Shown here: positions 1 through 20,880 of the stretch, in pieces
How positions within the stretch are numbered: the first letter of the stretch is position 1
How the letters are laid out: every line of letters begins with the position of its first letter
IMG/VR virus record: IMGVR_UViG_3300029080_000072
Length of the DNA: 20,880 nt
Origin: a virus
Lineage: Duplodnaviria; Heunggongvirae; Uroviricota; Caudoviricetes
Strand: one strand, 5' to 3'
The notes under the pieces: model-generated
Database searches by the model: none
Seen by the model: the letters and a program-made list of their open reading frames with translations, nothing else
Told to the model about the DNA's origin: nothing
Translations under genes and position numbers: made by a program

Positions 1-522
1 TCCTGCGCTGGAAGACGCTGACTGAGCCGACGTCGCGGCCTGCCCGGCTGATGTGCTGGCTGCACGTGCTGAGCCTGTAGCATCAGTCGCATGGGTTGCC
101 GCCTCACGGGCTGATGTGCCGGCATCGCTGGCTGACTTCTTCGCGGCTGCCGTGTCCTGTGCCACTGCGGACGCGTTACGCGCCACCTCTTCCACCATCA
201 GTTCAAAGCGGCGCAGTGCCTCCGGACGGGCATCATCCTCCGTCATGGCACCGAGAAAATCATTCAGCGTACCCGGTTGTGAGTCTTCATACACGGTGAT
301 GGTCCCGGCATGCGATGGCGGGAAGCCTTCCACCAACAGAATAACGCTGTACTGACCGTACTCAACGTCCATGCTGTAACGCCCTGCTTCATCCGGATTT
401 TCAGATGCCACCGTGTTCACCACCACCGTGGTGCTGTTACGTTTTGCTTTCAGCTGGATTGTGCAGTTCTGTACTGGTTTACCTGCACCGTCTTTCAGTA
501 CACCTGAAATCTTTACTGCCAT
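1..522 (-). CDS. stf: Side tail fibre protein Stf, N-terminal 174 codons. The gene continues past the window start.
   Basis: My own translation from ATG at 522..520 gives MAVKISGVLKDGAGKPVQNCTIQLKAKRNSTTVVVNTVASENPDEAGRYSMDVEYGQYSVILLVEGFPPSHAGTITVYEDSQPGTLNDFL... This matches the remembered lambda Stf N-terminus. The frame stays open to position 1. Plus-strand ORFs 53..507 are antisense shadows. Confidence 0.85.
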   Translation of the reverse strand, partial: MAVKISGVLKDGAGKPVQNCTIQLKAKRNSTTVVVNTVASENPDEAGRYSMDVEYGQYSVILLVEGFPPSHAGTITVYEDSQPGTLNDFLGAMTEDDARPEALRRFELMVEEVARNASAVAQDTAAAKKSASDAGTSAREAATHATDATGSARAASTSAGQAATSAQSASSSAG

Positions 523-532
523 ATTCACCCCA

Positions 533-560
533 CAAAAAAGCCCGCCTGAACCGGCGGGCT
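533..560 (-). terminator. Rho-independent terminator downstream of lom
   Basis: On the minus strand, AGCCCGCC-loop-GGCGGGCT (8-bp GC stem, 539..560) is followed by TTTTTT (plus-strand A-run 534..539). Confidence 0.7.
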
Positions 561-586
561 GTCATAACACTGTGTTACCTGGCTAA

Positions 587-1135
587 TCAGAACTTATAAC
601 CGACACCCACGATGAAACCGTCAGTGCGCCAGTCGCCACTGCCGGAGCCTTCATAAACAATATCAATGGCCACGGATTCGGTCGGGTTAAACTGCACGCC
701 AGCCCCCCACGCCAGAGACGTGTTGCTGCGGCGACCGTCATCACTTCCGGTCAGCACTTCGTGCGTTTTCCCCTTGTTGTCAGTTACGCGGAGATAATCC
801 CCGGAGAAAGTCGAAATACGGCTGTAAGCCACACCCGCCATCGCATACGCGCTGAACCATTCATTCACGCGCACAGACGGCCCCGCCATCACGCTGAACC
901 AGCGGTTACGCACGGAATCTTCATGCCAGCGGGTATCGCTGTAATGAGTCAGCTGGCGATTCTTGTCTTCTGCATAGCTGAATGACGTCACCATCCCCAG
1001 CGTGTCCGTAAACTCATAACGGTATTTCACGTTAATCCCGTTAAGATCATCGCTGCCGGGAACGTTCGTCGAGGCATGAAGATACCCCGCGCTCAGCGTG
1101 GACTGATGTTCAGACGCCCATGCAGGCGCACCGGA
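587..1135 (-). pseudogene. lom: 5'-truncated lom (Lom/Ail/PagC-family outer-membrane protein). It lacks the start codon and the first part of the signal peptide.
   Basis: The frame reads ...LSGAPAWA|SEHQSTLSAGYLHASTNVPGSDDLNGINVKYRYEFTD...DWRTDGFIVGVGYKF*. The C-terminus is identical in style to lambda Lom. Homology starts abruptly at ~1135, inside the signal peptide. The tracked 147-aa ORF (587..1030) is only an internal-Met piece. Confidence 0.85.
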
Positions 1136-1380
1136 TAACCGACACGGGCAGACTTCACCACATTCACCTCACGGATGTAGTCGCTGCCCATCGCATTCAT
1201 GATGGCCCGCTGAAAGGGCAGTGTTTCCCAGCGCCCTTCCTGGTATGCGGATTCTTTCGGGAGATAGTAATTAGCATCCGCCCATTCAACGGCAGTCTGT
1301 GGCTCCGGCCTGAACAGTGAGCGAAGCCCGGCGCGGACAAAATGCCGCAGCATGTTAACCTGACTGTTCGATATATTCAC
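1093..1380 (-). pseudogene. A: Terminase large subunit (lambda gpA) remnant. The first 82 codons run out of frame into lom sequence.
   Basis: MNISNSQVNMLRHFVRAGLRSLFRPEPQTAVEWADANYYLPKESAYQEGRWETLPFQRAIMNAMGSDYIREVNVVKSARVGY matches the remembered lambda A N-terminus. After GY (1137..1135) it reads PVRLHGRLNISPR*, which is the lom signal-peptide DNA in another frame. Confidence 0.88.
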
Positions 1381-1900
1381 TCAGCAACCCCGGTATCAGT
1401 TCATCCAGCGCGGCTGCTTTGTTCATGGCTTTGATGATATCCCGTTTCAGGAAATCAACATGTCGGTTTTCCAGTTCCGGAAAACGCCGCTGCACCGACA
1501 GGGGGATCCCGTCGAGAATACTGGCAATTTCACCTGCAATCCGCGACAGCACGAAAGAACAGAATGCGGTTTCCACCACTTCAGCGGAGTCTCTGGCATT
1601 TTTCAGCTCCTGTGCGTCGGCCTGCGCACGCGTAAGTCGATGGCGTTCGTACTCAATAGTCCCTGGCTGGAGATCTGTCTCGCTGGCCTGTCGCAGTTCT
1701 TCAACCTCCCGGCGCAGCTTTTCGTTCTCAATTTCAGCATCCCTTTCGGTATACCATTTTATGACGGCGGCAGAGTCATAAAGCACCTCATTACCCTTCC
1801 CACCGCCTCGCAGAACGGGCATTCCCTGCTCCTGCCAGTTCTGAATGGTACGGATACTCGCACCGAAAATGTCAGCCAGCTGCTTTTTGTTGACTTCCAT
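1355..1900 (-). CDS. nu1: Terminase small subunit Nu1 (Noh-type)
   Basis: 181 aa: MEVNKKQLADIFGASIRTIQNWQEQGMPVLRGGGKGNEVLYDSAAVIKWY... This is lambda Nu1-like. It overlaps the A' start by 26 nt as in lambda and lies ~190 bp from cosN. Confidence 0.92.
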   Translation of the reverse strand: MEVNKKQLADIFGASIRTIQNWQEQGMPVLRGGGKGNEVLYDSAAVIKWYTERDAEIENEKLRREVEELRQASETDLQPGTIEYERHRLTRAQADAQELKNARDSAEVVETAFCSFVLSRIAGEIASILDGIPLSVQRRFPELENRHVDFLKRDIIKAMNKAAALDELIPGLLSEYIEQSG

Positions 1901-2125
1901 TGTTCATTCCACGGACAAAAACAGAGAAAGGAAACGACAGAGGCCAAAAAGCCCGTTTTCAGCACCTGTCGCTTCCTTTCTTTTCAGAGGGTATTTTAAA
2001 TAAAAACATTAAGTTATGACGAAGAAGAACGGAAACGCCTTAAACCGGAAAATTTTCATAAATAGCGAAAACCCGCGAGGTCGCCGCCCCGTAACCTGTC
2101 GGATCGCCGGAAAGGACCCGCAAAA
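1901..2125 (-). other. cos: cos site: cosB, cosN (12-nt cohesive end at 2078..2089) and the cosQ side
   Basis: The reverse complement of 2071..2100 reads ...ACAGGTTACG|GGGCGGCGACCT|CGCGGGT. This is the lambda right end joined to the left end. The downstream sequence up to nu1 matches the remembered lambda left-end leader. Confidence 0.85.
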
Positions 2126-2288
2126 TGATAATAATTATCATCTACATGTCACAACGTGCATCTACGTCATCAAACCACGTCAAATAATCAATTATGACGC
2201 AGGTATCGTATTAATTGATCTGCATCAACTTAACGTAAAAACAACTTCAGACAATACAAATCAGCGACACTGAATACGGGGCAACCTC

Positions 2289-2483
2289 ATGTCAACTAAG
2301 AACAGAACCCGCAGAACAACAACCCGCAACATCCGCTTTCCTAACCAAATGATTGAACAAATTAACATCGCTCTTGAGCAAAAAGGGTCTGGGAATTTCT
2401 CAGCCTGGGTCATTGAAGCCTGCCGTCGGAGACTAACGTCAGAAAAGAGAGCATATACATCAATCCAAAGTGATGATGAATAA
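2289..2483 (+). CDS. ylcI: YlcI-like small protein (DUF3950 family)
   Basis: 64 aa: MSTKNRTRRTTTRNIRFPNQMIEQINIALEQKGSGNFSAWVIEACRRRL... This matches remembered DLP12 YlcI. Its position between cos/nu1 and bor is the same as in DLP12. Confidence 0.7.
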   Translation: MSTKNRTRRTTTRNIRFPNQMIEQINIALEQKGSGNFSAWVIEACRRRLTSEKRAYTSIQSDDE

Positions 2484-2848
2484 ACATCCCGGTTTCTTCC
2501 ACCATCGCACCGGAAAAGCGACTATGAGGGTAACCCTGCGTCTGTCAGCACAGTAAAACCCGGTGTGCATCGTTTTTGATTATTCCCGCACACTCACGCA
2601 GAAGGAATTCCCCGTCGGGCTACGGTCATGGTTAATGCGGGAATACGGCGACGATACAGCGCAGCTAAAAGGGTAATGGACAGATAGAGCGGTTTATTTC
2701 ATTCCACAGGATTCTGAGTGCCCCCCTCCTCCAATAGGCTGAGCATCCACCTATATAGTTTTAGTTTTAATTTTCATCAATCCATTTAACTATCGTTTAA
2801 TTGTTGTCACATAGGATTCTGCCGTTTTTAACAATGCAGGATAATAAG

Positions 2849-3142
2849 ATGAAAAAAATGTTGTTTTCTGCCGCTCTGGCAATGCTTATTACAGGATGTG
2901 CTCAACAGACGTTTACTGTTGGAAACAAACCGACAGCAGTAACACCAAAGGAAACCATCACCCATCATTTCTTCGTTTCGGGAATTGGACAGGAGAAAAC
3001 TGTTGATGCAGCCAAAATTTGTGGCGGCGCAGAAAATGTTGTTAAAACAGAAACCCAGCAAACATTCGTAAATGGATTGCTCGGTTTTATTACTTTAGGC
3101 ATTTATACTCCGCTGGAAGCGCGGGTGTATTGCTCACAATAA
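2849..3142 (+). CDS. bor: Bor lipoprotein (serum-resistance moron)
   Basis: MKKMLFSAALAMLITGCAQQTFTV...GIYTPLEARVYCSQ has a lipobox LITGC and is near-identical to lambda Bor. I chose ATG 2849; the tracked start at 2801 is a non-ATG upstream extension. Confidence 0.92.
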   Translation: MKKMLFSAALAMLITGCAQQTFTVGNKPTAVTPKETITHHFFVSGIGQEKTVDAAKICGGAENVVKTETQQTFVNGLLGFITLGIYTPLEARVYCSQ

Positions 3143-3173
3143 TTGCATGAGTTGCCCATCGACATGGGCAGCT

Positions 3174-3635
3174 CTATCTGCACTGCTCATTAATATACTT
3201 CTGGGTTCCTTCCAGTTGTTTTTGCATAGTGATCAGCCTCTCTCTGAGGGTGAAATAATCCCGTTCAGCGGTGTCTGCCAGTCGGGGGGAGGCTGCATTA
3301 TCCACGCCGGAGGCGGTGGTGGCTTCACGCACTGACTGACAGACTGCTTTGATGTGCAACCGACGACGACCAGCGGCAACACCATCACGCAGAGCATCAT
3401 TTTCAGCTTTCGCATTAGCTAACTCCTTCGTGTATTTTTCATCCAGTGCAGCAACATCACGCTGGCGCATCTGCATGTCAGTAATTGCCGCGTTCGCCAG
3501 CTTCAGTTCTCTGGCATTTTTGTCGCGCTGGGCTTTGTAGGTAATGGCGTTATCACGGTAATGATTAACAGCCCATGACAGGCAGACGATGATGCAGATA
3601 ACCAGAGCGGAGATAATCGCGGTTACTCTGTTCAT
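3174..3635 (-). CDS. Rz: Rz i-spanin
   Basis: [55 protein letters not shown]... is lambda Rz-like. ATG 3635 overlaps the endolysin stop (ATGA). Confidence 0.92.
3233..3415 (-). CDS. Rz1: Rz1 o-spanin lipoprotein, embedded in Rz in the +1 frame
   Basis: [60 protein letters not shown] has a lipobox VVGC and a Pro-rich region, as in lambda Rz1. Confidence 0.92.
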
Positions 3636-4129
3636 TGCTGACCCCACAAACAGATTTCACGCTCAATCTCACGACGAGTCATGAGACCTTTCCATTGCTT
3701 ACCGCCAGCATATGTCCAGCGACGTAGCTGATCACATGCGCCTTTGATATCGCCCTGGTTTATTTTGCGAAGAAGCGTCGATGTTCTGAAATTGCCAGCG
3801 CCCACGTTGTAAACGAACGAGTAAAGAGCGCCGCGCGTTGTTTCCGGTATATCAACTTTTATGTACGGGTTAATTTGTCTGGCGACCGTGGCAAGGTCTT
3901 TATTCAGGAGGGCTTTGCATTCTGCTTTGGTATACGTTTTACCGAGCATGATGTCTTTTCCTGTATGCCCGTGACATACAGTCCATACACCAACAATATC
4001 TTTGTATGGTATGTAGCTGACACCTTCCAGACCATCGTTACCACTTGGGCCAGTGATTAACACTGATGCTATAGCAATTGCTCCGCCACCAATAGCAGCA
4101 GCAACGGCTTTTCGTAATGATGGAGGCAT
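3632..4129 (-). CDS. rrrD: Phage-21-type SAR endolysin (T4-lysozyme-like muramidase)
   Basis: 165 aa with an N-terminal signal-anchor-release segment ([20 protein letters not shown]). The E-D-T catalytic region is [24 protein letters not shown]. It matches remembered R21/RrrD. Confidence 0.9.
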
Positions 4130-4344
4130 TATTCACCTCTCGCAGCCTTGCGCTTATCTTCTTTAATCTTGAAATAAAGGTTTGTCAGGTACGTCAGCAG
4201 GCCAAATACCAGGCTACCCAGCACACCTATTGCTGCCCACTGTGAGGGCGTGACTTTATCGAGCAGCTGTAAAAACCAGTAACCGGCACTACCTGCTGAG
4301 GTGCCATAGGCGACACCCGTTGTTAACTTATCCATGGATTTCAT
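4129..4344 (-). CDS. essD: Class II pinholin (S21-type) with dual-start motif MKSM
   Basis: [71 protein letters not shown] has two TM segments. The RBS GAGGTGGGG lies upstream of ATG 4344. Its stop overlaps the endolysin start. The tracked 4389 start is an upstream extension. Confidence 0.85.
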
Positions 4345-4842
4345 AACCCCACCTCGCAGACAAAGCGGGTGTAAATTGAGGGAATACAACGTATCGCAAA
4401 AAAGCAGAAACGTAACAGACTCGGAGTCAGTGAATAACTCAGGTATTGAGTTATCAGCTAATATCGAGACTCAAAAAATGGAAAAACCAGCTCGACGGCG
4501 GGTTTAAGCTGTGTGACGAAGTAACCACTCTTAACAGCATAACCAATTTTTTACGTACGTAAACCACTGAATGATATTTATGAGAATGCTACCGAGTGTT
4601 CAAAACACCACCACAAATACATAAGAAAACCTCAACAAATAACCAATAAATAATTTCAGACGTTATTTTTAGTTGATTTAAATTAAACTGCCGAATTATA
4701 GAACCTCCATAAATAACAACCATTAATATAAATTAGCTAATAGGTTTATTTTTGTTCAAATAAGAGCCATAAATAGGTTTCGATAGAAAAAGTTCAGATA
4801 AAAATAGAGATCTACTTCACAAATTAAATGAGAAACTAAAAC

Positions 4843-4862
4843 TTACATCTTGAAATAATCAC
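4843..4862 (+). promoter_or_regulatory. Possible OmpR-box-like element in the porin upstream region
   Basis: TTACATCTTGAAATAATCAC resembles the remembered ompC C1 box TTTACATTTTGAAACATCTA. It lies ~75-90 bp upstream of the porin ATG within a 540-bp AT-rich ORF-free region. Confidence 0.25.
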
Positions 4863-4932
4863 ATTGATTAGATGAATATTTATCGCGCAGTGACATCATT
4901 TTTTAATAATAGTTCAAAAAAAAGGGCTCACG

Positions 4933-6015
4933 ATGAAAAAATTAACAGTGGCAATTTCTGCTGTAGCTGCATCAGTACTGATGGCGATGTCTGCTCAGGC
5001 AGCTGAAATTTATAATAAAGACAGTAACAAGCTGGATCTATATGGGAAAGTTAATGCCAAGCACTACTTCTCCTCTAATGATGCAGATGATGGTGATACT
5101 ACTTATGCCCGTCTTGGCTTCAAAGGTGAAACCCAAATCAACGATCAACTGACTGGTTTCGGTCAGTGGGAATATGAATTCAAAGGCAACCGCGCTGAAT
5201 CTCAAGGCTCCTCCAAAGACAAAACCCGTCTTGCATTTGCAGGCCTGAAATTCGGGGACTACGGCTCAATCGATTACGGCCGTAACTACGGTGTAGCATA
5301 TGACATCGGTGCGTGGACTGACGTTCTGCCAGAATTCGGTGGCGATACCTGGACCCAAACAGATGTGTTCATGACTGGTCGCACCACTGGTGTTGCAACT
5401 TATCGTAACAACGACTTCTTTGGTCTGGTTGATGGTCTGAACTTTGCTGCTCAGTATCAGGGTAAAAATGACCGCACTGACGTAACTGAAGCTAATGGTG
5501 ATGGTTTCGGTTTCTCCACTACTTATGAGTATGAAGGATTCGGTGTAGGTGCAACCTATGCTAAATCTGACCGCACTAATAATCAGGTTATCTACGGTAA
5601 CAACAGCCTGAATGCATCTGGTCAAAATGCTGAAGTATGGGCAGCTGGTCTGAAATATGATGCGAACAACATCTATCTGGCTACCACCTATTCTGAAACC
5701 CAGAACATGACTGTTTTTGGTAATAACCATATTGCCAACAAAGCACAAAACTTCGAAGTAGTTGCACAATATCAGTTCGACTTCGGTCTGCGTCCGTCCG
5801 TTGCTTACCTGCAATCTAAAGGAAAAGACTTGGGTGCGTGGGGTGATCAGGACCTGGTTGAATATATTGATGTAGGTGCAACCTATTACTTCAACAAAAA
5901 TATGTCCACTTTTGTTGATTACAAAATCAACCTGATTGATAAGAGCGATTTCACGAAAGCATCTGGCGTTGCTACCGATGATATCGTTGCTGTAGGTATG
6001 GTTTACCAGTTCTAA
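4933..6015 (+). CDS. nmpC: General-diffusion porin of the NmpC/Lc/OmpD type. It is an intact moron, antisense to the late operon.
   Basis: 360 aa with signal peptide [23 protein letters not shown]|AEIYNKD. Porin hallmarks are [36 protein letters not shown] and the terminal ...VAVGMVYQF. It sits between Q and the holin, opposite in orientation, as nmpC does in DLP12. Confidence 0.92.
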
Positions 6016-6176
6016 TTTGATTACTAAAAGATATGTTGCGGGAGGCTTTGCCTCCCCAACATATAAGTGGCTCCCTCAAGCCACTTCCTTTAGGAGCACA
6101 ACCTTGCTTCTAACTATATAAACCTTCTGTTATATATTACCCTTTATTTTTGGGGGCGTTGCAACGCCCCATTTTT
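6016..6176 (+). ncRNA. ipeX: IpeX-like sRNA region immediately 3' of the porin gene
   Basis: The ~160-nt ORF-free segment after the porin stop has an internal imperfect hairpin (~6031..6065) and ends in a strong terminator (6152..6176). From memory, the DLP12 IpeX sRNA (~167 nt) maps directly downstream of nmpC. I could not verify sequence identity. Confidence 0.4.
6152..6176 (+). terminator. Rho-independent terminator of the porin/IpeX-like transcript
   Basis: GGGGCG-TTGCAA-CGCCCC followed by ATTTTT. Confidence 0.75.
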
Positions 6177-6203
6177 AATAATTTTTAGTAAACAATTGGC
6201 ATA

Positions 6204-6587
6204 TTAATTAGAGTTATTAACAACGATATCCATCTCTAACCGGATATCTAATGCCATTAACATCCCTTCAATTATGCCCTCAGCCTTCTGTAACCTTTTC
6301 CCGATATAACCATCAGAGCAGCAATGCTTACCTGCCAGTGACATGAATGTCATACCGACTACATAATAATCTACTAATAAATCGTGCAAATCGCTGTTGT
6401 TCTTTTTCAGACGGGCCATGCACCCGCAAATAATCATCGCGTCATCGTCACAACATTGCGGGCGAGATTTTACTTTTGAAGTAATTAATCCCTTAAAACC
6501 GGCGGCAATGGACGACCAGGTCACATCTTCATGATTATTAGCCGCCCACGCTCCCCAACGCTCAAGAACCATCTGAATATCACGCAT
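6204..6587 (-). CDS. quuD: Late-gene antiterminator Q (phage-21/DLP12 QuuD type)
   Basis: [60 protein letters not shown]... matches remembered QuuD (127 aa). ATG 6587 is preceded by GGAG. Confidence 0.85.
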
Positions 6588-6672
6588 CAACTTACTCCAC
6601 AAAAATCAGACCAGAACGCCAATTACAAGCAAAAATCAACAAAACAGTATTAGTTGATTGTTATCTCTGACT

Positions 6673-6813
6673 TCATACTCCTGCTCCTGTCAGGGTTTTG
6701 GCGTAATTCTTCAGTATTCGGTAATCGGTCAAAACAGAACCGGGGAAACGATATAAGCGCAGATGCCCCCAGCGGTGGCGAAGAAGTTCTGCCATATAAA
6801 ACTCAAACATCAT
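6673..6813 (-). CDS. ylcG: YlcG-like 46-aa protein (below the track's size cutoff)
   Basis: My own translation gives [46 protein letters not shown]. The start overlaps the rusA stop (gaATGAtg). It sits between rusA and Q, as in DLP12. Confidence 0.7.
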
Positions 6814-7172
6814 TCATTCCCCATTTCGGTGATGGTCAGTTCCAGCCTCCCACCTTTGGTAACAGGCATCTTCACAACGCGGTAATCAACGACCTGAGCA
6901 TCATCCAGCCAGAAACCTGCTTTGGTGAGTGCGTCAAAAGCGGCTTTTTGCAGATTATCCAGGTCACGGCGACGGCGATCCGGCATGTGGCACTCAATAC
7001 GGATTTTCACTGGCATAGCCAGGCCGATATCCAGCATTGCGTTTTTAATGATTCGGGTGACGTTATCGCGGTATGCCTGCCCTTCTGCGCTGATGTGCGT
7101 GCGCCCGCGATTATGGCGGTAATAGCGATTATTGCTCGGAGGCCAGGGTAATGTGATGCTGTAGGTATTCAC
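6810..7172 (-). CDS. rusA: Holliday-junction resolvase RusA
   Basis: 120 aa: [37 protein letters not shown]...[30 protein letters not shown]... This is near-identical to remembered K-12 RusA. A GTG start overlaps the ybcO stop. Confidence 0.93.
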
Positions 7173-7459
7173 GCCTTAATAACCCCCTCTTTCAGCCAGA
7201 TAACCTGTGTTCTCGCCATACCTTCCAGCGCGCATTCTTTTGCATATGCAGCATCGACAAAATGTGTGCGGCGGTCGATTTCGTCGTGGCAGGCAGAACA
7301 TGCAATGGTGGCAATCAGGTCTGGCGGTTTGATACCGGTACCGCACAATCCAGCCAGCCGGATATGTGCCAGTACAGACGTTTCAGAATTGCCATTACAT
7401 ACGCCAGGGATTCTTACCTGGCATTCCCGACCACGCGCTGCTTTTCTCAAATCAGCCAT
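7169..7459 (-). CDS. ybcO: YbcO (DUF1364) putative nuclease
   Basis: [64 protein letters not shown]... is 96 aa and matches remembered YbcO. ATG 7459 overlaps the ninE 3' end. Confidence 0.85.
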
Positions 7460-7622
7460 GATTCCTCCTTGCTGCCAGTCGCAACCATTTTTTATCAACC
7501 AGGCTGGCGGTATATCCGAGCAGAGTTGGTATTTCGGATGGCTTCAGCTCAGGTTTACGCTTACGACGATTTGGTACTTTGTAGATGTGTCCGTTCATGA
7601 CACGAATAAGCGGTGTAGCCAT
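7452..7622 (-). CDS. ninE: NinE
   Basis: [56 protein letters not shown] is 56 aa. There is a TAATG overlap with the ybcN stop. Confidence 0.85.
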   Translation of the reverse strand: MATPLIRVMNGHIYKVPNRRKRKPELKPSEIPTLLGYTASLVDKKWLRLAARRNHG

Positions 7623-8077
7623 TACGCCTCCTGCTTGTCGCGCAGCAGCTGGAACTCGCAGCGCTGCGGAATAGTCAGGTGGCAACCAATATTCATCGCC
7701 CAGGCTTCAACCTTACACAGGAAGACATACATCTCTCCGGTATCAAGATCGGAGGTATGGCGTAACGACTGGATAGTGGTGATATCACCGGTTACGACAT
7801 CAACCAGTTCTTTGGTTTCATAACCGAGATAAGTGTGTTTCAGAGCATCCTTCACCCACTCTGGCGTAGCGAAAGTCTTACCCCGGCTGATGAGGTATTC
7901 GCTGATTTCGGTGTACCACATGTGGCTTAAGCTATTTTGAGACAGGCTGCGCTTATCGCGCCATGGCTTCAGTACCATGCGGAAGCACTTGCCGTCCTCC
8001 AGATAAGGCTGGAGCTGCTGACCGATAGCGGTGAAGTTACCGCGATGAAGTTTGATGCCGTCTTGTGGGAGGTTCAC
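7622..8077 (-). CDS. ybcN: YbcN-family protein (NinB-position DNA base-flipping/recombination-associated protein)
   Basis: 151 aa: [55 protein letters not shown]... This matches remembered K-12 YbcN. It has a GTG start with a GGAGGTGA RBS. Confidence 0.85.
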
Positions 8078-8198
8078 GCTTCACCTCCGCAGAGGTCAAA
8101 CGCTGGATGCAAAAAATCGCAGGTGCATTTCTGCATCTGTGGCGGGAGAAGAGAGTTTAGATTGTATGTGCGCATAAACGTCCCCGTTTAGCGCAGAA

Positions 8199-8227
8199 GT
8201 CACCGGAGTTGTTCAGGCTCCGGTGAC
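8199..8227. other. Perfect 10-bp-stem hairpin in the ybcN-island intergenic region
   Basis: GTCACCGGAG-TTGTTCAGG-CTCCGGTGAC. No clear U-run follows on either strand, so it is not called as a terminator. Confidence 0.4.
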
Positions 8228-8337
8228 ATGATTATGGCTGGTTGATTATAGAAAATCAAAAACCTTTTATGGCAACAAAAAAACGCCGAGGGAGGTACGC
8301 CAGTTAATTTATGGAAGAAAATGCCCCAGATGGAACG

Positions 8338-8967
8338 CTAAAACAAGGATAAACTTTGCCCTGCTCCAGGCGTTGGCTTTACAAATGTTACATCTTTAAT
8401 TCTTTCGCCTAGGAGAAAAAATTTGTCCAAAGATAGCGATGGTATTGTTGCAAACCCATCAGCCCCCTTTTTCCTAGCAACCCCTCTCACGTCCATGAGA
8501 ATTCGCCCTAATACGTTCATACCATAATAGTTACCTTCTGGGTCTTTACTGGCACCCCAGAATTGGTCCTTCTCTGAGTGTTCCACGATGAAATGGTCGC
8601 CTGTACTGTCTAACAGCGCAAAGAACGTATCCCAGTTCTGGCATAATTTTACGCATACACACCACTTCATAATCGAAACTCGATTCTTATCCCATCCTGC
8701 GCGAGTTTTGGATTCAAACGATCTTGCGGTCTGCTTGGCTTCATAGGGGTTTCCTTGAGTAATGATGGCCTTTTGTATATCCGGATAGTCTGGATATCGG
8801 CATGCTTGGTAAAGGATTTCACTTGATTGAATAGGCAACCCATTGATTAACAATGGATATCCTTTAGCCATGTTGGAAAGCCCCCCCCATTTTTCGGTGG
8901 TTTTCCTGAAGGAAACTGTGTTCTGTAGCGGATATAATCTATAGCTCATACCACTCATTATACCCAT
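8338..8967 (-). CDS. NADAR-domain (YbiA/DUF1768-family) protein; predicted N-glycosidic ribosyl/ADP-ribosyl hydrolase
   Basis: 203-209 aa, with in-frame ATGs at 8967, 8958 and 8949. NADAR signature blocks are WGGLSNMA, IQSSEILYQACRYPD, GNPYEAKQTARS, GWDKNRVSIMKW, LLDSTGDHFIVEHSEKDQFWGA and YGMNVLGRILMDVR. It overlaps the upstream ORF's 3' end by 11-29 nt. Confidence 0.75.
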   Translation of the reverse strand: MGIMSGMSYRLYPLQNTVSFRKTTEKWGGLSNMAKGYPLLINGLPIQSSEILYQACRYPDYPDIQKAIITQGNPYEAKQTARSFESKTRAGWDKNRVSIMKWCVCVKLCQNWDTFFALLDSTGDHFIVEHSEKDQFWGASKDPEGNYYGMNVLGRILMDVRGVARKKGADGFATIPSLSLDKFFLLGERIKDVTFVKPTPGAGQSLSLF

Positions 8968-9970
8968 TCCGCTTCATTAGTGGATACCAGCAGTCCAATG
9001 CGGGAGCACCTGTTGGTTCATAATCTCCCCACCAAAAAGCCAGCGGCACATTATTCGGGCAATTTCGATAAGTAAATGTTGTTCCCCCAAAACCCAAACC
9101 GTCAAAAGTAGAAAAACCTAGAGGTTTGAGCACCTCACTAGGGGTTTTCCTGTGCAGCAAGATATTAAAGCCGACTTTAGTAAGGATAGATTCGAAACGA
9201 TCCCTTGAGGCTTCATTTCTAAAACTATCAGAAGAGGCATATCCATCTCTGAATACGCCTTTGTAAAGCTCACACTCCTCGAATTTCTCGGGAGTATCTA
9301 CACTATATTTCCTTGGCCAGAAAACACCTGATTGAGCAGAACGACTTTTTCGGTTTTCAACCTCACGCATACCACCATTCTTCACGTGTACAAAAATGTT
9401 TCTATCCTTAAAAATATATTCTAATCGTCTTTTTATATTATAGTCAGATAACGTATGAGATGAAAAAAAATATACATTGAATTTAATATCTCTTAAATTA
9501 AATTTTAAAACAAAATTACTTATCGATTTGATGGCCTTTTCTCCTGAAAACGACACATCATCAATATATACAAATGTATCAAATTTATTTACTTCATCTT
9601 GAGTTGATGATTCAGTAACGATGTTAAATTTGATCCCTACTGTTTCATAAAGAGATTTAAGCAATTCCTTCTGACTAGAACCTTTTTTTTGAATATCTAA
9701 AAAACCTGCATATCTGAAGAATTTCGCGTTCTTTTCACTTCTTGCAATGGCTTTTATTTTTCGTTGATATTGACTTTCGGATAGGTAACCTGCATTAAGT
9801 AGATAAAGCGTTTCATCTAAGATAAATCGTCTATCCTCCACTGCAAATTGCTTAATCCATTTGCTGACATGTTCAGAGTTCATACCTTCAGCCGGAGGAT
9901 ATTTATAATCGCTCAACTTTTCAGCAATTTTATTGATTACTTTTTCACCAGATAAAATATTCGAGGACAT
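8939..9970 (-). CDS. Hypothetical 343-aa protein with a phosphoribosyltransferase (PRTase)-like core; candidate effector/toxin
   Basis: This long ORF in very AT-rich DNA has an AGGA RBS 6 nt before ATG 9970. Residues 132-145, TFVYIDDVSFSGEK, form a hydrophobic strand, a DD pair and a small-residue loop, like the PRPP-binding loop of type-I PRTases. The N-terminal ~110 aa look helical. The C-terminal W/G-rich region (GFGGTTFTYRNCPNNVPLAFWWGDYEPTGAP) is unassigned. The coding call is confident; the functional call is tentative. Confidence 0.55.
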   Translation of the reverse strand: MSSNILSGEKVINKIAEKLSDYKYPPAEGMNSEHVSKWIKQFAVEDRRFILDETLYLLNAGYLSESQYQRKIKAIARSEKNAKFFRYAGFLDIQKKGSSQKELLKSLYETVGIKFNIVTESSTQDEVNKFDTFVYIDDVSFSGEKAIKSISNFVLKFNLRDIKFNVYFFSSHTLSDYNIKRRLEYIFKDRNIFVHVKNGGMREVENRKSRSAQSGVFWPRKYSVDTPEKFEECELYKGVFRDGYASSDSFRNEASRDRFESILTKVGFNILLHRKTPSEVLKPLGFSTFDGLGFGGTTFTYRNCPNNVPLAFWWGDYEPTGAPALDCWYPLMKRNGYNEWYEL

Positions 9971-10086
9971 AAAAATTCCTTTTCACAACACAGAATCTAA
10001 AAAATAAGAATACTTTTATTTATTTCAAGTATAGACCGTATATTCAACTACTTTTTTTTATAGTAGGGAGATACCGATCACAATTT

Positions 10087-10143
10087 TTAGATATCTAATG
10101 TGATGGTTTAATAACCAGCAGTCTTACGTGTTAATTCACGTAA
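10087..10143. promoter_or_regulatory. Two dyad symmetries upstream of the island operon (candidate operator sites)
   Basis: A perfect 12-bp palindrome TTAGATATCTAA lies at 10087..10098. An inverted repeat TTACGTG-N6-CACGTAA lies at 10124..10143. Both are in the 210-bp AT-rich gap between the methylase stop (10182) and the island start (9970). Confidence 0.3.
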
Positions 10144-10181
10144 AAAAACTCATCAAACCTTCCTCTTTTCAGTTAATTCTT

Positions 10182-10766
10182 TTAAGAATAAACATCAGTA
10201 ACTCGGGCCGGGCTTAATGCTACGGTTGGCGAATCACACTTGTTTCCCCATACGTCGAAACCGTGGGAGGATTTACGCGCAAAGAGCTCAATACGTGGAA
10301 GATTACCCAGCAACCGAACCAGCATTTCACGCACGCAGTCTGGTTTACGTGAGTGCTCATGTCGCGGCGAGGTGTAGTGCTGGATGATCGAGGCGTCCTG
10401 CTGTGGTGCCCGCTTACCCTTTACCGCGAAAAGACAATCTTCACGGTTCGCCCGGATCAGGTGTCCCATTCCCATCGCCGATTTGTCAGTTTGCTTCGGG
10501 TAGGTTTTATCCCAAGTGAAACCTTTCATTGTGATCAGGCGAAATCCCCAGGCATCGACGACTTTCATCGCCTCGAACGTTTGAGTTGGCAACCACCACA
10601 TCGCCAGCTGGCAGCTTTCTGCAACCCGCTCCCTTACTGGCAGCCAGCAGATATCCTGCACCGTCATAACCAAGTATTTATGCCCGGTGCCACGCTTACC
10701 AGAATTGCATTTATCCTCGTACGTCCAGGGCGGATCCGCTTAGATCAACGTGTATTTCTTGTTCAT
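10182..10766 (-). pseudogene. MT-A70-family DNA N6-adenine methyltransferase interrupted by an in-frame TAA at codon 9
   Basis: My own translation from ATG 10766 gives MNKKYTLI*ADPPWTYEDKCNSGKRGTGHKYLVMTVQDICWLPV...EHSRKPDCVREMLVRLLGNLPRIELFARKSSHGFDVWGN. The stop (minus-strand TAA, plus 10740..10742) replaces the Tyr of the I-Y-A-DPPW catalytic block. The tracked 163-aa ORF (10182..10673) lacks DPPW. Confidence 0.75.
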
Positions 10767-10768
10767 GG

Positions 10769-11455
10769 TTAAATAAATCCGACTGCTTTACGCGCTTTGT
10801 ATTGCTCAAGCAAAAGCTGAGCGGGAGTCGGCCCGGGCACGTGGCGCGGAGCCGAGATTTGTTTTCTGACCGGAGGGATTGGTTTGCCCTCACTGACGCG
10901 CTTCTCCCACATGTCCAGCAGGTCACCAGCCTCGCATGCCAGCTCGCCATGCGTTAACTGGCGCTCAATGCTACGGTGGCGCAGTTCGACGCAGATGTGG
11001 TACATGACAGGCTGTGACCACGGGAAATGCTCGCTGGAAGTGAATTCGAAGGAACGATTACGCCAATCCCAGTATTCGGTTATGACTTGGTCAACAGTGA
11101 TACCTAACGCCCCGCCACTCTGCTTACACCACGCTACGAACTGGCCGGGCGACGGCAGGAATGGTCGCTCCTGTCGGCGGGCCACGCGCATTCCGGCGTT
11201 AACCTGCTCCATAGTGGTAATTCCATTTTCACGGAAAGCCATAACCCACTGACGGCGGATTTCGTTCAGCTCGTTCTGGTCGCGGTTCGCGAGGCTTGCC
11301 GGAAATGTCGCAAGCAGCTGGCTGAACACACCGTTGATGATCTGCGCCACCTGCTGCACCTGCGGCTTTTCGTCGTATTGTTCCGGCATGTTGTTGGCGA
11401 TTCGACGCATCTGCTCACGGTCAAAGTTAATCATCTGCGCGGCAATATTTTTCAT
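10769..11455 (-). CDS. P: Replication protein P (DnaB-loading). The N-terminal half is lambda-like and the C-terminal half is divergent.
   Basis: MKNIAAQMINFDREQMRRIANNMPEQYDEKPQVQQVAQIINGVFSQLLATFPASLANRDQNE...RPFLPSPGQFVAWC matches remembered lambda P. The start overlaps the O stop. Confidence 0.9.
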   Translation of the reverse strand: MKNIAAQMINFDREQMRRIANNMPEQYDEKPQVQQVAQIINGVFSQLLATFPASLANRDQNELNEIRRQWVMAFRENGITTMEQVNAGMRVARRQERPFLPSPGQFVAWCKQSGGALGITVDQVITEYWDWRNRSFEFTSSEHFPWSQPVMYHICVELRHRSIERQLTHGELACEAGDLLDMWEKRVSEGKPIPPVRKQISAPRHVPGPTPAQLLLEQYKARKAVGFI

Positions 11456-12381
11456 AGCTCCACCCCGTAAATCCAGTCAGTGTTTGTCAGGTCGAGTTTT
11501 GGTTTGCTGGCAGTCACACCAGCCTGTTGCTTGTTACGGTTGATTTCGAGTTGGGTCCACTTGTCGCGGAGTTTGGCCGGACTTAGCACGTTACCGGACC
11601 AGAAGTTGTCCTGGCATGCCCAGCGGAACAGCACGCACATGTCGCGGTGGTTACGTCCGTCACGTTCACGCATCAGGCGGATATCGTTAGCCCACCCTGC
11701 AAAATTCGGTTTTCTGGCTGATGGCGCGATGGTCTTCACCATGTCAAACATCCACTCTGCGGCGGTCAGGTCTTCTGCTGTCCCCCACCTGCTGCCGCTC
11801 TGAATTGCAGCATCTGGTTTCTCCACAGGAAGATCGTTTTCTGGTTGGTCAGAGGATTCGCCAGAATTCTCGGACGAAAAAGGTTTTATATTGTCTTTTG
11901 TTAGTTTGTCTTTTGTGTTTACCTGATTCGGGTAAACGCCTTTACCTGATTTAGGTAAACTTTTCTTACCTGATTCAGGTAAATTTACCTCTTTCAGGTA
12001 AACTTTATTTTTCTTACCCGATTCGGGTAATGTTGACCATTCACTGACCACATTATTGATGCCGATATTCCGCCCGCTCTGAATAAAAATCCCACGCTTT
12101 ACCAGAACACTTTTTGCAGCAGAACACTTGTGCGGCAATATCCCGGTTAATTCGGAAAGTTGCTCGTTGCTAACCCAATCCAGTTTTTTATTAAAGCCAT
12201 ATGTTTTGCGCATGACAGCCAGAAAGACCAGAAGCTGGTGCTGTGTTAATCCGGCCAGCATCACAGCTTCCAGCAACTCATTTGCAATGCGCGTATAACC
12301 ATCATCGAGATCTGCCACGCGCCGCTCCTTTTGTGCCACATCCGGCACAGGAAAATTGAATATCTCAGCAGTGTTTGCCAT
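11452..12381 (-). CDS. O: Replication initiator O
   Basis: From ATG 12381 (RBS GGAGGAA): MANTAEIFNFPV...RVADLDDGYTRIANELLEA...SSENSGESSDQPENDLPVEKPDAAIQSGSRWGTAEDLTAAEWMFDMVKTIAPSARKPNFAGWANDIRLMRERDGRNHRDMCVLFRWACQDNFWSGNVLSPAKLRDKWTQLEINRNKQQ... The C-terminal half is essentially lambda O. The tracked 12471 start is an upstream extension. Confidence 0.92.
   Translation of the reverse strand: MANTAEIFNFPVPDVAQKERRVADLDDGYTRIANELLEAVMLAGLTQHQLLVFLAVMRKTYGFNKKLDWVSNEQLSELTGILPHKCSAAKSVLVKRGIFIQSGRNIGINNVVSEWSTLPESGKKNKVYLKEVNLPESGKKSLPKSGKGVYPNQVNTKDKLTKDNIKPFSSENSGESSDQPENDLPVEKPDAAIQSGSRWGTAEDLTAAEWMFDMVKTIAPSARKPNFAGWANDIRLMRERDGRNHRDMCVLFRWACQDNFWSGNVLSPAKLRDKWTQLEINRNKQQAGVTASKPKLDLTNTDWIYGVEL
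11876..12032. repeat. ori: Replication origin inside O: five ~19-20-bp iterons plus an adjacent AT-rich unwinding region
   Basis: The iterons share the core TTACC(T/C)-N-TT-N-GGTAA. They lie at about 11918-11937, 11941-11960, 11965-11984, 11984-12003 and 12013-12032. An AT-rich tract (11876..11917) sits on the P-proximal side, as in lambda ori. Confidence 0.85.
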
Positions 12382-12390
12382 AATTCCTCC

Positions 12391-12460
12391 CGCAATGAGT
12401 GTGTTACGATTTGCACCTGAAAGTCGGTTCTGTTCCCGCAGACCGACTTTCGCCATTTTT
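12391..12460 (+). ncRNA. oop: OOP-like short antisense RNA (predicted)
   Basis: The promoter TTGAAT (12356..12361), 17-nt spacer and CATAAT (12379..12384) overlaps the O start codon. About 70 nt downstream is a 9-10-bp stem (AAAGTCGGT 12420..12428 with ACCGACTTT 12442..12450), followed by CGCCATTTTT. The geometry mirrors lambda Po/oop between cII and O. Confidence 0.4.
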
Positions 12461-12467
12461 GAACCTG

Positions 12468-13007
12468 TCATATTGCCCCCAGCATGGTGGTGACCATCGC
12501 CATCAATGGACCAGCCAGATCCGGGTCCACTCGAAACATCGACACAATGCCTTCACTCATCTCCTTCAGTTTCTGGTGGCGTGGTGCGTTGAGAATGACC
12601 GCCTGCTTTGCCTCACAGAGTTCCTTTTCCATTTCAGCCAGCCGAGCCATGAAGCTATCCTGCTCAACCAGGTGGCCGCGATATTCCAGCGGTAGTACCG
12701 CCAGAATTGCCGGGGTCAGTTCACGCACGTTATTTCGGTATTTTTCAGAATCGAATTTGTTATCGAGGAAGCGGAACAGCTTCTGGCGTGCACGGCTGAC
12801 ATCATCAGGGAAATCGATAGTGCCGCCGCCCTGCTCCCGATACTCATTCACAATGAGTGTGGCAACGACATCCTGATTATCTTCAGCCGACCAGGCGCGG
12901 ACGGCATCACGGATTTTTTCGTGGCCTGGCACCTGTTTTGTTTGAGAACGATTTATCACCGCAGTCGGGCTAAATCCGCTAGTCTGTTGGTATGTAAGTG
13001 GTTGCAT
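12468..13007 (-). CDS. YdaT-family protein in the cII position (putative CII functional analogue)
   Basis: 179 aa with an AAGGAG RBS. The segment VATLIVNEYREQGGGTIDFP...LTPAILAVLPLEYRGHL resembles remembered Rac YdaT (...ITEEYLRQGGGELP...LIPAILAILPRELRHRL). It lies between the cro-like gene and O. Confidence 0.6.
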   Translation of the reverse strand: MQPLTYQQTSGFSPTAVINRSQTKQVPGHEKIRDAVRAWSAEDNQDVVATLIVNEYREQGGGTIDFPDDVSRARQKLFRFLDNKFDSEKYRNNVRELTPAILAVLPLEYRGHLVEQDSFMARLAEMEKELCEAKQAVILNAPRHQKLKEMSEGIVSMFRVDPDLAGPLMAMVTTMLGAI

Positions 13008-13076
13008 AATTGACTCCTTTAGTTTGAATTGACTGTTAAGTTGATTGCTTATTGTTAAAGAGCGTGAAATGGAAAT

Positions 13077-13307
13077 TTAAGCTGCGTTCTTTTCGGTGTG
13101 TGGAAACAACTTCGGAAGATCCGGGCGAATCTGGTATGCCTTCACTACTCCACCAGTAGCCGTAACAATGCTGCCGACATGTTCAGGGGATACCTTTGCT
13201 TTGTTGTGAAGCCACTTATAGACGGCCTGCTGTGAAACTTCGCAGGCAGCGCCCAGTTTCTTTTGTGAACCAACGATATTGATCGCTGTTTTGATAGCTG
13301 GATTCAT
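13077..13307 (-). CDS. Cro-position HTH regulator (YdaS/Cro-like)
   Basis: 76 aa with the HTH-like segment GSQKKLGAACEVSQQAVYKWLHNK and a GGAGG RBS. It is transcribed divergently from cI across the operator region. Confidence 0.7.
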   Translation of the reverse strand: MNPAIKTAINIVGSQKKLGAACEVSQQAVYKWLHNKAKVSPEHVGSIVTATGGVVKAYQIRPDLPKLFPHTEKNAA

Positions 13308-13334
13308 AACAACCTCCGTGGTTAATTTGAATCA

Positions 13335-13405
13335 AGATTAAAACTATGGTTGTTTTTAGTCAACAACCATTTTCGTTTGATGGAATAAAACCTTGGTTGT
13401 ACATT
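13335..13405. promoter_or_regulatory. OR region: PR (minus), PRM (plus) and operators
   Basis: PR on the minus strand: TTGACT (plus 13358..13363), 17 nt, TAATCT (plus 13335..13340). PRM on the plus strand: TTGATG (13377..13382), 17 nt, TACATT (13400..13405). That places the start site at about the cI ATG (13412), giving a leaderless mRNA as in lambda. Dyads: ATGGTTGTT-N7-AACAACCAT (13346..13370) and the 17-mer AAAACTATGGTTGTTTT (13340..13356). Confidence 0.6.
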
Positions 13406-13411
13406 TGGACT

Positions 13412-14101
13412 ATGAAAACAACACTCTCAGAAAGACTTAAAGAAGCCAGATTAGCGCGAGGCCTTACACAAAAGGCGCTTGGGGATTTGGTCGGGGTTAG
13501 CCAAGCTGCTATTCAGAAAATCGAAACAGGGAAAGCTAACCAAACAACTAAAATCGTGGAGATCGCGAACGCTTTGGGTGTGCGCGCAGAATGGTTATCT
13601 TCTGGCGTTGGAAATATGTCAGACAGTACAGTGCAACCAATACAATCAACTGTCAGCCATTCCAAATACTTTAAGATTGACGTTCTTGATATAGAAGTGA
13701 GTGCCGGGCCGGGAGTCATCAACCGTGAATTTGTAGAAGTTCTACGCTCGGTTGAGTACTCGTTTGACGATGCTCGTCACATGTTCGATGGCAGGAAGGC
13801 GGAAAATATCCGCATCATTAACGTGCGTGGTGACAGCATGTCAGGAACGATCGAACCAGGTGATCTGCTGTTCGTTGATATCACGGTTAAATCTTTCGAC
13901 GGTGATGGTATCTATGCGTTTCTGTACGACGACACAGCCCATGTAAAGCGCCTGCAAATGATGAAAGATAAGCTACTGGTTATCTCTGATAACAAGAGCT
14001 ACTCACCGTGGGACCCGATCGAGAAAGACGAGATGAACCGGGTGTTCATTTTCGGGAAGGTTATTGGCAGTATGCCGCAGACGTATAGGAAACACGGATA
14101 A
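13412..14101 (+). CDS. cI: CI-type prophage repressor (XRE HTH plus S24 LexA-like autopeptidase domain)
   Basis: MKTTLSERLKEARLARGLTQKALGDLVGVSQAAIQKIETGK is the HTH. It also has an Ala-Gly cleavage site (VSAGPG), a Ser nucleophile (RGDSMSG) and a Lys (HVKRL). I chose ATG 13412; the tracked 13346 start lies inside the operators. Confidence 0.9.
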   Translation: MKTTLSERLKEARLARGLTQKALGDLVGVSQAAIQKIETGKANQTTKIVEIANALGVRAEWLSSGVGNMSDSTVQPIQSTVSHSKYFKIDVLDIEVSAGPGVINREFVEVLRSVEYSFDDARHMFDGRKAENIRIINVRGDSMSGTIEPGDLLFVDITVKSFDGDGIYAFLYDDTAHVKRLQMMKDKLLVISDNKSYSPWDPIEKDEMNRVFIFGKVIGSMPQTYRKHG

Positions 14102-14180
14102 TCAGCTGCGTGCTGATGAGGCTTTTGGGTAATGCGCTGAAAGAATTCTTTATAAAAATAACATTACGGGAAAGGCAAAA

Positions 14181-14450
14181 ATGAGTGATAAAAAACTTAT
14201 AAAAAAATCAAATAACTGTGTAGATGCATATGCTGATGCATTTGGATATTCATCTTTTGGGGAAGATGACGATCGCTTAGGCTCCATATCTTTCTTTCAG
14301 CATGTTACAGAATGGGGCGCTGATGGTAGTAATGACACTGAAAACGTAAAGTACAACATTGCAACAATTCGCATGACGGAAGATTTAATGCTTAAACTCG
14401 CTGACTTTATTCGCGATCAGCATGATAGAGCTAAAACCAATAAGTCATAA
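14181..14450 (+). CDS. Hypothetical acidic 89-aa protein, first ORF in the rexA position
   Basis: The ORF has a GGAAAGG RBS-like sequence and starts 80 bp after the cI stop, in AT-richer DNA. I recognise no family. Confidence 0.55.
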   Translation: MSDKKLIKKSNNCVDAYADAFGYSSFGEDDDRLGSISFFQHVTEWGADGSNDTENVKYNIATIRMTEDLMLKLADFIRDQHDRAKTNKS

Positions 14451-14458
14451 TATTAACA

Positions 14459-14899
14459 ATGAAACACGGTTATTACGAAGCTCCAAACCTAACTGAAAAG
14501 CTTGAACAAGCGGCAAGATCATCATCTTTGCACACTGCAGCATTTTCTCAATCAGCTGGTATGTCTGGCGGTAATGTACCTATGCTACAATCAAGTGGTA
14601 GCGGTGGCTCTGGGAGTAATAATGTGCTTGAATCGAAAGTTGCAAAGCTTGAGTCTGATGTGTCCTATATCCGACGTGACGTTGATGAGCTTAAGACAGA
14701 TGTCAAATCTATCGACAGAAACATGATCGCTGTTCTGGAGCGACTCGATTCAATAAAAGATTCACTAGCCAAAAAACCCTCCATCGATGCTGTCGATAGA
14801 AAGATTTCAGACGCAAAGCTTGCGGTATTGCTTGGTGTTCCAGCAATCATCGCTGCAGGAACAGGTCTTTATAAGCTATCAATGTACTTTTTTCTTTAG
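14459..14899 (+). CDS. Hypothetical 146-aa tail-anchored coiled-coil membrane protein (XhlA-like architecture), second ORF in the rexB position
   Basis: It starts 8 nt after the previous stop. It has a Gly/Ser-rich linker (SSGSGGSGSNN) and a heptad-like segment (LESKVAKLESDVSYIRRDVDELKTDVKSIDRNMIAVLERLDSIKDSL). A single C-terminal TM segment (LAVLLGVPAIIAAGTGLYKLSMYFFL) follows. Confidence 0.6.
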   Translation: MKHGYYEAPNLTEKLEQAARSSSLHTAAFSQSAGMSGGNVPMLQSSGSGGSGSNNVLESKVAKLESDVSYIRRDVDELKTDVKSIDRNMIAVLERLDSIKDSLAKKPSIDAVDRKISDAKLAVLLGVPAIIAAGTGLYKLSMYFFL

Positions 14900-14975
14900 T
14901 GCTTAAGAAACTGCTCGCCACCTTGCATTACGCAAAGCGATTTTTCATTCCCTATTACCCTTTCTTATCCATCTA

Positions 14976-15005
14976 AACCCGGCCCCAGTGCCGGGTTTTC
15001 TTTTG
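14976..15005 (+). terminator. Rho-independent terminator ending the cI/rex-position operon (tImm-like)
   Basis: AACCCGGC-CCCAGT-GCCGGGTT followed by TTCTTTTG. Confidence 0.75.
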
Positions 15006-15100
15006 CCTCCCCTCATCACACAAACCGTTCAAAAAACCACCACGACCTCGCTTCAGTTATCGCTATGCGATGCAAGTCACAAAATAAATCCATCTTAAAT

Positions 15101-15170
15101 ACAACCAGTTATATCTAAAACAACCAATAAAACAACTTTTGTTGTTGCCGATAAAACAACTATAGTTTTA
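15101..15170 (+). promoter_or_regulatory. OL/PL region
   Basis: There are clustered ACAAC/GTTGT operator-like elements. They include the palindrome AACAACTTTTGTTGTT (15131..15146) and AAAACAACTATAGTTTT (15153..15169). The latter is the reverse complement of the OR 17-mer with one mismatch. Candidate PL: TTGTTG (15139..15144), 16 nt, TATAGT (15161..15166). Confidence 0.55.
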
Positions 15171-15450
15171 AATGAATTCATCGCAACAACACAACGATAC
15201 GGCAATCACCTGATTCACCGTTGCGATGACCGCTTAGATCCGCAGCTTGAATTTCAGCAGGCTCCGGGGAGTGCGAGGGGTGAAGCGGACGCGTGAACGT
15301 CGGTGTGACCAGCTGAAATCAACTCAACACTTCATACCTCAGTCGCTTCAACGAGGCGACTTAGTTATGACAACCGGCGGCCATCCACCGCCTGAATACG
15401 CGCAGAAGTCTCTATATGTTCAGCAGCCCAGCTTACGGGCAGGAGTTTTT

Positions 15451-15657
15451 ATGGTTCATCAACATTACGGAACGCAGACCGTTAATCGAGGTGCGGTCAT
15501 GCCAGGAATGCTGGTCAAACACAAAGATGGTACCTGGACTGCATCAGCTAATTTACGCGGACGGCTATATCTGCATCGCGGCATCGAGCGCACTTATACC
15601 CGTGATTTGCTCGTGGAAGTTTTTCTCGACGGACGCGGTAACGGCCTGAATCACTAA
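15451..15657 (+). CDS. Small hypothetical protein in the kil/cIII position, immediately upstream of gam
   Basis: ATG 15451 has a strong AGGAG RBS 5 nt upstream and gives 68 aa: [68 protein letters not shown]. An alternative in-frame ATG lies at 15367. Its position and size suggest a Kil/KilR-type host-killing peptide, but I cannot confirm the family. Confidence 0.5.
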
Positions 15658-15732
15658 TCCCCTTTCCTGTTTTCCTAATCAGCCTGGCATTTCGCGGGCG
15701 ATATTTTCACAGCCATTTTCAGGAGTTCAGCC

Positions 15733-16029
15733 ATGAACGCTTATTACATTCAGGATCGTCTTGAGGCTCAGAGCTGGGCACGTCACTACCAGCAGATCGC
15801 CCGTGAAGAGAAAGAGGCAGAACTGGCAGACGACATGGAAAAAGGCCTGCCCCAGCACCTGTTTGAATCGCTATGCATCGATCATTTGCAACGCCACGGG
15901 GCCAGCAAAAAAGCCATTACCCGTGCGTTTGATGACGATGTTGAGTTTCAGGAGCGCATGGCAGAACACATCCGGTACATGGTTGAAATCATTGCTCACC
16001 ACCAGTTTGATATTGATTCAGAGGTATAA
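15733..16029 (+). CDS. gam: Gam (RecBCD inhibitor), 98-aa GamS form
   Basis: [60 protein letters not shown]... is near-identical to remembered lambda Gam. It has an AGGAG RBS. Confidence 0.93.
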
Positions 16030-16034
16030 AACGG

Positions 16035-16820
16035 ATGAGTACAGCACTCGCAACGCTGGCAGGGAAGCTGGCTGAACGTGTCGGCATGGATTCTGTCGAC
16101 CCACAGGAACTGATCACCACTCTTCGCCAGACGGCATTTAAAGGTGATGCCAGCGATGCGCAGTTCATCGCATTGTTGATCGTCGCCAACCAGTACGGCC
16201 TTAATCCGTGGACGAAAGAAATTTACGCCTTCCCTGATAAGCAGAACGGCATTGTTCCGGTGGTGGGCGTTGATGGCTGGTCCCGCATCATCAATGAAAA
16301 CCAGCAGTTTGATGGTATGGACTTTGAGCAGGACAATGAATCCTGTACATGCCGGATTTACCGCAAGGACCGCAATCATCCGATCTGCGTCACCGAGTGG
16401 ATGGATGAATGCCGCCGCGAACCATTCAAAACCCGCGAAGGCAGAGAAATCACGGGGCCGTGGCAGTCGCATCCCAAACGGATGTTACGGCATAAAGCCA
16501 TGATTCAGTGTGCCCGTCTGGCCTTCGGATTTGCTGGTATCTATGACAAGGATGAAGCCGAGCGCATTGTCGAAAATACCGCATACACTGCAGAACGTCA
16601 GCCGGAACGCGACATCACTCCGGTTAACGATGAAACCATGCAGGAGATTAACACTCTGCTGATTGCCCTGGATAAAACATGGGATGACGACTTATTGCCG
16701 CTCTGTTCCCAGATATTTCGCCGCGACATTCGCGCATCGTCAGAACTGACACAGGCCGAAGCAGTGAAAGCTCTTGGATTCCTGAAACAGAAAGCCTCTG
16801 AGCAGAAGGTGGCTGCATGA
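16035..16820 (+). CDS. bet: Bet single-strand annealing recombinase
   Basis: 261 aa: [68 protein letters not shown]... This is essentially lambda Bet. Confidence 0.95.
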
Positions 16821-17497
16821 CACCGGACATTATCCTGCAGCGTACCGGGATCGACGTGAGAGCTGTCGAACAGGGAGATGATGCGTGGAACAAATTACGA
16901 CTCGGCGTCATCACGGCTTCAGAAGTTCACAATGTGATAGCAAAACCCCGCTCCGGTAAAAAGTGGCCTGACATGAAAATGTCCTACTTTCACACCCTGC
17001 TGGCTGAGATTTGCACCGGTGTGGCTCCGGAAGTTAACGCTAAGGCGCTGGCCTGGGGAAAACAGTACGAGAATGACGCCAGAGCCCTGTTTGAGTTTAC
17101 TTCCGGCGTGAATGTTACTGAATCCCCGATCATCTATCGCGACGAAAGTATGCGCACCGCCTGCTCTCCCGATGGTTTATGCAGTGACGGCAACGGCCTT
17201 GAGCTGAAATGCCCGTTTACCTCCCGGGATTTCATGAAGTTCCGGCTCGGTGGTTTCGAGGCCATAAAGTCGGCTTACATGGCCCAGGTGCAGTACAGCA
17301 TGTGGGTGACACGAAAAGATGCCTGGTACTTTGCCAACTATGACCCGCGTATGAAGCGTGAAGGACTGCATTATGTCGTGGTTGAGCGGGATGAAAAGTA
17401 CATGGCGAGTTTTGACGAGATGGTGCCGGAGTTCATCGAAAAAATGGACGAGGCACTGGCTGAAATTGGTTTTGTATTTGGGGAGCAATGGCGATGA
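16817..17497 (+). CDS. exo: Lambda exonuclease (Exo)
   Basis: 226 aa: [64 protein letters not shown]... This is essentially lambda Exo. An ATGA overlap joins it to bet. Confidence 0.95.
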
Positions 17498-17652
17498 CGC
17501 ATCCTCACGATAATATCCGGGTAGGCGCGATCACTTTCGTCTACTCCATTACAAAGCGAGGCTGGGTATTTCCCGGCCTTTCTGTTATCAGAAATCCACT
17601 GAAAGCACAGCGGCTGGCTGAGAAGATAAATAATAAACAGGAGGATATATGA
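17494..17652 (+). CDS. 52-aa ORF, lambda orf60a-like with a replaced C-terminus (below the track's cutoff)
   Basis: My own translation gives [55 protein letters not shown] 17494 overlaps the exo stop (ATGA) and its stop overlaps the next ATG (ATATGA). The N-terminal ~45 aa match my memory of lambda orf60a, which follows exo. Confidence 0.5.
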
Positions 17653-18713
17653 GTCAGGTTGGTAATCATTCATTCGAATTTCCGGCATCGCAAGGTGTAC
17701 AGGGTGGTACTGTTACACTCTTCCTTACCATACCAGGAAGATCGCTGGCTCGTTTCCTCGCTTCAGATAATTACGGCCATACACTGGAACGCTCTCAGCG
17801 AGAAATTAATCCAAATCGAGTACGAAAATTTTTAAATTATCTCACTAACGCAGACTCAAGAAATGAGTCTTTTATCATTCCCCCTCTCGTAGGTAACTGT
17901 GATTCGAATATAGAATTTGTACCGTTTGGCAACACAAATGTTGGTATAGCCAGAATTCCCCTCGACGCCGAAATAAAACTTTTTGATGGCCAACATCGTG
18001 CAGCTGGCATTGAGATATTTTGCCGAAGTTCCCCATCAACGCTCATGGTTCCCATGATGCTTACAATGAATCTGCCGCTAAAAACCCGGCAGCAGTTCTT
18101 TTCGGACATAAATAACAACGTTTCTAAGCCATCAGCGACCATCAATATGGCGTATAACGGCCGGGATGATATTGCTCAGGGAATGATATCCTTCCTGACC
18201 CAACATACTGTATTTGCCGATATAACCGATTTTGAACACAACGTAGTGCCATTAAAAAGTAATATGTGGGTGAGTTTCAAGGCACTCACTGATGCAACGT
18301 CAAAGTTTGCTAGGAACGGCAATCAACAACTTGAAATGGGATATATAGAATCTGTCTGGGAGGCATGGATTACACTAACTCAGATTGACTCAATCCGACA
18401 TGGTGTACACCACGCTACGTACAAGCGCGATTATATTCAGTTCCATGGAGTAATGATTAACGCTTTCGGTTTTGCGGTTCAACAGATGATGGTTAATCAT
18501 TCCATCGCAGAAATAACTTCTATGATCGAAAAACTCTGTGCAACTACCAGCTCTGCAGAAAGAGAGGATTTTTTTCTGATGGATAACTGGGCGGGGATCT
18601 GCACGAAAGCCAGCCAGGAAAAACTATCGGTTATTGCCAATGTGGCAGCGCAGAAAGCAGCAGCAAACAGACTGATACAAGCTTTTACCAAAGGAAGTCT
18701 GGAAACAACTTAA
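17649..18713 (+). CDS. DGQHR-domain protein (DndB/ParB-Srx-like superfamily), stand-alone
   Basis: 354 aa with the literal DGQHR motif at residues 113-117 (KLFDGQHRAAGIE, nt 17985..17999). Upstream is QREINPNRVRKF and downstream is FFSDINNNVSKPS, as in DndB-type proteins. It has a helical C-terminal half, AGGAG RBS and AT-richer composition than bet/exo. Confidence 0.8.
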   Translation: MSQVGNHSFEFPASQGVQGGTVTLFLTIPGRSLARFLASDNYGHTLERSQREINPNRVRKFLNYLTNADSRNESFIIPPLVGNCDSNIEFVPFGNTNVGIARIPLDAEIKLFDGQHRAAGIEIFCRSSPSTLMVPMMLTMNLPLKTRQQFFSDINNNVSKPSATINMAYNGRDDIAQGMISFLTQHTVFADITDFEHNVVPLKSNMWVSFKALTDATSKFARNGNQQLEMGYIESVWEAWITLTQIDSIRHGVHHATYKRDYIQFHGVMINAFGFAVQQMMVNHSIAEITSMIEKLCATTSSAEREDFFLMDNWAGICTKASQEKLSVIANVAAQKAAANRLIQAFTKGSLETT

Positions 18714-18790
18714 TGAATCAACATTGTCTCATATCAGCATGCTGTACGGCGTCTTTAAGGAACGGTGAGCATGAAAAACAAAATCATCAT

Positions 18791-18811
18791 GGAGCTACAG
18801 GCTCCTTTTTT
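18791..18811 (+). terminator. Weak candidate intrinsic terminator after the DGQHR gene
   Basis: GGAGC-TACAG-GCTCC followed by TTTTTT. The stem is only 5 bp. Confidence 0.35.
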
Positions 18812-18866
18812 ATTATTCGCATTCACCCTCAAGCGTATTAACCAACAATTCAGGGATTAATGAAAG

Positions 18867-19085
18867 ATGGCAGACATCATTGATTCAGCATCAGAAATTG
18901 AAGAATTACAGCGCAACACAGCAATAAAAATGCGCCGCCTGAACCACCAGGCTATATCTGCCACTCATTGTTGTGAGTGTGGCGATCCGCTAGATGAACG
19001 AAGACGCCTGGCCGTTCAGGGTTGTCGGACTTGTGCAAGTTGCCAGGAGGAGATCGAACTTAAGAACAAACAATGGGGACTGTGA
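18867..19085 (+). CDS. TraR/DksA-family C4 zinc-finger protein
   Basis: 72 aa with a CxxC...CxxC motif (HCCECGDPLDERRRLAVQGCRTCASCQ), typical of phage TraR/DksA-like proteins. Confidence 0.8.
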   Translation: MADIIDSASEIEELQRNTAIKMRRLNHQAISATHCCECGDPLDERRRLAVQGCRTCASCQEEIELKNKQWGL

Positions 19086-19132
19086 TGGCCTCAAAGCAGC
19101 AAATTTCAACATCGTCCAACTGAGGTGTAAAA

Positions 19133-19372
19133 ATGTTCAGAATCATTTTTCCTAACACCTGGTACGTCGACCACCACGGCACTCCCTGCAAAATCCTGCG
19201 TTCTACCCACAACAAAGTTCACTACATCCGAAAAGGCAGAACATGTATCGCCAGCATGTTCCGCTTTAATCATGACTTTGAACCTGTGAATAAAGCTGAT
19301 GCAGATCGGATAGCAGAAGAGATCGAAACGGCAGAACACATTAAGAAGTTACGTGCCATACGCAGGAAATAG
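19133..19372 (+). CDS. Small conserved lambdoid b-region protein (possibly DUF4222-like)
   Basis: 79 aa with a GAGGTG RBS. The pattern WYVDHHGTPCKILRSTHNKVHYIRKG...FEPV resembles small prophage proteins I recall as DUF4222. The family assignment is uncertain. Confidence 0.55.
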   Translation: MFRIIFPNTWYVDHHGTPCKILRSTHNKVHYIRKGRTCIASMFRFNHDFEPVNKADADRIAEEIETAEHIKKLRAIRRK

Positions 19373-19511
19373 AAAAATTGATAAATTCAATACTGCATTT
19401 CTCAGCATTAAATTTATCTCTATGACCAGTCAAGAGATGTACCTGCCATGAGCTTAATATCATGTCAGATATATCGGTCACAAACTCCCTCAGCAGCTAA
19501 GAGGAGGACAA

Positions 19512-19748
19512 ATGTCTCGACTAATCACTTTACAGGACTGGGCTAAAGAAGAATTTGGGGACTTAGCACCAAGTGAGCGAGTTCTGAAAAAATACGCGCA
19601 AGGGAAAATGATGGCCCCACCCGCTATAAAAGTTGGTCGCTACTGGATGATTGACCGAAATTCCCGTTTTGTAGGAACGCTGGCAGAACCGCAACTCCCA
19701 ATAAACGCAAACCCAAAACTCCAACGGATAATCGCTGATGGCTGCTAG
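19512..19748 (+). CDS. xis: Excisionase
   Basis: 78 aa with an AGGAGG RBS. MSRLITLQDWAKEEFG...PPAIKVGRYWMIDRNS parallels lambda Xis (MYLTLQEWNAR...PPPVKDGREYLF). Its 3' end overlaps the int start, as in lambda. Confidence 0.8.
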   Translation: MSRLITLQDWAKEEFGDLAPSERVLKKYAQGKMMAPPAIKVGRYWMIDRNSRFVGTLAEPQLPINANPKLQRIIADGC

Positions 19749-20880
19749 ACCCCGATCTCACAAAATCTCTATACCCAATTTATATTGCAAATTAGATAAG
19801 CGAACCGGAAAGGTATATTGGCAATACAAACATCCACTATCCGGTCGTTTTCATAGCTTAGGAACTGATGAGAATGAAGCAAAACAAGTTGCTACTGAAG
19901 CAAATACCATTATTGCTGAACAACGTACCAGACAAATATTAAGCGTCAATGAGCGTCTGGAAAGAATGAAAGGCAGGCGCTCAGACATTACGGTGACAGA
20001 ATGGCTTGATAAATATATTTCTATCCAGGAGGACAGGCTGCAACATAATGAACTAAGACCCAACTCCTATCGGCAAAAAGGCAAACCCATTCGTCTTTTC
20101 CGTGAGCATTGTGGAATGCAACACCTCAAGGATATTACCGCACTTGATATTGCCGAAATAATTGATGCTGTAAAGGCTGAAGGTCATAACAGGATGGCGC
20201 AAGTCGTGAGAATGGTGTTGATCGACGTCTTCAAAGAAGCACAACACGCAGGACATGTTCCGCCAGGATTTAACCCAGCGCAGGCAACAAAACAACCGCG
20301 AAATCGAGTAAACCGCCAAAGATTGTCACTGCCCGAATGGCAGGCAATATTTGAAAGCGTAAGCAGACGGCAGCCCTATTTAAAATGCGGCATGCTACTT
20401 GCTCTTGTTACTGGACAACGTTTAGGCGATATCTGCAATTTGAAATTCTCTGATATATGGGACGACATGTTGCACATTACTCAGGAAAAAACCGGTTCAA
20501 AACTTGCTATTCCGCTTAACCTGAAATGCGATGCTCTGAATATTACCCTTCGTGAAGTTATATCTCAGTGCAGGGATGCTGTTGTTAGTAAATATCTGGT
20601 CCATTACCGTCACACTACCTCTCAAGCAAACAGAGGAGACCAGGTTTCTGCAAATACTCTGACAACGGCTTTTAAAAAGGCCAGGGAAAAATGTGGCATA
20701 AAATGGGAGCAAGGAACTGCGCCCACATTTCATGAGCAGCGATCTCTGTCAGAACGGTTATATCGGGAACAGGGTCTGGATACGCAAAAGTTGTTAGGCC
20801 ATAAATCCAGAAAAATGACCGACCGATACAATGATGATCGTGGTAAAGACTGGGTTATCGTAGATATCAAAACAGCATAG
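19738..20880 (+). CDS. int: Lambda-family tyrosine integrase
   Basis: 380 aa, alignable by eye to lambda Int: ...PNLYCKLD...GQRLGDICNLKFSDI...TFHEQRSLSERLY...LLGHKSRKMTDRYNDDRG. The catalytic R, H-x-x-R, H and Y are present. The stop is the last codon of the window. Confidence 0.93.
   Translation: MAARPRSHKISIPNLYCKLDKRTGKVYWQYKHPLSGRFHSLGTDENEAKQVATEANTIIAEQRTRQILSVNERLERMKGRRSDITVTEWLDKYISIQEDRLQHNELRPNSYRQKGKPIRLFREHCGMQHLKDITALDIAEIIDAVKAEGHNRMAQVVRMVLIDVFKEAQHAGHVPPGFNPAQATKQPRNRVNRQRLSLPEWQAIFESVSRRQPYLKCGMLLALVTGQRLGDICNLKFSDIWDDMLHITQEKTGSKLAIPLNLKCDALNITLREVISQCRDAVVSKYLVHYRHTTSQANRGDQVSANTLTTAFKKAREKCGIKWEQGTAPTFHEQRSLSERLYREQGLDTQKLLGHKSRKMTDRYNDDRGKDWVIVDIKTA

Follow-up and report, generated by a model that had tools for sequence, protein, structure and literature searches.

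The anti-phage system closest to the gene pair studied here is DS-32 (DefensePredictor discovered System 32), which was described and experimentally validated by DeWeirdt, Mahoney and Laub (bioRxiv 2025, Science 2026; PMC13092281); its sequences and plating data are taken here from the tables of the Science version. On a low-copy plasmid in MG1655, with its native upstream region kept, the cassette was active: plating of Bas26, a T5-like Epseptimavirus, fell ~5,000-fold (-log EOP 3.70) and that of RB69 ~40-fold (-log EOP 1.60) (Table S7, PMC13092281), while the plaques of T5, SECphi18 and Bas67 shrank; the phenotype is listed as replicated (PMC13092281). Three further kinds of system, namely retrons with PRTase effectors, DarT-NADAR pairs and ShosTA, had been chosen as analogies in a first-pass annotation of this DNA and proved to be the right closest ones. 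In Retron-Eco11 (type III-A3), a PRTase effector brings about PRPP depletion and abortive infection when triggered by T4 UvsW or T5 D10, and these helicases co-purify preferentially with the effector (PMC12746101). NADARs are antitoxins that hydrolyse N-ribosyl bonds (PMC11125620). ShosTA is a two-gene anti-phage module with a PRTase-domain toxin that disturbs purine/PRPP metabolism; ShosT is a pyrophosphatase-PRTase fusion, while ShosA, a DNA-binding protein, counters ShosT toxicity by stimulating DNA repair or recombination (PMC11961720).

Here, we analysed a window of 20,880 nucleotides (IMG/VR record IMGVR_UViG_3300029080_000072) and found the gene pair at 8338-9970 to be the two-gene anti-phage defence system DS-32. 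It entered the nin region of a defective DLP12-like lambdoid prophage by horizontal transfer and is expressed independently there; of all this we are practically certain. ORF1 shows 100% protein identity to WP_000097610.1 (DS-32A), as does ORF2, read from its third ATG, to WP_032260665.1 (DS-32B). Gene order, the 11-nt overlap and the 1633-nt unit all equal the published DS-32 with no difference at the sequence level, although the DS-32 of the paper stems from the strain of assembly GCF_003333945.1 and the copy studied here from E. coli E94. RefSeq annotates both proteins, for which the NCBIfam equivalogs NF053875 (DS-32A; 312.7 bits vs cut-off 250, residues 12-334, whole profile covered) and NF053876 (DS-32B; 257.4 bits vs cut-off 240) exist. 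The first-pass annotation had presented the pair as a candidate undescribed module and had set a match to a named system as refuting that view; the identity to DS-32A/B and the coverage of both genes by NCBIfam are such a match, and the pair is a validated, published and database-annotated system, not a discovery. Its reading as a prophage-borne defence cassette, by comparison, is borne out by the anti-phage validation of the identical DS-32 (PMC13092281). A PADLOC run on the pair, which had been suggested as a check, returned retron PRTase_III-A for ORF1 (7.5e-11) and PDC-M42C for ORF2 as its only matches and made no DS-32 call, the model being absent from v2 (2023). For the DS-32 explanation as a whole our confidence is high; the mechanism, which we weigh on its own below, is the more tentative part.

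The two genes lie on the minus strand. DS-32A (8939..9970) encodes 343 aa and DS-32B (8338..8949) 203 aa from the third ATG, which is both the RefSeq and the published start; read from the first ATG at 8967, ORF2 would span 8338..8967 and encode 209 aa. This agrees with the first description of two overlapping ORFs, with the RefSeq start setting the overlap between ORF1 stop and ORF2 start at 11 nt (8939..8949, minus strand; ATGAGCTATAG), as given by the sequence and the RefSeq coordinates. Judged from its arrangement, ATGAGCTATAG is a putative translational-coupling junction, and in related loci the PRTase-to-NADAR junctions abut or overlap as a rule. That either frame is a chance ORF was ruled out by HMM E-values of 1e-77 to 1e-93 and by Pfam scores above the cut-offs. 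The genes are, as had been noticed, richer in A and T than their flanks: GC is 0.356 in ORF1 (0.30 in its 5' half) and 0.433 in ORF2, compared with ~0.51 in the flanking prophage genes and 0.465 in the whole window. Upstream of ORF1 lies a 211-nt AT-rich leader (9971..10181, minus strand, GC 0.275), which probably contains the cassette's own promoter as well as, 7 nt upstream of the ATG, a ribosome-binding site (AAAGGAA). A promoter scan found a sigma-70-like site in it (TTGAAA-16-TATTTT, 10028..10001, minus strand), which is only suggestive because the count of promoter-like sites does not exceed the shuffled expectation. The inverted-repeat scan of the leader found nothing beyond a trivial pair of 10 nt at the stop of the methylase. 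A weak terminator-like hairpin with a T-rich tail (8323..8336, minus strand; 5-bp stem with 3 GC pairs) follows the stop codon of ORF2 directly and matches by consensus only.

The insert is flanked by replication gene P and an MT-A70 methylase pseudogene (10182-10766) on one side and by ybcN-ninE-ybcO-rusA (6810-8077) on the other, which places it between the P-methylase block and ybcN as originally proposed. The proposal of variable cargo at this slot likewise held: most other E. coli genomes are without the cassette and match no more of the queried region than its 60 nt nearest to ybcN, and a second, diverged allele is present in 43 genomes; in the one example inspected, it too lies between P and ybcN. 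Among the E. coli copies a single one has decayed; it has lost the 5' end of the PRTase gene and kept the NADAR gene, an observation that offers weak support for the mechanism proposed below. A tblastn search with ORF1 against 50,697 INPHARED phage genomes gave no match; thus, the cassette is known from prophages and IMG/VR contigs and not from isolated phages. The annotated neighbourhood holds no reverse transcriptase gene and no adjacent hsd genes, so that the cassette does not lie inside a restriction-modification (R-M) operon here, and an Rfam scan of the window matched no RNA family.

In DS-32A, a helical region at the N terminus (~1-87) is followed by a type I PRTase core (~88-206) and by a C-terminal region specific to the family, which bears GFGG...YRNCPNNVPLAFWWG. 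The PRPP-loop motif reported at residues 132-145 (TFVYIDDVSFSGEK) stands up to closer analysis: the loop VYIDDVSFSG, with D137/D138, has the order of a hydrophobic strand, two acidic residues and then small residues with Gly, Pfam assigns the protein to PRTase-CE (PF24390, 134.9 bits vs cut-off 27, 5.9e-39), and fold comparison of the AF2 model (pLDDT 93.4) finds the five-stranded type I PRTase core. The core was revealed by fold comparison only, as a profile of the ORF1 family had no match among PDB sequences. Residues D137, S99, G293, F294, R302, C304, P305, N306 and W313 are invariant in 80/80 sequences (79 loci plus ORF1), and D137 and D138 are both invariant in a 69-sequence alignment. 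GFGG (293-296) and PNNVP (305-309) correspond to the Gx14PNNxP hallmark that DS-32A shares with retron III-A proteins. From this motif conservation, and from the PRPP depletion caused by the homologue in Retron-Eco11, we infer that DS-32A catalyses a PRPP-dependent reaction. A literature search for the term 'PRTase-CE' found no papers.

DS-32B is a YbiA-type NADAR by its domain, in line with the initial assignment (Pfam PF08719, 82.4 bits vs cut-off 35.1, 5.7e-23). It aligns with E. coli YbiA (2b3w, E 2e-11) and matches TIGR02464, the riboflavin-intermediate N-glycosidase family (70.4 bits). Across 81 PRTase-linked NADARs, residues E44, Y47, Q48, R51, K72, W86, E123, D128, W131 and G132 are at least 98% conserved. 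Among them, E123 (...IVEHSEKDQFWG..., 98%) is the Glu of the last strand, which, together with the other NADAR motif residues, places DS-32B in the YbiA family as defined in PMC11125620; the NADARs linked to DarT1 have Asp at this position (PMC11125620). Pairwise identity is higher for the NADAR (0.60) than for the PRTase (0.44).

How does this locus compare with the described systems? With type III-A retrons such as Retron-Eco11 it shares a homologous PRTase-like protein and the PRPP loop, and both systems act against T-even and T5-like phages (PMC12746101, PMC13092281). Unlike those retrons, DS-32 has no RT gene nearby, no Rfam RNA and no Pfam winged-helix domain, and its partner is a NADAR; we rejected a retron given that RT and ncRNA are missing and that a NADAR lies downstream in 118/118 relatives. 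With DarT1-NADAR and YarT-YbiA it shares the order of enzyme followed by NADAR and the defence or toxin-antitoxin context, whereas the enzymatic removal of an N-ribosyl linkage by the NADAR, known from those two systems, is only predicted for DS-32B (PMC11125620). DS-32A differs from DarT in having a PRTase fold, predicted to be PRPP-dependent, in place of an NAD-dependent ADP-ribosyltransferase; no ADP-ribosyltransferase (ART) match was found for ORF1 by Pfam, PADLOC or fold comparison, and the source paper of DS-32 found no similarity to DarT. DarTG was rejected for this lack of an ART in ORF1, although a NADAR is present downstream. ShosTA resembles DS-32 in coupling a second hydrolase activity to a PRTase, and was rejected on the grounds that ORF1 is without a Pfam pyrophosphatase domain, that no ShosA-like partner is present and that the PADLOC scan gave no ShosTA match.

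Is the pairing of PRTase and NADAR a common feature of the family? The NADAR gene follows the PRTase gene in 118/118 surveyed loci from many bacterial phyla, comprising 80/80 genome loci (the best 80 of 304 genome matches) and 38/38 viral contigs, and the pairing also holds in the reverse direction, starting from NADARs at least 55% identical to ORF2. The earlier proposal of one co-inherited unit is thereby confirmed. Among the best 80 of 304 genome matches, the NADAR stands alone in 57/80 loci and is fused to a DNA-recognition or modification module in 23/80, about a quarter. The fusions tested comprised HsdS (15/15) and the DUF1156-MTase (3); for neither NADAR::HsdS nor NADAR::DUF1156-MTase did we find a report in the searchable literature. 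In 18/80 of these best-matching loci (of 304), from unrelated phyla, the operon reads hsdM, PRTase-CE, NADAR::HsdS, hsdR, as in the isolate Rhodoferax antarcticus ANT.BR, and apparently no S gene other than the fused one lies between hsdM and hsdR. A second class lies inside operons of SNF2-NOV_C, DUF1156-MTase and DUF499 genes, so that 18 + 4 of the best 80 of 304 related loci hold the module within an hsd or other R-M operon. Relatives also occur in small mobile elements.

We tentatively favour, at somewhat less than an even chance, a mechanism in which a PRPP-consuming effector (DS-32A) is restrained by a NADAR N-glycosidase (DS-32B). DS-32A would be active as an enzyme of the type I PRTase fold, with homology over its length to the retron type III-A effectors, and would transfer ribose-5-phosphate from PRPP to an N-nucleophile and thereby consume PRPP; unrestrained, it would starve nucleotide synthesis and abort or slow the infection. 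DS-32B, as a catalytically intact N-glycosidase, would take the place of the retron RT-msDNA as obligate partner: it would hydrolyse the N-(5-phosphoribosyl) product of the effector and probably also bind the effector, and would so restrain it as an enzymatic antitoxin like the NADARs of DarT1-NADAR and YarT-YbiA. Infection by T5-like or T-even phages would shift the balance towards DS-32A, and the trigger may be the D10/UvsW-type helicases of these phages, as in Retron-Eco11. Three points count against this mechanism. The Retron-Eco11 effector alone is not toxic and lowers PRPP by only ~50% (PMC12746101); a NADAR fused to a stable R-M subunit, as in roughly one quarter of the best-matching loci, makes a poor fit to a simple labile-antitoxin trigger; and the stronger conservation of the NADAR than of the PRTase is unusual for a mere antidote. 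The writer/eraser or toxin/antitoxin logic of the first-pass annotation is a reasonable hypothesis.

The alternative that survives best is directed at nucleic acids. DS-32A would use PRPP to phosphoribosylate DNA or RNA bases, a modification so far undescribed, and the NADAR would clear self nucleic acid; as DarT1-NADAR suggests by analogy, the defence would lie in the modification of replication intermediates or phage DNA. We consider this unlikely, yet several observations speak for it. NADARs hydrolyse ADP-ribosyl-guanine in DNA, and a 5-phosphoribosyl-base is that adduct minus AMP (PMC11125620); DNA-binding domains of the winged-helix type are part of retron III-A effectors or are recruited by them (PMC12746101); and E. 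coli K-12 ybiA shares a LexA-controlled operon with YbiB, a PRTase-fold protein (DNA-binding, PRTase activity predicted only), and thus likewise sets a NADAR beside a nucleic-acid-binding protein of PRTase fold (PMC11125620). The LexA-controlled dinG-ybiB/ybiA region is an SOS-regulated housekeeping locus, unlike the mobile DS-32 defence cassette. YbiB belongs to a PRTase class (TrpD2) other than that of DS-32A. The NADAR fusions to DNA-recognition or modification modules in the survey point in the same direction, whereas Pfam detected no DNA-binding domain, winged-helix or other, in DS-32A or DS-32B. To our knowledge, the type I PRTases characterised so far use nucleophiles that are small molecules, which also counts against base modification. 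Moreover, for a homologue, a drop in PRPP is the sole effect that has been measured (PMC12746101). We speculate, with slightly more doubt still, that the PRTase-CE/NADAR dyad is a DNA-directed module: DS-32A would phosphoribosylate bases and the NADAR erase the mark. In many bacteria the NADAR is covalently joined to the subunit that reads the sequence in a type I or DUF1156-type R-M complex, which could mean that the dyad serves as a further, R-M-coupled layer of discrimination between self and non-self, or as a guard against anti-restriction.

The two proteins could also cooperate instead of opposing each other as toxin and antitoxin. DS-32A would form an N-(5-phosphoribosyl) compound that the NADAR hydrolyses, regenerating the acceptor, with the net reaction PRPP + H2O -> ribose-5-phosphate + PPi; the pair would be a catalytic PRPP hydrolase switched on by infection. 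Such a cycle, quite unlikely in our judgement, accords with the strict conservation of both active sites, the obligatory coupling in 118/118 loci and the stronger constraint on the NADAR. It also accords with the hydrolysis of 5-phosphoribosylamino compounds by YbiA-family NADARs (TIGR02464 match; PMC11125620) and with ShosT, which likewise joins a PRTase with a product-removing hydrolase, a pyrophosphatase (PMC11961720). However, retron III-A effectors deplete PRPP without a NADAR (PMC12746101), what the decayed E. coli copy has lost is the PRTase and not the NADAR, as expected if the PRTase alone is harmful, and the cycle would be toxic if constitutive and would therefore need an extra switch.

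Less probable again, and in our view distinctly unlikely, is that the module serves as a guard or back-up effector of restriction, similar to PrrC. It would keep watch on an R-M complex or another DNA-transaction machine and fire once that machine is disturbed by a helicase or anti-restriction factor of the phage. The form that stands alone in E. coli would be derived from such a guard and would detect the phage factor itself. Both operon classes described above, the hsd type from unrelated phyla and the SNF2-NOV_C/DUF1156-MTase/DUF499 type, would suit this role, and there is a precedent: PrrC is kept latent by the type Ic system EcoprrI and is activated by the T4 inhibitor of EcoprrI (PMC1484252). 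As in PrrC-EcoprrI, relatives of the present pair (not the window itself) carry the effector module inserted in a type I hsd operon, but PrrC is an anticodon nuclease regulated by an ABC-ATPase, whereas the relatives have a PRTase as effector, whose partner forms a covalent fusion with HsdS (PMC1484252). Against a guard role, no hsd genes adjoin the cassette in the window, the cassette works alone in MG1655 (PMC13092281), and the NADAR stands alone in most of the best 80 of 304 loci. Highly improbable, finally, is the counter-defence or metabolic pair that the first-pass annotation had offered as its alternative, in which the prophage would benefit from the removal of ADP-ribose-type lesions or signals or from nucleotide salvage: it draws on the carriage of the cassette by a prophage and on published work stating that phage NADARs can neutralise DarT1 (PMC11257639/PMC11825919), but is disfavoured because the published clone of the identical cassette lowers phage plating in the naive host MG1655 (PMC13092281), and relatives sit in R-M operons and small mobile elements, with no ORF1 relative among 50,697 sequenced phage genomes.

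In summary, the survey adds to the published description of DS-32 the pairing of both genes in every locus surveyed and the presence, in about a quarter of the best 80 of 304 genome loci, of NADAR fusions with either the specificity subunit of a type I R-M system or a DUF1156 methyltransferase, inside R-M-like operons. The obligatory pairing, the conservation of both active sites and the repeated wiring of NADAR fusions into R-M complexes make it more tractable to ask how a predicted PRPP-dependent enzyme and a predicted N-glycosidase jointly stop T5-like and T-even phages, and they direct attention to PRPP depletion, a possible phosphoribosylation of nucleic acids and a coupling to restriction-modification.

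The cassette is DS-32 ('DefensePredictor discovered System 32'; DeWeirdt, Mahoney and Laub, bioRxiv 10.1101/2025.01.08.631726; Science 2026, PMC13092281) and is already known, not new. ORF1 (8939-9970, minus strand, 343 aa) and ORF2 (longest ORF 8338-8967, minus strand, 209 aa; 203 aa from the RefSeq and published start, the third ATG at 8949) are 100% identical to DS-32A (WP_000097610.1) and DS-32B (WP_032260665.1) as given in the supplementary tables of the paper, and the unit is 1633 nt long in both cases. Both proteins pass the NCBIfam equivalog models, ORF1 that of DS32_1_antiphage with 312.7 bits (cut-off 250) and ORF2 that of DS32_2_antiphage with 257.4 bits (cut-off 240). The first-pass annotation had proposed an undescribed, unnamed system and had itself named a match to a known one as grounds against this; the proposal falls because the cassette is the validated, named DS-32. 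The domains had been annotated correctly there: Pfam assigns ORF1 to PRTase-CE (PF24390, 134.9 bits) and ORF2 to NADAR (82.4 bits). RefSeq annotation exists for both genes, and its newest versions name them 'anti-phage protein'.

DS-32, carried by MG1655 on a low-copy plasmid under its native promoter, reached -log EOP values of 3.70 (Bas26) and 1.60 (RB69), reduced the plaque size of T5, SECphi18 and Bas67, and was marked as replicated (PMC13092281). Bas26 is a T5-like Epseptimavirus. The authors likened DS-32B to the NADAR antitoxin of DarTG, found DS-32A unlike DarT, considered possible toxin-antitoxin partner swapping and proposed no mechanism (10.1101/2025.01.08.631726; PMC13092281).

The window corresponds at 100% identity to E. 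coli E94 (NZ_CP119740.1, 2916049-2936928) and spans a defective DLP12-like lambdoid prophage, in which replication gene P and an MT-A70 methylase pseudogene lie on one side of the cassette and ybcN-ninE-ybcO-rusA on the other. With the published ORF2 start, the two genes overlap by 11 nt (ATGAGCTATAG). Against a GC content of ~0.51 for the flanking prophage genes, ORF1 has 0.356 overall and 0.30 over its 5' half; ORF2 has 0.433, and the leader of 211 nt has 0.275. The ORFs, overlap, composition and position, and the motif TFVYIDDVSFSGEK at residues 132-145 of ORF1, were all borne out on re-checking. The MT-A70 family DNA methyltransferase gene just upstream (10182-10766, minus strand) carries an internal stop, and PADLOC MTase_II still recognises its intact 163-aa ORF fragment (4e-54). 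Other cargo comprises iss (serum-survival lipoprotein) and an ompC-like porin gene (2849-3142 and 4400-6015), and upstream of the porin gene the DNA is very AT-rich (4600-5000, GC about 0.30). A protein with a YdaT toxin domain is encoded at 12468-13007 (minus strand), with a Cro/CII-like regulator gene on one side and the replication genes on the other. The early-left operon contains, between exo and a TraR/DksA-family regulator gene upstream of xis/int, an orphan DndB-like DGQHR-domain gene (17649-18713, plus strand; PADLOC DndB, 1.6e-37) that has no dnd or dpd companions nearby and is possibly further cargo or an anti-defence gene.

The PRTase fold anticipated for ORF1 was confirmed by a confident AlphaFold2 model (pLDDT 93.4, pTM 0.90, built on 69 homologues) and fold comparison. 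Only ~137 residues align, and the N-terminal helical and C-terminal regions are family-specific; no solved structure was detectable by sequence. D137 and D138 of the PRPP loop are invariant in the 69-sequence alignment, as is the C-terminal block G293-F294-G295...R302-N303-(C304)-P305-N306...W313-W314-G315. This block is the hallmark 'Gx14PNNxP' of the PRTase-like effectors of type III-A retrons, and PADLOC PRTase_III-A matches ORF1 over nearly its full length (7.5e-11).

ORF2 aligns with E. coli YbiA (2b3w, E 2e-11) and carries, as E123, the Glu in the last strand by which the YbiA family is defined (PMC11125620). Across 81 NADAR domains linked to a PRTase, identity reaches at least 90% at 58 positions, E44, Y47, Q48, R51, K72, W86, E123, D128, W131 and G132 among them. 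ORF2 is almost certainly an active N-glycosidase.

Is the pair kept outside this prophage? A scan of 185,579 species, one genome each, with tblastn and a family-specific motif gave 304 relatives of ORF1; the best 80 of the 304 loci, many of them from MAGs, span many bacterial phyla. In each of these 80, the PRTase gene is directly followed by a NADAR gene in the same orientation, and the two genes abut or overlap (overlap lengths are upper bounds, since the longest ORF was called). The same holds for 38/38 IMG/VR viral contigs and for individually inspected places. Synteny of the two genes is obligatory in the loci surveyed. Conversely, PRTase-CE precedes NADARs 84% and 55% identical to ORF2, and other contexts surround those 43% and 38% identical, which gives a clean boundary. 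The NADAR domain evolves more slowly (mean pairwise identity 0.60 versus 0.44 for the PRTase, 79 loci). Relative to a large environmental clade, with which they share identities of 0.47 and 0.30, the enterobacterial DS-32 proteins are outliers. No relative of ORF1 was found in the isolated phage genomes of INPHARED.

Family members occur in 62 of 5,426 complete E. coli genomes, 19 with the window allele and 43 with a second one, present in E. coli LR-51 (locus L002, 7934-9567) and 42 others. In LR-51, the one genome inspected for position, it sits in the nin slot as in the window, with the two genes 2 nt apart and not overlapping; DNA similarity to the window (~78%) extends over the NADAR gene and, within the PRTase gene, only over the 3' quarter. 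Of the 19 genomes with the window allele, E. coli 23CRST001 alone has a damaged copy (NZ_AP045758.1, 3635918-3637390): the PRTase 5' end is missing or displaced, with an IS4-like element nearby, and the NADAR gene is intact. This single case shows the asymmetry that a harmful PRTase would be expected to leave. In Enterobacter mori LMG 25706 (L008, 4998-8668), an orphan copy of PRTase-CE, 76% identical to ORF1, precedes the remnant of an MT-A70 methylase and then a second, complete pair. The arrangement resembles a cassette after rearrangement or duplication, in which two PRTases share one NADAR. On an Enterobacter-type contig (L091, 424-3606), the pair adjoins an HTH_3/Peptidase_M78 (ImmA/IrrE-like) gene, suggesting carriage by another kind of mobile element.

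In 23 of the best 80 loci the NADAR protein is long, ranging from more than about 500 aa to about 1,400 aa, with two of the ORFs truncated by a contig end. All 15 tested proteins of about 700 aa joined an N-terminal NADAR to the type I specificity subunit Methylase_S (HsdS) above the Pfam gathering score. The operon hsdM, PRTase-CE, NADAR::HsdS, hsdR occurs in 18 of the 80 loci, of very different lineages (hsdR within the fetched flank in 14); isolates are among them, for example Rhodoferax antarcticus and Alkalilacustris brevis. NADAR::HsdS ORFs lie at about 5900-8300 in L021, L026, L028, L029 (=L003), L031, L034, L039, L042, L057, L061, L064, L065, L068, L069, L079 and L084. A second class, with NADAR proteins of 1,200-1,400 aa, was found in four loci (L037, 5884-9807; L051, 5854-10050; L060, 5900-9559; L074, 5884-9771), one of which is from Bradyrhizobium sp. 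139. The three tested (L037, L051, L060) combine NADAR with DUF1156 and a DNA methyltransferase in one protein. Upstream, all four loci have an SNF2-helicase/NOV_C gene; downstream, L037 and L060 have a DUF499 ATPase gene, accompanied in L060 by a HEPN_Swt1 domain. All PRTases embedded in restriction-modification (R-M) operons keep D137. We found no paper linking NADAR with HsdS or DUF1156, and only the DefensePredictor papers pair PRTase and NADAR as a system in the literature searched.

How might the pair work? Our leading, still tentative reading is that DS-32A would use up PRPP by phosphoribosyl transfer and that DS-32B, in the place of the retron RT-msDNA, would restrain it by hydrolysing the N-(5-phosphoribosyl) product, perhaps also by binding it. 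T5-like or T-even infection would free the effector, possibly via D10/UvsW-type helicases, leading to PRPP and nucleotide starvation. The chemistry fits: NADARs are known to act on 5-phosphoribosylamino riboflavin intermediates and on ADP-ribosyl-guanine (PMC11125620), which are N-linked ribose-5'-phosphoryl compounds, the product class of a PRTase. The conserved NADAR motif residues are intact in DS-32B. In Retron-Eco11, the trigger helicases T4 UvsW and T5 D10 co-purify preferentially with the PRTase effector (PMC12746101), and DS-32 restricts the same two phage groups. Phosphoribosylation of nucleic-acid bases, with NADAR as the eraser, is favoured by the fusions to DNA modules and is nevertheless unlikely. 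We give less weight to a cooperative PRPP-hydrolysing cycle, and a little less again to a guard of R-M systems, for which PrrC is a precedent (PMC1484252). Counter-defence or metabolism is contradicted by the published anti-phage phenotype and highly improbable. What remains of modest interest is the mechanism of DS-32 and the apparently unreported fusion of NADAR to R-M specificity and methyltransferase subunits.

Follow-up and report, generated by a model that had tools for sequence, protein, structure and literature searches.

A two-gene cassette behind a cI-like prophage repressor, proposed as a non-homologous analogue of RexA/RexB

What do two small genes do when they stand directly behind a prophage repressor, in the place where lambda carries rexA and rexB? 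The cI-to-N region is a recognised hotspot of abortive-infection genes, for instance RexAB and BstA (PMC8585504). In the window (the whole 20,880-nucleotide stretch analysed here, carried by a defective lambdoid prophage of E. coli), this place is taken by a pair of genes, orfA and orfB. We propose, with a confidence falling a little short of even, that the pair is an exclusion or abortive-infection module co-transcribed with the repressor, consisting of a sensor or regulator and a holin-like membrane effector, and thus a non-homologous analogue of RexA/RexB. The anti-phage role is proposed because the pair belongs to a widespread family of cassettes found in slots that other phages use for genes excluding their rivals; it rests on position, since PADLOC returned no credible match and the literature searches found no characterisation of either gene. 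The sensor and effector roles, like exclusion itself, are putative and read from position and architecture.

The cassette and its surroundings

The features of the locus are, in order:

13077–13307, minus strand: cro-like gene, divergent from the repressor
13412–14101, plus strand: cI-like repressor (Pfam Peptidase_S24, 1.5e-18; HTH_3, 6.5e-13)
14102–14180, plus strand: 79-nt spacer from the repressor stop to orfA
14181–14450, plus strand: orfA, 89 aa
14459–14899, plus strand: orfB, 146 aa
14975–15005, plus strand: intrinsic terminator, a 9-bp stem (14975–14998) with 6 G-C pairs, followed by a T-run
15099–15190, plus strand: putative OL/PL region at the end of the slot, with a cluster of operator half-sites and a −10-like TATAGT

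The repressor (RefSeq WP_000858975.1, ‘S24 family peptidase’) is presumably the first gene of the lysogenic operon bearing orfA-orfB. A terminator scan found no terminator-like hairpin between the cI stop and orfA, and direct reading of the sequence places a Shine-Dalgarno-like GGAAAGG ~6 nt 5' of the orfA ATG. The predicted terminator at 14975–15005 closes the repressor-orfA-orfB unit. An earlier note on this DNA had described two ORFs of 89 and 146 aa between the cI stop at 14101 and a strong terminator, 8 nt apart, AT-richer than cI and just upstream of OL/PL. The coordinates were confirmed, including the gap (14451–14458) and the terminator stem; the GC content is 0.37–0.42 in the cassette versus 0.46–0.47 in cI; and an operator cluster downstream is borne out by the half-site AWACAACY, four of whose 11 matches in the window fall inside 15099–15161, where 3.1 would be expected by chance in the window as a whole. 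By blastn, the region 15099–15190 is conserved with the immunity region of a relative carrying a different partner gene (L073), and a promoter is provisionally assigned to it. The operators were defined neither by an inverted-repeat search nor by a spaced palindrome pattern. A promoter-like site at 14422–14451 was considered as a pLIT analogue and rejected, as the region has fewer promoter-like matches than shuffled sequence. Other genes of the window are the lysis genes essD-rrrD-rzpD (3174–4344), iss/bor and an ompC-like porin gene.

The layout makes it likely that the cassette is co-transcribed with the repressor in lysogens, because the window has no intervening terminator and the distances between repressor and partner gene are short or negative, with gaps of 7–187 nt after cI-like repressors and overlaps of 4–23 nt after Mnt-like ones among relatives; orfA-orfB would accordingly be expressed from PRM. 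Coupling within the pair is tighter still, with partner-to-OrfB gaps of −50 to +3 nt in relatives. This coupling, and a gene order in which a small acidic protein precedes a membrane protein, would also fit a toxin–antitoxin-like addiction module, in which OrfB is a membrane toxin and OrfA its labile antitoxin, stabilising the prophage without sensing phages; retention of the pair in a defective prophage points the same way. We consider such a module very unlikely, as lysogeny is already stabilised by the repressor, and the module would explain neither why the family keeps turning up in exclusion slots nor why one effector goes with such varied partners. It overlaps with the exclusion reading, because many toxin–antitoxin pairs act in defence.

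Database searches bring no named function to either protein. An identical RefSeq record lists them as WP_001280883.1 (orfA) and WP_023140623.1 (orfB), both ‘hypothetical protein’. Neither reaches the threshold of any Pfam or NCBIfam family, the Pfam matches of OrfB being generic coiled-coil ones below threshold (FlaC_arch, LPP, SlyX). PADLOC-DB v2.0.0 (2023 models) gave zero matches to OrfA and, for OrfB, coiled-coil noise at E values of at least 0.006, and PHROGs places both in families of unknown function only. An exhaustive HMMER search with orfA found a tiny family without informative fusions, and neither the orfA profile nor that of the 140-aa partner described below retrieved anything significant from PDB sequences. 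Against 50,697 phage records, megablast returned no match to the cassette, and tblastn found a single full-length relative, in UPF_BP1. Literature searches by accession, by PHROG identifier and by XhlA and defence terms found no characterisation of orfA or orfB. The earlier note had recognised neither protein, and this stands in that no curated family or paper names them; however, a positional likeness to rexA and rexB had been remarked in 2008 for a pair of the same family, gp45/gp44 of the Salmonella phage epsilon34, which had no database matches (PMC2629481).

Architecture of OrfA and OrfB

OrfA is, as the earlier note had it, small and acidic (pI 4.98, net charge −4.3). It belongs to phrog_4231 (function unknown), is predicted to be cytoplasmic, and has a predicted fold of three β-strands followed by a C-terminal helix; we propose that it is the partner, a sensor or regulator, of OrfB. 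Measured against relatives from other genera, at which distance synonymous sites are near saturation, dN/dS is 0.06–0.16 for orfA and 0.19–0.41 for orfB. Both are thus under purifying selection, which indicates that both are real genes.

OrfB belongs to phrog_3556 (E = 4e-54, function unknown) and has 108 homologous clusters in Enterobacterales. Its regions, together with a mosaic joint discussed below, are as follows:

14459–14554, plus strand: residues 1–32, N-terminal helix segment, which co-varies with the partner family
14555–14617, plus strand: residues 33–53, Gly/Ser-rich flexible linker, by sequence reading
14618–14773, plus strand: residues 54–105, coiled coil with the signature (M)LExRVAKLESDVSYIRRDVDELK
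14620–14661, plus strand: mosaic joint at the start of the coiled coil, by blastn
14813–14869, plus strand: residues 119–137, single C-terminal transmembrane helix AKLAVLLGVPAIIAAGTGL (Kyte-Doolittle 19-mer, 1.80)

The linker, heptad-like segment and single C-terminal transmembrane helix reported in the earlier note all reappear in hydropathy, in the heptads and in an AlphaFold2 model. The model is of low confidence (pLDDT 57) and contains helices at residues 11–32, 54–105 and 110–145 and a disordered Gly/Ser stretch at 33–53, pLDDT being below 50 across residues 22–52. The Gly-rich run is kept in the family consensus. Within the coiled coil, A62, E65 and I71 are invariant in an alignment of 33 diverse family members, and the heptad a/d positions of residues 55–118 are hydrophobic in 14 of 18 cases. 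The membrane helix, of the type LLGVPAIIAxGTG, is followed by only nine residues. Similarly, a single C-terminal hydrophobic segment is present in 50 of 55 dereplicated relatives, followed by a tail of 4–17 residues, and the mean K+R count is 3.2 before the segment and 1.3 after it; this bias and the short tail indicate a cytoplasmic N-terminus and a tail-anchored topology for OrfB-like proteins. Their partner proteins have no membrane segments. We therefore propose OrfB as a putative tail-anchored coiled-coil protein of the inner membrane and candidate membrane effector, and its residues 1–32 as a possible adaptor on which the partner docks.

The earlier note had also likened OrfB to XhlA-type phage membrane proteins. 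The architectural part of this claim holds, as XhlA and gp24.1 are likewise small proteins whose N-terminal coiled coil is followed by one membrane helix at the C-terminus, and relatives sharing the N-terminal half of OrfB have an XhlA-like C-terminus and carry the NCBI name ‘hemolysin XhlA’. Membership of the Pfam family does not: OrfB scores 11.5 bits (E = 0.34) against XhlA (PF10779), for which the cut-off is 34.7, and an E value of 0.01 or lower is reached by only three of 33 family members (best E = 1.9e-5). Moreover, OrfB differs from XhlA in its additional N-terminal adaptor and linker, in its membrane helix, in its Gram-negative hosts, and in being encoded in the immunity region, whereas XhlA genes belong to a lysis cassette with an XhlB-type holin and an endolysin. 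Proteins of the XhlA/gp24.1 type are harmless alone and lethal with a holin, and XhlA and gp24.1 cooperate with the canonical holin (PMC6316719). The shared architecture, the sub-threshold matches and the names given to some relatives could be taken to mean that the pair helps the phage with its own lysis, or with the timing of lysis, by supplying a second holin-like protein like XhlA or SPP1 gp24.1. This is the most improbable of the alternatives: the pair lies outside the lysis cassette and is separated from PL by a terminator, and the family is found in repressor operons or morons, at times on the strand opposite to the late genes.

Partner exchange, genomic slots and alleles

The cassette family, as defined here, comprises PHROGs 3556/6136 together with 4231/5893/4293; orfA-orfB has its linker, its LExRVAKLESDV signature and a small upstream partner on the same strand. 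At 102 of 138 loci, the OrfB-like gene is directly preceded by a partner from one of three families, namely the orfA type (the rarest), a ~140-aa β-rich type and a CxxC..CxxC zinc-ribbon type. That these might be divergent homologues was rejected, with hhalign probabilities below 1%. Among 55 dereplicated loci, no N-terminal cluster of OrfB-like proteins is common to two partner families, and each of the two main C-terminal types is seen with every partner family. The orfA gene, for instance, is found only with the OrfB N-terminus MKHDYYE..LEQAA.SSSL or with similarly built Ser-rich N-termini, and where the gene downstream of an orfA relative is undetectable by sequence, this neighbour still has a linker, a coiled coil and a C-terminal membrane helix.

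The exchange leaves a mosaic joint at 14620–14661. By blastn, relatives with other partners are homologous to the window only from ~14620–14625 on (L073, L075 and L003) or from ~14640 (L068 and L072). Conversely, homology to the UPF_BP1 pair, which has the same partner and a different OrfB C-terminal half, ends within the joint (L002 matches the window at 14155–14661 only). The N-terminus of OrfB thus appears to track the partner family, with the membrane end shuffled independently. The association could reflect mere physical linkage, as the partner gene lies next to the start of orfB, and in the zinc-ribbon family partner identity follows the C-terminus of OrfB, not its N-terminus.

The family is essentially confined to prophages, and its hosts include E. 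coli, Salmonella, Klebsiella, Enterobacter, Serratia, Pantoea, Photorhabdus and Xenorhabdus. Its commonest slot is after cI, and at 59 of the 138 OrfB-like loci the second gene upstream, on the same strand, encodes a cI-like or HTH repressor. In two contigs with lambda immunity (L130 and L137), the sequence departs from lambda 4 nt ahead of the cI stop and rejoins it at the rexB stop, and the gap holds a related partner and an OrfB-like gene. Between cI and OL, this sister cassette stands exactly in the place of rexA-rexB, and the earlier assignment of the pair to the rexA/rexB slot holds. In UPF_BP1 and in a Serratia prophage, both P22-like, the orfA+orfB pair comes after Mnt and is convergent with gene 16, which is the orf59a/sieA position of P22. 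Other copies, in siphoviruses, lie between the tail chaperone and the tape measure, the slot of the HK97 exclusion moron gp15, and yet others between the tape measure and gpM or between the baseplate hub and gpV.

These last slots bear on a different form of exclusion, in which OrfB and OrfA would block DNA entry as SieA and HK97 gp15 do, by disturbing the ejection or tape-measure conduit or its host inner-membrane factor, and the cell would survive. SieA keeps DNA from crossing the inner membrane, with escape via mutations in gp16/gp20 (PMC10883804), and positions next to gene 16 or to tape-measure genes suit an entry-blocking protein equally well. The SieA position (between gene 16 and gene 9, the ant moron after mnt) is that of the UPF_BP1 and Serratia copies, not of the window copy. 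SieA, gp15 and the candidate OrfB can all be read as inner-membrane proteins expressed from the prophage. Nonetheless, SieA and gp15 act alone, whereas OrfB is paired with a soluble partner, and partners from three unrelated families are hard to explain for a passive block; with 4–17 residues past the membrane helix, almost nothing of the protein would be periplasmic; the commonest slot gives no hint of entry; and there is no similarity to gp15 or to SieA (BLASTP of OrfB, best E = 1.7, no homology). We regard an entry block as unlikely.

In E. coli, the orfA-orfB pair is present in 201 of 5426 complete genomes (~4%), as a single copy with two intact hypothetical proteins in all records among the matches listed. 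The species carries two alleles of the cassette, which differ by a dS of 1.5–1.7 in flanks with a dS of 0.02–0.15 and beside an identical repressor protein. Diversifying selection was rejected as the cause: dN/dS between the alleles is 0.08–0.24, and the data point to old alleles swapped by recombination. The N-terminus and linker of OrfB alone are relaxed (dN/dS 0.52). The cassette is probably kept and exchanged in the manner of a defence locus.

Alternatively, the pair might be a lysogenic-conversion or host-physiology module, a membrane-tethered scaffold with a partner that alters envelope, stress or virulence traits with no part in phage defence. Moron slots hold varied cargo, and the window has iss/bor and the porin; PADLOC gave no defence-family signature; and OrfB-like architecture recalls small tail-anchored stress proteins in general. 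Nevertheless, the family takes the exact place of rexAB and of genes of the sieA region, turns up again in the gp15 slot and essentially keeps to prophages, and the swapping of partners, like the presence of ancient alleles within near-identical flanks, is a more usual mark of conflict genes. A host-physiology module therefore seems to us quite unlikely.

Under the exclusion reading that we favour, OrfA would bind the N-terminal adaptor of OrfB and keep it inactive, or serve as a sensor of infection, and the coiled coil of OrfB would oligomerise. A superinfecting phage would perturb OrfA, whereupon the OrfB oligomer would damage or permeabilise the inner membrane, possibly acting like, or jointly with, a holin, as XhlA-type proteins do, and the infection would be aborted or excluded. 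Contact between OrfA and OrfB, membrane damage and the anti-phage role are each putative. More speculatively, and in our estimate somewhat unlikely, the family may form an unrecognised and widespread class of prophage defence, in which a tail-anchored, holin-like coiled-coil effector is served by interchangeable sensors of three unrelated folds, each docking on a matching N-terminal adaptor. Such cassettes would be natural allelic alternatives to RexAB, SieA and gp15; killing could result from early triggering, or from mimicry, of the holin of the invader.

If the exclusion reading is true, an exclusion system that has gone unrecognised is present, within the prophage operon of strongest transcription, in ~4% of the complete genomes of E. 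coli and in many prophages of the other genera named above. XhlA-like proteins of Gram-negative hosts would then have a role outside lysis, and such cassettes would influence which hosts therapeutic and typing phages can infect. With three swappable partners and one membrane effector, the family also offers a small, genetically tractable model of sensor–effector modularity.

Comparison with known systems

Other prophages likewise carry defence cargo beside the repressor. BstA is one case, although it is a single DNA-associated protein unrelated to OrfA or OrfB. The mycobacteriophage pairs Sbash gp30/31 and Butters gp30/31 as described in the literature, combine, like orfA-orfB, a cytoplasmic and a membrane protein; the proteins are unrelated.

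The closest precedent in position is the epsilon34 pair gp45/gp44, which belongs to the same cassette family and occupies the same slot directly after the repressor. It differs from orfA-orfB in having a 140–156-aa partner of the phrog_5893 type and another N-terminus and C-terminus of the OrfB-like protein.

Lambda RexA and RexB themselves, which exclude T4 rII and other phages by way of a loss of membrane potential, are not homologous to the pair. By BLASTP, OrfA matches RexA with a best E value of 5.1, and OrfB gives no alignment with RexB. OrfA has 89 aa and RexA 279 aa. RexB is a polytopic membrane protein with four helices, whereas OrfB has a single C-terminal helix and a coiled coil. 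Unlike RexAB, the cassette has a partner exchangeable among three unrelated families and is also found, as a family, in Mnt and tail-module slots. What the two systems share is a plan: two genes directly after cI and before OL/PL with a terminator at their end, a soluble protein encoded first and a membrane protein second, and a working model of a cytoplasmic sensor with a membrane effector. The natural lambda variant that carries the cassette in place of rexAB can be compared directly with the Rex system, which is itself still poorly understood.

The repressor-linked gene pair and its products

Two small genes, orfA and orfB, follow the cI-like repressor gene in this order:

13412-14101 (same strand as orfA and orfB): cI-like S24 repressor
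14181-14450 (+): orfA, 89 aa
14459-14899 (+): orfB, 146 aa
14975-14998: strong intrinsic terminator 3' of orfB, from a terminator scan
15099-15161: operator-like cluster

The layout after the repressor is operon-like: orfA and orfB are 8 nt apart, and the terminator scan found no terminator-like hairpin upstream of orfA. The earlier note had described two ORFs, 8 nt apart and AT-richer than cI, between cI and a strong terminator just before OL/PL. The coordinates, the terminator, the operator-like cluster and the GC content (0.37-0.42 for the cassette versus 0.46-0.47 for cI) therefore confirm every element of that observation. A weak sigma-70-like site (ATGATA-18-CATAAT, 14422-14451 (+)) where orfA ends, shortly before orfB, recalls lambda pLIT, which lies inside rexA; promoter-like hits in this region were fewer than in shuffled controls, so it gives no evidence of a promoter between the genes.

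Both orfA and orfB are real genes, under purifying selection with synonymous sites near saturation (dN/dS 0.06-0.16 for orfA and 0.19-0.41 for orfB). OrfA is acidic (pI 4.98), has no hydrophobic segment, and is modeled by AlphaFold2 (pLDDT 78) as three long β-strands followed by a C-terminal helix. Its family is tiny, comprising 15 clusters at 90% identity, with 10 representatives among 1.84 billion proteins, the eight best of which are stand-alone proteins of 92-99 aa. In OrfB, hydropathy and AlphaFold2 delineate an N-terminal helix (residues 11-32), a disordered Gly/Ser linker (33-53), a long helix (54-105) and, beyond a KKPS break, a helix (110-145) containing the sole hydrophobic segment (119-137). 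With hydrophobic residues at 14 of 18 heptad a/d positions, this bears out the linker, heptad-like segment and single C-terminal transmembrane helix previously read from the sequence. Among 55 dereplicated OrfB relatives, 50 have a single C-terminal hydrophobic segment and none has an N-terminal one; K plus R averages 3.2 ahead of the C-terminal segment versus 1.3 behind it, and the tail beyond is only 4-17 residues long. OrfB is built as a tail-anchored coiled-coil protein with a soluble partner, and most of its length is predicted to lie in the cytoplasm.

PHROGs places OrfA in phrog_4231 and OrfB in phrog_3556, both families of unknown function, and Pfam, NCBIfam and PADLOC return nothing above threshold for either protein. 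The pair, neither member of which the earlier note had recognized, acquires no known unrelated function from homology searches. BLASTP against RexA, RexB, SieA and HK97 gp15 gave no match, and literature and model searches found no paper or curated model describing the cassette family. The proposed XhlA-type architecture stands in part: OrfB scores 11.5 bits against Pfam XhlA (cut-off 34.7 bits), only 3 of 33 family members match at E<=0.01, and relatives sharing the N-terminal half but ending '...FGSYVSKILDALNGLVLK' carry the NCBI name 'hemolysin XhlA'. Because of the sub-threshold score and these XhlA-named relatives, the resemblance is a real architectural, distant relationship in which membership is not demonstrable.

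Partners, modularity and alleles

We surveyed the context of 144 loci encoding OrfB-like proteins, 138 of which had a callable OrfB-like ORF. A small same-strand gene almost always directly precedes it, with a gap of -50 to +3 nt in relatives, and these partners fall into three mutually unrelated families (profile-profile probability below 1%).

Partner families of OrfB-like genes
Type; length; PHROG; loci
Beta-rich; about 140 aa; phrog_5893; 70
Zinc-ribbon (CxxC...CxxC); about 120 aa; phrog_4293; 23
orfA; about 90 aa; phrog_4231; 9

OrfB itself is divisible. Window DNA matches relatives with other partners only from about 14620 on, where the coiled coil starts, and its match to the pair of the P22-like phage UPF_BP1, whose partner is the same and whose C-terminal half differs, ends at 14661. 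None of the N-terminal clusters of OrfB is common to two partner families in the 55 dereplicated loci, while each of the two main C-terminal types is found with all three families. Within the largest family, partner identity correlates with that of the OrfB N-terminus (rho 0.33) but not with that of the C-terminus (rho -0.06), a pattern that the zinc-ribbon family does not follow. Downstream of distant orfA relatives in Serratia and Raoultella, the encoded protein is beyond sequence detection, yet it has a Ser/Gly-rich linker, a coiled coil and a C-terminal membrane helix. These patterns fit a putative docking segment at the N-terminus, specific to each partner, that a linker connects to a shared membrane module; alternatively, simple linkage of adjacent DNA could associate N-terminus and partner. 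The downstream gene in Raoultella is called as 62 aa or 126 aa in two assemblies (L152 4270-4670 and L154 3207-3587) and contains the C-run 'catccccccc'; the discrepancy may reflect a frameshift, an assembly error or phase variation.

Of 5426 complete E. coli genomes, 201 carry the pair, always as a single chromosomal copy (50 genomes at >=95% identity, 151 at about 81%), and every record listed annotates it as two intact hypothetical proteins. E. coli 2014C-3051 (Shiga-toxin-type; L158) shares the window's repressor and cro protein accessions and has flanks 97-100% identical to it; from about 14100 to 14800 identity drops to 65-87%, before recovering to 98% over the membrane-helix codons. The cassette difference is a sharply bounded allelic island, with its 3' edge just before those codons.

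Divergence between the window and L158
Region; dS; dN/dS
orfA; 1.68; 0.08
OrfB coiled coil; 1.53; 0.09
OrfB N-terminus and linker; 0.50; 0.52
cI; 0.15; 0
gam; 0.02; 0.48
bet; 0.05; 0.03

The E. coli variants are old alleles that recombination has exchanged and that have stayed functional.

The window, whose sequence recurs unchanged in the E. coli E94 chromosome, is a defective lambdoid prophage; a near-identical immunity region adjoins icd in strain TD225-C4. Annotation shows truncated tail-fibre, lom and terminase genes, a DLP12-like late region (nohD, essD-rrrD-rzpD, quuD, rusA) and a lambda-like early region (P, O-like, YdaT-domain, cro-like, cI-like, kil, gam, bet, exo, xis, int). The cassette undergoes modular recombination and is maintained in this decaying prophage. 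Marks of decay include an MT-A70 methyltransferase pseudogene with an internal stop (10182-10766 (-)) and, within 1-1380, the truncated lom and terminase genes, fused near 1117-1138; repressor and cassette are intact despite it.

Several neighboring genes deserve mention. Between nin-region genes and P, an overlapping pair (8338-9970 (-)) encodes a NADAR-family protein (8338-8949) and a phosphoribosyltransferase-like protein (8939-9970), and could be another defense or counter-defense moron. A YdaT-toxin-domain gene (12468-13007 (-)) lies downstream of the cro-like gene in the position of lambda cII, and the same 179-180-aa type is kept in several related immunity regions. In the PL operon, a 354-aa DGQHR-domain protein (17649-18713 (+)), after exo and a DUF1317 gene and upstream of a TraR/DksA-like gene, is unusual cargo. 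No N-like antiterminator gene is annotated or evident in 15005-15450, between the putative OL/PL (15099-15190) and kil (15451-15657); only a TTG-start ORF of 136 aa (15247-15657) reaches into this interval, as an in-frame extension of kil.

Exclusion slots and the proposed role of the cassette

The cassette occupies slots equivalent to those of rexAB, the sieA region and gp15. At 59 loci, a cI-like or HTH repressor gene lies two genes upstream of the OrfB-like gene, the gap from cI-like repressor to partner being 7-187 nt. The most direct evidence for replacement of rexAB, as read from sequence alignment, is provided by two phage contigs whose immunity is truly that of lambda, in one of which (L130) cI differs from lambda cI by only a handful of residues. 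Lambda homology (93-98% DNA) spans cro-OR-cI, is lost 4 nt before the cI stop, picks up again at the stop codon of rexB and then extends across OL; between the breakpoints, 812 bp hold a partner and an OrfB-like gene in place of rexA-rexB, an exact replacement that upholds the earlier assignment to the rexA/rexB slot. The gene order in phage epsilon34 is the same (repressor gp46, gp45, gp44, OL/PL), and its 2008 genome paper called 44 and 45 'like rexA and rexB', matching nothing (PMC2629481).

At 11 loci in P22-like prophages, the pair follows a Mnt-like repressor gene, which overlaps the partner by 4-23 nt, and converges on gene 16, the same place as P22 orf59a and sieA. Pfam-verified tail-module slots lie between tape measure and gpM (L056), baseplate hub and gpV (L031), and DUF6246 and tape measure (L114); the last, the HK97 gp15 moron slot, also holds a Raoultella orfA copy on the opposite strand. 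Beside two tail-module copies (L114 6371-6703, L031 5027-5386) are small proteins with signal-peptide or lipoprotein-like N-termini, which suggests several morons stacked at the same insertion points.

We propose that orfA-orfB would be expressed in lysogens and have an anti-phage role, OrfA contacting the OrfB N-terminus and the output being membrane damage. Few prophage promoters are as active as that of cI, and the interval between cI and N is known as a hotspot where abortive-infection genes reside (PMC8585504). XhlA and SPP1 gp24.1 do no harm by themselves but kill when combined with a holin (PMC6316719), which suggests that OrfB might target the holin of an invading phage or cooperate with it. 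Chief among the rival readings, a block of DNA entry like that of SieA or gp15 would suit neighbors such as gene 16 and the tape-measure genes (PMC10883804), but sits poorly with an OrfB that has nearly no periplasmic residues and an obligatory cytoplasmic partner. Less likely than either membrane damage or an entry block are an addiction module, a host-physiology module or an accessory of the phage's own lysis.

This would not astonish a specialist: the logic of the slot is textbook, and a sister pair was already remarked on in 2008. What seems new is that a single widespread family combines a common, proposed tail-anchored effector with swappable partners of three unrelated kinds, that it substitutes exactly for rexAB in phages with lambda immunity, and that it recurs in three different exclusion slots. 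The nearest known kind is the repressor-linked two-gene exclusion module.

Follow-up and report, generated by a model that had tools for sequence, protein, structure and literature searches.

A stand-alone DGQHR-domain (DndB-like) gene in the exo-xis region of a lambda-like E. coli prophage and its possible role in the establishment of incoming DNA

The DNA analysed here, a stretch of 20,880 nucleotides that we refer to as the window, carries in a lambda-like E. coli prophage a gene for a 354-aa protein that belongs to a DGQHR (DndB-like) clade borne by mobile elements. The gene came in with a cassette that occupies the orf63-orf61 slot of the lambdoid exo-xis region, and to judge from sequence comparison its product is not DndB proper. 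Its relatives are found in those parts of many phages and conjugative plasmids that are expressed first, and the protein is therefore probably a helper for establishing incoming DNA. The reading that we prefer, tentatively and by analogy with known systems, is that of an early-expressed, nucleotide-gated protein of the ParB/Srx fold that may aid establishment, the most likely route being counter-restriction or help with DNA modification. In the published literature we found neither a study of orphan DGQHR proteins from phages or plasmids nor a published function for them. The supplementary table of PMC11541004 includes one small family of 7 members, listed as DGQHR domain-containing and given no further comment, and the 2021 paper on dnd and prophages (PMC8569181) is not about viral DndB.

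[quoted passage not shown] The first-pass annotation had reported the literal motif and flanking DndB-type blocks in the 354-aa frame, and the codons of the motif are indeed where it placed them, with the blocks on either side (Table 1), in a reading frame that is intact and full length. All three blocks are invariant in an alignment of 28 homologues. HMM searches bear out the domain, with the TIGR03187 DGQHR profile giving 189.4 bits over residues 13-281 (cutoff 58.85) and the Pfam DndB profile PF14072 giving 158.4 bits (cutoff 29.1).

Table 1. Position in the window of the DGQHR gene, its motifs and the features around it
Feature	Position	Strand	Basis
exo (lambda exonuclease), upstream gene in the same operon	16817-17497	+	ORF list, RefSeq annotation, 96.8% nt identity to lambda
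orf60a-like DUF1317 gene, 52 aa	17494-17652	+	PF07026, 106.9 bits
Shine-Dalgarno-like GGAGGA, 3 nt 5' of the DGQHR gene ATG	17640-17645	+	sequence
Stand-alone DGQHR-domain (DndB-like) protein gene	17649-18713	+	354 aa, ORF list
AT-rich foreign cassette, 1,081 bp	17652-18732		blastn against lambda, junction alignment, GC
RSQRE (residues 48-52), QR pair block	17790-17804	+	sequence
DGQHR pentapeptide, codons gat ggc caa cat cgt, residues 113-117	17985-17999	+	sequence
FFSDINNN (residues 150-157), FxxxN block	18096-18119	+	sequence
Terminator-like hairpin GGAGCTACAGGCTCC with a T-run behind it, 78 nt past the DGQHR gene stop	18791-18805	+	consensus scan only
TraR/DksA zinc-finger gene (lambda orf73-like), next in the operon	18867-19085	+	PF01258, 30.2 bits, annotation

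The secondary structure of a model, which sets the boundaries only approximately, divides the DndB-aligned part of the protein into a ParB/Srx-type nucleotide-binding fold (residues ~1-170) and a helical part common to DndB (residues ~171-284), with a tail beyond it (residues 285-354). The N-terminal part has the ParB/sulfiredoxin-type fold. A sequence search of the PDB gave no relative, the best match (E 0.61) being a spurious one to a monooxygenase, and a structure search of BFVD gave low-TM matches only, to viral DndB-like and GmrSD-N proteins. The protein differs from canonical ParB of ParABS systems in having no match to PF02195 or HTH_ParB, and the window contains no parA. The Pfam matches of the protein include neither an HTH nor a nuclease domain, and the protein is near neutral, with a pI of 6.55 (5.2-6.6 in relatives), and for these reasons DNA binding is assumed from the family.

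With regard to DndB/DptB itself (TIGR03233), the likeness is clear, as the same PF14072/TIGR03187 domain and the same QR, DGQHR and FxxxN blocks are present, the two proteins align over residues 5-284, and their lengths are similar (354 aa, and 361 aa for E. coli DndB). However identity to DndB of E. coli NADC 6564 is only 23% (E 5e-26), the C-terminal tail is the protein's own, the gene is borne by phages and plasmids and lies in early operons, and the score against the TIGR03233 equivalog model is 108.6 bits with a cutoff of 328. The model for the second DGQHR protein of dnd islands, TIGR04172 (DGQHR_dnd_1), gives 17.7 bits where 450 are required. In a neighbour-joining tree the orphan DGQHR proteins group apart from canonical DndB.

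The gene had been described as an orphan, and it is one: the annotation of the prophage and of its flanks contains no dnd, dpt, TGT/DpdA, DpdC or ssp genes, and tblastn with E. coli DndC, DndD, DndE and DptFGH gave no match in the window. When the neighbourhoods of homologues were compared, as had been proposed, no DndC/D/E/DptFGH or second-DGQHR genes were found within 10 kb on either side of about 50 relatives. The positive control, a canonical DndB (P0217, 25% identical), does sit in dndBCDE. The statement that proteins of this family are normally embedded in dnd or dpd clusters is too narrow for the family, which includes a large orphan clade on 1,071 PLSDB plasmids (1.5%), mostly conjugative and including Klebsiella IncL/M, and in Salmonella, Klebsiella and Vibrio phages.

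The protein might nevertheless act against phosphorothioate immunity (Dnd-DptFGH, DndI or Ssp), as a viral mimic of DndB that disturbs DndB-controlled modification or the sensing of phosphorothioates. The homology to DndB over residues 5-284 would fit this, and phages do evade DndFGH, by other means (PMC11662687, discussion). However the gene shows no statistical association with dndC: among 5,426 E. coli genomes the gene was found in 284 (5% of complete genomes, counted at at least 99% identity) and dndC in 207, with both in 10 where 10.8 are expected by chance. The family is also common where dnd is rare, in hosts and on plasmids such as Klebsiella IncL/M, and unmodified phage DNA would gain no protection from DptFGH through repression of modification. 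Conservation of DndB operator specificity is unlikely because the equivalog score is so far below cutoff. We therefore consider this explanation very improbable.

Blastn shows nucleotide homology to lambda at 96.8% over 15651-17651 of the window and again at 95.5% over 18733-19062, and the DNA in the gap between them is therefore foreign, replacing lambda 31193-30748 (orf63 and orf61). A mosaic junction had been predicted near 17625-17650; in an alignment across it homology decays over about 17639-17651 and stops at the shared ATG, and the right junction is at 18732/18733. The gene was said to be richer in AT than bet and exo, and its GC content is 43.0% (GC3 39.7%) compared with 52.5% and 52.1%. 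The 52-aa ORF is, as had been suggested, orf60a-like with an altered C-terminus, being a DUF1317 protein 88% identical to that of lambda, with the last 4 residues changed, and 8 aa shorter. The swapped cassette agrees with the view of the exo-xis interval as an accessory region, and other phages have other genes in the same slot: in PhiR30_1 it is occupied by a PF05869 Dam methyltransferase, and in SfI by gp34, annotated as a queuine tRNA-ribosyltransferase (putative, and with no Pfam match).

The gene had also been read as chained to exo by two start/stop overlaps and expressed early from pL. Both overlaps are ATGA, at 17494-17497 where the exo stop overlaps the start of the orf60a-like gene, and at 17649-17652 where the stop of the latter overlaps the DGQHR start. 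A scan of 15000-19800 gave promoter-like sites that were no commoner than in shuffled sequence, and none on the plus strand just 5' of the DGQHR gene. The terminator-like hairpin falls in the segment shared with lambda, homology having resumed at 18733. The lack of an own promoter above chance, together with translational coupling to exo-orf60a, supports the view that the DGQHR protein is made early from pL, and we infer that it is produced on infection or induction and not in the repressed lysogen.

This bears on the proposal of a role in defence, superinfection exclusion or competition between elements, in which the protein would attack or block incoming competitor DNA. Models for such a role are the fertility inhibitor Osa, which has the ParB/Srx fold, and the DUF262 (DGQQR) modules of SspE, DndI and GmrSD. 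Prophage accessory slots frequently hold defence genes, the ParB/Srx-fold NTPase domains of SspE and DndI sense modified DNA (PMC11662687), the DndB model of PADLOC is matched at 127 bits, and the copy is kept at at least 99% identity in the 284 E. coli genomes, many of which have it in decayed prophages without the pL region. However the PADLOC match is limited to DndB, an accessory component and not an effector, and assignment to a known defence system was rejected on this ground. The DUF262 modules of SspE, DndI, GmrSD and BrxU belong to restriction effectors with a C-terminal HNH/DUF1524 nuclease, whereas the DGQHR protein has no C-terminal His-Me nuclease domain of the GmrSD/SspE/DndI type and no other effector domain. 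The neighbours of the family are anti-defence and establishment genes rather than defence genes, and the gene itself is coupled to a repressed early operon. A defence or exclusion role in the lysogen is disfavoured because of the missing promoter, and we regard defence in general as improbable.

In the case of the relatives, full-length conservation at 51-72% identity extends over Escherichia, Salmonella, Klebsiella, Serratia, Hafnia, Tatumella and other enterobacterial genera, with 86 positions, including every signature motif, invariant in the alignment. This degree of conservation largely refutes the view that the gene is a decaying passenger with no current function, for which we see hardly any prospect. 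It is true that the prophage in the window is defective (truncated terminase, pseudogenes), that one relative (L021) is frameshifted, and that the homologue in the 63.6-kb IncL/M plasmids is often split by IS1B and is therefore dispensable in those plasmids. However the gene in the window has its full-length frame, and functional phages (SPN1S and Klebsiella phages) carry it.

Orthologues with 59-66% identity are in early-left operons of prophages, with an S24 repressor, RecT, SSB, an Rv2179c-like exonuclease and integrase. Relatives with 40-42% identity are in leading-region islands of plasmids, with PsiA, the ArdB/KlcA 'Antirestrict' family, RadC-JAB, DUF1281 and ParM, and the map of the IncL/M plasmid shows SSB as a neighbour as well. 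In the loci surveyed, ArdA and ArdC domains are encoded by some of the ORFs directly upstream. On the IncL/M plasmid the DGQHR, antirestriction and ssb genes all point towards mobA/traI (orientation being taken relative to these genes and not to oriT), in agreement with the anti-defence islands of PMC11541004. The placement is that of a first-expressed block, co-oriented with ssb, psi and anti-restriction genes. Of the three roles offered in the first-pass annotation, this context favours the direction of anti-restriction and establishment, because the genes around the relatives include those for anti-restriction, inhibition of the SOS response, SSB and orphan methyltransferases, but it does not extend to targeting of Dnd/Dpt systems, for which co-occurrence is at chance.

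A constant partner was sought by clustering the ORFs within 6 kb on either side of 38 relatives. The commonest family was present at 8 of the 38 loci, and a fixed two-gene system was rejected because there is no constant partner.

There is however a recurrent association with DNA methyltransferases. They account for 12 of the 83 ORFs in the two downstream positions and 1 of the 85 upstream (Fisher p = 0.001), figures to be read with the reservation that the loci are not phylogenetically independent and the ORF calling is crude. The 12 are orphan methyltransferases of five Pfam families, and in phage SPN1S the downstream gene, of the MT-A70 family, overlaps the DGQHR stop by 4 nt. A methyltransferase adjoins the DGQHR gene in only about a quarter of loci, and none follows it in the window; the prophage has a single one, an MT-A70 pseudogene on the opposite strand at a distance of 7 kb. 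The adjacency could simply reflect two kinds of cargo in one hotspot beside int.

If the preferred reading of a helper in establishment is right, the nucleotide-gated protein would engage DNA as the element enters or wakes up, and would help establishment, most likely by countering restriction or by supporting the modification of DNA. By analogy with DndB and DndCDE, DpdB and DpdA, and the ParB-methyltransferase fusions of phages, it might help a DNA-modifying enzyme, direct it to its target or set the time of its action, or protect the incoming DNA in some other way. No methyltransferase is adjacent in this prophage, and the protein would therefore work here by itself or with a partner that is distant or belongs to the host. 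Points against this reading, besides the missing neighbour, are that no partner is constant, that the IncL/M copy split by IS1B is dispensable, and that many of the E. coli copies lie in decayed prophages from which pL has gone.

The analogies have their limits. DpdA, the DNA transglycosylase of the 7-deazaguanine Dpd system, needs the ATPase activity of its partner DpdB, but DpdB carries DGQQR in place of DGQHR (PMC10164549) and groups with the DUF262/SspE-like proteins; the window has no annotated dpdA or dpdC, and the enzymes associated with our family are, when present, methyltransferases. ParB-fold-methyltransferase fusions are enriched in prophages (PMC12704722), and share with our case the ParB/Srx nucleotide-binding fold, an orphan methyltransferase, location on mobile elements and a suspected anti-defence role. 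However in our case there are separate genes, and the protein is of the DGQHR branch of the fold and not PF02195 ParBc.

The protein could instead be a regulator that binds to the chromosome of the host or the phage at specific sites and reprograms expression early after entry, and this could cover the effects on lysis-lysogeny and induction that have been attributed to the exo-xis region. DndB binds DNA and represses dndBCDE, with modulation by ATP (PMC4507180; PMC8569181). HerB (YfjB) of the F plasmid leading region is a zygotically induced, CTP-binding ParB-like protein, which binds at sites on the chromosome and changes the transcription of the host (PMC13370423), and like our protein it is an orphan of the ParB fold on a mobile element, expressed as soon as the element enters, among ssb, psi and anti-restriction genes. 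The early-expression position and the fold are common to the DGQHR protein, DndB and HerB, a regulator needs no fixed partner gene, and the location in the exo-xis accessory region in place of orf63 and orf61 would suit one. However the DGQHR protein showed neither an HTH nor any other domain recognised as DNA-reading. The kinship with HerB is limited to the fold, as HerB is a four-domain protein of 652 aa, with an HTH and a dimerisation core, to which the 354-aa protein, lacking ParBc and HTH_ParB matches, has no detectable relationship in sequence; HerB is an analogue and no more. Regulation alone would also leave the recurrent downstream methyltransferases unexplained, and on balance we think it unlikely.

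The DGQHR/DndB domain has so far been treated as part of phosphorothioation islands, and our analysis reveals a large sister clade on mobile elements without dnd genes. The family is a concrete candidate, and one that is easy to test, for a new function in counter-restriction or establishment. Without a phenotype the gene is no more than one of the ordinary accessory genes of the exo-xis hotspot in lambdoid phages, but if the link to methyltransferases is functional it hints at the general job of DndB- and DpdB-type proteins. A bolder suggestion, and a rather doubtful one, is that orphan DGQHR proteins are a general and so far unrecognised establishment module, a nucleotide-gated clamp or scanner of DNA that loads on the incoming genome and licenses or speeds protective modification, or shields the DNA, with the modifying enzyme being any orphan methyltransferase or host enzyme at hand. 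If that were true there would be a new mechanism of anti-restriction common to lambdoid phages and the clinically important IncL/M plasmids, and the ancestral role of DndB/DpdB-type proteins would be that of modification helpers.

The protein encoded behind exo and the 52-aa DUF1317 gene belongs to the DGQHR domain family, and has all the testable features that define it. The literal motif is read in the 354-aa ORF, and the domain call of the first-pass annotation is borne out by the TIGR03187 profile (189.4 bits, cutoff 58.85), with further matches to PF14072 (DndB, 158.4 bits), the PADLOC DndB model (127 bits) and phrog_7901, a family of unknown function (712.8 bits). It is however not DndB proper, as it scores only 108.6 bits on the DndB equivalog TIGR03233 (cutoff 328) and is 23% identical to an authentic E. 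coli DndB over residues 5-284, with its last 70 residues beyond the alignable stretch. TIGR04172 gives 17.7 bits (cutoff 450). DndB proper, DGQHR_dnd_1, DpdB, the DUF262-nuclease restriction enzymes and canonical ParB were all considered, and each failed on a tested defining feature. Among 28 homologues (51-72% identity) 86 positions are invariant, and these include RSQRE (48-52), FDGQHR (112-117) and QFFSDINNN-SKP (149-161). The protein's domain and class of fold are established, as is the integrity of its nucleotide-loop motifs, and conservation contradicts the reading of the gene as a decaying passenger, which we consider very improbable. The protein has a near-neutral pI of 6.55, and a sequence search of the PDB gave no structure of a close relative. 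RefSeq has it as 'DGQHR domain-containing protein' (WP_001678641.1), so with the PHROGs family the gene itself is already catalogued.

The gene and its entire clade are true orphans. The first-pass annotation had noted the absence of dnd partners, and this holds well beyond the window: there is no annotated dnd, dpt or TGT-like gene in the prophage and 14 kb on each side, and tblastn with E. coli queries found no DndC, DndD, DndE, DptF, DptG or DptH within 10 kb either side of about 50 loci with relatives of 30-99% identity. In contrast P0217, a representative with 25% identity used as the canonical DndB control, is in a dndB-C-D-E cluster, and a neighbour-joining tree places the two canonical DndBs included in it outside the group of orphans. 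Of 5,426 complete E. coli genomes, 284 have the DGQHR gene, always at 99% identity or more, and 207 have dndC, and as a joined query matched 481, both occur in 10 genomes, where chance would give 10.8; these counts are inflated by clonal lineages, that for dndC is by megablast and misses genes under about 80% identity, and the comparison is with dndC alone. Host dnd is neither needed nor avoided by the gene. A specific anti-Dnd/Ssp factor, as had been suggested in the form of anti-restriction aimed at Dnd-type hosts, is disfavoured by co-occurrence at chance level, and it also runs against the biology of DndB; we think it improbable.

Integrated at icd, the lambdoid prophage that makes up the window is defective and identical to 2916049-2936928 of E. 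coli E94 (NZ_CP119740.1), and the DGQHR gene is a swapped cassette within it. Window 15651-17651 is 96.8% identical to lambda 33193-31194 and window 18733-19062 is 95.5% identical to lambda 30747-30418, and the 1,081 bp between these blocks stand in place of the 446 bp with lambda orf63 and orf61. On the left, homology decays from about 17639 and the junction ends on the ATG used by lambda for orf63, an exchange that altered and shortened the C-terminus of the DUF1317 protein: it is 88% identical to that of lambda orf60a, differs in the last four residues and is 8 aa shorter, as expected from the mosaic junction proposed earlier. The gene is also, as first observed, AT-richer than its neighbours: its GC content is 43.0% (GC3 39.7%), while bet has 52.5% and exo 52.1%. 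The slot directly behind the orf60a homologue carries different cargo in other lambdoid phages, being occupied in PhiR30_1 by a PF05869 Dam methyltransferase and in SfI by a gene annotated as queuine tRNA-ribosyltransferase for which a Pfam search gave no match.

Features of the early-left operon around the DGQHR gene
Feature	Window position	Strand	Detail
Early-left operon order		+	kil, gam, bet, exo, DUF1317 gene (52 aa), DGQHR gene, TraR/DksA zinc-finger gene, DUF4222, xis, int
exo stop/DUF1317 start overlap	17494-17497		ATGA
GGAGGA	17640-17645		ahead of DGQHR start
DUF1317 stop/DGQHR start overlap	17649-17652		ATGA
DGQHR gene	17649-18713	+	354-aa ORF
DGQHR motif codons	17985-17999	+	read in sequence
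Terminator-like hairpin	18791-18805		3' of DGQHR gene

The two start/stop overlaps that were seen at the outset couple the gene to exo and orf60a (Table). A scan of 15000-19800 gave promoter-like sites at no higher a rate than shuffled sequence, with none directly 5' of the gene on the + strand. A role in defence or superinfection exclusion, also put forward at first, is disfavoured by this lack of a promoter of its own and of any effector domain, and we regard it as unlikely.

The prophage carries other cargo. Genes for an Iss/Bor-type serum-survival lipoprotein and an OmpC-family porin (2801-3142 and 4933-6015, + strand) are lysogenic-conversion cargo. Directly behind the S24 repressor gene, where lambdoid phages have lysogen-expressed exclusion genes, are two short genes of 89 and 146 aa (14181-14899, + strand) whose products have no convincing Pfam or PADLOC match. 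The products of an overlapping gene pair in the nin region (8338-9970, - strand) match PF24390 (PRTase-CE phosphoribosyltransferase-like, 134.9 bits) and PF08719 (NADAR domain, 82.4 bits), and weakly the PADLOC models PRTase_III-A and PDC-M42C, respectively; the pair looks like a conflict module, for defence or anti-defence, more than a core phage function. Outside the window, at the left end of the E94 prophage region (locus L002, 5514-8587), McrC and AAA ATPase genes form a McrBC-like type IV restriction pair between an icd duplication and a prophage remnant, and the pair is also in strain WCHEC020031 (locus L001). In that lineage the prophage has lost its repressor/pL region along with the 5' end of bet (L001 18748-19172), yet exo, DUF1317, DGQHR, TraR, xis and int are still 100% identical, so the gene persists in remnants without its normal promoter.

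Orthologues at 59-66% identity are in prophage early operons, with S24 repressor, RecT or DUF2303/YfdP recombination, SSB, Rv2179c-like exonuclease and integrase genes as neighbours, and the gene is also in phages of Salmonella (SPN1S/SPC32H, 65%), Klebsiella (61%) and Vibrio (about 83 kb in size, 33%). When all ORFs within 6 kb either side of 38 relatives were clustered there was no constant partner, the commonest neighbour family being present at 8 loci. In Klebsiella and Citrobacter prophages (L044-L050) a separate HTH_ParB gene (262-269 aa) is just upstream in the same early operon, overlapping the DGQHR start in the former and about 0.8 kb away in the latter, and two distinct members of the ParB superfamily are thus encoded near each other in these phages; the Klebsiella loci further have a dATP/dGTP pyrophosphohydrolase gene (PF04447) and one for an Rv2179c-like exonuclease downstream. 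A prophage-like locus of Rheinheimera pacifica (L034, 3861-6323) has tandem DGQHR paralogues of 451 and 341 aa.

DNA methyltransferases are enriched downstream. In 45 loci, taking two same-strand ORFs on each side by simple ORF calling, they make up 12 of 83 downstream but 1 of 85 upstream ORFs (Fisher p = 0.001, for loci that are mutually non-independent). The 12 are from five Pfam families (MT-A70 4, PF05869 Dam 3, D12 2, C5 2, N6_N4 1), and there is also one DUF4942. In SPN1S there is a 4-nt overlap between the DGQHR stop and the downstream MT-A70 gene, and in Vibrio phage Va_PF430-3_p42 DGQHR is followed by a C5 methylase, a small ORF and then the integrase. Other flanking ORFs encode ArdA, ArdC-N with a metallopeptidase domain, RadC and PsiA. 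The two types of gene may simply both use a cargo hotspot beside int. Close orthologues often have an intact MT-A70 gene directly downstream, whereas in the window no methyltransferase gene follows, and the prophage has just one, an MT-A70 gene beside replication gene P (10182-10766, - strand) that is interrupted by a stop and annotated as a pseudogene.

Relatives are also on plasmids, 1,071 of them in PLSDB, of which 885 are conjugative. Those at about 40% identity are in blocks with PsiA, 'Antirestrict' (ArdB/KlcA) family, RadC-JAB, DUF1281, N6_Mtase and ParM genes, and one at 52% is on a conjugative plasmid near TopoIII, H-NS, pil and shufflon-type recombinase genes. The IncL/M order is ParM ... 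RadC-JAB, HTH, DGQHR ... DUF4942 ... Hha ... antirestriction, ssb ... mobA, traI, with the DGQHR, antirestriction and ssb genes all oriented to the relaxase genes, a layout that agrees with the anti-defence islands which Samuel et al. (PMC11541004) reported from leading regions. The clade is one of early operons and leading regions.

We suggest that the protein would be made from pL early upon infection or induction, that its DGQHR loop may bind a nucleotide, like related ParB-fold proteins, whose ligands are ATP, GTP or CTP (PMC12704722, PMC10164549), and that it would engage DNA during establishment of the element. Our analysis points, tentatively, to a role in establishment through counter-restriction or support of DNA modification, the reading we favour. 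DndB beside DndCDE is a precedent, and so are DpdB, whose ATPase is required by DpdA (PMC10164549), and the fusions of ParB and methyltransferase in prophages (PMC12704722). The strongest of the alternatives, if rather doubtful, is a transcriptional regulator similar to DndB or HerB (PMC13370423) that would act on the host or the phage.

That orphan ParB-fold proteins are common on mobile elements is known (PMC12704722). In a full-text literature search we found no recognition of a dnd-independent DGQHR clade on such elements, of its position in the early operons of phages and the leading regions of plasmids, or of its association with orphan methyltransferases. Function can be approached through IncL/M plasmids, as IS1B interrupts the homologue in a large group of them that are 63.6 kb long, almost identical and found in Klebsiella, Enterobacter, Citrobacter and E. 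coli (L063 11989-14048, e.g. NZ_CP068296.1), while in others it is intact (L058), giving a natural knock-out pair. The DGQHR family is widespread, clinically placed and easily testable.
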